From a virus (taxonomy: Duplodnaviria > Heunggongvirae > Uroviricota > Caudoviricetes), in IMG/VR virus record IMGVR_UViG_3300020049_008481: a DNA stretch of 64,000 bases. One strand, given 5' to 3'. Position numbers and translations under genes: made by a program. The notes beneath the pieces were generated by a model that had not been told where the DNA came from, searched no databases, and worked only from the letters and a program-made list of their open reading frames with translations. This document shows, in pieces, positions 1-64,000 of the stretch; the stretch's first letter is position 1, and the number at the start of each line of letters is the position of its first letter.

Positions 1-3
1 AGC

Positions 4-279
4 ATGCCAACGCTAGAAAAAACCCCTAGACCAATCGTTGTCCGCACCAGAGAAAATGATGATCCAGAAGGGCGTATTTTACTGGACCTTACAGTGGAAG
101 CTATCGGTGTCGGTGACGCTTGCCGTAAAGCCATAGCTTTAGCTGACATCAACTGTGAGCATCCTGACCCTGACGGGTACATTTTAGACGTTCTGTTCGT
201 GACTGACCCTGACACTGGGGAATGGAAAGTGGATGCTTTCCGATACAACCCCGAAAATCCACCGGAGATTGAGGCTTAG
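4..279 (+). CDS. hypothetical protein (start lies 3 nt from the window edge and may be a truncated N-terminus)
   Basis: ORF in track; same strand and tiling as downstream genes; no recognisable motif. Confidence 0.4.
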   Translation: MPTLEKTPRPIVVRTRENDDPEGRILLDLTVEAIGVGDACRKAIALADINCEHPDPDGYILDVLFVTDPDTGEWKVDAFRYNPENPPEIEA

Positions 280-280
280 A

Positions 281-478
281 ATGGTATTTATGGTCTTGCT
301 TGTCTTGTGTTTAGCTGGTTCGATGTATGCGCTTGTCTATGCGTTGCATAATATAAACATAAATGGTAAAATTGGGATGGATAACATTGGACTCACTTTT
401 GACACAACAGGTGCTAACCTTGCCAAGCTAAGAGAATATCCTATTATGAACTTAGCTGATTGGGATTTGGAGTCCTGA
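281..478 (+). CDS. small membrane protein (hydrophobic N-terminus MVFMVLLVLCLAGSMYALVYAL)
   Basis: ATG at 281 immediately follows the TAG stop of the upstream ORF (TAGAATG). Internal in-frame start of track ORF 233..478. One predicted TM helix. Confidence 0.3.
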   Translation: MVFMVLLVLCLAGSMYALVYALHNININGKIGMDNIGLTFDTTGANLAKLREYPIMNLADWDLES

Positions 479-661
479 TGACAGCGTATGATGACACATT
501 CAAACCTGTACCCGATAGGAATGTACGAATGAAGTATCCGCCCAAAGGGTAGAAAGTCCGTTAAGCCGATAGAAACCTTCGCACTATCTGGCAACGACGA
601 AACATTCATTACGAAGGCAATAGACCTGGCAAAGACACACACCAGCGGTGGCTCCTATGAT

Positions 662-973
662 ATGGTTGCACTGTACGTTAAAGGATCAAGAATCATCGTC
701 GGAAAGAACGACCTGATCCGACCTGCCACGACGATGAATGCATCGTATCCTGACATTGCAGGGGTTCACTGTGAACTGTCCTGCTACTACAAGAATCCAC
801 AGATGCGTGGTGGAACCATCTATGTGGCTGGACGTAAAGCATCATCTTCATCAATCATGATGAATTCGCGCCCTTGCCGGTATTGTGCTGCGCTGTTGCA
901 GTCCACTCGTACTAACTGGATTGTGTTTGTCCAAGAAGGAACTTTTGTTAAGGCCAGAATTGAGGATTTGTAA
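662..973 (+). CDS. CDA-fold zinc deaminase (cytidine/dCMP deaminase-like), 103 aa
   Basis: HCE ... (32 aa) ... PCRYCA matches the H(A/C)E-x(24-36)-PCxxC zinc-binding signature of the cytidine/deoxycytidylate deaminase superfamily. Confidence 0.6.
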   Translation: MVALYVKGSRIIVGKNDLIRPATTMNASYPDIAGVHCELSCYYKNPQMRGGTIYVAGRKASSSSIMMNSRPCRYCAALLQSTRTNWIVFVQEGTFVKARIEDL

Positions 974-1354
974 ATGCCTAAATATAAAGTCGTACTAACT
1001 GCAGCTAACTCTAACGCTCTCGGAGTAAAACATCACGAGGTTATCGTAGAAGCTGTTAACGAACGCTACGCTGAAGATGAAGGAAGAAACTCTTGGGCCA
1101 CAGCAGGGCTAGATGTAGCCCCGCCTCTCCCTATCCAGAGTGTGGAAGTAATTCTACTAGATCCACTGCGTGACCTAAGCGAGTTAATAGCCGAACATGT
1201 TTTGGAACCCCATGACTACGATGGGTGCGACGTGTATTGCAAGTGCGGGTTCGGGAGTAACGAAAGCAAGGACGCCTTTCTTCCTGATGAGAAATGGGCG
1301 GCTCATCTCACTGAAATCCTAATAAATGCTGGCTTTGTCAAGAAGGTAGAATAA
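974..1354 (+). CDS. hypothetical protein
   Basis: ORF abuts upstream stop (TAAATG); no motif recognised. Confidence 0.5.
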   Translation: MPKYKVVLTAANSNALGVKHHEVIVEAVNERYAEDEGRNSWATAGLDVAPPLPIQSVEVILLDPLRDLSELIAEHVLEPHDYDGCDVYCKCGFGSNESKDAFLPDEKWAAHLTEILINAGFVKKVE

Positions 1355-1654
1355 GTGGTACTAGACGATAGAGTTACTAGACAAGACGTGCAAGACCTTG
1401 TAGACCGAATGTATGACCATGGGGTCTTTGGCGAAATAGACATTCGCTGGGACTATTCAGGCAGAGGTATGTATGGTAAAACATGCGTCGGTTTCGTTAC
1501 CGACGTATCCCCTGTGCTTTTTGGGTACACTATGGGTCAAGCAATGGCAGAAATGAACGATCAGCGGCGGTTCATGGACCAGTCACCCACATGGGAAGAG
1601 AATGATGTCCCACGCAGAGCAGACAGTATGGGACGAAGCACGATCTACTACTAG
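1355..1654 (+). CDS. hypothetical protein
   Basis: ORF directly following previous gene (GTG start as translated in track). Confidence 0.45.
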   Translation: MVLDDRVTRQDVQDLVDRMYDHGVFGEIDIRWDYSGRGMYGKTCVGFVTDVSPVLFGYTMGQAMAEMNDQRRFMDQSPTWEENDVPRRADSMGRSTIYY

Positions 1655-1665
1655 AAAGAAACAAC

Positions 1666-2136
1666 ATGCCTGCATACCCAGCAAGCCTTTTTCTGGATGT
1701 GCCAGAAGCAGCAAAAACAACCCCTAGACCCCAACAGAACTTCAAGTCAAGAGTAAGTTCCTACCCCTCAACAACATTCATGACATTCACCGACTGTATT
1801 CATGGTGATCACTCAGAATGTGTAGAAAAAAGGGAATTCAAAGTCAGCGTTCCAGGCAGACTGACCAATGTAAATTATGAATGCGACTGTGACTGCCACT
1901 ACAAATACACACCTATAACCGATGGATACAAAAATTCCAAATGTCTTCAAAACTCACACGACGAATGCAGCGGGAACTTCTGCTCATGCTACTGTCATGG
2001 GCAAAAATACAGTCTGTCAGAAACATACGTATCACAGCAATGCGTGAGACGAGACCATGGTAAATGCGTATCGGGCAGGTTCTGCAAATGCTACTGTCAC
2101 GTAGAAGGGATACAAAATGCCCGCTATAGCTGCTAA
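1666..2136 (+). CDS. Cys/His-rich repeat protein A (three H-x-x-C ... CxCxCH units)
   Basis: Repeated motifs CDCDCHYKY, CSCYCHGQKY and CKCYCHVEG, each preceded by H/D-x-x-C; paralog of the next gene. Confidence 0.55.
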   Translation: MPAYPASLFLDVPEAAKTTPRPQQNFKSRVSSYPSTTFMTFTDCIHGDHSECVEKREFKVSVPGRLTNVNYECDCDCHYKYTPITDGYKNSKCLQNSHDECSGNFCSCYCHGQKYSLSETYVSQQCVRRDHGKCVSGRFCKCYCHVEGIQNARYSC

Positions 2137-2602
2137 AGATTTCCTCCTGCATCCTTTGAACGGCACCACGCCTGCACGCCCATATGATGACGTAGGAACG
2201 TTTTCTATGTGTCTAAGTGGAAATCATACTGGGTGCCTCAGCGAAGTGCCAATCTTTGGGGTGGACCCCAAGGTCGGTATGTTTGTATGTGACTGCAAAT
2301 GCCACGACGACTTTGATCTAGATGATTGCTACGAATTCTTCAAGTTCAGTGAATGCTTAAGTGGCTGGCACGAATACTGTCATGAAATTGACAACGTGGA
2401 AGAAGAAATGTGCTCATGCACTTGCCACGAAGACAGTGAACGAAACTTGATTCTTCAAGCATATGATGACATATGTGTAGAATTTGGGATTGATGACATC
2501 TCAGATTTTGAAACCATCAAAGCAATACTAATGGCACAGAAAGAAAACAAAGTGCTGGCTCAAGAGGGGCTAGCCCTATTAGAGACTATCCAGTCATGGT
2601 AA
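2117..2602 (+). CDS. Cys/His-rich repeat protein B (paralog of 1666..2136)
   Basis: Motifs CDCKCHDD and CSCTCHED preceded by GNHTGC / GWHEYC. 20-nt overlap with the upstream paralog. Acidic C-terminal tail. Confidence 0.55.
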   Translation: MPAIAAKDFLLHPLNGTTPARPYDDVGTFSMCLSGNHTGCLSEVPIFGVDPKVGMFVCDCKCHDDFDLDDCYEFFKFSECLSGWHEYCHEIDNVEEEMCSCTCHEDSERNLILQAYDDICVEFGIDDISDFETIKAILMAQKENKVLAQEGLALLETIQSW

Positions 2603-2623
2603 ACCAAACAAAGGAAAACTATA

Positions 2624-3439
2624 ATGCCTGACTTTTACCTTCCACCGGAAGCCGACAAGACCTACGCTTCCTACCGTCGAACCGTAGGGCAAGAGGTTGA
2701 AATGGCATCAGGTGCTGATGCTGCTGGCGTCTTGCATGCTGCAGGGCTAGCCCCTGACCGCAACCTTCACGGTTACGCTTGTTCCTGTCGTTACCGTGAC
2801 ACCTACCCTGTGCATCCCACTTCGGACTGCACGGCAGGCGGTGGTGAATTCATCATCGGTGGCTCTCGTGGAGTTCTGTTCGGATCGAAGACCTACTTCG
2901 ATGCAACGAACTATCTTGCGGTAGCTTTGCAGCAGGTCCGTGGCACCCACAGCCGATCGGTGGGCATGCACACTCACGTCGGGGCCAGCGACCTCACCAA
3001 TCAGCAGAAATGCCAGCTTATCAGAATCTACCTGAGATTCCAGGAGGAATTCTTGGAGTTGGCTGCGCTCAGTGACCGAGAGGTTCGTTCAAACGGCAAC
3101 ACCGAGCCTAGGCTGAACCAGAGCTACTACATCACCAGTCCTGATGTTTGGGAGTTGCCTGTTGCTGAGCTTTCCTTCCCTCTCCCCGGTCGCCCCACTC
3201 TAAACTTCGGTGGCCGAGGTGGACCTACCATCGAGTTCCGAGCCTGGAATGCTTCCCGAGTTGCCTGGCGTATGCATTTGGCAGCCGGTGTATCTTCTGC
3301 TATGGTAGAAGCTGCCAAAGCAGAGAAGCTGACTGTCCCCGGTGACGACTATACGCTTATCACTTTCCTTGAAGACATTGCCCCGCCTGATATCATTGGG
3401 CTGATGCATCGTCAGTTCAACTACCATAGGAGCCTGTAA
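2624..3439 (+). CDS. amidoligase-family protein 1 (GS/GCS2-like carboxylate-amine ligase fold, Amidoligase_2-like)
   Basis: N-terminal VGQEVEM, like the GxExEF start of the GCS2 family. GMHTHVG motif. C-terminal EFRAWNASRVAWR. All three blocks are shared with the paralog at 7140..8099. Confidence 0.45.
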   Translation: MPDFYLPPEADKTYASYRRTVGQEVEMASGADAAGVLHAAGLAPDRNLHGYACSCRYRDTYPVHPTSDCTAGGGEFIIGGSRGVLFGSKTYFDATNYLAVALQQVRGTHSRSVGMHTHVGASDLTNQQKCQLIRIYLRFQEEFLELAALSDREVRSNGNTEPRLNQSYYITSPDVWELPVAELSFPLPGRPTLNFGGRGGPTIEFRAWNASRVAWRMHLAAGVSSAMVEAAKAEKLTVPGDDYTLITFLEDIAPPDIIGLMHRQFNYHRSL

Positions 3440-4273
3440 ATGCCTATTACTCTAGCTAGACCAGAACTTTATGATCCGTTTGGATTTCTTCTAGAAGAGG
3501 AACTTCCACAGATCATGACGTATGCCTTGCCTGACGATGGCGCTGGCGTAGTATCTTTCTTAACTTCATCACGTCCAACTGACGAGGAAGTTGAGGCCCG
3601 CCTGGAAGAGATGAGGCTAGCCGAGATTGCCCGTTCCAGAACAGGATGTTACTTCAACAACTGTAATGATCCAGTAATCTGGAGCGCCCGACTACTTGTT
3701 TCCCCATCTAATTGTCCAGGTAGAGATGGTCGCTGGCGGACCAATTACAGAGCCGAGCGTGTTTCACTGTGTTCCGAGCACGCAGTCAACTGGCATGGCG
3801 GCTTCTCTAACATGACACGCCAGCGTGACCGGCATCCGGCTATGCCGACAGATACGGTAGAGGTTCCTCATACAAGAGTCGATGGGTTCAGAGATGTTAT
3901 AACGATGATCCCTAACCCCGGACACTATAGGCTAACTGGCCGAACCGGGTCATACCAAAATGTTCACATCTCCCGAGTCACTGAGCACAGTGTTCAGGTC
4001 GAAATCACTGATGACTCTGGTGCGCTAGTTCATAATTCAAGAGTGAACAATGATGATCGTGGGAGTGGAGACTACATCACAATACACCCTAGGCGCAACA
4101 CGCTTAGAACTATCTGTCAAGTCGAGATGGAAGCTGCAAGAGCATGGGGCCAGCATCATGGACGTGACCCCCTAACCCATTATGTCCTTCGCTCTGAAAG
4201 TTCCAGGGCTGCAGGCATGAGCACAAACACTTTCCGTACAATCTATAGGAGAATAAACAATGCCGTGTCGTGA
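3440..4273 (+). CDS. hypothetical protein (277 aa) inside the amidoligase cluster
   Basis: ORF abuts upstream stop (TAAATG); no motif recognised. Confidence 0.5.
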   Translation: MPITLARPELYDPFGFLLEEELPQIMTYALPDDGAGVVSFLTSSRPTDEEVEARLEEMRLAEIARSRTGCYFNNCNDPVIWSARLLVSPSNCPGRDGRWRTNYRAERVSLCSEHAVNWHGGFSNMTRQRDRHPAMPTDTVEVPHTRVDGFRDVITMIPNPGHYRLTGRTGSYQNVHISRVTEHSVQVEITDDSGALVHNSRVNNDDRGSGDYITIHPRRNTLRTICQVEMEAARAWGQHHGRDPLTHYVLRSESSRAAGMSTNTFRTIYRRINNAVS

Positions 4274-4562
4274 TATTAACTGTGATGACGAATACTGTGA
4301 TGCTGACGACTACTATGAGGACGACTACTATGAAGATGACTACTCCGAGGGAGCGGGCCGAGTGATTTGCCGTTCATGTAATGAAGAGGACAACCTCCTT
4401 GATATCCTAACAGAGACAACGTACTGCCAGTGCAGAATCCCCCCTGGAACAATGTATATCAAGGTAGAAACCCCACTGGCAACGCTGGTGGCCAATAAGC
4501 CTAGTGAGGAAGCGTGGCCGGTCGTGCCACCCGATGAGGTTAAGCCGAAAATCCATTCATGA
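4260..4562 (+). CDS. acidic Tyr/Cys-rich small protein (DDYYEDDYYEDDYSE repeat)
   Basis: ORF with three tandem 15-nt repeats encoding DDYYE units, flanked by CxxC/CQC cysteines. ATGA overlap with the downstream GGCT gene. Confidence 0.5.
   Translation: MPCRDINCDDEYCDADDYYEDDYYEDDYSEGAGRVICRSCNEEDNLLDILTETTYCQCRIPPGTMYIKVETPLATLVANKPSEEAWPVVPPDEVKPKIHS
4305..4349 (+). repeat. 3 x 15-nt tandem repeat (gacgactactatgag / gacgactactatgaa / gatgactactccgag)
   Basis: Read directly in the sequence; encodes DDYYE-DDYYE-DDYSE. Confidence 0.7.
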
Positions 4563-4951
4563 GGAAGCTTTTCGTTTACGGAACCTTAAGGCCCGGAATG
4601 GCTTTATATCCGCTACTAGCAGACGTAGTAGTAAAATCTATTCCTGCAACTATTGAAGGTGAGCTTCACTCTTTCATGGGTGGAGCTTACCCGGTTGCAT
4701 TCCTAGATAAGCCGGGAGTAATTAAGGGTGATATCCTAACATGTTTAGAACATGGAGGCACACTTAACTCAGTGTGCGCTATGGAAAGACGTGCAGGATA
4801 CACGGAAAAGCTCGTAGATGCCACTACAGAGGATGGTAGAATCATTGAAGTCATGGCATTCGACTTCACTGAATACAGATTTATGGGTACGGATTGTGCA
4901 GTCACTTCCGGTGACTGGAAACAGTTCTGTGCCGAGAATCGCTACTATTGA
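4559..4951 (+). CDS. gamma-glutamyl cyclotransferase / AIG2-like family protein
   Basis: N-terminal KLFVYGTLRPG, the hallmark hFVYGTLk.G motif of the AIG2/GGCT fold; size 130 aa. Confidence 0.7.
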   Translation: MRKLFVYGTLRPGMALYPLLADVVVKSIPATIEGELHSFMGGAYPVAFLDKPGVIKGDILTCLEHGGTLNSVCAMERRAGYTEKLVDATTEDGRIIEVMAFDFTEYRFMGTDCAVTSGDWKQFCAENRYY

Positions 4952-4976
4952 CATTTAGCAGAACATCTGCTATACT
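4948..4976 (+). promoter_or_regulatory. sigma70-like promoter TTGACA-17-TATACT with a palindromic operator-like site (TAGCAGA-ACA-TCTGCTA, 4956..4972) in the spacer
   Basis: Exact consensus -35 hexamer and 17-nt spacer. The -10 TATACT is identical to three other candidate promoters in the window. Lies in the 106-nt gap upstream of the GAT-II gene. Confidence 0.4.
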
Positions 4977-5057
4977 GATATAAATAGTGCGTCAACCAAC
5001 GTACTTCAACTTTAAAAAACAAATCCATCTAAAGACGATGGTAAACTCAGAAAGAGG

Positions 5058-6506
5058 GTGGTCCTCATTTGTGGGATCGCAGGAATTAATCTATCAGATC
5101 AAGACGCAGGCGTCATCGACGCCGCTCAACTAGCCAAGAACCTACTTCTTGGAATCCAGTCCCGAGGCCGAGACGCCTCAGGAGCCGCATGGTACGACAC
5201 TGACGGTGTGCTAATGATCCAGAAGGATGCAATGGCAGCCACCAGCTTCGTAGAACAGCTTGACCTACCGAGTGACGCTCGGAATGTCATTCTCCATACA
5301 AGGATGGCTACCCAGGGTAGCCCCGAAAACAACCACAACAATCACCCGATCATTACCGGCAACATCGTTGGTGTTCATAACGGAGTTATGCACAACGACT
5401 ACAACTTGTTCCAGAAGATCGGCCCAGGTAGACGAATTGCCCAGGTAGACACGGAAGCGATCTTTGCTGCCATCGCCTATGGGCTAGAGAAGGACTCAGA
5501 TGGCAAGCATCTGATCGCCGGTTCCATTCCAGAAATCCTTAACGAGATTTCTGGTTCTGCTGCAATTGCATGGCAGGAAATTGATGGGAATCCCACAACG
5601 TTCCGTGTAGCCAAAATCTCTGGGTCCCCGTTCGTGTTTGCCCAGACTCCCGGTGGGTCTTTCATCTTCGCTTCTGAAGCTGAAATTCTCAACAAGGCTG
5701 CTGCAGCTTCAGACGTGGAACTACTGTTCGTTGACTCATTGACTGACGGTACTTTGATGGAGATTGACGCTGGCAAGATCGTGGCAGTCAATACCTGGGA
5801 AGACAAGACGCCTACCAAGAAGACGTACACCACTGGATCAGGCTACGTCAATCGATCTACCAACACTCCGACTCAGGGCACTCTGCCTGTTACTACAACT
5901 GGCAGCGACGAGTCAATGACTGAAATCATCGCAAAGGTGATGTCAGATTCTTCCTTTCATTCCCTTGCTGCCTCCCATGGGACGGTTGTTAACCATCTCA
6001 GCGAAGGCACTTACGTCGGGAATGGCAAATACGACGAAGAGTATGTCGAACGTGAAGCGTCTATTGATAGGTTCATGAAGCATATCAGTGACGAGCCTGA
6101 CACTGTGATTGACACCGTTCGGGACCTTCACGGCTTCGTTCGCCCTGGCAACTGGGTGATGACAGGCGTAGGCAATGTCCCCATCGTTGGGCAGATTGTT
6201 TCCCTACCCCAAGCGTTCCCCTACGGAGAATACATGATCAAGGGGTACTTCCCGATCAACAAGTATGATGACTTCGACACTGTTCTAGTCTCACGAAGCA
6301 ACGAAGATTTCATTGTATTCAATCAGGCAACACAATACATCCTTGACTCTGGGACTAGTCTAACAGCAGAGATGCTCAACACGTTCCAGTTGATCCTAGA
6401 GGATCTAGGAACCTATGTGGACTCAAGTGAGGACAAGTATGTGAGAACTTCAACTGGCAAGGATTACGTAGTGGGACCTGACAAGTCCCTTGTTCCAGTG
6501 AACTAA
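5058..6506 (+). CDS. class-II (Ntn-type) glutamine amidotransferase domain protein with an uncharacterised about 260 aa C-terminal domain
   Basis: N-terminal (MVLI)CGIAGI, with RGRDASG, HTRMATQG, NHP, HNGVMHNDYNLF and DTEAI blocks, match the PurF/AsnB/GlmS-type GATase-II domain. Four residues precede the catalytic Cys, implying a propeptide or a different start. Confidence 0.65.
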   Translation: MVLICGIAGINLSDQDAGVIDAAQLAKNLLLGIQSRGRDASGAAWYDTDGVLMIQKDAMAATSFVEQLDLPSDARNVILHTRMATQGSPENNHNNHPIITGNIVGVHNGVMHNDYNLFQKIGPGRRIAQVDTEAIFAAIAYGLEKDSDGKHLIAGSIPEILNEISGSAAIAWQEIDGNPTTFRVAKISGSPFVFAQTPGGSFIFASEAEILNKAAAASDVELLFVDSLTDGTLMEIDAGKIVAVNTWEDKTPTKKTYTTGSGYVNRSTNTPTQGTLPVTTTGSDESMTEIIAKVMSDSSFHSLAASHGTVVNHLSEGTYVGNGKYDEEYVEREASIDRFMKHISDEPDTVIDTVRDLHGFVRPGNWVMTGVGNVPIVGQIVSLPQAFPYGEYMIKGYFPINKYDDFDTVLVSRSNEDFIVFNQATQYILDSGTSLTAEMLNTFQLILEDLGTYVDSSEDKYVRTSTGKDYVVGPDKSLVPVN

Positions 6507-6513
6507 GGAAAAA

Positions 6514-7152
6514 ATGACAACTGTACAAGTAACCGGAGCCGTCGTAGGATCGGCACCCCAGCGGCGATCGACTATCAGAATAGTCGTACCTGTCAGAAAA
6601 AAGCTCCCTGACGGACTAATCCAGCATTCGACCTATTCCGTGCCGCTTCCCGATTACATCAGCTTTTCTGAATGGTATGATCTAGTTGAAGAAGAAGTAT
6701 CACGGCTACGTCACAATAAACAGTGGAAAGACTCTCCATGGATTGAAATTTCCAATAAGGCCAAGGAAAAGCTAGGCAAGCTTCTTATTCATCTAGAGAA
6801 AAACCCTAACGATGTTGCTGCTGGCATAGCTTTTCATAACAAGGTTAACAGATACCTTAGTCTACATAAAGCACGAGAGAATAAGGTAAGCAGAAGCTAT
6901 ACAGCACCACCAAAGGAAGTTGAAAAGCTCCCTGGATGGAAGCTAACAACCTTCCCTATTAGCCAAACTGGTGCTGCACTAATTCACTCCATTATTGGGA
7001 CTAGAGAAGAAGCTATCAAAAAGGCTGAAAAGGTACACAAGGAGCTAGTGGGTAACACGGTTCTGATCGGCTGTAAAAGGATGGAGCCTGTAACCTTAAC
7101 TAAGCCAGACACTAAAAGCTACTACTACAACTATGGGATGTGGGACTATTGA
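6514..7152 (+). CDS. hypothetical protein (212 aa)
   Basis: ORF tiled between the GAT-II gene and amidoligase 2; no motif recognised. Confidence 0.5.
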   Translation: MTTVQVTGAVVGSAPQRRSTIRIVVPVRKKLPDGLIQHSTYSVPLPDYISFSEWYDLVEEEVSRLRHNKQWKDSPWIEISNKAKEKLGKLLIHLEKNPNDVAAGIAFHNKVNRYLSLHKARENKVSRSYTAPPKEVEKLPGWKLTTFPISQTGAALIHSIIGTREEAIKKAEKVHKELVGNTVLIGCKRMEPVTLTKPDTKSYYYNYGMWDY

Positions 7153-8099
7153 CCACTTTTGGAATGGAAATCGAATTTCAGGACAATGCTGAACTTCTCG
7201 TAGAGAAGACGCACATGCTTTACCCTGAGCTTCTGCCCTCAGATTCATTACACTCATACCACTGTGACTGCAACAACTGCATGAGTCGCACTGTGACCCT
7301 AAGAGCGCAACGTGACTCTAGTTGTTCTGGAGAGCTAATCACAAAAGTCTTCAACGAAAACGAGTTCTCTGAATTTGTAGAGGTTCTAGACTGTCTTCAG
7401 GAAGTCGCTGTCGAAGTTGACGCTGTGCCTGGAACAAACGCTGGCGTTCATGTTCACGTTGTCCCAGTTACAGAAAACTTTCTACAGTGCCATGAGTTAT
7501 TATGGCAGTTTATGCGGTGGGAGGATGCAGTCATCCGGCTGGCTAATGGAAGATTCCCTGGCCTCCGTCCGATGAATACGTCAGTTCAGGAATCAAACCT
7601 GTATAACCTTCACACCCTATGGTACGATTATGCCCCAGAGGGGGAAGCTAGGAGAAGAGAGCTATCCGGGTTCAGTGAGTACGTTAAAAAGATTGACGCC
7701 CTGCCCAGCACCTTAGAGGTCGAGGTTGGTCAGCCTAGAGGGGCAACTAGGGAATGGTGGCTAGCTAACCTATTCAACAATCATTATGAAGCGGACAGGC
7801 ACTCGAATCTTGCAATCCGCACACGTCACGACACTTGGGAGTTTAGAGTGTGGAATTCTACACGCTCAGCTTGGCGTTGGGAAATGTATGCCAAAATGTC
7901 TCTGTTGTTAGGGAACTACGAGTTCATGAGTAACCTGAAAGACGTAGAGGTGCCCTCAGACCCGGACGAGGCTCTTGCGGTCCTTCATCCTCTAGTTGGC
8001 GCAAGAGATGAACGACTTGGGGAGTTGATGGGTAAGCAGATTGCATATCAGAATAGTGCAAACTATGGGTGGACTGATTTCTATCAGGTTAGCAGGTAG
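7140..8099 (+). CDS. amidoligase-family protein 2 (paralog of 2624..3439)
   Basis: FGMEIEF N-terminus, GVHVHVV, and EFRVWNSTRSAWR, which aligns with EFRAWNASRVAWR of the paralog. Confidence 0.45.
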   Translation: MGLLTTFGMEIEFQDNAELLVEKTHMLYPELLPSDSLHSYHCDCNNCMSRTVTLRAQRDSSCSGELITKVFNENEFSEFVEVLDCLQEVAVEVDAVPGTNAGVHVHVVPVTENFLQCHELLWQFMRWEDAVIRLANGRFPGLRPMNTSVQESNLYNLHTLWYDYAPEGEARRRELSGFSEYVKKIDALPSTLEVEVGQPRGATREWWLANLFNNHYEADRHSNLAIRTRHDTWEFRVWNSTRSAWRWEMYAKMSLLLGNYEFMSNLKDVEVPSDPDEALAVLHPLVGARDERLGELMGKQIAYQNSANYGWTDFYQVSR

Positions 8100-8101
8100 A
8101 T

Positions 8102-8839
8102 ATGCCACGTAACTACACTTTTACTACAACTACCCCACATGATTTTGCCCTCTCTGCATCTGCCATAGATGAGCAGCTTGAGCGTCTATTAACCCTACAT
8201 CCTACGACAGAAGAAAGAGCGTATTATATGCCAACAACAGCACGATCTAGAACTAGAGCCGAACAGGCAAGCGAGCTTTTACAGCGCAGAGTAAACCAAA
8301 CAATCCTGTCATCGGCTACTGATATTGAACATCCCCCTAGGCTGCCAGACCTGCCACAAGACCTCAACCTTGTGACATGCACCTACAATTCCGACAGGTC
8401 ATCATACCTGCAGTACGCCTCCCAAGCGTACTCGTTCTTTCGACAGACAGCTAGCAGGTATTCCCCAGCTACGCTAAACGCAATTGCGTATATCTCAGAC
8501 AATGCACACGATGGGACAACCGCTGACCTGCCGCAAATATCTGTAGCCCAAATCCCTTACCACTACGATGATGAATCCGAAATAAAGTTTGGTGGAATCA
8601 TTGGCATGCGAATTTCTTGGCCGGGGAAAACTGTCCTTACAGTTCACCCCCAGGTTCGTAGGTCTGGCATTGGGACGTTACTTGTATCTGATTCCTCTAC
8701 CCCGCTTAAGCTCTGGGTTGGGCGAACGAACATTGCTGCACAGATTTTCCTCCTATCCAGAGGGTTCTATGCAGAAGCTTTCAACCGAAACGGAGCGGTC
8801 CTTTACAGCAGGAACTCTGACGACGCAGAAGGGTCTTGA
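8102..8839 (+). CDS. protein with a C-terminal GNAT-like acetyltransferase motif
   Basis: VHPQVRRSGIGTLLV resembles the GNAT acetyl-CoA-binding motif (Q/R-x-x-G-x-G/A); the N-terminal 150 aa are unassigned. Confidence 0.4.
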   Translation: MPRNYTFTTTTPHDFALSASAIDEQLERLLTLHPTTEERAYYMPTTARSRTRAEQASELLQRRVNQTILSSATDIEHPPRLPDLPQDLNLVTCTYNSDRSSYLQYASQAYSFFRQTASRYSPATLNAIAYISDNAHDGTTADLPQISVAQIPYHYDDESEIKFGGIIGMRISWPGKTVLTVHPQVRRSGIGTLLVSDSSTPLKLWVGRTNIAAQIFLLSRGFYAEAFNRNGAVLYSRNSDDAEGS

Positions 8840-9297
8840 TCGAAATCAATGAGTCAACTATTGAACCGGAATTCGTTTTTGAGATAGATGCATACAAGGT
8901 AGTCGAAGGGGACTTCATCGTCCACAAAGACGAGATAATGTATGTTGAAGATGTCGAGAAGCTTGAAAACACTCCACTCCCGACTGTAGCTATTTCGGCT
9001 AAAGGTCCTCATGGGCACAGGGATGTTATGTTTTTTCATTTCGATGAGGGCGTGCAAATCTATTGTCCTAAAACTGATGACTACGATGACATTAAAGACA
9101 GAGAAGGCTACCAGCAGTTCGCAGATGGCGGATATGATGATGAAGAGGATTACGATATGTTCTGGAATAATAGACATGGATGGGACTCTTATCATGGATA
9201 CAGGTCAGTAAAGAAGACTTATTCCCCTGTGATGCCGGTTCCTCTTCCTGCTTCAACTATTCTTAGTAACGTTAAAGACATATTCAGGAGACAATAA
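8836..9297 (+). CDS. acidic hypothetical protein
   Basis: ORF overlaps upstream stop by 4 nt; Asp/Glu/Tyr-rich. Confidence 0.45.
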   Translation: MIEINESTIEPEFVFEIDAYKVVEGDFIVHKDEIMYVEDVEKLENTPLPTVAISAKGPHGHRDVMFFHFDEGVQIYCPKTDDYDDIKDREGYQQFADGGYDDEEDYDMFWNNRHGWDSYHGYRSVKKTYSPVMPVPLPASTILSNVKDIFRRQ

Positions 9298-9536
9298 TGA
9301 TTGTTGTTCATCAGGAACCACTCATTCAACTTCGCCGTATCCGAAGCAACGGAGCGGGTTATGACGCTTGGAACCTCTGGGCTTGGTCTATCCTAGATGG
9401 GGACCGCCGAACGGGCGGAACTTTCGAAGGAGCTATCTCCCCTGCACACGCAACCCGAAAACTTGCCCGCATTGTGCGCCGACCGAACCGCCAGATCTGG
9501 ACCCAGGTTTCTAACGATGAGATGAGATACAAATGA
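9297..9536 (+). CDS. hypothetical protein
   Basis: ATGA-type overlap tiling. Confidence 0.4.
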   Translation: MIVVHQEPLIQLRRIRSNGAGYDAWNLWAWSILDGDRRTGGTFEGAISPAHATRKLARIVRRPNRQIWTQVSNDEMRYK

Positions 9537-10048
9537 CAACATGGTGTTGTGACATAACAAAAGAAGAAAGCCCACTAGCCCATAAAACCTTCGAGCACCC
9601 CAACTGGTGCCCGCTTTCACCTGACTATGTTCCCGCATTCAAAGAATACTACAAGTCGATAGATGAAGAGTGGTATAACAAGAAGAAGTACAAAATCAGT
9701 AAGCTACCTGCCCGAGTCTTGTGGAAAGGCGATGTTTTAGTATCAAAGAAGAATCAAAGATGGCTGGTCGTTGGTAGAGAAGTAGACGACGCTCTCATCT
9801 GGGTTAATCTAAAGAACATTGATGTAAGTTATGACAACTATAAGTATGGATGCTTCGACAAGGAAGAAGAAGTTAGCATGATTATAAAGCCGTCAGGACT
9901 TAAGACTAAGACATTACGGCGAGCATATCCTGCTAGACCTGCCAGTCATCTACTTATTGAGGCTCTAACTTTGAATGAAAAACTCCCTGAAAGAGTTGAA
10001 TCATGGGAGAAAGCATACTCTAACCCAAGAAAGATTTCTAGCAAATAA
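9533..10048 (+). CDS. hypothetical protein
   Basis: ORF, tiled. Confidence 0.5.
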   Translation: MTTWCCDITKEESPLAHKTFEHPNWCPLSPDYVPAFKEYYKSIDEEWYNKKKYKISKLPARVLWKGDVLVSKKNQRWLVVGREVDDALIWVNLKNIDVSYDNYKYGCFDKEEEVSMIIKPSGLKTKTLRRAYPARPASHLLIEALTLNEKLPERVESWEKAYSNPRKISSK

Positions 10049-10458
10049 TGGCAGACACAAATACATCTTTAAAAGAAGTAGCAATAATGAAAGCATCAGA
10101 AACAGTAAAAGTATCTACAGTACAGTTAGAGAGAGAAAGTTCCAGGCAAGGCAGGGAAGAGCTAATTAAGCTTCTAGCAATTGACGCCCTTCTTAAGTTG
10201 TTGGACTACGGTAACTGTGAACTAAAAAACATTAATCTAGTTCATTCAGGAATGCCTGAATTCGTAGACGACGCATGGGTTGTACCGCAAGTAGAGGTTC
10301 ATATTGAAGCGGATACGGTTCCTATCGTAATGACACGGCATGCCACAATGGCAACCTCCACTGAGGCAGCCTGGCATTACTTCTGTCACGGTGAAGCATT
10401 CCTTGATATTGCAGAATTGGGATCTATACTTATAGGCCAAATGGCAGAGGAAGATTAG
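10048..10458 (+). CDS. hypothetical protein
   Basis: ORF, tiled (TAATG overlap). Confidence 0.5.
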   Translation: MADTNTSLKEVAIMKASETVKVSTVQLERESSRQGREELIKLLAIDALLKLLDYGNCELKNINLVHSGMPEFVDDAWVVPQVEVHIEADTVPIVMTRHATMATSTEAAWHYFCHGEAFLDIAELGSILIGQMAEED

Positions 10459-10625
10459 TGCATATACTGTATGCGGATACGGCATGCTTTGGATTCACCC
10501 TCCGTAATGCAATAGCTCGTGGAGATAGACCTGCTTTAGAGGCACTAAAGAAAGAGCTTGACACTACTGATAGAATGAATCATAAATACTCAACAGTACG
10601 TTGGATCGAATACGAAAGTGATTAA

Positions 10626-11399
10626 ATGCCTAGAGCGCACGTAGCAAACTTCACAATCCAGCTAGGACCAATCAGCCTGACTGGAAGACTATTCAATATC
10701 ACCCTACCGAACCGAAACGAATACCGTGAATTCGTTTCAATCGCACCCGACATTGAACCCCCAACGAGGGTTCAGCAAGTGTATCAGACGCCCGAAGGCA
10801 CAGGCTCATGGACCCGAGGACAATTAGCTCGGGCACGTGTTGTCCTTAATAATGAAGGCGAAGAAGAACTAGTCAAGGTGTCAGTAGAAGATGTTGCAGA
10901 AGTAAGGACATCAACTCTACCTGAGAACGTTCTACGCACAACCATTCATCCACGTAAAGAAATTGAAGGATCAACATTCTTTGCGGAAGGCTCATATGTG
11001 TTCGTGCCTAACATTGCAGACGAATATCATGGCCTAGTTTTAAAGATGGTTTCAGACTCAGACAAGGCATTCGTTGGCATGTGCAAGGTACGTACCACAG
11101 AAGGATTCTGGCGGCTAACAACATGGCGCAACCAGATTGTAGTACAGAAACTGCTGTGGCCCGATGAGGTAACAGAACTTGAAGGTGTGAGTGTGGAACT
11201 TCCACAGGAACATTACGATGCAGCCATGCAGATGATTGACCGTGTAACAGTAGACTTTGATGCTTCACAGTACAGAAACGCATACCGTGAACGTTCTGAA
11301 CAGTTAGACGCAGAGCTTAGTGGTTCTGAGTTGCCACGAGAGGCCCCTACAACACCCGTAGACAGCCTCCTGAGCATCCTTGAAGGGTTCGGTGCCTAA
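10626..11399 (+). CDS. hypothetical protein (257 aa)
   Basis: ORF preceded by a 160-nt gap that may hold a 55-aa GTG-start ORF. Confidence 0.5.
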   Translation: MPRAHVANFTIQLGPISLTGRLFNITLPNRNEYREFVSIAPDIEPPTRVQQVYQTPEGTGSWTRGQLARARVVLNNEGEEELVKVSVEDVAEVRTSTLPENVLRTTIHPRKEIEGSTFFAEGSYVFVPNIADEYHGLVLKMVSDSDKAFVGMCKVRTTEGFWRLTTWRNQIVVQKLLWPDEVTELEGVSVELPQEHYDAAMQMIDRVTVDFDASQYRNAYRERSEQLDAELSGSELPREAPTTPVDSLLSILEGFGA

Positions 11400-11562
11400 T
11401 ATGATTAAAAGAGCTGTTGGAGATAAGGTTATCCATAGACCTTCTGGATTTACTGGCAAGATAGTAGACATCAACCAAACACTTGTTTATCTGGTGGAAC
11501 TAGATAATGGGGACTTAGTTGTATCGCTTTCAACTGCCATCAAATCATTAGAGGGGGAATAA
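11380..11562 (+). CDS. hypothetical small protein
   Basis: ORF, tiled. Confidence 0.4.
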   Translation: MKGSVPNMIKRAVGDKVIHRPSGFTGKIVDINQTLVYLVELDNGDLVVSLSTAIKSLEGE

Positions 11563-11563
11563 A

Positions 11564-11824
11564 ATGACATTAACATGGGAAGAAGCCCAAGACAAGTGGG
11601 CTAGGCATCAGGTTCTAACTATCAAGAAGCCACAGGCTGACTTTGAAATCACCGGAGTAGAGTTTGGGAACTGTGGCCCCTATGAAATGAGTGAATACAC
11701 CTGGGGCTACGATTCTCCCAATGTTGTTATTAGTTACAAGGCAAGCCGGAAAACTTACAGTCTAACAGTAGATGTATCTTTCGAAACGCTCATAGCTCAG
11801 TTACTAGAAATAGGAAATTCGTGA
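11564..11824 (+). CDS. hypothetical protein
   Basis: ORF, tiled. Confidence 0.45.
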   Translation: MTLTWEEAQDKWARHQVLTIKKPQADFEITGVEFGNCGPYEMSEYTWGYDSPNVVISYKASRKTYSLTVDVSFETLIAQLLEIGNS

Positions 11825-12213
11825 CCGAATACGACGAAATCTGGCGTACCCCATATGAAGAGACGGAAGGACTTTATCCTGGTCTTGTAGTACATGACGG
11901 CAGAATGGCTGGATCAATTACAGCAGGAAAATCAAGGCTGCCGCTATGGGCTATTATTACTGCTGACTGGGATGAGGTTAGCAGAATCTGGCCGTCCACG
12001 ACTGATTATATTACAGAAGAAGAATTGTCAACCTTTCTTCATTCACTACTTGGATTGCGTGGAGAGTTCGCCAGGCTGCTGTTAGTCTTGGCCAATCAGC
12101 AAAAACTATATATGGAAGATGGCCTTGATGATTCTGAATCATGGTGGGAGTCAGATTCAAAACAGATTGTAATAGATCAACTTAAACGATGCTTGGAGAC
12201 TTTAGATGGCTGA
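11821..12213 (+). CDS. hypothetical protein
   Basis: ORF, 4-nt overlap tiling. Confidence 0.45.
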   Translation: MTEYDEIWRTPYEETEGLYPGLVVHDGRMAGSITAGKSRLPLWAIITADWDEVSRIWPSTTDYITEEELSTFLHSLLGLRGEFARLLLVLANQQKLYMEDGLDDSESWWESDSKQIVIDQLKRCLETLDG

Positions 12214-12547
12214 ACAAGACTTAATTCGTACCGAACTAACTAGTCTTAGAACACTAACAAAAGATGATCTAGACGCAGAAATCGATGCCCTAAAAAAGTA
12301 TGCATGGTTTACTTTTTTTGAAAAGAAATACTATGAAGCCGTGTGTGCAGAACGTACATATCGTATTCCATGTGAAGCAGTAGTCTTCTGCGGGCCAGGT
12401 CATCAGTCAACAGCGAAATGCGAACAACGAGGGCCACATAAGACGCATTATGTTTCTTTTGTTATTGGACCTGATGGGTGCTCAATGGAATGGACAGACG
12501 ATGATATCGTAGATTTACCAAATGGTAAACGAGGTGTGTTTAGTTGA
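12206..12547 (+). CDS. hypothetical protein
   Basis: ORF, tiled. Confidence 0.45.
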   Translation: MAEQDLIRTELTSLRTLTKDDLDAEIDALKKYAWFTFFEKKYYEAVCAERTYRIPCEAVVFCGPGHQSTAKCEQRGPHKTHYVSFVIGPDGCSMEWTDDDIVDLPNGKRGVFS

Positions 12548-13326
12548 GAATTCTTCTAGCAGGCGACCTGCATGGACAACTAGACTCAGCCAGTCAAGTT
12601 ATTGAAGCCGCAACAGAAGAAAATATTGACCTAATTATTCAATTAGGGGACTTTGGATTCATCTGGAAAGACGATGACCTCAGCAAGTTCAACAAGCTAA
12701 ATGACATGTTGACAGAATCCAAGAAGACAATGTTCTTCCTAGACGGTAACCACGAAAACTTTGACCTGCTAAACAGGTTAGGTGCAAACACAGAAAATTT
12801 GACAATCACACAACTTCAAAGTAGAGTCTACTACCTACCCCGAGGTTACAGATTTAACATAGACGGCGTGAAATTCATGTCGTTCGGTGGAGCAACATCT
12901 GTGGATCAAGATTCTAGAGTACACTTTATCTCCTGGTTCCCACAGGAAGCCATTACAGACGTACAAGTACGTAAAGTCACAGAAGAACCAGTAGATATTC
13001 TATTAACACATGACTGCCCTGAACTAACCGGCACCTTGCGAACATATTTAAATCAGACAGAATTTACATGGCCCGATAGGCTAATCAGGTCATCATGGGG
13101 CAATCGAATGAGACTCTATGAGATTTACGATAAAGTGAAACCTAAAATTCTAGTCCATGGACACTATCATTACTGTTACAAAGATAAATTACAATACGGT
13201 GACTTGTATCGTTATAAAGATGAAATACAGTACGGTGATGTGTATGGTCTAGGGTGTGATGGTGTGCCTAACTCAATGGCCATCTTGGACACTAAAGATC
13301 TATCTATTAAAGGACAATGGGCATGA
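12544..13326 (+). CDS. calcineurin-like metallophosphoesterase
   Basis: GDLHG, GDFG, GNHE and HDCP metal-binding motifs of the metallophosphoesterase superfamily. Confidence 0.7.
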   Translation: MRILLAGDLHGQLDSASQVIEAATEENIDLIIQLGDFGFIWKDDDLSKFNKLNDMLTESKKTMFFLDGNHENFDLLNRLGANTENLTITQLQSRVYYLPRGYRFNIDGVKFMSFGGATSVDQDSRVHFISWFPQEAITDVQVRKVTEEPVDILLTHDCPELTGTLRTYLNQTEFTWPDRLIRSSWGNRMRLYEIYDKVKPKILVHGHYHYCYKDKLQYGDLYRYKDEIQYGDVYGLGCDGVPNSMAILDTKDLSIKGQWA

Positions 13327-13511
13327 CCGTTAGAAGCCGGGCACAGCAGAATGCATTAAATGAGATTAGCAACTATGGCCCACCAGAGGGACCGGAATAC
13401 AGAGGCTATTCGTCCAACACTTTACTAAGTTTATTACGTCGTGGCGACCTCATTCAGAAACAGATCTACACCTGTCATTGCCAACACAGATCCTGCCTGC
13501 ATGAGAGCTAA
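13317..13511 (+). CDS. hypothetical small protein
   Basis: ORF, tiled. Confidence 0.35.
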   Translation: MGMTVRSRAQQNALNEISNYGPPEGPEYRGYSSNTLLSLLRRGDLIQKQIYTCHCQHRSCLHES

Positions 13512-13546
13512 GATTTATGTGTATGCCCTAAGCGAACGTCAATTTA

Positions 13547-13825
13547 GTGAACGCTACACGATTTAGGAATGCTATGAAAATTAAACTGAACGACGACATT
13601 AGAATCAAATCCAAACTACAACATCATGAGCCAACTCTGCTGTTCCAAACAGCATGCTTAGCTATCGAAAAGTACATTAAAGATACAGGTGGAGACTCAC
13701 TAGACGGAACACTAGCTTCCATCCTAGAAGAACTAGAAGACAAGAACCTGCCCAGGGAACCAATGTTCCTTAGGTTAGTCAAGTCAGAACGTCCAGTGGA
13801 GGTAGAAGATGACTGCCCAGCTTGA
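13547..13825 (+). CDS. hypothetical protein
   Basis: ORF. Confidence 0.4.
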   Translation: MNATRFRNAMKIKLNDDIRIKSKLQHHEPTLLFQTACLAIEKYIKDTGGDSLDGTLASILEELEDKNLPREPMFLRLVKSERPVEVEDDCPA

Positions 13826-14132
13826 CCCCGATCCAAATACTATAGCAGGAATCTTATTAGCCGTTTCTAGAAAACACTTCCCTTCCTGGCTATGGGACAA
13901 TTGCGTGTGCGGAGAGTCTGATAATAGTGGGTTACATCTGTACCATCAATACGAGTTAGCAATTCAGGCTGCACTTCTAGACGGGTCAATCCCACCAGAA
14001 TCTTGGGCCACTGATTCTCAAACTTTACAGAAAATTGCTAACCGATTCGGTAACGCTGCCGTTAACAAAAGGATAGAAGAAGCAATAGCTTTTGATGCGG
14101 CTATACAGAAACGTAGGGGAGAAAATGTTTAA
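13809..14132 (+). CDS. hypothetical protein
   Basis: ORF. Confidence 0.45.
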   Translation: MTAQLDPDPNTIAGILLAVSRKHFPSWLWDNCVCGESDNSGLHLYHQYELAIQAALLDGSIPPESWATDSQTLQKIANRFGNAAVNKRIEEAIAFDAAIQKRRGENV

Positions 14133-14150
14133 AGTCGGAGACAAGGGTAT

Positions 14151-14363
14151 ATGAAAATCTCAGATAGAATCCGTGATTTAAGATACGGAAAATTCATAGG
14201 CACACGTAGGCTCTACGGGGACCCCAATCATCTCCCCTCATATGTTGGAACATACTTTGTGTTCAACCGGAAGACTATCTTTAAGTCTAAACATGATCTA
14301 AAATGTGACTGGTTGCATGACAGAAGAAAGTTCCTTGACTTGGAAGGCAAGAATCTGCTGTGA
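14151..14363 (+). CDS. hypothetical small protein
   Basis: ORF. Confidence 0.4.
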   Translation: MKISDRIRDLRYGKFIGTRRLYGDPNHLPSYVGTYFVFNRKTIFKSKHDLKCDWLHDRRKFLDLEGKNLL

Positions 14364-14680
14364 TGGGCAATCACCCTCGACTGCCACAGCCAGGCTGCAC
14401 TGAGCCAGGAATTGATGGGGTCGTTGTGGCAAGTATAACTCACTCTGACGATGAGCGTGGAGAGTTTCACTTAGTGTTATCTGTAGACCCGTTAATGCCA
14501 GGCTCATACTATCGAGTGGCTGTATATGAATATTTAGGTAGCAGATGGGTTTTACGATGGGACGTATGCAATTCTGCGTATCATGCGCATCGGATCGGTG
14601 ATATATGCCGAGGGGGCGGACGTTTCCCGAATATCGTCCCAGCCGTTCGTGCGTATGAAGATTATGGAGGTGAATGGTGA
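14360..14680 (+). CDS. hypothetical protein
   Basis: ORF, ATGA overlap. Confidence 0.45.
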   Translation: MMGNHPRLPQPGCTEPGIDGVVVASITHSDDERGEFHLVLSVDPLMPGSYYRVAVYEYLGSRWVLRWDVCNSAYHAHRIGDICRGGGRFPNIVPAVRAYEDYGGEW

Positions 14681-14916
14681 TAAACGTTGAAGATGAAAGG
14701 TTAACCCAGGCTGCACTGCTAGAAAAACAGGCCAGGGAACTTCGTAGAGAAGTTGAAAACGATAAATGCGCTACCATTAGAGCGTTACTTAATGAGGCCA
14801 AGGCCCAAGCTGAGAAGCTAAAAGAAGGCCCCTCCTTATACCAAGGTGACCATTGGTCGCAAAAAGACGAACTGCTTCGATCAATTGACGGAGCAATCAA
14901 CAGTTGTCACAACTAA
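14674..14916 (+). CDS. hypothetical coiled-coil protein
   Basis: ORF. Confidence 0.45.
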   Translation: MVINVEDERLTQAALLEKQARELRREVENDKCATIRALLNEAKAQAEKLKEGPSLYQGDHWSQKDELLRSIDGAINSCHN

Positions 14917-14926
14917 AAGGAAAGCA

Positions 14927-15235
14927 ATGAAAACACTCACAACTAACAAGAGCGAACAACGTGGACTGCAGGGCTACGAAGCTGGCCTCATAGCTTATGA
15001 CCTAAGTGACGAAGAAATTCAAGAAAACGATGGGGAATCCCCAGCCGGTTTCTATCTTAAGATAGTACCACGCCGTTACCCTGGATCAACCCTAGCAACA
15101 ACCATTGAAATTCAGTTCGAAAATAACCATGAGTTAGAGGATCTTATCGCTATCCTAACCAGAACAAAAGAGCAGCATGAGGCATATGTAAATATGGTTC
15201 AGTCTCGTAGACTATTACAGAAAGTAGCATTATGA
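14927..15235 (+). CDS. hypothetical protein (internal start of track ORF 14846..15235)
   Basis: ATG at 14927 preceded by aaaggaaagca RBS-like purine run; avoids a 70-nt overlap with the upstream gene. Confidence 0.4.
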   Translation: MKTLTTNKSEQRGLQGYEAGLIAYDLSDEEIQENDGESPAGFYLKIVPRRYPGSTLATTIEIQFENNHELEDLIAILTRTKEQHEAYVNMVQSRRLLQKVAL

Positions 15236-15438
15236 ACAGATACCTAATTACAACGTTTGAAACAGACGACAACCGAGTCAACTACTCAGTCACTGACATA
15301 ACAGGACGAGAAGTGCCAGACAATCATAGCAATAAGATCATTACACGATCAGCTATCTTTGCAACCTCAGAAACTGAGGCACTAGCTCTACTGCTTGCCC
15401 TTTCAGTGCAGGTAAACGTATACAAATCAGAGGGTTAA
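15232..15438 (+). CDS. hypothetical small protein
   Basis: ORF, ATGA overlap. Confidence 0.4.
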   Translation: MNRYLITTFETDDNRVNYSVTDITGREVPDNHSNKIITRSAIFATSETEALALLLALSVQVNVYKSEG

Positions 15439-15630
15439 GTGGCCACACCGCGTTTCACGGACGAACGTTTAGCAGAACTACTGCACTATGCGGCAGAACT
15501 GGCAAGAAACGGACAATGGAAAGAATCTATCCTTGTCAAAGATGCAGTAGACGATCTGCGTGGAATTCCGGTAGACCCAGGCGGGCAACATACTAATTCA
15601 AACTATCTCAGGCAGAATAATGAATCGTAA
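15439..15630 (+). CDS. hypothetical small protein
   Basis: ORF. Confidence 0.4.
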   Translation: MATPRFTDERLAELLHYAAELARNGQWKESILVKDAVDDLRGIPVDPGGQHTNSNYLRQNNES

Positions 15631-15784
15631 AGAAGTTGATGCGATATGGACTCTTATTAGTGCAGCCAGTGCCTGGAAACGTATCCTAATGGATGAAGCA
15701 GATTACGAAGACGAAGGTGGCGAGCAGATCACAGAGGCCATACAGACAATGCGTGAATCGTTGAAAAAGAATAATGACACATAG
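15620..15784 (+). CDS. hypothetical small acidic protein (about 54 aa, below the track cutoff)
   Basis: ATG..TAG ORF filling the 143-nt gap before the RuvB-like gene, overlapping its start. Confidence 0.3.
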   Translation: MNRKEVDAIWTLISAASAWKRILMDEADYEDEGGEQITEAIQTMRESLKKNNDT

Positions 15785-16670
15785 ACCAACTTCATGGTCT
15801 GACTATATAGGACAAGAGAGTCTTAAAGACAGACTGCAACTCCATATCCAATCATCGTTAGAACGTGGCGTGAATCTACCACACGTTCTACTAGTCTCTG
15901 GTCCTGGAATGGGCAAGACAACGCTGGCCTCGATCATCTCCAATGAGATGGGGCAACCGTTCGAAAACTTCATCATGCCACTTAAGCCAAGAATCCTAGA
16001 ACGTGTGGTAAAGAACCAGGAAGGTGTTGTCCTCTTTGACGAAATCCATAGAAGCAACCCGAGACAGCAGGAAAGTCTACTAACATTCATAGAAGATAAC
16101 TATTACCTTGACGACAGAGGTAATAGATGGGACAATAACAATCTTACAGTGGTAGCCGCTACCACCGAAGGTGATAAAATCATTCGGCCATTGTATGAAC
16201 GGTTCAAAAATGCAGGAATTCTCCCTACCTTCGACCCCTATACCCAGCAAGAGATAATGCAAATCATTTCTAATGGGATGAAAAAAGAAATGCTATATAT
16301 GAATGAGGTGGACTTGGAATTGCTGGCGAAAGCTTCTCTTGGTGTCCCTCGAAATGTCAATGGCTTTATTTCAGTCGCTAGAGATTTATTCTACCAGAAT
16401 GGGAATTCGCCTTCTGCTTTAGAAATTCTAGATGCACTAAGAATAACAGAGACAGGGTTATCAGTAGAACACATCAGGTATCTTAAAAACTTACTAGCTG
16501 CCGGTGGGCAGGCCGGATTGGAACTTATGCAAATGATGCTGAGTATCCCAGAAGGCGCTATAGTCCAGTTAGAAATTGATCTGATCAGGCAGGGGCTTAT
16601 TGAACGTCAAGCCAGAGGTAGAGAGATCACAGCCCTCGGCGCTAGGCTAGCGAGAGACGTAGAGGTTTAA
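15774..16670 (+). CDS. RuvB-like AAA+ ATPase (Holliday-junction branch-migration helicase-like)
   Basis: LLVSGPGMGKTTLASIISNEMG (Walker A / RuvB N-terminal block), VLFDEIHR (Walker B and sensor region), QESLLTFIED. Confidence 0.65.
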   Translation: MTHRPTSWSDYIGQESLKDRLQLHIQSSLERGVNLPHVLLVSGPGMGKTTLASIISNEMGQPFENFIMPLKPRILERVVKNQEGVVLFDEIHRSNPRQQESLLTFIEDNYYLDDRGNRWDNNNLTVVAATTEGDKIIRPLYERFKNAGILPTFDPYTQQEIMQIISNGMKKEMLYMNEVDLELLAKASLGVPRNVNGFISVARDLFYQNGNSPSALEILDALRITETGLSVEHIRYLKNLLAAGGQAGLELMQMMLSIPEGAIVQLEIDLIRQGLIERQARGREITALGARLARDVEV

Positions 16671-16672
16671 AG

Positions 16673-16870
16673 ATGGTAATAGTTAAAGTGTTGTACCTGC
16701 TTATTGCAGTCGCATGGTTTGTATACTGTACATTTGCATTTAGGAATAGATTTTCAAAATCCCAACCCGGAAATGCGGTAGGTGGGCTTATCTTAATTTG
16801 GGCTATGTGTATGGCTTGGCCTATCACAATGATCTATGCTTCTAGAAGCGAGTTGGGCAATGATATCTGA
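16673..16870 (+). CDS. small membrane protein (2 TM)
   Basis: ORF; two hydrophobic helices. Confidence 0.4.
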   Translation: MVIVKVLYLLIAVAWFVYCTFAFRNRFSKSQPGNAVGGLILIWAMCMAWPITMIYASRSELGNDI

Positions 16871-17207
16871 TTGGGCACTTGCACTTTACAATGACAACGC
16901 CGAATGGGATAAGTTTAGCTCATCAGTGAAACCCCAATGGGGATACAGCGCCCTATTCTTTTTACTTAAGGGGCTTAAAGACCAGGATAATATCCTAAAG
17001 TTCACGATGGCAAGCAGGCATGGTCCGCTAGTGTTATTTATAGTATGCGCTGACGGTAAACTTGCCAGAGTAACGTATGATCCACTAGAAAAAGGTAACG
17101 AGAAGTCCTATTTTTGCAGGGTGACTGAGAAAGGTAACCCTGTGCCCATCTGGGTGGGTAGTGGTTTATCCGAAATCATTGAAGTAATGAAAGAGTTGAC
17201 AGCATGA
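16836..17207 (+). CDS. hypothetical protein
   Basis: ORF. Confidence 0.45.
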   Translation: MLLEASWAMISDWALALYNDNAEWDKFSSSVKPQWGYSALFFLLKGLKDQDNILKFTMASRHGPLVLFIVCADGKLARVTYDPLEKGNEKSYFCRVTEKGNPVPIWVGSGLSEIIEVMKELTA

Positions 17208-17542
17208 ACGGTGACATTAAATCCGCAGAATTGAAAGGCTCAGGGGTACGATATATTTTCACTGATGGCACTTTCAAAGACATCAAAAACACATATGAAT
17301 GTATCGTTCATAGTCAAAGGTATGCTTACTGGGCGGGCATCGCGGCAGCATTAGATTCTCCAGAAATGCCTATGAGAGCCAATGTCAAGAATATCGAATT
17401 CTTCTTTAACGGCTGGAATGAAGTCCAATATACTCGTGTTGACGAACAAGATAAGACCGAAGAATTAGAAGCAATTGACGCAGAAGCGTTAAAAGCATAT
17501 AATGAAAAGACTGAAGAAGAAATTAGGATTAGACATGGCTAA
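17204..17542 (+). CDS. hypothetical protein
   Basis: ORF, ATGA overlap. Confidence 0.45.
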   Translation: MNGDIKSAELKGSGVRYIFTDGTFKDIKNTYECIVHSQRYAYWAGIAAALDSPEMPMRANVKNIEFFFNGWNEVQYTRVDEQDKTEELEAIDAEALKAYNEKTEEEIRIRHG

Positions 17543-17837
17543 TGACCCACTAGAGAAGCTACGCATTCTGCAGAAACGCATCAAAGAACTTGCTGCCAAG
17601 CACGGATTTGAGTTGGGTGGGTTGGCTATCATTCCGAATGAAGATCCTGACGGTGGGGACACGGCGCAGGTCGCTTTGAAGTTCTCTCCCGCAGATGAGA
17701 ATGTTGTAGTATCTGATCCTGATCTTGAAGCTGAATTCATGAGTATTATCCAGGGTGGCTTTGCACAGGCTGCAAAGGCAGACGACGGTAAGAAGCGCCA
17801 AGAAATCATGGATGAAATGAAAGACTGGTTTAGCTAA
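17535..17837 (+). CDS. hypothetical protein (internal start of track ORF 17502..17837)
   Basis: ATG 17535 preceded by aggattagac RBS-like sequence. Confidence 0.4.
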   Translation: MANDPLEKLRILQKRIKELAAKHGFELGGLAIIPNEDPDGGDTAQVALKFSPADENVVVSDPDLEAEFMSIIQGGFAQAAKADDGKKRQEIMDEMKDWFS

Positions 17838-18043
17838 TGAAAATAGAAATGTTTGTGGCAGGAGATAACAAAACTGATGCGCTTAACAGCGAGTTGTTTA
17901 TATTTCACTCTAACGCAGAAGACTTTGCTAATAAGTATATGTTATCGAATGTATATAAAGTTACATTCGAGCTTACTGAGGAAAACCTCAGTAAAACGCA
18001 ATTACAATTCATAGACGCCGAAGATCCAAACGATGTGGATTAG
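17837..18043 (+). CDS. hypothetical small protein
   Basis: ORF, TAATG overlap. Confidence 0.4.
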   Translation: MKIEMFVAGDNKTDALNSELFIFHSNAEDFANKYMLSNVYKVTFELTEENLSKTQLQFIDAEDPNDVD

Positions 18044-18086
18044 GAATCTTCGTGCCCGTAGAAGTTGGGGACGAGCCGAGAAGATC

Positions 18087-18263
18087 ATGACTTACATGGT
18101 TAAACATGGCATCACTGAAATGAAGTTTGAAAGAGACGACGCCAATACATTTGATTGCGTCATTAAATTTGGTGATTCAGATGGACCGTGGAGTATTCTT
18201 GAACTAACTGACCATAATAACATCAAAACTGATTTCTATAAATTCTTTGGGGTGGGATGGTAA
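18087..18263 (+). CDS. hypothetical small protein (internal start of 18033..18263)
   Basis: ORF. Confidence 0.35.
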   Translation: MTYMVKHGITEMKFERDDANTFDCVIKFGDSDGPWSILELTDHNNIKTDFYKFFGVGW

Positions 18264-18282
18264 TAAATGCTAACTTTACAAA

Positions 18283-19419
18283 ATGGCAATAGCGGATAGA
18301 CAATTAGCCTGGAATGATCTTCAGCCATGTGGCAAACAAAAGAAGCACAATTGGGACGGACGCCTCTGTCTCAGATGCGGATTCAAAATCCATAGGCGAA
18401 AGAAGATATCTCAGACTAAAATCAAAATCCTAAAAGAACAGCAGGATAACAAATGTTTCTACTGCAAACAAGAACTTAACGAAGAAACATTAACTGTTGA
18501 CCACAAGACCCCCATTAGCAGACAAGGTACGGATGCTATAGAAAACTTATGCCTAGCCTGCAAGAAATGCAACCTAGAGAAGAATAACTTAACGTTAGAA
18601 GAGTTCAAAATGCATCTTCCAATGCTCGCAGAATCCATGGACAAAGAACGACTAATGGAACTAGTCAGCGATAACTCATTCTGCTTTCAGCAAAAAGTTG
18701 ACGGAGACAGAATGATAGTCGAGGTTGACAACGGAGCGGTTACCGTCTACAATAGGGATGGTAAAGAATACACTCGCCAGGTAAAAGTTTTACGTCCTGT
18801 GATTAAAGAGTTCTCGAATCCAGAATTCTTTAAAGGTGTATGGCTATTCGATGGTGAATATATTAACCGCAAATATTATGTCTTTGATCTAATCAAAGTG
18901 ATCAACACAAACGGTGTTAATATCATTCAAGACGCCACTTACCATATGAGATTAGACTGCCTCAACACGATCTTCAATCATTGGGCACCTAATCACATCA
19001 TGCAACTCCCTTCGCATCTTACCTCCAAGGATAAAGAAGATTTCTTAGATAAGGTTGACGCATCTAATTCAGAAGGCGTAATTGCCAGACGAATGACTGC
19101 TCCATACCAGTCAGGTGCAAGGACAACGAACTTACTTAAGTTTAAGTTCGTTGAAACGGCTGACCTAAGAGTGACCGGCATTAATGAACAGGCAAGTATT
19201 TCCCTAGAGTGTGCTGACGATATCCCCATCGGTAATTGCACTATGAGCGCAACTAATCTTCGTAGGGTAAAGATTGGTGACATCGTTGAGATTCGCTACT
19301 TATATGTAGGGAAAAGTAATCGGCTATATCAGCCTGCGTTCATGAGAATCCGTAATGACAAGTCGGAACCAGATCCTTTTGGTTCACTTAAGCTAGTAAA
19401 TAAGGATGTACTGGTATGA
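18283..19419 (+). CDS. HNH endonuclease domain fused to an ATP-dependent polynucleotide ligase (nucleotidyltransferase) domain
   Basis: N-terminal CFYCKQ...TVDHKTPISRQG...NLCLACKKCNLEKNN (HNH with CxxC pairs). Ligase motif I KVDGDR, motif III FDGEYI, motif IV-like SEGVIARR, motif V LLKFKF. Confidence 0.6.
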   Translation: MAIADRQLAWNDLQPCGKQKKHNWDGRLCLRCGFKIHRRKKISQTKIKILKEQQDNKCFYCKQELNEETLTVDHKTPISRQGTDAIENLCLACKKCNLEKNNLTLEEFKMHLPMLAESMDKERLMELVSDNSFCFQQKVDGDRMIVEVDNGAVTVYNRDGKEYTRQVKVLRPVIKEFSNPEFFKGVWLFDGEYINRKYYVFDLIKVINTNGVNIIQDATYHMRLDCLNTIFNHWAPNHIMQLPSHLTSKDKEDFLDKVDASNSEGVIARRMTAPYQSGARTTNLLKFKFVETADLRVTGINEQASISLECADDIPIGNCTMSATNLRRVKIGDIVEIRYLYVGKSNRLYQPAFMRIRNDKSEPDPFGSLKLVNKDVLV

Positions 19420-19535
19420 CCTATAAAGATTTAGCTTGGGCTTTCGAAGGGGCCGTGGGTAAAGTGAATAATATCTTGAAGGCCGATGCTTTAATCGCAG
19501 CACTAGCTCGTATCATCACCACTACGATGTGACAA

Positions 19536-19895
19536 ATGCCAAGAAAAGACGGATCGAAACATTCAAAACAATACAAAAACCATTCTAAGGGCAAAAAAGC
19601 TAAGTATGCATCATCCAAATGGGATGCACTCAACTTTGGTAACTCACTACAAGACCTAAAAAACTATCTGGATAAAGGGAATAACAATGATCCAGAGGCT
19701 CTAAAAGTTTTCCTTGCCAAAGGGCGACCATATGATGTATACTGTAAGATAGGTGACGTTGAAATAAACTTGAACGTTGTAGCGTTTAACCCCAGGGATG
19801 CTAGAAGTAAAGTAATTAATATGCATGCCATAAATAAACAACTCAAAGTTCTAGCCGTATGTAGCGGTGGAGAAAACTGGACAACACTCGTATGA
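19536..19895 (+). CDS. hypothetical protein with a lysine-rich basic N-terminus
   Basis: ORF. Confidence 0.45.
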   Translation: MPRKDGSKHSKQYKNHSKGKKAKYASSKWDALNFGNSLQDLKNYLDKGNNNDPEALKVFLAKGRPYDVYCKIGDVEINLNVVAFNPRDARSKVINMHAINKQLKVLAVCSGGENWTTLV

Positions 19896-19905
19896 AAGAA
19901 GCTAA

Positions 19906-21081
19906 ATGACAACCTTAACAGATAAGTTCTCTGCTCTAGAAGCAGACCTAAACGAAAGCGTTTTCGAACGTCAGCGTGAAATTCATGCAATGCTGAATGC
20001 TCTAGTTTCACAGAAGCATTTCTTCATGATCGGCCCGCCCGGTGTAGGCAAGTCCTATATGATTCGTGAGTTAGTTGATCGTGTAGATTTCTCAGACTCT
20101 CACCTAGACAATCCTTACTTCCAGTGGCTGCTAACAAAGTACACTACCCCTGAGGAAGTGCTCGGCCCGCCTTCTATTGTTGAAATGGAGAAAGGTAACT
20201 ATGTTAGGGTAACTGATCGCAAGCTTCCAACCGCTGCTATTGCGTTCCTAGATGAGATTTTCAAGGCCAACTCGTCTATTCTTAACGCCCTGCTAACCAT
20301 CTCCAACGAGAGACTGTTCTTCAACGGTGCAGATGAGGAACGTGTGCCGCTATCCTCCATCTTTGCGGCCTCCAATGAGATGCCCGCAGATGATGGGCTA
20401 TGGGCGCTTTGGGATAGATTGCATTTTCGGTTTAACGTAGGCCCACTTCACGAGCCTGGGAACTTCATTCGGATGCTTGACACCCACAACAGCACAACAC
20501 AGAAGGATGTAGAGAAGTTTCTGACTTGGAATGACATCCTGGAAGCACAGGAAGGCGTCAAGCAGGTAAAAATCTCAACAGAGATTCTAGAAATCATGCG
20601 TGCCCTTCGTGACGACCTTGCAGCTAAGGGCATTGAGCCGTCTGAGCGACGGTTCGCTGAATGTCTGCCGATCATCCAGGCTGAGGCTTATCTGAACGGT
20701 CGTGATGAGGTCGAAGTAGATGACCTACGTATTCTACGCCATGTAATGTGGGGTCGGCCCGAAGATGCTAGAGTGGCTGAGCGTGTTATCCTAGAGCTAG
20801 CTAACCCTCTAGAGAAGGAAGCCCTAGATATTCTAGAGCGAGTGGAGAAGCTGGATAAGGATCTTAACAAGGTTCTGTCTGATGCAGATAACGATAACCA
20901 GGCTGCCAGTCAGTCAGTGGAAATCTGGACGAAGCTTAAGAAGGCCAAGATCACTCTTAAGGAACTTCACGCTAAGATCGAAGAGTCAGGCCGCAAGTCC
21001 GAGATTATTGATCTTGCTGACGCAAAGGTTAACGAGGTTGCTACTCGGGTAATGAAGGACGGATTTAAGGGAGAGCTATAA
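19906..21081 (+). CDS. MoxR-like AAA+ ATPase
   Basis: FFMIGPPGVGKSYMIRELV Walker A; AIAFLDEIFKAN Walker B; size and layout typical of MoxR/CbbQ/NorQ-type ATPases. Confidence 0.65.
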   Translation: MTTLTDKFSALEADLNESVFERQREIHAMLNALVSQKHFFMIGPPGVGKSYMIRELVDRVDFSDSHLDNPYFQWLLTKYTTPEEVLGPPSIVEMEKGNYVRVTDRKLPTAAIAFLDEIFKANSSILNALLTISNERLFFNGADEERVPLSSIFAASNEMPADDGLWALWDRLHFRFNVGPLHEPGNFIRMLDTHNSTTQKDVEKFLTWNDILEAQEGVKQVKISTEILEIMRALRDDLAAKGIEPSERRFAECLPIIQAEAYLNGRDEVEVDDLRILRHVMWGRPEDARVAERVILELANPLEKEALDILERVEKLDKDLNKVLSDADNDNQAASQSVEIWTKLKKAKITLKELHAKIEESGRKSEIIDLADAKVNEVATRVMKDGFKGEL

Positions 21082-21344
21082 TGGGGGTAGCTGAAAGGTT
21101 CCTTGCAGATACATGTAGTTCCCTTCTATACCTACTTGACCGAGGCGAGTTTAATGACGAATTGGCTGACGTACGGGAGCACATTCGGTACACTAATGTC
21201 ACGGAACTTGATTCTATGCATGTAGTCTACGCTGGGAGAGAAATAGAAGTTACAGCTAGAGACTTAGGTGCTCATGTCCACACTTGGGTTTCTTCTAAAT
21301 ATGGAGATAAGTGCAGTGTATGCAGGGCATTAGATGATGAGTAA
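21081..21344 (+). CDS. hypothetical small protein
   Basis: ORF, ATAATG overlap. Confidence 0.4.
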   Translation: MGVAERFLADTCSSLLYLLDRGEFNDELADVREHIRYTNVTELDSMHVVYAGREIEVTARDLGAHVHTWVSSKYGDKCSVCRALDDE

Positions 21345-21504
21345 GGCTGAGGTATTAGCAGAAGCTTTTATGGAGAAGTACGGTCTAATTAATTGTGGTA
21401 TGCTTGTTTGTATCGGCCCCAGAGAATATCGTTCTGATATACAAAAAGCATATAATGAGGGTTACAAGCAAGGGCAAGAGTTAGTTAATAGAGCGGAGAG
21501 ATAG
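21337..21504 (+). CDS. hypothetical small protein (about 55 aa, below track cutoff)
   Basis: ATG overlapping the upstream stop (GATGATGAGTAA) and running to the TAG that overlaps the GTG start of the vWA gene. Confidence 0.3.
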   Translation: MSKAEVLAEAFMEKYGLINCGMLVCIGPREYRSDIQKAYNEGYKQGQELVNRAER

Positions 21505-23072
21505 TGAGTGATTTCCTAAGAGGATTCTTAAACAACAACAAACAGTCACCCGATGAGGCCAGCAAAAATGCTATCATCCGTGACAAATGGGATGAGGAAT
21601 CCTACCAGTCAATCCTCAAAGAAATGAAGGCACTCCGTAAGTCCGAAGAGAAGCTGGCAGATGTTGTAACGACAGGCTCATCGGCTTACGCTGATAACTT
21701 CTACGCTCTGCTTAAAGCAATGCCACAATTAGAGACACGTGGCAACATGCGGGCCTCCCATCTTGTCAATCATCGTGTAGCACAGGAAGCACAGGAACTA
21801 AAAGAGTTCAAGGAGCTTCGCACCTACACAGTGAATGATGATGTGGCAACCGCCCTGTCTTCTATCACGATGGAACCTGAGCTAGAAATCCTGTTCGATA
21901 AACTCAAAGAGGAACAGAAAGCGGCTGAGGAACTACAGAAGAAAATGGATCAGATGGCTGGCCTGGATCAGCAGGAATCAGACATTGACGATCTACTGTC
22001 CCAGCTTGAAGATGACGCTGATGAAGCAGAAGTGCAGAACTATCAGGAACAAAAAGGTGCTGTTCAAGATGCAAAAGACGCTTTACAGAAAGCCATAGAC
22101 GAAGGGGCACAAGCTCTCCAAGATGCCCTAGATGGCAAGACCGCTGATATCCAGTCGGCTCTAAAGAAAATGGCAGGTGACGCCATTGGTGAACAGGAAA
22201 GCATCGAACAGGCTGAGTCATGGGGCATGTCCCCAGGCGAGTTGAAGAGGCTCCCTGCCAATAAGCGTCTAGAGTTAGCGAAGAAGATTTCCAATGATCG
22301 ATTCAGGAGAATATCTGAACTGATCGGGCCAATGATTCGCATGGCATTCGCTGAACGACAGAAGCGAACCATCCATTCACGTGACGAAATCTATGATATT
22401 GAAACAGGCAATGACCTGTCAAGAATTATCGCCAACGAATTGCTTGCCTTAAAGCATAAGGCTTTACGTAACGACTTCATTCGTAGGTTCTATGAGGAAA
22501 GACTGCTACAGTATAAGCTTAAGGGCGAAGAAAAGCTTGCTAAGGGTGGTATAATCTTCTGCGAGGACGGGTCAGGGTCAATGTCAGGCGACAGAGAACT
22601 CTGGGCTAAAGCGGTCGGGTTGACTTTATTGCAGATCGCTAAGTCACAGAAGCGTGAATTCCATGGCATCCATTTCGGTGGACCAAGACAGATTAAACAT
22701 TTTGATTTTTCTGATATCCGTAATGTTCAGATCGAACAGCTAATTGACTTTGCTGAGGTGTTCTTTTCAGGAGGCACCTGCTTCATGACTCCCTTGTCTA
22801 AGGCGCTTGATATCCTAAAAGTACAATATGAGAAAACTGGTGCCGTTAAAGCTGACATTGTGTTCTGCACAGACGGGCAATGTGCAGTCGATCCGGCATG
22901 GCTTGAAGCGTTCAAGAAAGAACAGGATCGCCTAGGATTTAATGTCTATGGGGTGGTCATTGGTGGTACTATAATGGATGAGCCTCTTCGAACAATTTGC
23001 GATGGGAAGGTCACTACGGTTAAGCGCCTTACATCAGGAACGGATATGCGTGATGTTTTTGGGACATTATAA
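21504..23072 (+). CDS. von Willebrand factor A (vWA) domain protein with an acidic coiled-coil N-terminal half
   Basis: IIFCEDGSGSMSGD (MIDAS DxSxS) and VFCTDGQ (MIDAS T/D); encoded immediately after the MoxR-like ATPase. Confidence 0.65.
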   Translation: MSDFLRGFLNNNKQSPDEASKNAIIRDKWDEESYQSILKEMKALRKSEEKLADVVTTGSSAYADNFYALLKAMPQLETRGNMRASHLVNHRVAQEAQELKEFKELRTYTVNDDVATALSSITMEPELEILFDKLKEEQKAAEELQKKMDQMAGLDQQESDIDDLLSQLEDDADEAEVQNYQEQKGAVQDAKDALQKAIDEGAQALQDALDGKTADIQSALKKMAGDAIGEQESIEQAESWGMSPGELKRLPANKRLELAKKISNDRFRRISELIGPMIRMAFAERQKRTIHSRDEIYDIETGNDLSRIIANELLALKHKALRNDFIRRFYEERLLQYKLKGEEKLAKGGIIFCEDGSGSMSGDRELWAKAVGLTLLQIAKSQKREFHGIHFGGPRQIKHFDFSDIRNVQIEQLIDFAEVFFSGGTCFMTPLSKALDILKVQYEKTGAVKADIVFCTDGQCAVDPAWLEAFKKEQDRLGFNVYGVVIGGTIMDEPLRTICDGKVTTVKRLTSGTDMRDVFGTL

Positions 23073-23075
23073 TCT

Positions 23076-23273
23076 ATGAAAAAACCAACGAGAGAAGAAT
23101 GGGCTAAATTAATTGCACTCATTTCCAACAACCGTCCTATTCTAACCTATGATTATTCAGAAATCAGACCAGTAGGTGCCCCACTTTCTAATCGTAAAAA
23201 TGAATTAATTACTTCACTGGACATCATTGATATAATGAACAAAATTAGTAAGGTTATTGTAGCAAATGGATAG
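23076..23273 (+). pseudogene. 65-aa ORF derived from an internal segment of a ribonucleotide reductase gene (remnant or repurposed fragment)
   Basis: TREEWAKLIALISNNRPILTYDYSEIRPVGAPL...ELITSLDIIDIMNKISKVIVANG aligns with residues about 200-290 of the RNR at 27744..29759 (TREEWAKSV...NRPTVIFDYSQIRPAGAPL...KLITSRDIVDIMNKIGKAVVAGG), with an internal 23-aa deletion. Confidence 0.4.
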
Positions 23274-23377
23274 GATTCTGGGTCGGGCAGTCCTCTACCC
23301 CATAGTCATCGCTTCTGTATTTGTTTTAGTAGCAGATGATATTATACAAACAATTCTAAAAGAAATAGCAAACGCAT

Positions 23378-23566
23378 ATGATTCTACTACAAGTTAGAGG
23401 CTCTGATGGCAATGTCTTTCATGTTATAGAAGCAGGTGATGGGCAGCACATTACAAATGAAGCTGGATGGGTTGTTTGGAATGAAGATACCGGATGGCAT
23501 AATGAGCCAATACCAGTACAACTGGATTGCTATGAATGTTCGGGACAAGGTTGGTTGGATGGATAA
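23378..23566 (+). CDS. hypothetical small protein (C-terminal CYECSGQGW)
   Basis: ORF. Confidence 0.35.
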   Translation: MILLQVRGSDGNVFHVIEAGDGQHITNEAGWVVWNEDTGWHNEPIPVQLDCYECSGQGWLDG

Positions 23567-23789
23567 AGACTTTGATTCCATTATCTCAGGCATTGAGATT
23601 CAAGAGCCAACTGATCTAAACTATTCAGAACTATCATCCGATACTTTACTTGACATATATGTTGATGTGTCAGAACAACTAAGACAATTAGAACAGCAAC
23701 TTAGACCTGTTACACAAGAGGGTAGAGATTTGCATTCTCAGCGGGCTGCTGTTAAAATCATACTTGCCAACCGTGGCATTTTAGCTTAA
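23559..23789 (+). CDS. hypothetical small protein (internal start of track ORF 23436..23789)
   Basis: ATGGATAA overlap with the upstream ORF stop. Confidence 0.35.
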   Translation: MDKDFDSIISGIEIQEPTDLNYSELSSDTLLDIYVDVSEQLRQLEQQLRPVTQEGRDLHSQRAAVKIILANRGILA

Positions 23790-23802
23790 AGAAAAGAGAA
23801 CA

Positions 23803-24414
23803 ATGACAGACTGTTTAATTAACTTCGTGATTGACCGTTCAGGATCAATGAATAGTGTACGTCAGGCAACAATTGACGGATTCAATTCATTCATTGAAGA
23901 ACAGAAGGCGGTAGAAGGCGAGGCTCGACTATCCCTTACACTCTTTTCGACTGCCGTTGACGCCCGGTATATTGCGGTCCCGCTAGAGAATATTCCGCCC
24001 TTAGGCTCAGAGACTAACGACTACGTTCCCAATGGCAACACAGCACTTCTTGACGCTGTAGGTAAGTCCATTATGGCGACAGAGCTATGGTTGGATCAGA
24101 ATAATGATTTCAGTGGGAAAGTTGTTTGCGTAATCCTTACAGATGGCATGGATAATGCTAGTCATGTTTGGACTAAAGGCAGCGATCTAAACGACATCAT
24201 CGCCTCTAAGCAGAATGATGGGTGGGAGTTCATGTTCCTAGGTTCCGGTGGCTCAGAATGGCTGGAACGGACCTTTGGTGGCGTTGTAGACTCAAAGCGG
24301 TTTATGGGTTACGCTCATGCCGGTGGACAGACACTCTCAGCATATAGTAGCGTGTCTACGGGGCTAACTGCAACACGCTCTACAGGTGCCACTTTCCTAG
24401 CAGATAATGGATAA
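23803..24414 (+). CDS. vWA domain protein (203 aa)
   Basis: NFVIDRSGSMNSV (MIDAS) and VILTDGMDNAS. Confidence 0.6.
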   Translation: MTDCLINFVIDRSGSMNSVRQATIDGFNSFIEEQKAVEGEARLSLTLFSTAVDARYIAVPLENIPPLGSETNDYVPNGNTALLDAVGKSIMATELWLDQNNDFSGKVVCVILTDGMDNASHVWTKGSDLNDIIASKQNDGWEFMFLGSGGSEWLERTFGGVVDSKRFMGYAHAGGQTLSAYSSVSTGLTATRSTGATFLADNG

Positions 24415-24841
24415 CGAAGAATTCACATCCTTGGTTAACGCCGACATCAGAGGTACGTTAGATGAACCTACCTCTGACTGGCTACGTCAATCAGATAATG
24501 TTTATAGATTCTATGATACGTTACTGAAACTCAAACATGATGTAGACTTACAGTTGACTGCCAACAAAATAGAGGTCGCTGAAAACCGGGCCAACTATCT
24601 GCAAACAAGTGACGAGATAGGGTGGCAAAGTTTCCTGGCTTCTAATGCAAAATGGAAACATAATGCCGTGAAGTTTAAGAACGGTGTTGACCGTAAGCTT
24701 GTTGAGGTTAAGCGCCTAGTGAAAGCGTTTGATAAAGACTCACGGCTAGAGGCAGCCATTAGAGAACATATGGAAGCTGTTACTGAAACAGATGATGACG
24801 GGTTTGCTGCAGATGAGAAACTATGGAGTTTAATTGATTAA
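24407..24841 (+). CDS. hypothetical protein
   Basis: ORF, overlap tiling. Confidence 0.45.
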   Translation: MDNEEFTSLVNADIRGTLDEPTSDWLRQSDNVYRFYDTLLKLKHDVDLQLTANKIEVAENRANYLQTSDEIGWQSFLASNAKWKHNAVKFKNGVDRKLVEVKRLVKAFDKDSRLEAAIREHMEAVTETDDDGFAADEKLWSLID

Positions 24842-25037
24842 TGTAAACAGGGTAACAATGGATTATATTCAAGAGATGAGAGATGCAGTAGCCTATGTAT
24901 CTAGACATGTAGTTTTTGATGACGCTGATATAGCTTGCGTGGACTGCGGCCGCCGTCTGTACCCTGATTGTGACGTTTCGGCTGTAAGTATAGCTGGATG
25001 CGCTAGACAGCATAGATTAGGGTACCATGACTACTGA
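24834..25037 (+). CDS. hypothetical small protein (CxxC ... C)
   Basis: ORF. Confidence 0.35.
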   Translation: MINVNRVTMDYIQEMRDAVAYVSRHVVFDDADIACVDCGRRLYPDCDVSAVSIAGCARQHRLGYHDY

Positions 25038-25215
25038 TACATTAGAACAGACAGAAACCAAAAGCTCGGAGCTTCCAGAATTCCTTAATATAATCCATGA
25101 ATGGTTAAAGATTATCCCAGGTCGGGAACTATTCTCTGCTGATGAATGCATGAACTATCTGTTAGATATTCAGCAGGCAGCTATAAGATTTGAGGAATCA
25201 CATGGCAACATATGA
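25027..25215 (+). CDS. hypothetical small protein
   Basis: ORF. Confidence 0.4.
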   Translation: MTTDTLEQTETKSSELPEFLNIIHEWLKIIPGRELFSADECMNYLLDIQQAAIRFEESHGNI

Positions 25216-25378
25216 GGAAGTTAGTGTTCGTGTTAGACAAGAGCTACTTGCCTCTGTAACTTTAACGAAATGTCAGGATTGCGGTTCAGTGGTTTTAGAT
25301 ACTGATATGCACGATGACTTTCACTATTATGTAAACCTTACGGTGGAGCGCATAAATGTTGTTGAGAAATTGGACTGA
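25190..25378 (+). CDS. hypothetical small protein
   Basis: ORF. Confidence 0.4.
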   Translation: MRNHMATYEEVSVRVRQELLASVTLTKCQDCGSVVLDTDMHDDFHYYVNLTVERINVVEKLD

Positions 25379-25538
25379 AGTGCATCGAACTTTTACCCCT
25401 CCCAGCATTGAAGAGGTTAAAAGTTTAGAAGGATCTAGCATAGATGCCCTAAATCGCATAGTTCATGGGTTCACCACTATTGAATACAGAAAAGGTAAGA
25501 GAACTAAATTCGTTACCTTATACGGGAATCAGACGTAA
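25356..25538 (+). CDS. hypothetical small protein
   Basis: ORF. Confidence 0.35.
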   Translation: MLLRNWTEVHRTFTPPSIEEVKSLEGSSIDALNRIVHGFTTIEYRKGKRTKFVTLYGNQT

Positions 25539-25548
25539 GTGCTTGAAT

Positions 25549-25797
25549 ATGGCTATTTACAAACATAAAAATAGACGCTACTACAACTTAGAATACGTTA
25601 CTCCACGAAGCTACACAGGTAGTTGGATTGAAGCTACGGACAGAATTACTGGTGAAGTCAAACGATTAAATAATTCTTCCTGGAAATTAGAAGATTTTAA
25701 ACCTGTATCTAGCGAAGACAATTTTCGTAGATTTAAAGACTTCCTAGCGTACTGGTGCCCACCTAAACGTAAAGTATGTAAAACGTGTGGGCGTTAA
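25549..25797 (+). CDS. hypothetical small protein with C-terminal CxxC (internal start of 25465..25797)
   Basis: ORF; last gene of the + strand arm. Confidence 0.35.
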   Translation: MAIYKHKNRRYYNLEYVTPRSYTGSWIEATDRITGEVKRLNNSSWKLEDFKPVSSEDNFRRFKDFLAYWCPPKRKVCKTCGR

Positions 25798-26051
25798 TCT
25801 TCTTCGTCAAAGCCATCTAACAAAAAACAGACAGCCGGGTCGTCAGTTAAAATTTCAGGCTCTTCAATCATGTCATACACTGACTCTTCTGCTTTACGTA
25901 GAATAGAAGCTGCCTCTATAATAGAGACCCCCCTAATATCTACCTGCAAAGACCCGTCTAAAGCATCCCAACGTATCACAATGCTAAATGACGGGTCTGG
26001 CGGCAAATCTTGGTCATCTGGGTAATCTTCATCTACCATACGGAACCTCAT
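25794..26051 (-). CDS. acidic hypothetical protein
   Basis: ORF on the minus strand, convergent with the left arm. Confidence 0.45.
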   Translation of the reverse strand: MRFRMVDEDYPDDQDLPPDPSFSIVIRWDALDGSLQVDIRGVSIIEAASILRKAEESVYDMIEEPEILTDDPAVCFLLDGFDEED

Positions 26052-26101
26052 ATATGAATTATCGGGTCGTGATAAATGAGAATAAGGTATAGATTTCTGT
26101 C

Positions 26102-26926
26102 TTATTTAGTGGGCCACCAGGGTTGAACTTCTGGATACTTTTCTTCCATAAAGTCACCAACAGGCACTCCCTCATATTTTCTACATAGAGAATCTAAACT
26201 CACCAAGGAAAGATCATAACTACCATTTTCAACGTGATTTTTAATGATGATTCCACGCCAATGCTGGTTACCGATGTAACCTTTGTAACCCTCTGATGCG
26301 AGATAGGCGGCTCCTGCTACTAACCCATGCTGGGACTGCCCACGGACATAACGCATGGAATAGTCTAGAATCTGCTGATGCCCCATGCTAAAAGAATGAC
26401 CAATCGTTTTTAGTCTTGTAGAAACAACACCACCTAAAGGTTTCCCCGTCATGGGGTTCGGGAAAAAATGGGCATAGATTACACCGTCAACATCTACAGG
26501 TTCAAGATAATCAAACACTTCCCAACCACGTGTATTTAAATCCTGATAACCAATAGTGCCATCAAGGATGGGGTTGTCTTGAATACAACGTTCGATACGT
26601 TGCTCATGATTCCCTAACAAGAAAATCTTACGTGGCTTATATTCTTCCTGTCTACGCTTACGACGCCCCTTATTAAAAAGGTCGGTACTGGCGTCGAGCA
26701 GTCGAAACGCATTGTTTCCTGCTTCAATATCCTCCTTATAACGGCGACCTTCAAACTGAATCTTACCACGATCGAAGCTACATAACGATTCCATATCGTA
26801 TGTGTCACCTAAATTCACGATAACATCTGGTCTACGTTCTAGTAGATACTTGGATATCCAAGTTAAATGATCCAATGGATCACCCGGTTTTACTTGCAGG
26901 TCGGGTATAACTGCGTGTGTTGTCAT
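26102..26926 (-). CDS. calcineurin-like metallophosphoesterase (Ser/Thr phosphatase-like)
   Basis: DLQ, NLGDTYD, GNHE motifs; second phosphoesterase in the window, not closely related to 12544..13326. Confidence 0.7.
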   Translation of the reverse strand: MTTHAVIPDLQVKPGDPLDHLTWISKYLLERRPDVIVNLGDTYDMESLCSFDRGKIQFEGRRYKEDIEAGNNAFRLLDASTDLFNKGRRKRRQEEYKPRKIFLLGNHEQRIERCIQDNPILDGTIGYQDLNTRGWEVFDYLEPVDVDGVIYAHFFPNPMTGKPLGGVVSTRLKTIGHSFSMGHQQILDYSMRYVRGQSQHGLVAGAAYLASEGYKGYIGNQHWRGIIIKNHVENGSYDLSLVSLDSLCRKYEGVPVGDFMEEKYPEVQPWWPTK

Positions 26927-26975
26927 TCATTTATCCTTAATGTAGATTGTAGGATTTACTTCGACTAGTGAAGCC

Positions 26976-27004
26976 TTGACTTCAACCCATTATTCGTGTA
27001 TACT
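26976..27004 (+). promoter_or_regulatory. sigma70-like promoter TTGACT-17-TATACT, followed by a GGGGCGA/TCGCCCC hairpin at about 27012-27047
   Basis: Near-consensus hexamers at exact 17-nt spacing in the divergent intergenic region between the minus-strand phosphoesterase and the + strand block. Confidence 0.45.
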
Positions 27005-27120
27005 ATTCCCATGGGGCGATGAATGTTCGAATCGTTCTCGCCCCGCCATTATAACATAAAAGGAAATTTGAAAATGAAGAATAAAACCTTATGGGACTTA
27101 ATCTGTGAATGGCTACGTAA

Positions 27121-27324
27121 GTGGCGGCCACAAAGGCAGCCTGCATGAGCCTCTACAATTTAGAACAAGGTATCCTCGATGCGGTACTACGACCTGGATT
27201 AGAAATAGGTCCATGTTCGGAAGGCCCCATTCGGGGAATGTGCGGGCTTCTCGGAAGTCTCGGAGATGCTTGCCCCAACTGCAACCTTTGGGATCTTATT
27301 ATGCGATACAAATCTGAGGTATAA
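27121..27324 (+). CDS. hypothetical small Cys-rich protein
   Basis: ORF ending at TAAATG with the next gene. An upstream 24-codon ORF (27074..27148) overlaps it and ends in ATGA at an internal Met, so the true start may be 27145. The alternative frame 27105..27317 is not favoured. Confidence 0.35.
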   Translation: MAATKAACMSLYNLEQGILDAVLRPGLEIGPCSEGPIRGMCGLLGSLGDACPNCNLWDLIMRYKSEV

Positions 27325-27630
27325 ATGAAATTTACAATAACAGTAGAAACAACTGATCACCCTAACGATGTGATGCAGTTTCTTAAAATGCTTGATTGGC
27401 GGGCTGCACAAACTATTGTGCTGAAAATGCCCAACAATGATACCGTCACCTTAAGGGCTAGACATATGCGATTTGATATGGCCTACGAGTCTGTGAATAT
27501 GTTCCTGAGAGATATGTACACTGACAGGGGATTCGTAACCACTAGCAACCGGGCTACGCCTGGCCGCATTAGAGCGCCTAGACTTGAGGCACTGAGTATC
27601 GCTGATTCACCAGAACCCGCCAGACCATAA
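27325..27630 (+). CDS. hypothetical protein
   Basis: ORF. Confidence 0.45.
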   Translation: MKFTITVETTDHPNDVMQFLKMLDWRAAQTIVLKMPNNDTVTLRARHMRFDMAYESVNMFLRDMYTDRGFVTTSNRATPGRIRAPRLEALSIADSPEPARP

Positions 27631-27743
27631 ACTTGGATTCTGGAACTTTCGGAATAAGTTTAATAGCTGAGTGTTATACTCCGAGGATAGTAGTCTAAAA
27701 GTTAGCTTAAAAAAAGCTAGAGCTATCTATCTGAAAGGGTACT

Positions 27744-29759
27744 GTGGAGTTTTTAACATTCAAACTGTCCGATGAGTTCGTAAACACTTACAAAAAAGTT
27801 CGTCCCAACTGGGGATTAGACATAGGTGGTGGGAACTACCTATCAGAACTAGTCTTCGTCTCAAAGTATAGCCGCAAAAAGGCTGACGGGACAAAAGAAC
27901 AATGGTATGAAACATGTCGTAGATGTATTGAGGGCTACTATTCCATCTTAAAGGATAACTGCAAGCGCAACAAGACACCTTGGAATGAGTTCAAGGCGCA
28001 GAAGTCGGCAGAAGATGCTTACGCTAGAATGTTTGCATTCAAATGGACGCCGCCCGGTAGGGGCATGGCTAACATGGGGACAGAGATGGTTCATGAAGAA
28101 GGGGATATTTCAACCCTGATCAATTGCGCTGCCGTTACGACTGAAAAGATTTCACACCACTCGGCATATGAAGCAACTTTCCCATTTGTTAGACTAATGG
28201 AAATGTCAATGCGTGGTGAAGGCGTTGGGTTTGACACTCGGGGCGCAGGCAATCTCACCTTACATAACCCTACAGAAGAAACTATCGAATATGTAATCGG
28301 TGACACTAGAGAAGAATGGGCAAAATCTGTAGGTATTCTTCTGGAATCATTCTTCTTTAAGAACCGTCCCACTGTTATCTTTGATTATTCACAGATTAGA
28401 CCAGCAGGTGCCCCACTAAAGAGGTTCGGTGGGAACGCCTCAGGTCCAGGGCCACTAAAGACCCTGCACGAAACATTAGTGTCCCAGTTATCTAACCGTG
28501 AAGGTAAACTAATTACCTCACGTGACATCGTTGACATTATGAACAAGATTGGTAAAGCCGTTGTGGCCGGTGGGGCACGAAGAAGTGCGCTACTAAGCCT
28601 AGGTGATGCAAGTGACGACGATTATGTTAACTTAAAGAACTGGGAACTAGAAGAAAACAAAGAACGAACCGGAGAAGATGGATGGGCATGGACTTCAAAT
28701 AACTCCATCATTGCTCGCAACGGAGATAACCTAGATCATCTAGTTGATAAGATTGCGGTAAATGGAGAACCAGGCATTATTTGGGTTGACACCATGGCAA
28801 ACTATGGTAGACTAAAAGATCCCGCTGACTTCAAGGACAAAGCAAATCTTACAAACCCTTGTGCAGAGATTCCATTAGAATCATCAGAGCTATGCTGCCT
28901 ATCAGAACTTTATCCTGCACACCATGACTCGCTTGAAGACTTTAAAGCGTCAATGAAGCATGCGTACATGTACGCTAAGGCCGTGGTTCTTCTAACATCA
29001 CCTTGGGGTGAAACAAACGAAGTTATCACACGCAACCGACGAATCGGTGTATCAATAACGGGTGTTGTAGACTTCATCGAAAACCGTTCATGGTTTGAAA
29101 TGCAAGAATGGATGGACAAAGGATACGATTACCTAAGAGGTTTGGATAAAAAGTATTCGGCTTGGCTGGGGGTCAGGGAGTCTATTCGACTTTCCACAGG
29201 TAAGCCTGCTGGAAGCACTTCATTGATTGCTTCTACTACCTCAGGTTTTCACTGGCCTACAACCTCAGGTTTCTTCACAAGACGAATGAGATTTCATAAG
29301 GTCGATCCGATGGTGCAAATTCTTGAAGATGCCGGATACCCCATTGAACCAAGCGTAGATGACCCTACTTCAACTGTAGTTGTCGAGTTCCCCGTAACAG
29401 GGTTAAATGTTAGAAGTGAACGTGAAGTTTCTATCTGGGAGAAAGCACACTTGGCTGCGATGGGACAGAAGTATTGGTCAGATAATATGATTTCAGTCAC
29501 CGTATCCTTCGATAAGGATACCGAGGCCGATCAGATTGCGCCTCTTCTCAGATCGTTCCAGGGCAGCCTTAAGAGCGTTTCCTTCCTTCCTATCAGCAAA
29601 GAGGGTACAAGCTACGTACAGGCCCCTCTAGAGCCTTCTACGGAGGCTGAGGTGCTTGCTGCGCAATCGGGCAAGAAGCTTATTAAGTTCTATAAGTCAA
29701 AGTTAAATGAAGCACAGGGTGAGCGTTTCTGTAACACTGACCATTGTGAAATTCCTTAG
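27744..29759 (+). CDS. ribonucleotide reductase catalytic subunit (single-chain, probably class II / NrdJ-like)
   Basis: NPCAEIPL active-site Cys/Glu motif and VVAGGARRSALL (GG.RRGA) motif. The 671-aa size and absence of an adjacent NrdB favour class II. Confidence 0.65.
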   Translation: MEFLTFKLSDEFVNTYKKVRPNWGLDIGGGNYLSELVFVSKYSRKKADGTKEQWYETCRRCIEGYYSILKDNCKRNKTPWNEFKAQKSAEDAYARMFAFKWTPPGRGMANMGTEMVHEEGDISTLINCAAVTTEKISHHSAYEATFPFVRLMEMSMRGEGVGFDTRGAGNLTLHNPTEETIEYVIGDTREEWAKSVGILLESFFFKNRPTVIFDYSQIRPAGAPLKRFGGNASGPGPLKTLHETLVSQLSNREGKLITSRDIVDIMNKIGKAVVAGGARRSALLSLGDASDDDYVNLKNWELEENKERTGEDGWAWTSNNSIIARNGDNLDHLVDKIAVNGEPGIIWVDTMANYGRLKDPADFKDKANLTNPCAEIPLESSELCCLSELYPAHHDSLEDFKASMKHAYMYAKAVVLLTSPWGETNEVITRNRRIGVSITGVVDFIENRSWFEMQEWMDKGYDYLRGLDKKYSAWLGVRESIRLSTGKPAGSTSLIASTTSGFHWPTTSGFFTRRMRFHKVDPMVQILEDAGYPIEPSVDDPTSTVVVEFPVTGLNVRSEREVSIWEKAHLAAMGQKYWSDNMISVTVSFDKDTEADQIAPLLRSFQGSLKSVSFLPISKEGTSYVQAPLEPSTEAEVLAAQSGKKLIKFYKSKLNEAQGERFCNTDHCEIP

Positions 29760-29766
29760 GAGATAA

Positions 29767-30315
29767 ATGGGTTTCCAAGATAGAAAGTTTAGAACTGCAA
29801 AGGCAGAAATTGAACGAGCCAACCAGTTCATCCAATCAATATGGGCCACAACGGGTGGCACCGTAACAACCTCTGAAAAGGTAGATATGACAGAACCAGA
29901 TTTAAATGAATCTATACAAGATTTTACAAGAAAGCTAATTGACCAGGCAAAGCTAATTGGAGAAAATCCAACATCGGATAGACTAACACTAGACGAGTAT
30001 CAACGCAGGACTCAGGACACCGCAGTTTACCCCGGCAAAGGCAGCACGCTCGGTTTGTACTATACTGCTCTAGGATTAGGTGAAGCGGGCGAAGTTCAGG
30101 GTAAAGTAAAAAAGATCATTCGGGACGACAATAGCGTCTTAACAGACGAGAAAAAGACAGCTATAGCCAAAGAGCTAGGAGATATATTGTGGTATTGCGC
30201 AGCCTTAGCTTGTGAATTAGGTCTATCATTGGGTGAAATAGCAGAAGCTAATCTTAGCAAACTTGCCTCACGCAAAGAACGTGGAGCAATACAAGGGAGT
30301 GGCGATGACCGCTAA
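29767..30315 (+). CDS. MazG-like nucleoside triphosphate pyrophosphohydrolase
   Basis: GLGEAGEVQGK (EExxE-type helix) and ELGDILWYCAALA motifs typical of the MazG/HisE all-alpha NTP-PPase fold. Confidence 0.7.
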   Translation: MGFQDRKFRTAKAEIERANQFIQSIWATTGGTVTTSEKVDMTEPDLNESIQDFTRKLIDQAKLIGENPTSDRLTLDEYQRRTQDTAVYPGKGSTLGLYYTALGLGEAGEVQGKVKKIIRDDNSVLTDEKKTAIAKELGDILWYCAALACELGLSLGEIAEANLSKLASRKERGAIQGSGDDR

Positions 30316-30467
30316 GTGGGAGTCAGATGGGATATCTATTTACAAGAATGGGCGAGTAGTAGCAGCCTGCATCGACACCCCACAGCAGCCGCCCTAGTAC
30401 AAGCTATTCGCAATGAAGATTACTGTCCATTCGATTGTGAATCTTGCCATGAGGATGATGATTACAT

Positions 30468-30806
30468 ATGATTTACTTAACAGATGCAGATTTCTACGAA
30501 ACAATTGCAGCGAACAACCTGGTGCTAGTTGATTTCTATGCTGACTGGTGCGGCCCATGCAGGATGATGGAACCAATACTAGAAGACTTCGCTAGCGATA
30601 ATCAAGATATCATCGTAGCCAAAGTCGACGTTGACGAAAATCGCATTCTCGTTGAAGACTTAGGGGTGCAAAGCATGCCAACTCTTCTTCTATTTAAGGA
30701 TGGTTGGGAAGTTAATAGAGTATCCGGGGCGATGGGGCGCACTCAATTAGATGCATTCGTCGTAGCTCACGAACTCCCATTTGTAGGGGTTGACAATCGG
30801 ACTTAG
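30468..30806 (+). CDS. thioredoxin
   Basis: LVDFYADWCGPCRMMEP WCGPC active site; 112 aa. Confidence 0.8.
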   Translation: MIYLTDADFYETIAANNLVLVDFYADWCGPCRMMEPILEDFASDNQDIIVAKVDVDENRILVEDLGVQSMPTLLLFKDGWEVNRVSGAMGRTQLDAFVVAHELPFVGVDNRT

Positions 30807-30818
30807 ATAGTATATACT
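30790..30818 (+). promoter_or_regulatory. sigma70-like promoter TTGACA-17-TATACT, followed by a CTGGA/TCCAG hairpin
   Basis: Exact -35 consensus overlapping the last codons of the thioredoxin gene; 17-nt spacer; TATACT -10. Confidence 0.45.
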
Positions 30819-30979
30819 AAGGCTCTGGAACTCAAAGTCCAGTGCCTATACGAGTGTTAGTATAAAAGGTATTACGCAACTAGAATCAAATACTTTCCCA
30901 AAAAGTAACTCCAAACATTTCCACTAAGATTCTTACGAAATGCAAGTTCGATCCTTGCACACTCGGCTGCCAACAACCG

Positions 30980-31216
30980 TTGGCTGAAACACAAGCTAAA
31001 CAACAGGAGAAACAAACAATGGCAAGAAACACTATTCGTGTTAACAAGCGTACCCTACAGCGTCAGTACAATCAGTGGCTGCGTGGTGACCGTTCGAAGA
31101 TGGTTATCGAGCGTGAGGACTACGGCAATACTACTGCTCGTGGTGGCCTCATTACCCGGCTGTGGTCAACACAGCTTGGACTGTCGTCTACTCGGGCAGT
31201 CAAGGCCGCTGCGTAA
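30980..31216 (+). CDS. hypothetical basic small protein
   Basis: ORF downstream of a candidate promoter. Confidence 0.4.
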   Translation: MAETQAKQQEKQTMARNTIRVNKRTLQRQYNQWLRGDRSKMVIEREDYGNTTARGGLITRLWSTQLGLSSTRAVKAAA

Positions 31217-31414
31217 CTAGGTGCAAGGATGAGTACAAAAGCATTTCTAATCTGCCTCGTTATAGAGTTAGTAATAGCTTTTGTGCTCATCTTGTATTTC
31301 CTATAGGATATGCGTTTCGTTGTAAAAGGCTTATCATCTACTTGGGGCAAGGCGGATGTCCATTGGACGTGGATAAAGCAGGGTTGCCCATTTAAACCTG
31401 AAAGTCTTATCTCA

Positions 31415-31478
31415 ATCCAATTGTTGGGATACATGCTGCAATACAAACATATTATCCCAACAATTGGATTTTTGTTTC
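31415..31478 (+). terminator. rho-independent terminator-like element: perfect 17-bp inverted repeat (ATCCAATTGTTGGGATA ... TATCCCAACAATTGGAT) with 21-nt loop, followed by TTTTTGTTT
   Basis: Read directly; in the coding-poor gap between 30980..31216 and the SPFH gene. Confidence 0.45.
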
Positions 31479-31501
31479 ACTTTACTAAGAAAGAAGTTTA
31501 A

Positions 31502-32503
31502 TTGATCAAGTTTATTATTGCTCTAACATGCCTAATTGCATTTTTAGGTCTCATCATCTACAAGAAAGTGGCTGGCGACGAAAGCGTCGGCGTAAAAACA
31601 GGGATAGGAGTTGCAGGCGGACTAACCGTGCTGTTCCTTCTTCTCTCAATGTTCAGAGTGGTCCCGGCTAACCATGTTGGTGTCCCCGTTTCTATGGGCC
31701 ATATCGGACCTGCGTTGGGTTCAGGTATCCACCTAGAATTACCTTGGACTAAGATTGAAACCTTAAAGACCACAGTTGAAGAACTTTCAATGCTTAAGGC
31801 TAAAGATGAAGGCGATGCGGCAAAGGATGACAGTATCTCCATCATCGCCAAAGGTGGCGGCTCAATGAGTGTAGATGAGACTGTCCGATATGTAGTCGAT
31901 GAGAAGCAGGCCAGAGAACTATATAAGACCGCAGGGTCTATGGCTGCAATCAAGGACCGTTTCATTCGCCCCGACGCCCGCTCAGTTACAAGGGACGTGT
32001 TTGCCCTGTACACAGCGGAACAGGGGTACGGTGATAAGCGTGGAGAGATTTCTCTAGAAATTGAAAAGAGACTCCGGCCACGTCTAGCCGCAAGAGGCAT
32101 TCTTCTGGATTCTGTTACAATCAGGGATGTTAATCCAGAGGCTCGTGTGCTGACAGATATTAATGCCATTCTATCTGCACGCAATCAGGCTGTCCAGGCC
32201 ACGGAAGTCCAGAAGAAGTCTGTTACTGAAGCGGAAACTAAGCGCCAGGTTGCCGAAAAGACTGCCGCAGAGGCCGTCGTAAGGGCGCAGGGTGAAGCAG
32301 ATGCTTTGGCTATTGCATCACAGGCTCAGGCCGATTCTAACAAGCGTGTAGCTCAGTCCTTAACGCCTGAACTACTTAGCTATAAGATTGCACAGGCTTG
32401 TTCCGATGCTATTAAGAACACTGGCGCAACTGTTGTTAACATCTGTGGCGTTGGTTCTGCAAGTCCCGGCTCAGGCAGCCCTGTTATTGTAAATGGCAAG
32501 TAG
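31502..32503 (+). CDS. SPFH / band-7 (prohibitin-HflK/C-like) domain membrane protein with an Ala-rich coiled-coil C-terminus
   Basis: N-terminal TM helix, then VVPANHVGVPVSMGHIGPALGSGIHLELPW typical of the SPFH domain core. Confidence 0.55.
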   Translation: MIKFIIALTCLIAFLGLIIYKKVAGDESVGVKTGIGVAGGLTVLFLLLSMFRVVPANHVGVPVSMGHIGPALGSGIHLELPWTKIETLKTTVEELSMLKAKDEGDAAKDDSISIIAKGGGSMSVDETVRYVVDEKQARELYKTAGSMAAIKDRFIRPDARSVTRDVFALYTAEQGYGDKRGEISLEIEKRLRPRLAARGILLDSVTIRDVNPEARVLTDINAILSARNQAVQATEVQKKSVTEAETKRQVAEKTAAEAVVRAQGEADALAIASQAQADSNKRVAQSLTPELLSYKIAQACSDAIKNTGATVVNICGVGSASPGSGSPVIVNGK

Positions 32504-32504
32504 C

Positions 32505-32533
32505 TTGACAAAGTAAGTTTGATAGTGTAAGAT
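32505..32533 (+). promoter_or_regulatory. sigma70-like promoter TTGACA-17-TAAGAT positioned to start transcription at the tRNA 5' end
   Basis: -10 ends 6 nt before tRNA position 1. Confidence 0.4.
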
Positions 32534-32539
32534 GGTATC

Positions 32540-32613
32540 AGCGTGGTAGAGCAGTCTGGTAGCTCGTCTGGCTCATAACCAGAAGGTCGCAGGTTCAAAT
32601 CCTGTCCACGCCA
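32540..32613 (+). tRNA. tRNA-Met (anticodon CAT; could equally be an initiator or lysidine-type Ile2)
   Basis: Manual cloverleaf: acceptor AGCGTGG/CCACGCC with A1-C72 mismatch; D-stem GAGC/GCTC; anticodon stem TCTGG/CCAGA with loop CTCATAA; 5-nt variable loop; T-arm GCAGG-TTCAAAT-CCTGT; discriminator A; CCA not encoded. Confidence 0.7.
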
Positions 32614-33242
32614 CTAGCTTCGTAAGGGTTGGCAACAGTTAGTAGGCTTGCCGAATGTAACTGTTGTGTGTATCAGCAACCCTTAGCAAGCTTTCAAGGG
32701 GGTGAGAGTTGGCTTCGCCACCGAAAGTTAGTGTGTAAGTGTTTGACTCATCTTAACTGGCAGAGATGTAAAACGGCTAGTACAAAAATAGATGTCGATA
32801 ATATCGCATCGAAGAGCTCAGCCGCAATTTGGGCTGAGCTTGACGCTCTAGAGCTTTCACTAGTCTAGTAAGCGGGGGGGGTTGGTTAAACCTTTTTATC
32901 CAATTAGCCTGACGACCCGAAAAGACGGGTGGGCATCCTGGGGAGACAGGACAGAGGGTTAAACTGTAAAGTAATCTATGACTGCTGGAAAGACAGTGAA
33001 AGGTGACCCACCTACCTTGAAGTGGGAATAGTCATATGATACTACATGTTAGTTCGGTGTACTTCGCTTCGAACGCGAACACCTCCACCAAATGTATTTA
33101 ACTCCCAAATGGACCATGATAAGCTTATATGAGCATTATGCGATCTATCCATTCTGCAGGCTATCATGGGTCCAAAACAAATGGACTGTTACAATGTTAA
33201 ATAAAACCAAATCTAAATTTTCATGCGAAGGTTCCAGGTTGA

Positions 33243-33551
33243 ATGCCAAGGAAGATTTACCTTCCAACTGGATTTACGTTTCTAAACGAGGTTAAAATGG
33301 TATGGCTTACTGGCACCATTATAGGTGTTATTTGTTTCACTTTTCTCAACGTAGAATTAGGTGTGACTTTTAAACCGAACCTATTCACCGTGCTATGGTT
33401 ACTGAATTTGATTCTAGTATCATACATGTTTTGGCCTATACTAGTTGCTCTACTAGTAGGCTACTTAGCTGATGTTAAGTGGCAGATATCTAGAAAGATT
33501 GCTATTAAAGCATATGAGACTTTACAGAATTTCAATACCACCGCTCAATAA
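33243..33551 (+). CDS. membrane protein (2-3 TM)
   Basis: ORF with hydrophobic helices; start uncertain (alternative Met at 33297). Confidence 0.4.
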   Translation: MPRKIYLPTGFTFLNEVKMVWLTGTIIGVICFTFLNVELGVTFKPNLFTVLWLLNLILVSYMFWPILVALLVGYLADVKWQISRKIAIKAYETLQNFNTTAQ

Positions 33552-33582
33552 CAGACACATGTTTTTTGTGGCAGAAGGTAAG

Positions 33583-33819
33583 ATGCATGCTAAGTTAATG
33601 TACTCTACGCTGCCAGAATTGAAGAGAGCGCCGGGGTTTAGGGAAATGAAAGACTTAATTTGCGGGGAGGTTGCGCTACCACATGTGCCTTTGGATAGTG
33701 CTGGGATAGTAAGATTTAATAACGGCTCCATTATGGTTGCCTACGGCCCTGGAGACTCTAAGAATTCAACAGTGATTAATTACGGCTGTCCAGTGTGGAC
33801 GTATGTAGGAGTACAATGA
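33583..33819 (+). CDS. hypothetical small protein (internal start of track ORF 33472..33819)
   Basis: ATG preceded by gaaggtaag RBS 6 nt upstream; avoids overlap with the upstream gene. Confidence 0.35.
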   Translation: MHAKLMYSTLPELKRAPGFREMKDLICGEVALPHVPLDSAGIVRFNNGSIMVAYGPGDSKNSTVINYGCPVWTYVGVQ

Positions 33820-33900
33820 TAAAATTAATTGTAGCTGCAGTTATAATCTTATTAGGGCTATGCGCATGGGATTTAAAGACGAACATCACGGAATTCTTCC

Positions 33901-34395
33901 GTGATTTCTAGACCTAAGTTTTGGATAGATGAGAATAGGGCTAAAGAGGCTGAGAAAAGAGGCATCGGTATTTATATGGGGAACGGCCCAAAGCCGGTGC
34001 CGGAAGGTGAAGAGCCTAATGTCTATGTTTCTCTAGTCTCCCCTGGCATGCATGCCCCATGTATAGACATTGATCTACCATGCAGACTAATCGAATCCAA
34101 AACACCTGGCCACTTCCATTTATATATTGACACTGTGATACCGGAAGATAAATACTTTCCAATGCTTAAAGCCATGGCTGATGCGAAGATTGTGCAGTCA
34201 GGCTACTACCACGCATCCGTTAAACATGGGATGACAGTAGTCAGAATTCAGTTTAAAGATAAAATAAAAAGCATTATTGAACGATATAGACAAACAGGAG
34301 ATGCACTAGCTGATGATCTTGACGAAGATACCAATGCATTTTGTTCAGATCTACCTAAGAAAGAGAGACAAAATGAACCACTGGATAACTTCTAG
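33901..34395 (+). CDS. hypothetical protein
   Basis: ORF. Confidence 0.45.
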   Translation: MISRPKFWIDENRAKEAEKRGIGIYMGNGPKPVPEGEEPNVYVSLVSPGMHAPCIDIDLPCRLIESKTPGHFHLYIDTVIPEDKYFPMLKAMADAKIVQSGYYHASVKHGMTVVRIQFKDKIKSIIERYRQTGDALADDLDEDTNAFCSDLPKKERQNEPLDNF

Positions 34396-34726
34396 TGCCG
34401 TCAGACGTGTCACGGTAGGTGACCACACCTTCACCGTAAAGGTTGCAGACACTCCTGAGAGCCGCACAGTGGGGCTACTCGGCTTAGACTCTGCAGACCT
34501 AGATGTTGCAGCAGTCCTGTTCGACTGCGGGAGAATGTGGTACACCCCTTTCACGGCAGACGGTATGAGGTTTGATTTTCATATTGCATGGTATGATGAA
34601 GATGGCGGCATAGTAGACGCTGCTTTCATCACTAAAGATCACCGTGGGCCTATTTGGCCTCAGTCTGATTATAGGTATGTTCTTGAATCCAATCAAGAAA
34701 TCCCACAAGGAAGGTTAAAGTTGTGA
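34373..34726 (+). CDS. hypothetical protein (internal start of 34313..34726)
   Basis: ORF; last gene of the + strand block. Confidence 0.4.
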   Translation: MNHWITSSAVRRVTVGDHTFTVKVADTPESRTVGLLGLDSADLDVAAVLFDCGRMWYTPFTADGMRFDFHIAWYDEDGGIVDAAFITKDHRGPIWPQSDYRYVLESNQEIPQGRLKL

Positions 34727-34784
34727 TTAAAAAGGTAAATAAATGGATTAGGATAGATTGGACCCAGCCTCTTACTAAAGAATT

Positions 34785-35246
34785 TCAACTACAAGCTTCA
34801 AACGATGTTAAAGAAACTCGTCTACCTTCCGTGTAATATAACCAAGAAATACCTAACAGCATTGGTTGGTATTTCTTCTTATCTGAATGAACTAATAGAT
34901 GACATTTATTACACAAGTAAATCAGGTTCAAGAGAGAGTTGGTACACTCCTGCTCGCTACGATAATAAATGTGATGAACCTCTTTACCGGGGGCACCACA
35001 ACCACGACAAACCCGATCACGTTCCACTATAGCAGGTCGAATTAACTCATATTCACGATCGAACGCAGACAACTTCACTGTTTTAGTTTTAACTTTAACT
35101 AGGGGCTTGCAGGTTTCTTCACAGAAATACTGCAAGCCCCTTTTTTTCATTTCTTTTTTATTGAAATGTCCTCTACAGCGTCCACACCGTACCTGCATTT
35201 TTAGAGGCGCAAAGCGGGTGGCATCGTGAATAGTGCTGTAACCCAA
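34785..35246 (-). CDS. HNH endonuclease
   Basis: CRGCGAPGKEVHHIYYRSEQ...NLIYLCNKCHLLVH HNH motif plus N-terminal CxxC pairs. The start may instead be the internal MKKRG, which would remove the 45-nt overlap with the PRTase gene. Confidence 0.6.
   Translation of the reverse strand: MGYSTIHDATRFAPLKMQVRCGRCRGHFNKKEMKKRGLQYFCEETCKPLVKVKTKTVKLSAFDREYELIRPAIVERDRVCRGCGAPGKEVHHIYYRSEQECTNSLLNLIYLCNKCHLLVHSDKKKYQPMLLGISWLYYTEGRRVSLTSFEACS
35102..35147 (+). terminator. rho-independent terminator (GGGGCTTGCAG ... CTGCAAGCCCC + TTTTTTT) for the + strand block, embedded in the 5' coding region of the convergent HNH gene
   Basis: 11-bp perfect GC-rich stem, 17-nt loop, T7 run on the + strand. Confidence 0.55.
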
Positions 35247-35581
35247 TTGGGTACAGGGTTTCTAGCAAATAGGACTGCACTCTGGCAGTCAGCAGTCAGC
35301 TTGCCCATCATGTCAATATATGAACGCATGGAACCACCAGTGGTCCACACATCATCTACTACTAGAGGACCAAACCCTTTTCGGGAATACTTCTTTAACG
35401 CCTTAGCGAACGGGACTCCACCAGTAGGGACGCCCCAGACCTCATCGAATGGCCTGATGCACTCTACTAACATTAAAGCTACTCCATCCCAGTCTTGATC
35501 ACTTAGAGCGTCACATTCAATTTTCCATCCACTACTAGCTCCGCTTGCTAAGGTAAAATCACCTACCTCAAATAGTTGCAT
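35201..35581 (-). CDS. type-I phosphoribosyltransferase (PRTase) domain protein, 126 aa
   Basis: LVVDDVWTTGGSM PRPP-binding motif (hydrophobic-DD-hydrophobic-x-T-G-G-S) and upstream FTLASGASS flexible-loop-like block. Confidence 0.55.
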   Translation of the reverse strand: MQLFEVGDFTLASGASSGWKIECDALSDQDWDGVALMLVECIRPFDEVWGVPTGGVPFAKALKKYSRKGFGPLVVDDVWTTGGSMRSYIDMMGKLTADCQSAVLFARNPVPNWVTALFTMPPALRL

Positions 35582-35828
35582 TTAATCCCATCCTCACTAA
35601 CTTCCTTCGTTCTTTACTATTAAACCCACCCCATATGCCGTAGTTGATATCTTTCCTGAGCGCATAGTCTAAGCATTGCTCTTTAACGGGACACGAGTTG
35701 CAGAATCGCATGGCTGGCCCCTTATCTTTCTCGTCCTCGGGGAAAAAGATATCGTAGTCAGCAGTAGCAGCGCCTGAGGCGCAAGCTGCTTCATCCATCC
35801 ACGGCTCAGAGTCTATAATAAAACTCAT
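35568..35828 (-). CDS. WhiB-like Fe-S transcriptional regulator
   Basis: C-x(n)-C-x2-C-x5-C (CASG...CNSCPVKEQC) and GIWGG turn motif characteristic of the actinobacterial WhiB family. Confidence 0.75.
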   Translation of the reverse strand: MSFIIDSEPWMDEAACASGAATADYDIFFPEDEKDKGPAMRFCNSCPVKEQCLDYALRKDINYGIWGGFNSKERRKLVRMGLNATI

Positions 35829-36070
35829 TCTTCCTCTTGCTCTTCTGGTTTAATTCTGCCGTTTTCAGCAAGTACGTTGTCAAGGAAATCTTCTGTATCT
35901 TCAATGACGCTTTCTAATTCCCGGCTTAGCCTTTCATTCAGGAATTCTGTATCTATAACTACAGACCTCATCACAGCTATTGCTTTGGTTTGCTCACGCA
36001 TCTCAATGTATTGGATGTTGATGTAGTCATCACTAAAAGCTATTGACGTTACTTTAACTTGATCTGACAT
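35825..36070 (-). CDS. acidic hypothetical protein
   Basis: ORF, overlap tiling. Confidence 0.45.
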   Translation of the reverse strand: MSDQVKVTSIAFSDDYINIQYIEMREQTKAIAVMRSVVIDTEFLNERLSRELESVIEDTEDFLDNVLAENGRIKPEEQEEE

Positions 36071-36597
36071 TATCTGTTAGGTCCATATAGAAACGACTGT
36101 AGTTCTTCGTCAGAACTACTCTTACTAGGGGCTGCACGAACGGCAGTCACGACCTCAGGATTAGCCTCTTCTCTGCCATTCAAGAATGAATCTAATTCAG
36201 GATCACTACCCATAGGGACTCGGCTGATCCGAACTGGTTCAGAGTTCATGTTCGTACCGTCGTATTCAATTTCACCAGTATCAACATCAATGTTTCGGCT
36301 CGGAATCCATTCAGGTTCCGTGTATTCATCACGAACTGTTGGAATACTATTTACTGACATTACTTCTGCCCCAACCACCTTGTAAGTGTTTGTGCGCTTA
36401 ATGTCGCCCTTGGCGGTCTCGGTAATACCGGCTGCCCCAACCCTAGCCACAACCCTGAATTCAACCATATCATCAAATGCTAGCTTGATGTCGTCATTCT
36501 CTTCTAGGTCAAATGAACCATTGAACTTGTTTACATAGATGGTTACAGGTAGCCCATCAAACTGCTCCCTGCCGTCCTTAATGATTTTCACCATCAT
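36070..36597 (-). CDS. hypothetical protein
   Basis: ORF. Confidence 0.5.
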   Translation of the reverse strand: MMVKIIKDGREQFDGLPVTIYVNKFNGSFDLEENDDIKLAFDDMVEFRVVARVGAAGITETAKGDIKRTNTYKVVGAEVMSVNSIPTVRDEYTEPEWIPSRNIDVDTGEIEYDGTNMNSEPVRISRVPMGSDPELDSFLNGREEANPEVVTAVRAAPSKSSSDEELQSFLYGPNR

Positions 36598-36750
36598 TTC
36601 CCACTCCTGACCAGGGGCATCTCCCCTTTTATTAGCTTCATGTTTTTTTCATTGTGCTTCTGCATGCAGATAGCTTGACTAATTTTGATAGGACTATCAT
36701 ATGTCCTCTTACATTGAGGACATTCCCATATCTGTTTAGTTGTGCTCATG
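36595..36750 (-). CDS. small zinc-ribbon-like protein (about 51 aa, CPQC ... C; coordinates +/- 1)
   Basis: ATG to TGA ORF filling the gap, with AAATGATGG stop/start overlap to the downstream gene; below the track length cutoff. Confidence 0.25.
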
Positions 36751-36775
36751 ACAAGCTCAACCCCTTTCGTTTGGT

Positions 36776-37012
36776 TTATATTCCAGCAAATGTTACATTG
36801 ACCTGATCTGGTCGCAACTCTGGGAATAAAGACTCTTCTTGTGTATAATGTTTATTTGGCTCGATAACTGTTATTCTGGCAGACAATGTGCCAATTCTTT
36901 CGGCAACAGCTTTTGCAGTAATTTGCTCAGGTGGATCTTCCCAAAGATCCTCAGGTTCCAACTCCCCTGAAATCCAGTCATAATCCCTCAGGTACAAACT
37001 TATTTTAGTCAT
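36776..37012 (-). CDS. hypothetical small protein
   Basis: ORF. Confidence 0.45.
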   Translation of the reverse strand: MTKISLYLRDYDWISGELEPEDLWEDPPEQITAKAVAERIGTLSARITVIEPNKHYTQEESLFPELRPDQVNVTFAGI

Positions 37013-37455
37013 GCTGCAACTCCTTGTGTCTTAGACCAAGCTTCATAAACTAACTTCCTACCAGACCCAGTAGAGCCAATTAGACGCTCCCGCCAAGCCG
37101 GATCACTCTCAACCTCCAAGGCTTTCACTATGCTTGCCTCCAGAGCCTCGTCAATCGGCTCCAGAGCGCCTGTAAGCTCAGGGATGGCTCCTGCTGCCCA
37201 AGCGTACCTGTAAGAGCTTACAACGCCTTCTGGCGTTGCATATCTCTTCTTACGGGCATGACACCAATCCGCCACTCGAACAAGTGTTCTGTAATCACAA
37301 TGAGGGTACTCTTTAAAAAATGCCTTAAGTGATCGGTTAAGGATAGCTATCTGCTTACCTGTAGGGTACGGAATCCCCATTCTCTGCTGGCAGTATCTAG
37401 CAAAACTCTTGCCATCTACAACGTCCTCAACTTTAGTATAACTAGTGAAACCCAT
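37009..37455 (-). CDS. hypothetical protein
   Basis: ORF, ATGA overlap with primase-helicase. Confidence 0.5.
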   Translation of the reverse strand: MGFTSYTKVEDVVDGKSFARYCQQRMGIPYPTGKQIAILNRSLKAFFKEYPHCDYRTLVRVADWCHARKKRYATPEGVVSSYRYAWAAGAIPELTGALEPIDEALEASIVKALEVESDPAWRERLIGSTGSGRKLVYEAWSKTQGVAA

Positions 37456-40404
37456 TTACTCTCCCAATCCTAATTCTGCCTGCCAGTTAAACAAGTCATC
37501 GTCTGGTACAATAATTCTCCTATCACCCGTAGCATGCCGGTAGATTGCAGTCTCAAAGTTATCACGCTGCTGCTCCATTTTAAGCTCATCTTTAGCTCTT
37601 AAGACTAAGGGGTCGCCCTGCGGGATCATAGCTAGAGACAAAGGAGCGAACTGGAAAGAAGTCAAGGCATTCTTACCTCCGTGTCTTGACTTAAGAATTC
37701 TCATCTTAACTTCACCAGTTTTTTCATCCTCCTGCCTGCCTTTAATGTTGTCATCTGAAAATAAAGAGAATACGAAATCTGCAGTTTCCTCTACAGTGCC
37801 AGCGTCTCTAGCACTATCAGCTTCAATCTCTTCACCAAACTTAGTCCCACGGTTCACCTGATGCGGTGTGAATATCGTTAACTTCAAATCCTTAGCTATA
37901 GCCTTCATTTCCATGATGGCTGCGCCAGTGCGTTCGTACCCCTCACCTTTAAAGGACCTTGCCCAGTAACCTAGATAATCTACACCAACAAAATCTGGCT
38001 TAGCACCTAGTTCAAACTCGTACTGCTCTACGCAGTTTATAAATTCATCGGGGGTTACACGGTTTTTGTCAATAATTAAAAGTCTATCTCTAAAGAAATC
38101 CAGACAATCTCTATCACTAGCTTGCGGATTATAGAACCTATAGATCCGTCTAGCACGTTCGAACCACTCAGCCCGCGTTTGCTCTAAAGAGACAAACAAT
38201 ATCTTCTTACTAGGATCTGACATCAATAATCTATGGAAGATATTGAGAATCATAATAGTATTGTGTGTAACAATATGAGACTTCTCAATGAGATATAAAG
38301 AATCCTCAGAGTCTACAGAAATACACCTAATCTCAGACTCGCCCTCAGGCTTAATTGATACTATAGCTCGCATCGGGGTTGTCTTATTTATTACCGTAGG
38401 TTCTATATTCTTCCTAATAGATGAAAATGCTTTTATCTCATCTGGTAACATAATTGACAATTGACCTTCCGGTACAACATCTTCATTCCTCTGAATCCAA
38501 GATTCCATAGCAGTACCACCGAGAGAAGTTACAAGCCTTATCATGTCTTTCAAAAGCTGTCTAGATGAACTGTAATAATTACATGACTTGCGATTCTGAT
38601 TTTGTCTACTACTGCCATCACCATCCATAAGTCCTTGCAATAATGCCACTCTCTGCTCCACCGAAGAGACGAAATACTCTTCCGGGATAAACTTTAAACC
38701 ACTTTTTACATTTAACCCCATCCCCCTAATGGTAGAAATCAAATTATGAATTGTATATGCATCACAAACATCACCTTTACGGTTAATTTTTACAACAGTG
38801 TATACCTCTCGCACCCTAGCAGCCACTTCGGGATCAGGGGTGGTTAAAGCTACAGAACCCCCAGCTAAGTATCCATTAGATATCAAAGCGCCTAAGGTGT
38901 ACGGATCGACAGGTAAATCCTTATGATCGTATTGGACGGGAGAACACATGGGGATCTTGTAACGATACTCTCTATTCTTATATCCAGCATGAAGATTCTT
39001 AGACATCAAATCCTTTGTTGAATAATTAGAAGATTTTATCCATTTTCTCTCACGACCATATCGCTCTAAAACTGTCCAAATATGATCACCATCTACAATA
39101 GTAGACGTGCGATCACTAAAAGTAACCCTATATGTCTGCAATACCCCACGGTCAAATACATCTGTTATTCTAGTTGGGTGACCATTGCTACCAAAAACAT
39201 AGTCTCCAACTTCTAAATCTCCCCATTTTCTAATTCCATTAGGAGTGGGAACATCAGTATCTAAGGGGTGACCTTTTCCAACATTTGTTTTTGCAAGCAT
39301 AACAGCAACCTGGCCTGGTTTCAGACCTGGCTGGATGCGAGAATCTATAGATTCGATGCCAAGCTTCAATCCACCAGTGAACCGATCTTCTTCCCACTCA
39401 TCCCATGCTTCATCTACGCTTAGAAGAATACCACCCCTAGCTTTAATAAGCAACATCTTAAAGTCGTCCGCAGAATGTTGCTTACCAATAAGCCATTCGG
39501 TAGGGTCATTCTTTGTGCCGTCATCATCATCTGGCGGCATCTTGACAATCTTGGCCCGAGCGCCAATCGAAATAGAAATCTTCTCTGCACCACGAGCGCC
39601 AGTCTCGTCAGCATCTAGACAGACATAGACCCTGGAAGCCGAAGATAGGTAGTCATTCCAACCGTCTTGCCATGATAGCTCTCCCGGAACCCCAACAGCG
39701 TCAAAACCATACTGCTCCAATACCATCGCATCAAACTCACCGGCTGCAACCACGACCTCCGTGCTGGTCGCCACCCTATCCGCATTGAACAGTTTGGCTT
39801 TATGGCCAGTAGGGGTTAGGTATTTGTTTTTAGAGTTATCTAGTTTCCGTCCACGAATTTGAAGCACCTTACCGAAGCTTAGATAAGGAATAGCGATGCA
39901 CCCTGCTAAGAATTCTCTGCCATACTGGTCCATCATGCCAGACGCAATAACCTCTTCTTTAGTGAACCCCTGCTTAAACAGTAATGGTATAAGAGATTTG
40001 CCATCCGAATACCCTAGCTTATGTGATTCAATTGTTTCAAAAGTTAAACCACGTTCGTCCTTAAGATAATCGTAAGCAAATTCATTCTCAGCTAAAGACT
40101 CGTAGTAGTGCTCTGCTGCTGACTGCAAGACCTGCGACACCCTATAAGAATTCTCTATTTGAGAATCCTCTTTCAAAACTGGGTCACCGAAATGCTTACG
40201 AAGCTTATTTAGTGCACCACGTTCGTCGCATAAGAAACAAGTGAACAGCCCAGGAGGGTCGCCACTTGGGTCAACGTTAATATACAATCTTCCCCTTGAA
40301 GACTGATCCTCGTTACAAAAGAAGCAGGGACCATGAATTTCATTGTTCCCTGCTCTCTTGAAAGGCCACTTCTTATCTAAAAGATAACCTTCTACATCTG
40401 CCAC
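37456..40404 (-). CDS. primase-helicase (zinc-binding domain + TOPRIM primase + DnaB-family helicase) interrupted by an intein
   Basis: N-terminal CFFC...CFLC zinc finger; TOPRIM VVVAAGEFDAMV ... VCLDADETG; P-loop AKTNVGK then about 338 aa of intein before the helicase resumes (T)IMILNIFHRL; C-terminal RecA-fold helicase blocks. Confidence 0.8.
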   Translation of the reverse strand: MADVEGYLLDKKWPFKRAGNNEIHGPCFFCNEDQSSRGRLYINVDPSGDPPGLFTCFLCDERGALNKLRKHFGDPVLKEDSQIENSYRVSQVLQSAAEHYYESLAENEFAYDYLKDERGLTFETIESHKLGYSDGKSLIPLLFKQGFTKEEVIASGMMDQYGREFLAGCIAIPYLSFGKVLQIRGRKLDNSKNKYLTPTGHKAKLFNADRVATSTEVVVAAGEFDAMVLEQYGFDAVGVPGELSWQDGWNDYLSSASRVYVCLDADETGARGAEKISISIGARAKIVKMPPDDDDGTKNDPTEWLIGKQHSADDFKMLLIKARGGILLSVDEAWDEWEEDRFTGGLKLGIESIDSRIQPGLKPGQVAVMLAKTNVGKGHPLDTDVPTPNGIRKWGDLEVGDYVFGSNGHPTRITDVFDRGVLQTYRVTFSDRTSTIVDGDHIWTVLERYGRERKWIKSSNYSTKDLMSKNLHAGYKNREYRYKIPMCSPVQYDHKDLPVDPYTLGALISNGYLAGGSVALTTPDPEVAARVREVYTVVKINRKGDVCDAYTIHNLISTIRGMGLNVKSGLKFIPEEYFVSSVEQRVALLQGLMDGDGSSRQNQNRKSCNYYSSSRQLLKDMIRLVTSLGGTAMESWIQRNEDVVPEGQLSIMLPDEIKAFSSIRKNIEPTVINKTTPMRAIVSIKPEGESEIRCISVDSEDSLYLIEKSHIVTHNTIMILNIFHRLLMSDPSKKILFVSLEQTRAEWFERARRIYRFYNPQASDRDCLDFFRDRLLIIDKNRVTPDEFINCVEQYEFELGAKPDFVGVDYLGYWARSFKGEGYERTGAAIMEMKAIAKDLKLTIFTPHQVNRGTKFGEEIEADSARDAGTVEETADFVFSLFSDDNIKGRQEDEKTGEVKMRILKSRHGGKNALTSFQFAPLSLAMIPQGDPLVLRAKDELKMEQQRDNFETAIYRHATGDRRIIVPDDDLFNWQAELGLGE
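38260..39273 (-). other. class-3-like (WCT) intein with LAGLIDADG homing-endonuclease domain inserted in the helicase P-loop
   Basis: No Cys/Ser at intein position 1 (G/HPLDTDVPTPNG block A). Block B DHIW. Two LAGLIDADG-like motifs (LGALISNGYLAGG, LLQGLMDGDGSS). Block F Cys (IRCISV). C-terminal VTHN followed by Thr +1. Confidence 0.6.
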
Positions 40405-40411
40405 TTACCAC

Positions 40412-41371
40412 CTAAACTTTCATTAAATCATTGGAAATCCTATTGAACAAATCTTCGTCAGAAAGTGTAAGCTTAGCAGCCTCTCTACCCTGGCCTAATT
40501 TCTCTTCGCCATAATAGAACCATGCACCGCTTTTGCGAACTACCTCTTCCTGTACAGCTACGTCTAACAGGGAACCAGTCTGTGAAATTCCCTCACCATA
40601 CATAATGTCAAACTCTGCTTGCTTGAACGGTGGGGCCATGCGATTCTTAATAACCTTCACCCGAGTTCTATTGCCAATAATCTCCACACCATTTTTGATA
40701 GATTCAATACGTCTAATATCTAATCTGACACTAGCATAGAACCTTAAAGCTCGACCACCCGACGTGGTTTCTGGTGAACCGAACAGGATGCCTATCTTTT
40801 CTCTAATCTGATTAATAAAGAAAACTGTAGTATGAGTCTTAGATACCGTGCCAGTAAGCTTTCTCATAGCCTGGGACATTAGACGGGCGTGCAGCCCAAC
40901 GTGTGAGTCCCCCATGTCCCCATTAAGCTCTGCAGCGGGCACCAGGGCTGCCACAGAGTCCACGACTACCAAAGCTACCTCACCAGTAGCTGCGACCCTT
41001 AGAACGATTTCTAGAGCCTCTTCGCCTGTAGTGGGCTGCGAGATGAGTAGATCATCAACATTAACCCCAATACGTTCAGCATATGTAGGGTCAAGCGCAT
41101 GTTCTGTATCAACATACACACACTTACCACCCTTCTCCTGTGCTGACTTAACAAGGTGCAAAGCAAGGGTGCTCTTCCCACTTCCCTCCGGGCCGAAGCA
41201 TTCAATCACTCGCCCCTTAGGTAAGCCGCCAATACCTAATGCCCTATCTAAAGCAATGCAGCCGGTAGGGATAACTTCAATTTCTAAATTAGGGGCATCA
41301 CCCATTGCGATGATTGATCCCTCTCCGTAGTCTTTATTGATAGCTTTAATTTCGTCATCTAACTTTGTCAC
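40412..41371 (-). CDS. recA: RecA recombinase
   Basis: [33 protein letters not shown] Walker A block and overall RecA core; 319 aa. Confidence 0.85.
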
Positions 41372-41444
41372 ATAATCTCCTAATAACTAAAAGAAGGGAG
41401 CGATGAACACGCTCCCTTCTTGGCCTTAAACTAAAGCTTACAGA

Positions 41445-41903
41445 CTAAAACGGATCATCGGCTACATACGGGTCGGCTGACGAAGACCCCGAACGAAGCA
41501 CGTCCGCAACAAAGTTCTTCTCAACAGTGGTCCCATCGGCAGCGATCTTGCGCCGAGTGCCAATCACAACCTTAGCAACCATACCGACAAGATCCTCAGG
41601 CTCAAACTCAAAGCCCACAGGGATGCCATCAAACCCTAGGATAGACTGCACCCAGGCCCGAAGCTTACAGTCGGGGTGAAGCGTGAAAGTGGTAGGAGTA
41701 TTGCCGAATACCATTCGGCCACTAAACTCACCTTCCGTGATCTTGAAATGAAAAGATACCTGCTGCTTTTTGCCCTTAGAAGGATCATTCTCATCAATAT
41801 CATAGAACGAATCACGTACCTCACACTTAGTAATTTCTACCGGATGAACAGTGCCCTCGGGGATTGCCTCTTCTACTTCGTACTCACCTAGCTTAAATGT
41901 CAT
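41445..41903 (-). CDS. putative ssDNA-binding protein (acidic C-terminal ...ADDPF tail)
   Basis: The C-terminal DDPF resembles the SSB DDDIPF protein-interaction tail. Position between RecA and recombination ATPase. OB-fold not verified. Confidence 0.35.
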   Translation of the reverse strand: MTFKLGEYEVEEAIPEGTVHPVEITKCEVRDSFYDIDENDPSKGKKQQVSFHFKITEGEFSGRMVFGNTPTTFTLHPDCKLRAWVQSILGFDGIPVGFEFEPEDLVGMVAKVVIGTRRKIAADGTTVEKNFVADVLRSGSSSADPYVADDPF

Positions 41904-41944
41904 TATTTTCCCTCTCTCATTAAGTCACTACTATTTGTAGATTT

Positions 41945-42979
41945 TTACTTCTTAGCCTTTTCAAGATAATGATCCCGACAAAGCACATTCCTATAACGGA
42001 TCTTACTTAACTCTGATTGCTTCTTAGCTACCATCTCTGTACAACCATCTACATCACATGGATATTCCTCTTCTGGCTCAGAAGATTCAGGGGCAATACT
42101 TGACATGGTTTTCTTCCTGTTAGCTATCTCAACAGCAACCTCTTCTTCTTTAATAGCATCCTTGATGATGTCATCATCAGTAGTCCCATTAGCTTTAATC
42201 AGTGCTTCGTCGCTAATGTTAATTTCAACCGTGTCCTTCAAATCTACATCACCATAAATGTAGGATACGATCCTATCGTAGTCATCTTCAAAGTTGACAG
42301 GGATTTCAGCAGGCAACTTACCCGAACGGTCCTTAACCCAGGGGAACTGGGGGGACTGCACAGTCGTAAGAACCCGGACCTGCTTTCTCACTGGCTTATT
42401 GTCCACTAATTCGCTGACAGTGTTGGTCTTTAGTAGCAGAGCCAGGTCAACATAGCCAGTAATCTGCTTACCCATTTCACCTTGGATACCTGGGTTGAAC
42501 CAGATCTGCCCACTGTCCCCGTCATTGACTTCCTTTAGATGCACAGTGAAGATAACATTCATTTCAAGGTTTCTAAAACCAGAAACAATAGCTTGCATCT
42601 GTGAACCGATGAAACCCCAATCCTGAAGATTGGTTGCGTCTCGGCGCTGTGAGGCAAGCCGCTCACGAATGATGATTCTTTGCACCTCATCGATTGTATC
42701 GATGACCACAGTTTCAACAGGAAAACCTAATGTCTGCTCACGTACCAGGGGGTCCTGGTCTAGCATGCGTTTCAGGTTGAGAAGGTCATCCAACGACTTA
42801 ATTTCAACGAAAGGGATATCCCTATCAGCAATCGACATAAGTCCTGCTTCAGCAGAAGCATAAATAGGATTCGGGAAGCAACTCGATAGTAAGGTCTTAC
42901 CAGCACCGGAGTTTCCCGCAATTAGTGCTTTTATGTAGCGTCCATAGTCAGACGCACCTGTTCTTTTGATCTGTAACAT
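41945..42979 (-). CDS. AAA_24-type RecA-fold ATPase (Sak4-like) with C-terminal Cys cluster
   Basis: LIAGNSGAGKTLLSSCFPNPIYASAEAG Walker A block typical of phage AAA_24 ATPases; C-terminal CDVDGC...C..H zinc-ribbon-like. Confidence 0.55.
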   Translation of the reverse strand: MLQIKRTGASDYGRYIKALIAGNSGAGKTLLSSCFPNPIYASAEAGLMSIADRDIPFVEIKSLDDLLNLKRMLDQDPLVREQTLGFPVETVVIDTIDEVQRIIIRERLASQRRDATNLQDWGFIGSQMQAIVSGFRNLEMNVIFTVHLKEVNDGDSGQIWFNPGIQGEMGKQITGYVDLALLLKTNTVSELVDNKPVRKQVRVLTTVQSPQFPWVKDRSGKLPAEIPVNFEDDYDRIVSYIYGDVDLKDTVEINISDEALIKANGTTDDDIIKDAIKEEEVAVEIANRKKTMSSIAPESSEPEEEYPCDVDGCTEMVAKKQSELSKIRYRNVLCRDHYLEKAKK

Positions 42980-43067
42980 ATCTCTTTTCTTTCTTCGCCA
43001 TCTCTGGACTTAATCAATAAGCATTTGCTTTATTGGATATATTATACCACATATTGAAAATGTTTGC

Positions 43068-43928
43068 TTAAACTTCTGCAGTCACAAGTGCCTCTTCTGC
43101 AAGTTCTTTAGGGATAGGAACACCACAAGGATCGGTGTAGGGGCACCACACACAACTTTCACCAATGTTAGGAACAAACACACCAGCATCCTGTGCCTTT
43201 TCGATTTCAGTCACCAGACGGTACAGCCTATAGAAGTCATCATCATCTCTTGGCCCCGCATCAATATCTTTCATATTCATCAGATGAACCCATATGGCTT
43301 TACGATTGATTCGCTTGAAAGCTTCAAAGTAATCTTCACCACCAGGGATGCCAGGATAATCAGGACCGTTACCCATCCAGAACTCTGGCTGAAGCGAAGC
43401 ATAATAATAAACCGTGAACTGCTGGTTCAGGAACAACTCAATCTTAGTGGGCTGACGCCCCGCCGTCTTGTAGTCACAGATACGCAAAGTACGATGGCCG
43501 TTGCCTGCTTTCTTAACTTCCAGCAAGTCAACCACACCTTTAAGTTCATGATCCCCGAATGGCACTAAGAATTTATGTTCGGTCGCAAGAATCTGTCGAT
43601 TCTCCCACTTGACTTTATCATAGTATAGGTTTAGTATTTCTACGCCCTTATCACGCAGCCCACCGTAGGTCGTGTTCCTAGGCCAGAAATCAATTATGGA
43701 ACCTATCTTGTCTGGGTTATCCCATAGATCTTTAAAACGCTCAATGCAATTTTCGATAGAAACGCCCTTGTTTAGATCTTCTAGGCACATGTGGATAATT
43801 GTGCCGAACACGGCCTTAGCATTAACTCTATCTTCGACCTCTAGTGTTTCCTTAAAGTGTCCCTTTAATGGACAAGAATTCCATAAACTTAATGTAGAGT
43901 AACTAATTCGCATGTGATTGCCTTTCAA
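43068..43928 (-). CDS. RecB-family / Cas4-like PD-(D/E)XK exonuclease with C-terminal Cys cluster
   Basis: LRICDYKTAG (DYK catalytic motif) and C-terminal CVWCPYTDPCG three-Cys cluster, as in Cas4/AddB Fe-S nucleases; N-terminal Cys (WNSCPLKG). Confidence 0.6.
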   Translation of the reverse strand: MKGNHMRISYSTLSLWNSCPLKGHFKETLEVEDRVNAKAVFGTIIHMCLEDLNKGVSIENCIERFKDLWDNPDKIGSIIDFWPRNTTYGGLRDKGVEILNLYYDKVKWENRQILATEHKFLVPFGDHELKGVVDLLEVKKAGNGHRTLRICDYKTAGRQPTKIELFLNQQFTVYYYASLQPEFWMGNGPDYPGIPGGEDYFEAFKRINRKAIWVHLMNMKDIDAGPRDDDDFYRLYRLVTEIEKAQDAGVFVPNIGESCVWCPYTDPCGVPIPKELAEEALVTAEV

Positions 43929-44637
43929 ATGGAGATTTTGCTTTTAAGTTTTGACGTTCTAACCTACCACGAATGCTACTCCCTGATACGCCCAACTGCC
44001 TACCCGCTCCCAAGTAACCACTTCGTTCAACTAATTGCACTAATTCAGAATTTTCAGGCCAATTAATCTTAGTTCGTTCATTTCTGAAGGATGTTTTTTG
44101 CTTAAAGGAAGAGCATTTTCTACATCTTTTAGAATATTGAGATATAGGGTCACCACAATCAGGACAAGAAAATACTTTTCTTGGAGTATACTGTTGCACA
44201 GTTAAGACTCCATGGCAGTTAGCACATAAAATTTGAAGATTCTCTAAAATATTATTTGCCCTACTTCCATCAATATGATGAACTTCTAAAGGAATTTTAC
44301 TATTATTCCATTCAGTCCTTAAACAAATTTCACACTGTTCTTCCTTATATCCGTATTGAACCAAACGTACCCTAAGTCTCTTAGGGCATTCTTCTGTTTT
44401 GACTTTTCCAGAAAGAACATCAGCAAGCAAGACCCTTCCTTCTCTATGTTTTCTAGAAGTGTTAAAGTGTGAAAAATCTATACCATATTTTACAGACATA
44501 CGTTTAAAATGTTTAGACATTGCTTCTTGTGATCCGAATATACTACATACCTCAATCCATGAATTACTTCTAGCCACCGCTGACTCTATCATTTCTGGCG
44601 TATATTTTACATTCATTTCCAACCACTCGAATTCCAC
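43903..44637 (-). CDS. HNH homing endonuclease
   Basis: CEICLRTEWNNSKIPLEVHHIDGSRANNILENLQILCANCH HNH motif; extra CPDC...CRKC zinc finger. Confidence 0.65.
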   Translation of the reverse strand: MEFEWLEMNVKYTPEMIESAVARSNSWIEVCSIFGSQEAMSKHFKRMSVKYGIDFSHFNTSRKHREGRVLLADVLSGKVKTEECPKRLRVRLVQYGYKEEQCEICLRTEWNNSKIPLEVHHIDGSRANNILENLQILCANCHGVLTVQQYTPRKVFSCPDCGDPISQYSKRCRKCSSFKQKTSFRNERTKINWPENSELVQLVERSGYLGAGRQLGVSGSSIRGRLERQNLKAKSPFERQSHAN

Positions 44638-44662
44638 AACTTCAAAGTGCTGTAGCTAATTC

Positions 44663-44872
44663 TCATTTGTCTTCTCCAAAAAGTATAAAGTATATCTCAT
44701 ACACGTTAGCATTTAAGCACCTCATCAAAGAAGCAAATGCATGGACAGTCGGAGACATGGCACCCGATTCAATTTTAGAAACGTATGCAGGCGATAACCC
44801 AGCTTTCAACGAAAGCTCTCGGGCACTTATTCCACTTCTTTTTCTTAACTCATGAAAAAGAATTACATTCAT
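44663..44872 (-). CDS. XRE-family helix-turn-helix protein (69 aa)
   Basis: LRKRSGISARELSLKAGLSPAYVSKIESG HTH_3 signature. Confidence 0.55.
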   Translation of the reverse strand: MNVILFHELRKRSGISARELSLKAGLSPAYVSKIESGAMSPTVHAFASLMRCLNANVYEIYFILFGEDK

Positions 44873-47800
44873 GCTAGGGTTTTTACCTTAGATACAGATA
44901 GCTTATTGTTATCCTCTAACATTCTACCTTTAACCCATACCACAGAGTCCTCGTTAAGAAGAGATATTACTTTTGGATAGTCTTTTGGGAATACGACAGC
45001 TTCAACACTCCACTCTAAATCTTCTAAATTAAAAGTAGCCATCCAATCCCCTTTCTTAGTTATCTTCTTTTGTATATTACTAACCATACCTGTAGTGCTT
45101 ACATAAGCACTACCCTTAGACTCCACTAGTTCACCTATAGTAAACTCCCTACCCTGTTCTAGTATTCCCTCCATCCCAATTAAAGGATGATCACTAACAT
45201 AAACCCCAAGAACTTCCTTTTCTTTAGCCATTTTCTCTTCACGGGAAAACTCTTCAAGGGGAATCGCCACGTCATGTTCAAACACATCGAACAAAGTCAT
45301 GACCCCATTATCTTCATCTTTTTGATGCCTCTTAGATTTCTTTAATGAATCTTCATAAATACTTAGCAGGCCCTTGCGACTATGGCCTAAAGAATCAAAT
45401 GCACCTGCATTAATCAACGAACCAAGTGCCTTCTTATTTATAAGAGCCATAGGTCCATCCTTAATGAACTTGTGAAAATCGGAATAAGGGCCACCGTACT
45501 CTTCAACAAGGCTCACCGATACAGCCTGACCAACATCTCTTACGGCTGCCATGGCGAACAGGATGGCCCCGTCCTCGGTTGGCGCGAAATCAACTCCTGA
45601 TTTGTTAATGTCTGGGACCAAGACGGGGATTTGCATTCGTCTACATTCATTTAAATAGATAGCTAGCTTATCTGACTTATCTATCACGCTGGTTAGTAAC
45701 GCTGCCATATACTCGACTGGATAATGAGCTTTAAGGTATGCGGTTTGATACGCAATAAAGCCATAAGAGTAAGCATGGCTAGCGTTAAAAGCATAATCGG
45801 CAAATGGTTCCATGATGTCGAACAAAGAATGGCCTATAGTTCCATACCCCTGGGCTATGCACCCTTGAACAAACTTGTCCCGCTCAGCAGCAATAAGATT
45901 CCTATCTTTTTTACCCATTGCTTTTCGGAGCATATCTGCTTCAGCCAGAGAATAGCCAGCCATTTTCTGGGCAACCTTCATGATGCTTTCTTGATAGATC
46001 ATCAGACCGTATGTGCTGGAAAGCACATCTTCAAGATCAGGATGGTAATAGGTGACAGGTTTGCGACCAGTCTTTCTGTCAGCGTAATCTTTATGCATAT
46101 TAGCTGCCATAGGGCCAGGACGGTACAAAGCCACCAGGGCTGCTACGTCATCCAAGGAATTCGGTTCCAAGAGTTTCATGAGGTTCCGCATTTCCTTAGA
46201 TTCTAGCTGGAAAACACCTATAGCGTGACCTGACTGTAGTAGGTCAAACGTCTTACCATCCTCTAAGGGAAGTTCATCAATATCAACCTCTACTCCTTGG
46301 CGGGACTTAACGTGTTTAAGTGTATCAGTTATAACATCAAGGTTCCTTAAAGCCAAGAAATCCATCTTTAATAACCCTAAGTCATCACAAGCCGTAGCCT
46401 CATATTGGGTTACGATAGGGGCCTCTTCTGGGTCTTGATTGACTTTATTCTTACGTTGAATCGGCACATAGTCAGTTAAAGGATCTTTGGTGATAATTAC
46501 GGCTGCCGCATGGATGCCGTCCTGCCTACGCAGGTCTTCCAGTCCCAGGGCGACATCAATAACTTTTTTAGTATCTGGATCGCGGTTATATAGCTCACGC
46601 AAATCCTTTGCTAAGCCATAGCCGTCTTTGAATTCTTCTTTCAATTCAAAGCAAGCATGAAGTGGAGTGCTTCTGCCAGCTATAAGCTTGGGCATGAGCC
46701 TATTAATATTACGTCCCACATCGAATTCATAACCTAAGACTCTAGCTGCGTCCTGCACGGCAGCCCTCGCCTTAATAGTTGAGAACGTAATGATTTGGGC
46801 AACATGGTCACGCCCATATTTCTGTGCAGCATAATTAATCATATGATCACGATAACGTGAATCAAAGTCCATATCTATGTCTGCCATAGAAACCCTATCT
46901 GGATTTAAGAAACGTTCGAACAGCAAATCGTACTTGATAGGGTTAATGTTTGTTACACCTAGAGAATAGGCTACTGCGCTTCCAGCGGCGCTACCCCGAC
47001 CTGCGCCGGTACGAATCCCATTTTCTTTAGCATGACGAATTAGGTCCCATACAACTAAGAAGTAAGATTCCAACCCAAGGTTAGATATAACATCCAACTC
47101 ATAGCCTAGTCTATAGATAACTTCATCTGGAAGATCTTGACCCCATCGCTCAACAGCACCTTCAAAAGTGAGATGATGTAGATAAGACTTATAATCATTA
47201 AAGCCAATTGGCAGAGGGAATTCTGGCATAGAGGGTCGATGAAAGTCTATTTCAACGTTACAACGCTCAGCTACAAGTAACGTGTTGTCACAAGCGACTT
47301 CAACTTCACGAAACAGATAACGCATTTCTTCAGCGGTTTTAATATAGTGCTCTTCACCTGTGAACTTAAATCTGTCAGGATCGGATAATCTAGAACCCGT
47401 TTGGACACAATTATGTGTTACAATTCCATCAGCTATGTATGTATGATCTTCAGAAACATCAATAGAATAAACATCACCAGAATAATTTTCTCTACTTACA
47501 GTGATAGCCTGCCACGCACCCGATCCTGCATAAGTATGAACACTACTACTAAGACCAGGAGCACACATCAACATCCCAGATAATAAATTACAAGCTCTTA
47601 TCTCGTTAGTCCTTCTTTGCCCCGGTTGTAAAGTTCGGACATCCCAGAATGGATACTCAAACTTTCTATTATATGAGCTAATGCAGTTTTTAGCCCTAGC
47701 TTCAAGATCACATTCTCCGGTGGTTCGCTCCCATAGGGGCTTGTAATAGTCAGTTCTAGGCAAACTTTTCCTTACATCATAAAAAGACCAAGTAGGAATT

Positions 47801-49053
47801 CCAAACTTTTGACTTATGAATAGTTCTTCTTGATTAGCTTCTGCCTTTGTTTTGTGAACAGTTAAAGCCCATATTGCATCAGCATTTTGTTCTTTAGCCC
47901 TAGCTATTAATCCTAAAACTCCGGTTCCAGGCCTATTCTTAGACCTAATCCTTTGGAATTGGGTCGACCCAATCCTGTATTTACTTCCTTGACGCATTAT
48001 GTAGGTTACATAGTTACCATCAGTCGGATCAGAATCCAGTCTAACTATGCAGATATGATCGTCGGTATATCGAGATTCTTCTCCACTAGTCAGATTTACC
48101 TTTATAAGTTCTCCAAGATATTGTCTTGATCCAACCTGAGTCACATAGTTACCAAGTTTATGGACTCGTCCTTTCCTATCTTTTCCAGACCAAGAGACTA
48201 CCCGATCACCAACCCTTATATCCTCTATATTGGTGGCATCAACTAGAACCTTCCACGAGGACCCCCTTGGATTACCAGCTAAAGTCGTTCCAGTAACTCT
48301 AAGAACTTTTGTACCAGGGGGCTGACAAAGTAAAGCCCCATGAGACTCTGCATCATGCTTATGCACGTAATGACTATCGTTAGTTGCAACTAACGGAGCG
48401 TTTAGCTTCTTAGCTATCCTCATAAGCGAAGGGTTTGTAAAAGTCTGCTCTTCTAAACCATGATCTTGAATTTCAATAAACAGATTATCTTTACCAAAGA
48501 TATCTTGCAATCGAGCAGCTTTAGCTAGGGCGGCATTATAGTTGTCCCTTTTACCTCTTCGCTTATTAAGTAGTTCCTGTAAGACATGCCCGCCAAGGCA
48601 GCCTGTCGTCGCAATGATGCCTCTAGAATGTTGCTCTAGAAGTTCCCAGTCTACTTTAGGTTTCTTGTAATACCCCTCTAAGTAAGCTTTACTTGACAGT
48701 TGAATAAGGTTCTGATAACCCTCATTAGTCTCAGCCAAAGTGGTTATATGATAATACTGCTTCAGATTGTCTTCAGTTTCACCACCGCCATCTTTTACTT
48801 TCCCCTTACTGGTGATGCGTTCAGTTCTGTGGTCCCTAGCCTGGTACAACTCGCTACCAATAATAGGTTTTATACCAGCCGCCTTAGCCGCCTTGTAGAA
48901 GGGGATAACGCCATACATGTTACCATGATCAGTGATAGCTGCTGCTGGCTGGTCATCTTCAGCCACCGCCGCAACAACTCCATCCACCTTCGCTGCGCCA
49001 TCGAGCATGGAATACTCTGTATGCAGATGAAGGTGGGCAAATGATTTACCCAA
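44869..49053 (-). CDS. dnaE: DNA polymerase III alpha subunit (DnaE-type, PHP domain) containing an intein
   Basis: N-terminal PHP block HLHLHTEYSMLDGA; LVATNDSHYV...HGALL|C...; extended Pol IIIalpha core to residue 1394; about 200 aa longer than typical DnaE, accounted for by a 306-aa intein. Confidence 0.85.
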   Translation of the reverse strand: MGKSFAHLHLHTEYSMLDGAAKVDGVVAAVAEDDQPAAAITDHGNMYGVIPFYKAAKAAGIKPIIGSELYQARDHRTERITSKGKVKDGGGETEDNLKQYYHITTLAETNEGYQNLIQLSSKAYLEGYYKKPKVDWELLEQHSRGIIATTGCLGGHVLQELLNKRRGKRDNYNAALAKAARLQDIFGKDNLFIEIQDHGLEEQTFTNPSLMRIAKKLNAPLVATNDSHYVHKHDAESHGALLCQPPGTKVLRVTGTTLAGNPRGSSWKVLVDATNIEDIRVGDRVVSWSGKDRKGRVHKLGNYVTQVGSRQYLGELIKVNLTSGEESRYTDDHICIVRLDSDPTDGNYVTYIMRQGSKYRIGSTQFQRIRSKNRPGTGVLGLIARAKEQNADAIWALTVHKTKAEANQEELFISQKFGIPTWSFYDVRKSLPRTDYYKPLWERTTGECDLEARAKNCISSYNRKFEYPFWDVRTLQPGQRRTNEIRACNLLSGMLMCAPGLSSSVHTYAGSGAWQAITVSRENYSGDVYSIDVSEDHTYIADGIVTHNCVQTGSRLSDPDRFKFTGEEHYIKTAEEMRYLFREVEVACDNTLLVAERCNVEIDFHRPSMPEFPLPIGFNDYKSYLHHLTFEGAVERWGQDLPDEVIYRLGYELDVISNLGLESYFLVVWDLIRHAKENGIRTGAGRGSAAGSAVAYSLGVTNINPIKYDLLFERFLNPDRVSMADIDMDFDSRYRDHMINYAAQKYGRDHVAQIITFSTIKARAAVQDAARVLGYEFDVGRNINRLMPKLIAGRSTPLHACFELKEEFKDGYGLAKDLRELYNRDPDTKKVIDVALGLEDLRRQDGIHAAAVIITKDPLTDYVPIQRKNKVNQDPEEAPIVTQYEATACDDLGLLKMDFLALRNLDVITDTLKHVKSRQGVEVDIDELPLEDGKTFDLLQSGHAIGVFQLESKEMRNLMKLLEPNSLDDVAALVALYRPGPMAANMHKDYADRKTGRKPVTYYHPDLEDVLSSTYGLMIYQESIMKVAQKMAGYSLAEADMLRKAMGKKDRNLIAAERDKFVQGCIAQGYGTIGHSLFDIMEPFADYAFNASHAYSYGFIAYQTAYLKAHYPVEYMAALLTSVIDKSDKLAIYLNECRRMQIPVLVPDINKSGVDFAPTEDGAILFAMAAVRDVGQAVSVSLVEEYGGPYSDFHKFIKDGPMALINKKALGSLINAGAFDSLGHSRKGLLSIYEDSLKKSKRHQKDEDNGVMTLFDVFEHDVAIPLEEFSREEKMAKEKEVLGVYVSDHPLIGMEGILEQGREFTIGELVESKGSAYVSTTGMVSNIQKKITKKGDWMATFNLEDLEWSVEAVVFPKDYPKVISLLNEDSVVWVKGRMLEDNNKLSVSKVKTLA
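47410..48327 (-). other. intein in the PHP domain of DnaE (Cys1 ... TDDH block B ... VTHN, +1 Cys)
   Basis: Begins CQPPGTKVLRV after ...ESHGALL and ends DVYSIDVSEDHTYIADGIVTHN|CVQTGSRLSDP. Removal restores the conserved HGALLCVQTG...DPDR DnaE sequence. No clear LAGLIDADG motif. Confidence 0.6.
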
Positions 49054-49056
49054 AAC

Positions 49057-49368
49057 TTATCCTTTTTGTTTTACCCCATTGACAACAATCCAAACAGGAT
49101 GGTATTTAGCATACGACTGTCTATGATGCTCCGGCAGGATCTTCTTATGCCCCAACATCAAATGCCATGTTAATGCCATCCACAGACTATTAACGGCAAC
49201 GAGTCCAAATCTATTCCTAGACATTCTACGATAGAACGAAGAAAGAGTTTCCTTCTCTTTTCTTATCGCCCAAAGATCATACACTACAACCGAACCGAAT
49301 ACAGCAGCCCAACCCAAAACTGGCTCAAGGCTAATTAATTTCGTATTCATCGAGGATTTTAATTGCAC
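49057..49368 (-). CDS. small membrane protein (2 TM), holin candidate
   Basis: 103 aa with two hydrophobic helices and a charged C-terminus; located in the lysis cassette. Confidence 0.35.
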   Translation of the reverse strand: MQLKSSMNTKLISLEPVLGWAAVFGSVVVYDLWAIRKEKETLSSFYRRMSRNRFGLVAVNSLWMALTWHLMLGHKKILPEHHRQSYAKYHPVWIVVNGVKQKG

Positions 49369-50014
49369 CTAAGAAAATCACTTGAGTATCTTTCTTAGCA
49401 TGCAGAGGGATAAGTGGCCATGCCTGAACTTCCACTTTGTTACGTTTCCCCGTTTTAACGTTAACATTGGTATATGAAACATTAAACTCTAGACGGTAAT
49501 GATAAGACGCATCAGAAGCATCCTTTACACGCACTCTATCCTCAGCCGCTACCGCAGACCAAAATTGTCCCAGAGCAGCCTCTGCATATGTGATGCCCAA
49601 TAGTTTATACCATTCACTATTAGCCCAAATGAATTCACCATCACCTTCCACAGTTGATTTGATGATATACGAAGCTGTAGGACAATGAATAGTGTGAGCC
49701 TTGAAAGTAGCGACAGCCATTTCTGCTGCGTTGTTTGAAAGATCCTCGGAAAACTGAGTAACAATGTCTTTAATCTTTTTTATATCTTCAGTCTGATTAA
49801 ATGAGTTGCGCAGTTTGTGATTGATTCCTTCAATTGACTCTATAATTCCCTTTTGCCCCTCAGACAAAGATTGGATCTGATAGATCCTATCTATAGAAGA
49901 AAGAAAATTACCAAATGTTTTGACCGCTCGCAGAAACTTTGGCACCAGGGCCAGAACCGCAGAGAAGGCTAGGATGCCTAGCATTATAGCAACGACAGTA
50001 CCCCAGGTTATCAT
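49331..50014 (-). CDS. membrane-anchored protein (N-terminal TM)
   Basis: ORF; one N-terminal TM helix. Confidence 0.45.
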   Translation of the reverse strand: MITWGTVVAIMLGILAFSAVLALVPKFLRAVKTFGNFLSSIDRIYQIQSLSEGQKGIIESIEGINHKLRNSFNQTEDIKKIKDIVTQFSEDLSNNAAEMAVATFKAHTIHCPTASYIIKSTVEGDGEFIWANSEWYKLLGITYAEAALGQFWSAVAAEDRVRVKDASDASYHYRLEFNVSYTNVNVKTGKRNKVEVQAWPLIPLHAKKDTQVIFLGAIKILDEYEIN

Positions 50015-50628
50015 TACCCAGCCTTATCTACTAGTATGAATCGCTCGGTTCTCCAGCATTGCCTTTCACCAGTTTTGCCACTTGAATCTAACTTCTGCGG
50101 TATCTCGCAACCACCAATAATAAACTCTGGACCGATACCATTTTTCATGTTTCCTAAAGCGTATTCTCTTACCTCAATGGGGATATGGTTTTCATATGGA
50201 GTCTTTGCGCTACACCCAATCAACCTTACTGCTGGTGGCTTATTGGCTGGCTGAGGTACCTCATAAACAAATCCACCAGGATATACAGAATGCCAACCAA
50301 GAATGCCGGTTACAAGAACTTCTTCTTTAGCACACTTTACTCCAGAAGTCTTAACCGTCCCATTGATATCTACGGTAGCAACTTGAGAATTATCACCAGT
50401 TAATGAATCTATCCTAGGGCCACTATTGGTCACAGGCTGCACTGGGTACGGCCCCAGTGGTCTCCACTCATCTGGCTTAATGAGCTTGTAAGTTATGACA
50501 GCAGAAGTCAGTCCAACTAAAAGAGCAGCAACAAGCAAGATAACTGATCCTCTATTGATACGTTTACGCGCCTTTACTACAGCCTGGCGAATGTAAATGT
50601 TCACAGTAGAATTTTTGAGAATACTCAT
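50014..50628 (-). CDS. membrane-anchored protein (N-terminal signal-anchor)
   Basis: ORF; N-terminal TM GSVILLVAALLVGLTSAVITY. Confidence 0.45.
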   Translation of the reverse strand: MSILKNSTVNIYIRQAVVKARKRINRGSVILLVAALLVGLTSAVITYKLIKPDEWRPLGPYPVQPVTNSGPRIDSLTGDNSQVATVDINGTVKTSGVKCAKEEVLVTGILGWHSVYPGGFVYEVPQPANKPPAVRLIGCSAKTPYENHIPIEVREYALGNMKNGIGPEFIIGGCEIPQKLDSSGKTGERQCWRTERFILVDKAG

Positions 50629-50675
50629 TTAATCCCCTCACTGATAACATCGGGGATTAAATAAGACAAATAAAG

Positions 50676-51512
50676 TTAGGTGGACTGATAGTAGGCCCCA
50701 TACCATGCAAGAATAGCCATAGTCTTAGAACCAACAACACCGTTTATAACAGGGAACGGACGTTCCTGCTTGTTAAGGTCTGCCAGCTCATTGGCGTAAC
50801 CCTTGAAATAAACAACCTGTACTAATGTTGTTTCGTCAAACCTACCATCTCCACGGTTCTTCGGCCCCTTATACTTCCAATGAGGAAGTATAACATTTAG
50901 CCTGTTGTGGACATACCGTACAGCCTGGGGGTCATTGGTTTTATAGTCCTCAAGCGTTAAAGAGGCAGTCAGAGTCGGCATAGCCGGAATAACAACCGGA
51001 GGCTTCGAAGGCGCAGGCTTAACGTAAGTGTAATCTATGATCCCATAGCCAACAATGGAAGAAGTGCTACGATAGTGTTCGACAACAATACCACCGTTAT
51101 CTTGGGAGCCACCCGAACTAGTGTTCCCCTCTATAGTGTGGATGCGCCCATCCTTCAGGACACCTAAAACAATCCCCACATGGCTAGGACGCCCCTTGCC
51201 GAAATCAAAGAAAACAATCCAACCACGCTGGGGGCGAGTCGACTTGCTAGCCCACTTACCTTTAGACTTAAACCAAGAAACCCCACTAGGACAGTATGCG
51301 CCACCCTTAGATGTAGTACATGGGAACGGAGAGAACCCTAAAGCAGTATAGAAAACCCATGAAACAAACATAAAACACCATGGGCCAGTGAAACCCCACC
51401 AGTCAGAATACTTAACTCGGTTAGACCCAGCAGGAACTTCTTTAACCCCACGCTGAGAATAAGCCAACGCTAAAATCTGCTCACGGTCAGCTACAGTCAA
51501 CTGTCTAGACAT
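50676..51512 (-). CDS. endolysin: CHAP-domain peptidase with C-terminal peptidoglycan-binding (PG_binding_1-like) domain
   Basis: Catalytic Cys in GPWCFMFVSW and His in SHVGIVLGV...IEGN (CHAP). C-terminal AVRYVHNRLN...INGVVGSKTMAILAWYG matches the PG-binding D-G-x-x-G-x-x-T pattern. Confidence 0.65.
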   Translation of the reverse strand: MSRQLTVADREQILALAYSQRGVKEVPAGSNRVKYSDWWGFTGPWCFMFVSWVFYTALGFSPFPCTTSKGGAYCPSGVSWFKSKGKWASKSTRPQRGWIVFFDFGKGRPSHVGIVLGVLKDGRIHTIEGNTSSGGSQDNGGIVVEHYRSTSSIVGYGIIDYTYVKPAPSKPPVVIPAMPTLTASLTLEDYKTNDPQAVRYVHNRLNVILPHWKYKGPKNRGDGRFDETTLVQVVYFKGYANELADLNKQERPFPVINGVVGSKTMAILAWYGAYYQST

Positions 51513-51651
51513 CTTTATACTCCTTCACCGGCTTGCGATCTTCTTTGTCATCAAGCATAGGAGGTTGGGGGCCATCTTCAGGGGTGGCACCGTTATCTGT
51601 TTGCTCTAAAAGCAGACCCTCTGTTATAATAAGTTCTTTTTCTGTAGGCAT
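51509..51651 (-). CDS. tiny ORF (about 47 aa) overlapping the endolysin start
   Basis: ATG ... GATGTCTAG overlapping the endolysin ATG; below track cutoff. Confidence 0.2.
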
Positions 51652-51827
51652 AGCATCTCCTAGATATCTATTTTATTATCCCTAATGTAATCTGCAAGCC
51701 GTAACTGTGCAGTCCTTAAACCCGAAACTGTAGTAGCTGATGCAATAGCTGCCCGAGTCGACACCAAATCTGCATCGACAACATCAGGCACTTCTACAAT
51801 TTCACCATCTTGCCATTCTAAACCCAT
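51652..51827 (-). CDS. tiny ORF (about 58 aa) starting at the TAATG overlap with the tail-fibre gene stop
   Basis: ATG overlaps TAA of 51827..54535; below track cutoff. Confidence 0.25.
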
Positions 51828-54535
51828 TAATCAACTCTCCTTGCTGAAATGCCATGGAATCTACAGGTTGCAACAGCAGCCGTAACCCTCAACGTGACAA
51901 CAGTTTTAGCTGTAAGCACTTTGTCAGCATCTACGATTGAAACAACTGGGGTGTTAGTCCCTAAATATGTCGACATAGCAGACCCTAAGTTAGAGCTATT
52001 AATAGCTAGCTGTAATGTACTCGAAGCATTAGCGTTGATAGCCGTATAGTGGGCTTGGAATCTCCACGTACCCGCTTCAAGCTCATCAACCCATTCTAGA
52101 TATCCCGTTGCAGCTATAGCCATATACATGTTAGAACCAGACATGGTTCCAGAAGAAACTGCTGAGTACGACCAGTAGTGCCATGCTCTAGCCATTCTAG
52201 TAGCAGAGAGCGCATCCACATAAGTCTTAACTGCCTTCTGGGAAGGTAAGGTTGTATCGCTATTTGCGACTAACGTGCCATCCGTATCTAAGGTCAGCAG
52301 GCTGGCTGTAGCAGCACCTGTGAAATACGGTATCTTATTAGCTGCCGAGGTGGTCCCCGCTATAGCTGCAAGGTCCGCGTCATAAGCTTGAACGTCTGTA
52401 CCGACAATAAGACCTAATGACGTTGGAGTTACCGCTGCCGCTGCGCCTGCAGTATCGAACTCTGCAGCATTATGTGTTACTATGTCACCAAAAGTAGGAA
52501 GATCGCCAGGCTGGACCGCGCTGTCCGCTGTAGCACCCTGGGCAGCCGTAGCAAAGTCCCCTACGGCACTTAATGACGAATCATAGAGCACCCACCAACC
52601 ATCAAGAGCCTTCAGTAAATCGACTCTACCCAAAGTTGAGATAGAATACGAGCTAACACTATCACCAGATAGGTCACGGATTATCTCACTATCAGTAGGA
52701 GTGAGGGTGACTGCACCTTCAGCGGCGATGATCGTGAAAATTTGACCATCAGGAAATTGTGCAAACGTAGGGAGAAGTAATTCATCAACGCCAATTAGTG
52801 TTCCATCTTGTGTAACTAATATATCCCCATCAGTAAATTCACGCACTTTACGTACTTGAGCGTGACCTCTTGGAACTGGGGCATTACTCCCAAAGACTGG
52901 GTACCAAGGCTGCACGCCGAAGTCCAGTAGAACAGAGTCAGCTTCAGCAGGAGGTGTAACTGGCCATCCACCTGGAATAGTTACAGTGCCATCAGCCGCT
53001 AGGTTACCTTCCACTCCTTCATCAGTACGCCATACGGTCCACGCATATGGGGCATCTGCATCTTGAGTGACCCAACGGGCACGGAAAGCACCACAGCTAG
53101 AAAGGGTCCAATCGCTATCTGGTCGCGCCCAGGTCGGAACCGTAACAATAGGATCGGTAGGGTCTACTGCATCTTTGCCACCAAGGAGAGTTCCGGTTAG
53201 TAGGATTGTGAACCCATTGGCTGCCAGATGGACCGGAGTTAACGGCGGAATACCAACGAATGGCATAACCATGCCATTAGGGTCTTGGCTATACCAGTTG
53301 TCGCCTATAACTGGACCGTCATCTGACCACGTTGGGAAGCTTGTCCATGCCCCATCATGTTCACCATAAGCTGGGAACGGAAGGTCATACTGGTTAATAA
53401 CTTGAGGAAGCTCATTGTCGTTAGTCACCCATGCGTATTCTGTCTCAGGAGTCCAAAGGCCACTAACCCCATCGGGGACATTGCCGTCTCCATCTACGTT
53501 ATTAGCATCCATAGACAACCTAAGAGTGCCATCTATGCCATCAAAAACTTCTAGCTTCGCTACGTCAAGTCGCCCAGGGCCGATACCGATATGAGGAATA
53601 AGATCAGTTACATCATAAATTGATGTCAGGCCGTCTGTAATTGACTCGGAAACAAAAGTCTCCCAGAACCTACCATCCTCGGTGGCCTCCCCACCTTCTT
53701 GGATTCTCCGTTGGAACTCAACGATCCCGGTAGCAAAAGTAAGCTTGTAACGTATCTCCTGAAACACATCAGGCATTAGACCGACTACTTCTAGGTGCCC
53801 GACTTCATCAATTTCCCCAGATTCAGTCCACTCTAAAAAGTGTCTAGGTCTCCCACCTTTCCAGAAAACCGCAGCCTCAATAACATCACATTCCGAAATG
53901 GAGTCATTAGGATGAATGATTGTGAAAAATTCCGAGTAAGAAGAGATTAGGCCAAACTCTGAACCATAGTTCACTGGCCTGATGGTAGCTCTGATATCTA
54001 GACCATCACCTGTAAAAGCTGGTATCGATGGACCATTAAACATAGCCTCACGCCATGCATTCACCCCACCACATCTAAGATAATTTCCAGTATAGTCAGT
54101 CCCAATTGCAGGACCAACCTCATCAATCAAACCCAACGCCTTAGTGACTAGATCATAAATTTCACCTGTAGTCACAGAACCAGAAATCAACCCACCGTAA
54201 AGAAGCTCAATGTTTTTTACGATATTATCGATAGCTAGCCTAATATCAGAAGGCTGATCAGTAACGTGAACACCAACTAGATACTTATAAATATTTAGTG
54301 CCTCTTCTGGCAAGACCACACTAAAGTTATCCAAGAACATCTGCGCCAAGGTGTCAAATGCGTCACTAATAGTATCTGGATCTAAGATGCCTAACGTATC
54401 ATCAGGGATGCTATCATCATAGCTAGAACCAGAAATAGTTACAGGACCACCTATTCCTAGGACAGTAGGTTCAGCAAGATTAGCCGGAACCTCTATAGTC
54501 ATAACCTCGCTATTACTTAAATCAACAGTAGGCAT
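51827..54535 (-). CDS. minor tail / tail-fibre protein (902 aa)
   Basis: Large ORF in the tail module rich in Gly/Thr/Asp beta-type sequence; ATGA overlap with the upstream gene. Confidence 0.5.
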   Translation of the reverse strand: MPTVDLSNSEVMTIEVPANLAEPTVLGIGGPVTISGSSYDDSIPDDTLGILDPDTISDAFDTLAQMFLDNFSVVLPEEALNIYKYLVGVHVTDQPSDIRLAIDNIVKNIELLYGGLISGSVTTGEIYDLVTKALGLIDEVGPAIGTDYTGNYLRCGGVNAWREAMFNGPSIPAFTGDGLDIRATIRPVNYGSEFGLISSYSEFFTIIHPNDSISECDVIEAAVFWKGGRPRHFLEWTESGEIDEVGHLEVVGLMPDVFQEIRYKLTFATGIVEFQRRIQEGGEATEDGRFWETFVSESITDGLTSIYDVTDLIPHIGIGPGRLDVAKLEVFDGIDGTLRLSMDANNVDGDGNVPDGVSGLWTPETEYAWVTNDNELPQVINQYDLPFPAYGEHDGAWTSFPTWSDDGPVIGDNWYSQDPNGMVMPFVGIPPLTPVHLAANGFTILLTGTLLGGKDAVDPTDPIVTVPTWARPDSDWTLSSCGAFRARWVTQDADAPYAWTVWRTDEGVEGNLAADGTVTIPGGWPVTPPAEADSVLLDFGVQPWYPVFGSNAPVPRGHAQVRKVREFTDGDILVTQDGTLIGVDELLLPTFAQFPDGQIFTIIAAEGAVTLTPTDSEIIRDLSGDSVSSYSISTLGRVDLLKALDGWWVLYDSSLSAVGDFATAAQGATADSAVQPGDLPTFGDIVTHNAAEFDTAGAAAAVTPTSLGLIVGTDVQAYDADLAAIAGTTSAANKIPYFTGAATASLLTLDTDGTLVANSDTTLPSQKAVKTYVDALSATRMARAWHYWSYSAVSSGTMSGSNMYMAIAATGYLEWVDELEAGTWRFQAHYTAINANASSTLQLAINSSNLGSAMSTYLGTNTPVVSIVDADKVLTAKTVVTLRVTAAVATCRFHGISARRVD

Positions 54536-54966
54536 TAGACCTCACCACCCGGCCCCTCGACCTTTAACTTTCCTCTAGCAATAGTGAACGGCTGCCCGCC
54601 GTCAGGAGTTAGCCAACATCTCCAATGCGTCTGCTCTACAAAATCTGCAGTCACCTGGAACGTGACAGAAACGGCACCTTCTGTGGGGTCCGTACTTATT
54701 TCTGCTGAAAGATCATCAACCTCTGCGCTCCCTACATCTGCAGACTCATAAATTTTAGCAGTCACGGTATGATCTGTTAAATCAAACGGCACGCGTGACG
54801 CAGCCGCTAACTCTTCGATACTAGCGCCGGGGTTAGCAGCAACCCAATCTGGGTCGATAGAAGTAACATACATGGTTAGAGTCCGTGCATCTGAACGTGG
54901 AAGTTTTTCAATATTGACCTCCACAGGTCCAAGATTTATGTTAACTTTAATAACATCAACAGCCAT
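54535..54966 (-). CDS. minor tail protein (143 aa)
   Basis: ORF in the tail module. Confidence 0.45.
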   Translation of the reverse strand: MAVDVIKVNINLGPVEVNIEKLPRSDARTLTMYVTSIDPDWVAANPGASIEELAAASRVPFDLTDHTVTAKIYESADVGSAEVDDLSAEISTDPTEGAVSVTFQVTADFVEQTHWRCWLTPDGGQPFTIARGKLKVEGPGGEV

Positions 54967-54977
54967 AAGTACCCATC

Positions 54978-57356
54978 CTAAATAGTGATATCCGAAGCAA
55001 CTAATTCTCCTAGATAAGTATCGGCAGAAATTTGTGTAAAACGGATAATATCAGTGTTAGCTGCAGTTGTCGAGAGCGTAGGCATAACACCGCCGACCCA
55101 TATGATTGTCGCAGTGCCAGCGTTGTCACTAGTCAAAACTCTTGGCCCAAATGAATCCTGCGTATAAACATGGGTTACCGCTCCGGGTCTGGGACCATCT
55201 GTTGGCAGATCCCATCCTTCAATATCATCTTCTAAAAGGATACTTTGCACATCAGCGCCATAGTCTCCATTTAAAGAAATAATTCTAGCTGGGGGTACAT
55301 AGATGGCATATGGGTCACCTATAGAAGAAGTCCCATTTGGCTCCCACACGCCGCCCCAGGTGCCAGCTACAGGGGTCAGCTTAAAGCTTTGAACTGGCTC
55401 TTTTGCTAAATGGAACGGATTAGCCACATTCACGGTAGGAGATGCAGCCCAAGTTATGACAGGACCGACACCACTACCACTAGCAGCCAGTACGGCAATC
55501 GTAATAGGAGTTCTGGCATCTGCCGTATCTGGTGCCGTTATCTCCAATGACCCAGTTGTTCCAGCAGAATCAACTAGAATCAATATCCCGCTAGAAGCGT
55601 TATCTGTTAAGTCCGTAGTAAGAGTATAGTTAGGCCCAGAGCCAGTAAGGTCAACAATTGAAGGAGCAACAGGAAAGCCCATCTTCCCCAAAGGAGGCTC
55701 AACAGTCAACGCCCATAGGTCTGAACCCGAATTCAAAGGAGTGCATCTGATAATAATTTGGTCTCTAGGTTCCGCAATTTCAAAGACATTAAAAGGATTC
55801 AGAGAAATGCCAGTATAGTTAATGTTAGAAACTAGCGGCAAATCACCACTTGCACTCAAAAGAATAATCGTGAATTCAGGTGAAGTTGAAGGGTCAGGAA
55901 GGTCCAGAGTAAGCTCTTCGGAAGAAGACGCATTAGGTACAACAAGGGTTACAGTGGCAGAGGCTATTCCAGTTAAATCCGCTGTTAATGGATAAGACGA
56001 AGCAGATTCGTCTATCACAGTAGTCCCAACGTATGACGAGCCACCACCACCGCCGCCACCATTTAGCCAAGCTAAACCATAATGCCAATCACCGGAGTCG
56101 GACTGAACGACAAAGACTTTGATAGCTGCACCGTCCGCGCCAATAACACCACCGTCGAACGGGTCATCCGTATACCAAACTGGGGTGATGTCAGTGACAG
56201 TTGCTCCATCTAGGATATGCCAATCCGTTGCAGGCAAGGAAGTCCCCGATGGATTCAACACCATTGTAAATGATCTTTCCTCATCGTATGGTGGAAAATA
56301 TATATCAGACGCCCCAGATATGGCTGCATAATAAGTCATGGCCTTACCGACAAGAGTGAAGTCTAGATCACCACTGGACTGCGTAACGTAATTAGCAGCG
56401 TCCCCTATCCTTATCCACGGAAGATTACCTGTTGCTTCTGTCGCTAAATCTATCTGATCTGGCTGAGTAATCTCTGTTGAAGTCCCGTAAGGAGCACCAG
56501 AAATAGTCTCATATCCGATATCAATGAATTCCGTATCCGCAGCATCCAACGTAGTTACAAGGCTGCTATCCCACAGGCCGAAAGAAGAAGTACGATAAAT
56601 TCTCCACTGATACCCTGCAGTGATCGGCGGATCGGGGTATGTTATGGTAACGCTGTTGGCGCTAGAAGTGTTGTTGGCCGTTGGCAGTCTGCTGTTTGTA
56701 TCTTCTGTCCATGAGCCGTCGTCAATAAACTCTCCACCCTCAAGGGTTGCAAGCTCATCAGAGAGAGCACGAATCTTTAAGAAGTCTAATGAGCTAGGTG
56801 AATATCTGTAGATGTTCCAACCGTTAGCACCAGAAGGTAGGGCTGGGTAAGTGAGGGTGACTTTACCAGTAGTTGTTCCAACAACATTAGCGTACACGGC
56901 AGGAGAAGGGGTTGTCTCTAGGCTAGGATCGCCATTAATATAAGCAGACAAAGTGTATTGGTAAGTACCAGCGCCTAAGGTTCCACCAGTTGTTTCAACC
57001 ACAGGAAGGTCAGGAATATCTGGAGGATCAATTTGCCCAGGGAGTTCAATCTCCGCTGTAGGAGAAGGAGCACCTTCTCGACCAGTATCATCAATCAAAG
57101 ATACTGCGTAGTAAAGAGTCTGGCCACCAGCAAACCCACCAGATCCAGCATCTGAGGTAAGCTCAGGAGGGTCACCTACAGTGTCCCCGGTGACTACAAC
57201 GCCAGTATGATGGTGGTTCATAATGGCGTAAACAAGGGCATCCATGTCCACCCTGTCTGCAACTAATGCCTTGTAGCCGTCTTCGGCTAAGGAGCCAGAG
57301 GCCCCTACCGTTGACCAGCCAAAATTAGTGGTACTGCCGTTTGCCATATTCTGCAC
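54978..57356 (-). CDS. minor tail / tail-fibre protein with a poly-Gly run (GGGGGGGSS)
   Basis: Large ORF with repetitive T/S/G-rich beta-rich sequence typical of phage fibres. Confidence 0.5.
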   Translation of the reverse strand: MQNMANGSTTNFGWSTVGASGSLAEDGYKALVADRVDMDALVYAIMNHHHTGVVVTGDTVGDPPELTSDAGSGGFAGGQTLYYAVSLIDDTGREGAPSPTAEIELPGQIDPPDIPDLPVVETTGGTLGAGTYQYTLSAYINGDPSLETTPSPAVYANVVGTTTGKVTLTYPALPSGANGWNIYRYSPSSLDFLKIRALSDELATLEGGEFIDDGSWTEDTNSRLPTANNTSSANSVTITYPDPPITAGYQWRIYRTSSFGLWDSSLVTTLDAADTEFIDIGYETISGAPYGTSTEITQPDQIDLATEATGNLPWIRIGDAANYVTQSSGDLDFTLVGKAMTYYAAISGASDIYFPPYDEERSFTMVLNPSGTSLPATDWHILDGATVTDITPVWYTDDPFDGGVIGADGAAIKVFVVQSDSGDWHYGLAWLNGGGGGGGSSYVGTTVIDESASSYPLTADLTGIASATVTLVVPNASSSEELTLDLPDPSTSPEFTIILLSASGDLPLVSNINYTGISLNPFNVFEIAEPRDQIIIRCTPLNSGSDLWALTVEPPLGKMGFPVAPSIVDLTGSGPNYTLTTDLTDNASSGILILVDSAGTTGSLEITAPDTADARTPITIAVLAASGSGVGPVITWAASPTVNVANPFHLAKEPVQSFKLTPVAGTWGGVWEPNGTSSIGDPYAIYVPPARIISLNGDYGADVQSILLEDDIEGWDLPTDGPRPGAVTHVYTQDSFGPRVLTSDNAGTATIIWVGGVMPTLSTTAANTDIIRFTQISADTYLGELVASDITI

Positions 57357-57400
57357 CTTTCCTGTTCATAGATAATCGTCTGTTTCTCATGGTAATGAAC

Positions 57401-58135
57401 CTACAAAAACATCCCTATGAACTCATCCCTGGTAAGAGATTCACCTAATTCACTAATACTTAACGTATCGCTATTAATTAGCTCAATAGGATCTATGTAT
57501 GTTCCAGGGAATACTTCTACTATATCTAAGTAAATATCGAAACTAGGATCAGGGGAAGAACTATAAGCGGCTATAGGAAACAACCGACTACCAGAAGGCA
57601 CCTCGTCTGTTTCGGTTGCAAATATAGCAGTAGTAGAAAAAACCTGACCTACTTCTAAATCCCCTACCTTATGAAGTGCCCCACCTATAGCTAAATAGTC
57701 TGCGTCTATGACCGTATCCGTGAGAAACTGGTATATGATAATAGTTGGTATAGGCTGATAAGTATAAGGAGGCTCAGGCTCTTCTCCGAAAGTCGTCTGA
57801 GACGGTCCTATATTATCTAAAGACAATGAACCTAATGCTAAAATTTGCAAATCTGGATTGCCGCCCTCCAGGGCAATCCCTAAATGATTAGAATAGTCTT
57901 CATCAATAGTTATCTCACCTGTTATAGCAATATACCCTCCAGAGACCACGTTGGGGATGCTATATGACTGCACCCTGAGCGTGCCGCTACACAGATCCCC
58001 GAAGTATGGGGAATAATCTAATCCTGCATCTTCGTAAAACGCAAACTCTTCAGCATTTCTAGTACGGCTTGAAGATGGAGTCAACGGGACCGGAGCAGTC
58101 CCCTCTACTGGGCCAATTGTTCTTTCTGATAACAT
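57401..58135 (-). CDS. minor tail protein
   Basis: ORF in the tail module. Confidence 0.45.
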   Translation of the reverse strand: MLSERTIGPVEGTAPVPLTPSSSRTRNAEEFAFYEDAGLDYSPYFGDLCSGTLRVQSYSIPNVVSGGYIAITGEITIDEDYSNHLGIALEGGNPDLQILALGSLSLDNIGPSQTTFGEEPEPPYTYQPIPTIIIYQFLTDTVIDADYLAIGGALHKVGDLEVGQVFSTTAIFATETDEVPSGSRLFPIAAYSSSPDPSFDIYLDIVEVFPGTYIDPIELINSDTLSISELGESLTRDEFIGMFL

Positions 58136-58806
58136 TAGTCTTCTGGCCTCCAGAGTATCAAACTAAAAAGTGGAGTATCTGAAATTGTTATCTCTGGGAC
58201 AGATAGATCCCATTGAGTCACAGTCATGTGCACATCTAAGTCAGCGCCTTCCTCGTCGCTAAAATAGACATTGCCACTAGTCACAAGGCCCGATGTGTCA
58301 CTGAAATTATATGTGATAGTCCCAGCCACATCACCAAACGAGAAATCCATTATCCCATTTCTTATAACGCTAAGCGAAGGGAATACGTCTAAAACAACAT
58401 CCATCCTCAAAGTAAAGAACCATTCGCCAGTAGTTGCAACACCCGGAAGCCCCTGGTAGCTTATGCTTGTAAGCTGCTCTGGTAACCAAATAAACTCATC
58501 TGGATTATCGTTGTTGCTTAACTTCTTCCCCGGAGAGTGCATTACGGTTTGCCATTCAGAAAACTGGTTAGGAGTGATTAACGTATATGAATCGTTTAAA
58601 TCGTATTCAACGCCATTCTCCGCATTCAGTCTTGTCCCATTCCATTGAATAAACTTGCTATACAGGCCATCACGGAAGTTTTTTACAATATCATCATCAA
58701 AGGATTCATCCTGCCAATCAACTATAGGTAATCTTTTGATGGGTTCATCTGCTATCTGGACAACTGTTTGAATCCATCGATCAAATGCTCTAGTAATATA
58801 AGTCAT
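58135..58806 (-). CDS. minor tail protein
   Basis: ORF, ATGA overlap. Confidence 0.45.
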   Translation of the reverse strand: MTYITRAFDRWIQTVVQIADEPIKRLPIVDWQDESFDDDIVKNFRDGLYSKFIQWNGTRLNAENGVEYDLNDSYTLITPNQFSEWQTVMHSPGKKLSNNDNPDEFIWLPEQLTSISYQGLPGVATTGEWFFTLRMDVVLDVFPSLSVIRNGIMDFSFGDVAGTITYNFSDTSGLVTSGNVYFSDEEGADLDVHMTVTQWDLSVPEITISDTPLFSLILWRPED

Positions 58807-58808
58807 GG

Positions 58809-59228
58809 CTAGTCCCCGTCAGGGTTTGCGCCAACCAATGCCTGACCTGAAATCACCCAATTCACAATGCACTTAGTCCCGACAGGTCCGCCCGTCACAA
58901 CAATGCCAATCCTGGCACCTTGATAATGCTGTTCGACTCCACGCGTAACTGTGTTCCAGCTTAGCAATATGGGGTTAACAATAGGGATCATCCCAGCAGT
59001 AAACGACGAGTCTGCAGCTAGTTCTGCACCAAACACCACAGAAGGACGCTGAGTAAATTCAACAGGGAAAAGGATATCAATTTCCGTTTCCACCCCATCA
59101 CCATCTTTGCCGTCAATATTCGGGCCAGTGCATCTAATAAGTCCAGAAACAGAAGTAGACTTTGCTAATGCAGCCTGCCGTTGTGCTAGGTCAGCAGCAA
59201 CTCTAGCTATTGCAGTATCTATCCTCAT
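58809..59228 (-). CDS. minor tail protein
   Basis: ORF. Confidence 0.45.
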   Translation of the reverse strand: MRIDTAIARVAADLAQRQAALAKSTSVSGLIRCTGPNIDGKDGDGVETEIDILFPVEFTQRPSVVFGAELAADSSFTAGMIPIVNPILLSWNTVTRGVEQHYQGARIGIVVTGGPVGTKCIVNWVISGQALVGANPDGD

Positions 59229-59371
59229 GGGCCAGCCTCTTCTTCTACAGTCCTAATTTGGTAGAGCTTAGGATCAGTTGGGGCCAGGCGTAGCACTGAT
59301 CTGGAGCTTGTACGTTCCAGTTGAGCAGCCAGTTCTTCAGATATCTCAAAGTAAGGAGGCAAAGCTGCCAT
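59225..59371 (-). CDS. tiny coupled ORF (48 aa)
   Basis: Starts at the TAATG overlap with the 1294-aa gene stop and ends at the CCATGAGG overlap with the next gene start; fills an otherwise empty 140-nt gap. Confidence 0.35.
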   Translation of the reverse strand: MAALPPYFEISEELAAQLERTSSRSVLRLAPTDPKLYQIRTVEEEAGP

Positions 59372-62300
59372 TATCCCACCACCAATTCCATGCCCTTGAG
59401 CAGATACCCATCTGACTCAAGCAACTGTCCTCTATTAAGCTTCTTCAACCTATTAATATTGAATCTCTCAGGGAAGTATCTACCGTTAAGCCGAACTCTG
59501 ATGCGATCCCATGTTTCATAGTCATCAGGGATAACGTATCTACGATAAGGCTTGGGGAGTTCCTGATTAGTACCACTCTTACGTAACGCCCAGTTCTCTC
59601 GGTCACCAAGCCAGTTGGTTTCTAGCGTCATGGTGTATTTACCAGTGGTAAAGTTATGGCTGGAACGTATGCTTCTAACGTAATGGATGCTTGACTCTGC
59701 AGTCACCCTTTCAATAATCCGAACTTGGTCATTGCAACTCAGTAGAGGATTGGCTTTAATGGTAGCATTTGTCTGCCTGAGGGACATGAAGATATGCATC
59801 GAAATAAGTTCAGCCATGCGTCTCTGCTCTTCAAGAGACATAAAAGTATTATTGATCCACATAACAGGGTTGACCATACCACGAAGCAGGTCTTTACCTA
59901 CAGGATTCTTGAACCGTGTAGTCTTAGTGGCCTCTAAGTTTTCGGTTGGCTCTTCGGTAGAGACAATAATTTCTGATCTAACATTGTCAACATTAAGTTG
60001 CTTAGACAAGTCGAACAAGTTAGTGTCCTCATTTAGCTCTGGAATAAATATAGTTCTCGTACCATATTCATCAAAGTTCCCAGGCTGATAGAAGTTAGGC
60101 GACTCGAAATGACACTCGCCCTCTTCACCGATCCAGAAGAAATAACCAACAATCTGTCTAATCTGATTAATCACGTCAATAGGCGGACGCTTATCAAACA
60201 TGTCAGCAGGCAAAGGTGCCTCCGCATATGCCCCAGTAGATTCGATGTTACCATACACGTCAGGGTACTGAAGCTGTAAAGGCTTCCATCCAACAAGCAG
60301 GAAGCTGAACATCACATTAGCCGTGCCATCAAAAACGATAGTGTTATCTCCTGGCTCCATGAACCACCAATCATTCGCTGGATCAAGTGAGCTTGAATAA
60401 TCAACTCCACCGGGGCCAATCGCAGTCTCAAGAGCAAAGTTAACCACAGTACCTGCCGGTAGCGGTACAGTTGACTGCACAATTGGGGTGCCAGCAGAAG
60501 AGGCATTCGTTACCTTTAGGATACCAGTAGCTTGCATTGTGACAACTGGCATCGAGTTGACGAATACAGGATTAGACATGTTTATAGTTTGACTAGGTGA
60601 CGTGGTTGTATATGTGGTTTGAGGTCTGGGCTGCTCAACACTCGGTAAGCGATGATATGATCCATCCCTAAGTGGCAGCAAGTACCATCCTGCCCACAAC
60701 AGGATCTGCTTGATGATGTCACTGTAGTCAGAGTTGCCAGTAAAATACACCGTACCACGCCTGCGAGCCAACCAGTTATGATGTTTCAAGGTGGGACACC
60801 AGATAATTCCAGAGTATAATTCGTTTGTTACTTTAAGGGGGTTCTTAACCTTTTTCTGAGAAGATAGAACAGGACACACAACATCCCCTGATCTGACTGT
60901 CGTGCTCCACTTGCTGAACATCTTAGTCGTATTAGGAGTTAATCCCGCAAGAACACATGCCATTTCGAACATTCTTATTCTACGTTCATCTTTTTGGGTT
61001 AAGATGACCACACCATTATCTTTACGTCGATGGCCATCAGCATCAACACTTGTTTCTATAAAAATACTCAATTGCTTCTTGGTCAAAGAGCACAAGAAAT
61101 CAACCGTAGGAACTCGATCAGGAGCTACTAACTCAAATTCTCTTCTCACTTCATTACATAACCTATATACCGAAACGCCAGAGTTGTTTATAGTTTCTCT
61201 CCATTTGCAGGGCTTCTTGCCATGTCCATAGCTCATAGAACCAGGAGGGCCATATAAATTGTAAAGACACTTTTCTATCCTTAAAGCATATGGCAAGTTA
61301 ACTTCTTTTGATTGAGCTATGCAAGCCCTATCGGACAAAGACCCTTCGGTCCAGAACCAAGCTATTAATTCTACGAATTCATCAGAATACTTTGAAACCA
61401 ACGGAGTATCTGAACGATCAACTGATGTAGGAATTCTACTCTTATAATCAAGAGTTTCAGTAGTCCCCCAGCTAAATTCACCTTCCTTGGACTTCAATAA
61501 CCATTTATGATTAGGAGTGGTCAGCGAACTATGCCTACGTCCTTCCATCCTAACCATTTCTAAATCAGTGTAATCCTTAACAAACATCTCAGTTATCATA
61601 CTCCACTCAGAAGTCCCAGTGAGTGGATTGATTGAGAGCGATTCATCACCTATTTTAACTTCATCCCAATGTAGCCAACCTCTCTTCGTCAAGATTTCTG
61701 TCTGGTCATCAACACAATAGTTTCCTGGGTATCTATTAGAAGTGGTCGTGTAGGTGGTGCGGTTCTCATAGGTTGGAGGGACATAACCAGATCCACCACC
61801 ACCACCTTCTAGTGGAGTAGTGTCGTAGAATTTTACTTCACGGATTCCAGCACGATAAGGAAAATCACCCAACTTACTGTTCTGAAGATGTCTAAAAGAT
61901 ATACGGACTTTTTCTACGCCGTCGTAGGTTCTTCCAAGATCAAACATCGTCTTGGCTTTAGCGTTAAAGTTCTCAGTTCTACGACCAAGCTTCTTGGCAG
62001 CAATGTATTTGATACCCGCATTAGTATTGCCAAGCACAGCTAGGGAATAAGGAATCTTCTTTGAACCTATCCACTTACCATCTATTCTTAGACTTACATA
62101 TGCAACAAAACCAGATCCCCAAGTTGTCAACTCCACTGAGTCCATAGACTGCCCATTAAGGTCAGCTTCCCACCAGACGGTCCCATAGGGCTGTGTAGCG
62201 CCCTGGTAGCCCTCTGATAGCCAGAAGGTACGCTCATTCTCATCTATGGCGTTAGCGGGGTACCAGCCGTATACCCCATGATTAGATCCACCGTAATGAA

Positions 62301-63255
62301 CATCAGAGCTAGAACTAGAATATGTTGCAGGTCTACGGATCTGATTGGTAGCAATTTCACCTGTAGGAACACTGATGGACCCAGGATCGATGAGGATAGA
62401 TTCAACCACAGGGGTTATGATTGTTTCATCCCTATACTTAGAGAGCCTAAGTGGATAACTATCGGCTGGCATAAACGGAGGATACATCTGAGTCTGCAAA
62501 AGCAGCTTCGTCATGTCCTGACAGGGGATAGTTATTTTACGAGAACGTGAATCAAAGGTGGGGCTATTCGCCAGCCACACACCAGTTAGAACAACATCAC
62601 CATCGGCTTTAGCCTGCTCAAACGTCTTCTCAGGATCGGAAGTCTCAGCGTATCCCTCGTAAGTCCTGAATAGAGCGTTAGGCACGATTTCGTTGTACCA
62701 TTCATTATTATCATGCTCCCATAAGCTTGTCGCAATTAAACTAGCCCCACCAGTTCTCCTTGGGTCAAAGACACCATCTGGCTTAAGAACAACGTATTTA
62801 TCACCGCCGCGGTTAGGAGTCATATAGCCTGGTCGGCCAAGATCGTTAGATGGGCGGCCTGAAACTTCCCCATTAGCCATTAGGTTTTGGTTGCCAAGAA
62901 CTAGCGTACACTCGGCTGCCTGAGACTCGACAGATCGATTCCATTCGATAGATTCCACGTTAGGAAGAACTGTTTCTATCTGATCATTATCGGCACGCTG
63001 CCACCAGCGGAACGGCCCCTTGGGGGTTTTAACACTGTTATACGGGTTGGCTGGTTCCGTATTTGGATGATCACGTTCAGGCGGGGCAGGATCAGGTTCG
63101 CCAGTATCTACATCAGGAAGCTCAGTATAGACAGATGGGTTCGTATATTCAGAAGAAGAAAGGAACCAATCTTTCTCGATAGTCACCCAACCAAGAGGGA
63201 TTAGGGTTCTGTCATCTTGCCATTTTCTCCAAATCCCATTGCTTAACTGTCTCAC
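59371..63255 (-). CDS. large minor tail protein with an F5/8 type C (discoidin-like) carbohydrate-binding domain, interrupted by an intein
   Basis: YPANAIDENERTFWLSEGY...WWEADLNG...AGIREVKFY discoidin-like blocks (residues about 320-477), then a GGGGGSG linker, then the intein (residues 514-841). Confidence 0.55.
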   Translation of the reverse strand: MRQLSNGIWRKWQDDRTLIPLGWVTIEKDWFLSSSEYTNPSVYTELPDVDTGEPDPAPPERDHPNTEPANPYNSVKTPKGPFRWWQRADNDQIETVLPNVESIEWNRSVESQAAECTLVLGNQNLMANGEVSGRPSNDLGRPGYMTPNRGGDKYVVLKPDGVFDPRRTGGASLIATSLWEHDNNEWYNEIVPNALFRTYEGYAETSDPEKTFEQAKADGDVVLTGVWLANSPTFDSRSRKITIPCQDMTKLLLQTQMYPPFMPADSYPLRLSKYRDETIITPVVESILIDPGSISVPTGEIATNQIRRPATYSSSSSDVHYGGSNHGVYGWYPANAIDENERTFWLSEGYQGATQPYGTVWWEADLNGQSMDSVELTTWGSGFVAYVSLRIDGKWIGSKKIPYSLAVLGNTNAGIKYIAAKKLGRRTENFNAKAKTMFDLGRTYDGVEKVRISFRHLQNSKLGDFPYRAGIREVKFYDTTPLEGGGGGSGYVPPTYENRTTYTTTSNRYPGNYCVDDQTEILTKRGWLHWDEVKIGDESLSINPLTGTSEWSMITEMFVKDYTDLEMVRMEGRRHSSLTTPNHKWLLKSKEGEFSWGTTETLDYKSRIPTSVDRSDTPLVSKYSDEFVELIAWFWTEGSLSDRACIAQSKEVNLPYALRIEKCLYNLYGPPGSMSYGHGKKPCKWRETINNSGVSVYRLCNEVRREFELVAPDRVPTVDFLCSLTKKQLSIFIETSVDADGHRRKDNGVVILTQKDERRIRMFEMACVLAGLTPNTTKMFSKWSTTVRSGDVVCPVLSSQKKVKNPLKVTNELYSGIIWCPTLKHHNWLARRRGTVYFTGNSDYSDIIKQILLWAGWYLLPLRDGSYHRLPSVEQPRPQTTYTTTSPSQTINMSNPVFVNSMPVVTMQATGILKVTNASSAGTPIVQSTVPLPAGTVVNFALETAIGPGGVDYSSSLDPANDWWFMEPGDNTIVFDGTANVMFSFLLVGWKPLQLQYPDVYGNIESTGAYAEAPLPADMFDKRPPIDVINQIRQIVGYFFWIGEEGECHFESPNFYQPGNFDEYGTRTIFIPELNEDTNLFDLSKQLNVDNVRSEIIVSTEEPTENLEATKTTRFKNPVGKDLLRGMVNPVMWINNTFMSLEEQRRMAELISMHIFMSLRQTNATIKANPLLSCNDQVRIIERVTAESSIHYVRSIRSSHNFTTGKYTMTLETNWLGDRENWALRKSGTNQELPKPYRRYVIPDDYETWDRIRVRLNGRYFPERFNINRLKKLNRGQLLESDGYLLKGMELVVG
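60733..61716 (-). other. intein with LAGLIDADG-type homing endonuclease inside the minor tail protein
   Basis: Block A CVDDQTEILTKRGW; block B TTPNHKWL; LAGLIDADG-like VELIAWFWTEGS and LSIFIETSVDADGH; blocks F/G LYSGIIWCPTLKHHNWLARRRGTVYFTGN with +1 Ser (penultimate Gly instead of His). Confidence 0.55.
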
Positions 63256-63623
63256 GGAACATCCACCTCTGTAAGCTTCATCTTGTATTTATGCCTCCAC
63301 TGGCTATGGCGTCTTGGTTCCGATGTTAATTCAAGGTCTGTAATAAAAACCCAAGTTTCTCTTTCTAAGTCATCAGTTAAAAGAACTTGCACCATGTTCT
63401 CAAATATGTTTACCAAAAAGTCGTAACTATCTTCATCTAAGATAACACCAGTTATCTCGGCAGTTCTAGGTAAGGCGCTCCCAATTGCAACATATGGTTT
63501 ACCAGTTAAAGTTCTATCCTTAGAAAGATTACGAGAACGAGTAAAAGACCCACCAGAGTTCGGGTTAATAGGAAAGCTTATTATAGTTGGAGTTGCAGCG
63601 CCATCGCTTATGGTCCATCTCAT
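63252..63623 (-). CDS. minor tail protein (123 aa)
   Basis: ORF, ATGA overlap. Confidence 0.45.
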   Translation of the reverse strand: MRWTISDGAATPTIISFPINPNSGGSFTRSRNLSKDRTLTGKPYVAIGSALPRTAEITGVILDEDSYDFLVNIFENMVQVLLTDDLERETWVFITDLELTSEPRRHSQWRHKYKMKLTEVDVP

Positions 63624-63678
63624 TTAGCCATCCCCTTTTAAAACCTTAACCTTAACTATATATCTGACTTTTCAGGCT

Positions 63679-63978
63679 TTAATTAAGCCTTTCAATAGCA
63701 AACATCTGTAATGACCAAGTATGTTTCCAAGGGGCACCAGCAGAACGAACCCTAGATGGCTCATATGACTCTATAATTACAAGAAACTGTCTACCCAAAT
63801 GGTCCTTAAAAATAACAGGCCGAGGCTTAGAGGCCCACTCGTCAAATCGTTCATGCTGTTGCTCATCAATCAAAGTACCTGAAATACTAAAATCCCCACC
63901 AACAAGCAACTGGCTATCCTGGACAGCGGCACCATGATCCAGATAGCTGTAGGCAGAAGCTTTAGAATGAAAAGGCAT
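63679..63978 (-). CDS. hypothetical tail-module protein (99 aa)
   Basis: ORF. An upstream minus-strand gene appears to end (TAA) at about 63987, with the rest outside the window. Confidence 0.4.
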   Translation of the reverse strand: MPFHSKASAYSYLDHGAAVQDSQLLVGGDFSISGTLIDEQQHERFDEWASKPRPVIFKDHLGRQFLVIIESYEPSRVRSAGAPWKHTWSLQMFAIERLN

Positions 63979-64000
63979 AGACGCATTATTCGGACCAATG

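Follow-up and report, generated by a model that had tools for sequence, protein, structure and literature searches.

A likely LAGLIDADG-containing intein within a phage tail-module protein combines Cys1 with a class 3-like residue set

A tail-module protein encoded in the window, by which we mean the whole stretch of 64,000 nucleotides analysed here (IMG/VR record IMGVR_UViG_3300020049_008481), very likely carries a full-length intein at residues 514-841, exactly inside the host motif GNY|(x)DYxDI; it comprises a Hint splicing domain in which a LAGLIDADG homing endonuclease is nested. A 328-aa intein with a LAGLIDADG endonuclease had been proposed in an earlier, sequence-only reading of this DNA, and that proposal is borne out: the segment has the expected fold and catalytic residues, is inserted precisely and belongs to a mobile family spread across unrelated hosts. 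The intein is a genuine member of a large known phage intein family, and its host protein has not previously been catalogued as an intein target. In the published catalogues consulted, phage inteins are found in enzymes of DNA metabolism and packaging (PMC5050341) or in 'terminase proteins and non-structural genes' (PMC3706429). The protein studied here (the query) and at least 35 metagenomic homologs show that inteins have repeatedly invaded one tail structural protein family, at several of its conserved motifs, and extend the intein host range into the tail module. The general understanding of inteins is unchanged by these findings.

The precursor ORF (59371..63255; all coordinates given here are on the minus strand) has a GTG start and encodes 1294 aa in a reading frame that is uninterrupted across 3,885 nt, and its N-terminus aligns with the N-termini of its homologs. 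It consists of an N-extein (61717..63255, aa 1-513, ending in NRYPGNY), which is homologous to P0002-P0013 and to a host protein homolog in the phage GX15bay, of the intein itself (60733..61716, 328 aa, from Cys1 to Thr-Gly-Asn) and of a C-extein (59371..60732, aa 842-1294 plus the stop codon, starting with SDYSDIIKQILLWAGW). The GC content is lower in the intein (0.405) than in the exteins (0.467 and 0.448), in keeping with mobility. Four neighbouring genes are syntenic with GX15bay, where the homolog of the host protein is preceded by a 2098-aa tape-measure-like gene ('minor tail protein') and a 129-aa ORF; the tape-measure gene expected upstream of the precursor ORF would lie past the end of the window. 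Two homologs of the host protein match PHROG 'tail protein' entries (best E 9e-8), and a 902-aa ORF downstream of the precursor ORF matches tail-fiber PHROGs. Synteny and the PHROG matches of the two homologs support the assignment of the host as a probable phage tail (tail-tip or minor tail) protein, in agreement with the initial description of this ORF as a 1294-aa tail-module protein.

The intein had also been placed just after an F5/8 type C domain and a poly-Gly linker, and both points call for correction. A match to F5/8 type C (PF00754) is present at aa 328-384, but it falls below threshold (13 bits for a cut-off of 28.2; E = 0.11-0.15), and only two of 13 host-family members have matches to PF00754 (best E 0.035; same cut-off of 28.2 bits). 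A GGGGG run does precede the intein (aa 484-488), but the intein starts 25 residues further on rather than directly adjoining it, and its insertion point is the conserved host motif, not the linker. A megablast search against phages gave no match, and the C-terminal extein domain used as a homolog query returned only three short matches and hence no prevalence estimate; prevalence was approached instead by scanning IMG/VR with a profile of the host protein. When this profile was compared with the PDB, matches were confined to RCC1-like repeats, which the query protein is without.

The insertion site was defined by comparison with insert-free homologs. Once the intein is taken out in silico, the host sequence reads RYPGNY|SDYSDIIKQILLWAGW and can be aligned to all 12 of these homologs with no gap, and the spliced junction is 73% identical to RYPGNYLDYTDIIRELLLWSGW in the homolog P0004. 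The near-invariant motif GNY|xDYxDI that is split in the query is thus contiguous in 12/12 homologs, and GX15bay and several IMG/VR loci also read through the site uninterrupted. Insert-free homologs carry L, K, D, R or G where the intein-bearing protein has its Ser+1. A full-length MAFFT alignment (A1) had scattered the intein over the RCC1-like repeats of the homologs, giving a misleading appearance of homology that was resolved by alignment of the spliced junction. A TTYTTTS peptide flanking the intein was considered as a target-site duplication, and this was rejected: its two copies are identical at 16 of 21 DNA positions, one at a distance of 22 nt and the other of 115 nt from the junctions. 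Inteins do not generate target-site duplications.

The intein boundaries that had been proposed are exact: CVDDQTEILT starts at aa 514, TVYFTGN ends at aa 841, and Ser842 follows. The predicted structure comprises a Hint and a LAGLIDADG domain, and the failure of Hint-fold prediction that had been named as a refutation did not occur. The Hint fold is built from the N- and C-terminal segments, and these two lobes flank the endonuclease, with their ends coinciding exactly with the break in the host motif. Block A (CVDDQTEILTKRGW, 61675..61716) holds the Cys1 nucleophile, 99% conserved in 204 family copies. Block B (SSLTTPNHKWLLK, 61492..61530), numbered according to the class 3 reference, contains T67 (B:7, 99%), H70 (B:10, 100%) and W72 (B:12, 99%). 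Blocks F and G (GIIWCPTLKHHNWLARRRGTVYFTGN, 60733..60810) contain C307 (F:4), T326 (G:5), G327 (G:6) and N328 (G:7); in the 204 copies W306, C307, T326 and G327 are 100% conserved, N328 98% and R318/R319 95-98%. Ser+1 (Ser842, 60730..60732), the first residue of the C-extein, is the predicted transesterification nucleophile. Both LAGLIDADG motifs retain their acidic residue and the glycine that follows: E124 (95%) and G125 (99%) in motif 1 (DEFVELIAWFWTEG, 61342..61383), which is helical in the model, and D227 (99%) and G228 (94%) in motif 2 (LTKKQLSIFIETSVDADG, 61033..61086). The modelled endonuclease core has an alpha-beta-beta-alpha-beta-beta-alpha arrangement with two helices that each end in a predicted catalytic acidic residue, as in double-motif, monomeric LAGLIDADG homing endonucleases.

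In fold comparisons, the LAGLIDADG region matches I-DmoI and PI-SceI, and the best structural match to the Hint part alone is the AceL NrdHF intein. The solved archaeal and yeast inteins TliVMA (7qsu), PI-PkoII (2cw8), PI-PfuI (1dq3) and PI-SceI (1jva) share only 9-14% identity with the query; all of class 1, these end in His-Asn, carry an Asp in block F and reside in ATPases and polymerases. The check with intein HMMs (Hint, LAGLIDADG_3) did not succeed: Pfam gave no Hint or Intein_splicing match for the whole protein or for the isolated segment (E <= 10 on the segment), LAGLIDADG_3 matched intein residues 219-266 at only E = 0.15, and NCBIfam gave no match. The profile of the intein family itself reached PDB inteins at only E = 0.01-0.5. 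The absence of curated-HMM matches is explained by the divergence of the family, and we do not take it as evidence against an intein.

Two explanations other than an intein were weighed against these data. Introns with endonuclease ORFs are known in phage structural genes, such as the capsid and tail genes of Cluster J (PMC3706429), and the segment might accordingly be an artefact of annotation or assembly, with a free-standing homing endonuclease gene or an intron-borne ORF in frame with the halves of a split tail gene. The continuous frame of 3,885 nt, the Hint lobes that flank the endonuclease and end exactly at the host-motif break, and the same architecture and boundaries in over 200 independent proteins make this explanation extremely improbable. 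It is also improbable, though less so, that the Hint domain has degenerated or been domesticated and has ceased to splice, either staying in the tail protein permanently or acting as a BIL-like autoproteolytic maturation module that cleaves without ligation. This explanation would agree with the absence of the canonical penultimate His and block F Asp, with the lack of any curated intein HMM at threshold and with the decay of some family copies, which are dead (G1, or TGD, TGT and TGP termini) or, as in L011, an allele at the same site, frameshifted inside the intein. However, all catalytic residues that are invariant in the family, Cys1, Asn328 and Ser+1 among them, are retained in the query, whereas BIL domains are without a +1 nucleophile; the host motif that the segment splits is near-invariant and would therefore probably be disrupted if a 37-kDa insert stayed in place or a cut were left unligated; and one family member splices efficiently (PMC5050341). 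The BIL domain and the intron-borne ORF were both set aside on the retained catalytic residues, the continuous frame and the exact motif-break boundaries, and a full-length intein remains the preferred reading.

Searches with the intein segment alone recovered 4,668 cluster representatives at E <= 1e-3, 647 of them at E <= 1e-30, so that a chance resemblance can be dismissed. In cultured phages the family resides in portal, TerL, DNA methylase and DNA pol I genes, and it is also present in amidases and Cas4-like nucleases. The query's nearest relatives, two inteins with 60% and 55% identity, share its exact insertion site in other tail-protein homologs, which hints indirectly at site-specific cleavage of intein-less alleles. 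In metagenomes the host tail-protein family has been invaded at no fewer than four sites. Full-length homologs with 33-41% identity are found in the Gordonia phages Woes, Hail2Pitt, GordDuk1 and GMA3 (portal/TerL inteins) and in the portal intein of Caudovirales GX15bay, which also encodes the uninterrupted homolog of the host tail protein. These portal inteins, like that of the query, lie in a virion structural protein, but the portal and TerL inteins belong to other host genes and insertion sites, and none is in a tail protein. Portal inteins are already in GenBank records, though unremarked, and automated annotation will mis-size or mis-cluster intein-bearing tail proteins. Two further inteins, in Pol III alpha and in a helicase, lie within the window.

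The residues retained in the query suggest the following route. The precursor would be translated whole, and the Hint domain would draw both junctions together. The Tyr513-Cys514 peptide bond would be converted to a thioester, most likely by Cys1, as in class 1 inteins, with the invariant block F Cys307 as an alternative or additional nucleophile, as in class 3. The N-extein would then be passed to the hydroxyl of Ser842, cyclisation of Asn841 would release the intein, and an O-to-N shift would restore a native Tyr-Ser bond, yielding a mature tail protein of 966 aa that reads ...RYPGNYSDYSDII... (predicted junction peptide, YPGNYSDYSDIIK). The free intein, with E124 and D227 intact, probably cuts intein-less alleles of this tail gene in co-infecting phages, and repair would copy the intein into the cut allele (homing).

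The penultimate residue of the intein is indeed Gly (G327), as had been noted, but the accompanying statement that in known inteins this slows Asn cyclisation is contradicted for this family by two observations. A penultimate His (G:6) is common but not obligatory in inteins, and Gly is found at this position in 204/204 family copies. Moreover, the homologous RDF intein of mycobacteriophage Bethlehem splices completely with its native Gly, and its G316H variant is slow (PMC5050341); the AceL NrdHF intein is likewise functional without the G:6 His. A penultimate Gly is normal for this family and does not stand in the way of rapid splicing, and maturation of the tail protein should therefore be complete by the time of assembly with no need for dedicated regulation. 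Tail assembly must in any case come after splicing.

The Bethlehem intein, which resides in the RDF (metallophosphoesterase, gp51/gp52; Kelley et al. 2016, PMC5050341), belongs to the same family over its full length (HMM E = 8e-35). It shares a size of ~320 aa, a LAGLIDADG core, Cys1, the block F W-C, a T-G-N terminus (HLTGN|S) and Ser+1. It differs in its low pairwise identity (only ~22%), in a Val instead of Trp at B:12 and in its host, which is an enzyme of DNA metabolism and not part of the virion. The query has the Cys1 of class 1 inteins, but Cys at F:4, where Asp is typical, and Gly at G:6, where His is typical; in its family the Trp-Cys-Thr triplet of class 3 coexists with Cys1. With its signature of Cys1, W-C-T and Gly-Asn, the family offers a tractable system in which to study the evolution of class 3 splicing from class 1.

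This residue set makes it possible, although we consider it the less likely course, that the query is a true intein that follows the class 3 route, in which the attack on the N-terminal junction comes from Cys307 and the branched intermediate formed at block F is then passed on to Ser+1. Cys1 would then be dispensable or auxiliary, and the family a Cys1-retaining relative of class 3. W72 (B:12), C307 (F:4) and T326 (G:5), 99-100% conserved in the 204 copies, match the prototype geometry (H-x-W, Cys 21 residues before Asn, Thr two before Asn), with the same 21-residue spacing as in MP-Be (C320/T339/N341) and Msm DnaB-1 (C118/N139). Identical Trp(B:12)-Cys(F:4)-Thr(G:5) spacing is common to the class 3 inteins (MP-Be 'DnaB'/TerL, Msm and Mch DnaB-1, AceL NrdHF), which also share Ser/Thr at +1, phage association and a LAGLIDADG core with the query, and, in AceL NrdHF, the absence of the G:6 His. 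The +1 residue in 203 copies is S in 104, T in 80, C in 18 and A in one (S/T/C 202/203), and the 91% of Ser/Thr corresponds to the class 3 preference. Of the two other inteins in the window, the class 3 one in the helicase received 17.0 bits from the family HMM, and the class 1 one in Pol III only 0.9 bits. Tori et al. were already aware of three W-C-T inteins that have Ser1/Cys1, without settling how these splice. However, class 3 is defined in part by the absence of an N-terminal nucleophile, and sequence similarity to its prototypes is weak. Cys1 is present in the query and in 201/203 copies (99%), which argues that it is needed. Kelley et al. took the homologous RDF intein as class 1 (PMC5050341), and that intein has Val, not Trp, at B:12. 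A class 1 intein onto which W-C-T had been grafted did not splice by the class 3 route.

A broader and more speculative proposal, which we regard as rather unlikely, is that the family, with Cys1, the invariant Trp-Cys-Thr and Thr-Gly-Asn, is a living class 1/class 3 intermediate that uses, or is able to switch to, the block F Cys branched-intermediate pathway. Repeated invasion at four or more conserved motifs would have made tail maturation splicing-dependent, possibly in a redox-sensitive manner via a Cys1-Cys307 disulfide, as a natural post-translational checkpoint of virion assembly.

Outside the intein, the C-extein contains a query-specific insertion of ~136 aa (aa 861-996, 60268..60675; columns ~1467-1592 of alignment A1), which is missing from 12/12 homologs.

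The 1294-aa tail-module protein is encoded by a single long open reading frame with a GTG start (59371..63255, minus strand), and the segment considered here occupies aa 514-841 (328 aa; nt 60733..61716, minus strand). Both boundary strings quoted in the sequence-only reading are present: CVDDQTEILT opens the segment at aa 514 and TVYFTGN closes it at aa 841, just before Ser842. A GGGGG run (aa 484-488) lies 25 residues upstream of the segment, and the G+C content is 0.405 in the segment, 0.467 and 0.448 in the flanking N- and C-exteins, and 0.444 in the window. The only two Pfam matches on the full protein, F5_F8_type_C (E = 0.15, 12.6 bits for a cut-off of 28.2) and SPP1_Dit (E = 0.15), are sub-threshold. 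With the isolated segment, Pfam LAGLIDADG_3 gave E = 0.15, NCBIfam gave no match, and phmmer against the PDB returned one bacterial intein-like domain at E = 1. Since curated models were almost silent, the intein call was unproven from sequence models alone.

A single-sequence AlphaFold run reached a pLDDT of 36. The model built with a 45-sequence family alignment attained a pLDDT of 96.2 and a pTM of 0.93, with beta-rich ends (residues 1-85 and 260-326) enclosing an alpha/beta core. In a Foldseek comparison with the PDB, the top 16 matches were all LAGLIDADG-bearing inteins (E 8e-16 to 4e-9), among them TliVMA, PhoVMA, PI-PfuI, PI-SceI and PI-TkoII; I-DmoI, Hedgehog Hint, BIL domains and mini-inteins ranked lower. 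A Hint fold is thus successfully predicted for the segment.

We found 12 homologs of the whole host protein, mostly 1010-1036 aa long. In their full-length MAFFT alignment with the query, the 328-aa segment was scattered across a domain of RCC1-like repeats, present in many homologs and missing in the query. After in-silico removal of the intein, the resulting junction, RYPGNY↓SDYSDIIKQILLWAGW (↓, splice or insertion point), aligned without gaps to all 12 homologs, for example RYPGNYLDYTDIIRELLLWSGW in P0004 (73% identity) and RYPGNYLDYVDIIRELLLWGGW in P0003. These orthologs carry a contiguous junction and do not show the segment as a native domain, the outcome that would have refuted the sequence-only reading. 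The G, Y and D of the junction motif are each at least 90% conserved across the host family, and the +1 position is L, K, D, R or G in insert-free homologs and S or T in intein-bearing alleles. The tryptic peptide expected across the junction of the spliced host is YPGNYSDYSDIIK. Nine of the homologs (P0003-P0008 and P0010-P0012) contain GYW..DG.V.AFGDA repeats between the central domain and the GNY motif (alignment columns ~830-1440), which resemble an RCC1-like propeller (HERC2, E = 0.0036; Pfam RCC1_2). This domain is missing in the query, P0002, P0009 and P0013, so that the module immediately preceding the intein site is exchangeable within the host family.

The intein belongs to a very large and experimentally sampled phage intein family. 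As sole query, the segment retrieved 55 full-length homologs (31-42% identity) inside unrelated proteins, at sites such as W.DIGY↓C in Amidase_2, DPPY↓C (methyltransferase motif IV-like) and DSLGRxY↓C. In an exhaustive HMMER scan, 4,668 cluster representatives passed E <= 1e-3 and 647 passed E <= 1e-30; many of these proteins hold 2-4 copies. In cultured phages, family inteins were found in the portal proteins of Gordonia phages Woes, Hail2Pitt, Lahirium and Belphegor and of Caudovirales GX15bay, in TerL of GordDuk1, GordTnk2 and GMA3, in DNA methyltransferases of many mycobacteriophages and in one DNA polymerase I. Judged by sequence, the segment is a mobile module. The GX15bay portal gene (MK557849.1, 25721..26749), whose intein is 41% identical, is annotated just as 'portal protein', and the annotation of the Gordonia portal genes (Woes, Hail2Pitt and others) is likewise silent on the intein. 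On three viral contigs, a Cas4/RecB-like exonuclease (C-terminal CxxCPYxxxC) near the host tail gene also contains a full-length family intein (L017 14669..16489; L018 4799..6619; L025 16722..18575), at the site L(N/D)(I/V)QF↓C...TGN↓T.

Residue conservation was counted over 204 full-length family copies. The first residue is Cys in 201 and the last three are TGN in 197, with Ser (104), Thr (80) or Cys (18) at +1. The block B T-x-x-H residues T67 and H70 are conserved in 99% and 100%, the LAGLIDADG acidic residues E124 and D227 in 95% and 99%, and W72, W306, C307, T326 and G327 in 99-100%. Together, the insert-free homologs, the conserved catalytic residues and the Hint plus LAGLIDADG model uphold the earlier proposal of an intein with a LAGLIDADG endonuclease: the segment is a real LAGLIDADG intein placed in a conserved host motif and is probably active.

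The sequence-only reading had further held that the penultimate Gly would slow Asn cyclisation. Because Gly327 is invariant across the family, it is no lesion in this copy. Moreover, the phosphoesterase/RDF intein of mycobacteriophage Bethlehem (317 aa; C1...VWC...HLTGN↓S) matches the family HMM at E = 8e-35 and is the one assayed by Kelley et al.: with its native Gly, splicing was complete at time zero, and the G316H variant took >5 h for ~50% splicing (PMC5050341). This experiment on a family homolog contradicts the inference of slow splicing for this intein family. Kelley et al. also note that phage inteins show poor conservation of the penultimate His (PMC5050341), and this His is missing as well from the class 3 AceL NrdHF intein, which splices in minutes (PMC7891396).

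W72, C307 and T326 fall at block positions B:12, F:4 and G:5, and a Trp-Cys-Thr triplet at these positions defines class 3 inteins (PMC2807308; PMC5050341). The segment shares with the class 3 references the block B H-x-W, the Thr two residues before Asn, and a Cys-to-Asn distance of 21 residues (C307-N328 here, C320-N341 in the prototype MP-Be, C118-N139 in Msm DnaB-1); MP-Be was taken from Bethlehem gp11 and its spacing checked by eye (...SASHGW...VKCIGIDTEDHLFQVSRSRILTHN↓T). A class 3-like splicing route would also fit the +1 residue, which is Ser or Thr, the class 3 preference, in 91% of family copies, and the scores of the family HMM on two further inteins of the window, 17.0 bits on a class 3 helicase intein vs 0.9 bits on a class 1 Pol III intein. 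However, class 3 is defined by the lack of an N-terminal nucleophile, whereas Cys1 is 99% conserved in the family; the assayed Bethlehem RDF homolog has Val at B:12 and was handled as class 1 (PMC5050341 for the class); and transferring W-C-T to a class 1 intein failed to yield class 3 splicing (PMC7664689). For three W-C-T inteins with Ser1 or Cys1 in their list, Tori et al. left the mechanism open (PMC2807308). We consider such a route possible but rather doubtful and, given this mixed evidence, file the element as an intein and not as class 3.

The helicase intein (38260..39273, minus strand; 338 aa) interrupts the P-loop of a primase/DnaB-like helicase (ORF 37456..40404, minus strand; Toprim aa 222-294, DnaB_C aa 773-912). 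From its sequence (...NVGK↓GHPLDTDVPTP...DHIW...IRCISVDSEDSLYLIEKSHIVTHN↓T), it looks like a canonical class 3 intein: position 1 is Gly, H-x-W is present, a Cys precedes Asn by 21 residues, the terminus is T-H-N and +1 is Thr. Its Pfam LAGLIDADG_3 match has E = 3.6e-7. The class 1 intein (47410..48327, minus strand; ~306 aa) lies in DNA polymerase III alpha (ORF 44869..49053, minus strand; PHP, DNA_pol3_alpha and finger domains) and reads ...HGALL↓CQPPGTKV...VYSIDVSEDHTYIADGIVTHN↓CVQTG, with a Pfam Intein_splicing match (E = 2e-5) below the gathering cut-off. Counting the tail-protein intein, three inteins, each of a different flavour, are thus present in the 64-kb window.

Searching with the intein retrieved 197 intein-bearing proteins, of which 35 are homologous to both exteins. 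Sorted by flanking motif, the copies in tail-protein homologs fall at the query's own site b, GNY↓(S/T)D(Y/W) (7 copies), at site b', three residues downstream in a related subfamily, ..DY↓TDIVK (13), at site a, PNALxR↓TY(E/Q)GYGG (5), at site c, FE↓SPNWW (6), and at other sites (9); six proteins have two family inteins each. The inteins nearest to the query's, in P0069 (60% identity) and P0072 (55%), both occupy the identical site b, as would be expected for allelic homing. Among 23 IMG/VR loci sampled by the host profile and not by the intein, two have a host gene interrupted by a family intein: L026 at site a, and L011 (IMGVR_UViG_3300035034_000710, ~10100..11200) at site b (RQDGNY↓CVDIDTEILT...TGN↓TDYSDIVKELCLWSGF). 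In L011 a frameshift within the intein breaks the reading frame, which reflects either decay of this copy or an error in sequencing. On these sequence comparisons, the tail-protein family is a recurrent intein target.

In the phage collection the host protein has a single relative, 1304 aa long, which GX15bay encodes under the annotation 'glycoside hydrolase family 25' and which runs through the site uninterrupted (FDGDYKDYVDIVRDLVLWGGF). It lies directly downstream of a 2098-aa 'minor tail protein' of tape-measure-like size and a 129-aa ORF, and four genes around it are syntenic with the window. Two host homologs match PHROG 'tail protein' families (best E 9e-8), and the 902-aa ORF downstream of the host gene matches tail-fiber PHROGs. 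The GX15bay synteny and the PHROG matches make a tail-module assignment of the host reasonable, if indirect. The discoidin domain first suggested stays sub-threshold, with matches in 2 of 13 members (best E 0.035). Our literature search found no paper describing a tail-protein intein. A 2025 preprint surveys ~800 actinophage inteins (10.1101/2025.01.02.630785), and a count of its terms gives 5 occurrences of 'portal', 2 of 'tape measure protein', 14 of 'class 3' and 0 of 'tail'. Structural hosts such as the portal are therefore already known, and, in the literature searched, this tail protein appears not yet catalogued as an intein host.

The C-extein contains a beta-rich insertion of ~136 aa (60268..60675, minus strand; PLRDGSYHRL...WKPLQLQ) missing in 12/12 host homologs, which may serve in receptor binding or decoration. 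Two copies of the heptapeptide TTYTTTS flank the intein, one 7 residues ahead of it (61738..61758, minus strand) and the other 38 residues behind it (60598..60618, minus strand). At the DNA level the copies agree at 16/21 positions and most of their differences are synonymous, so the pair does not stem from a recent duplication; a Thr-rich linker motif or chance may account for it.
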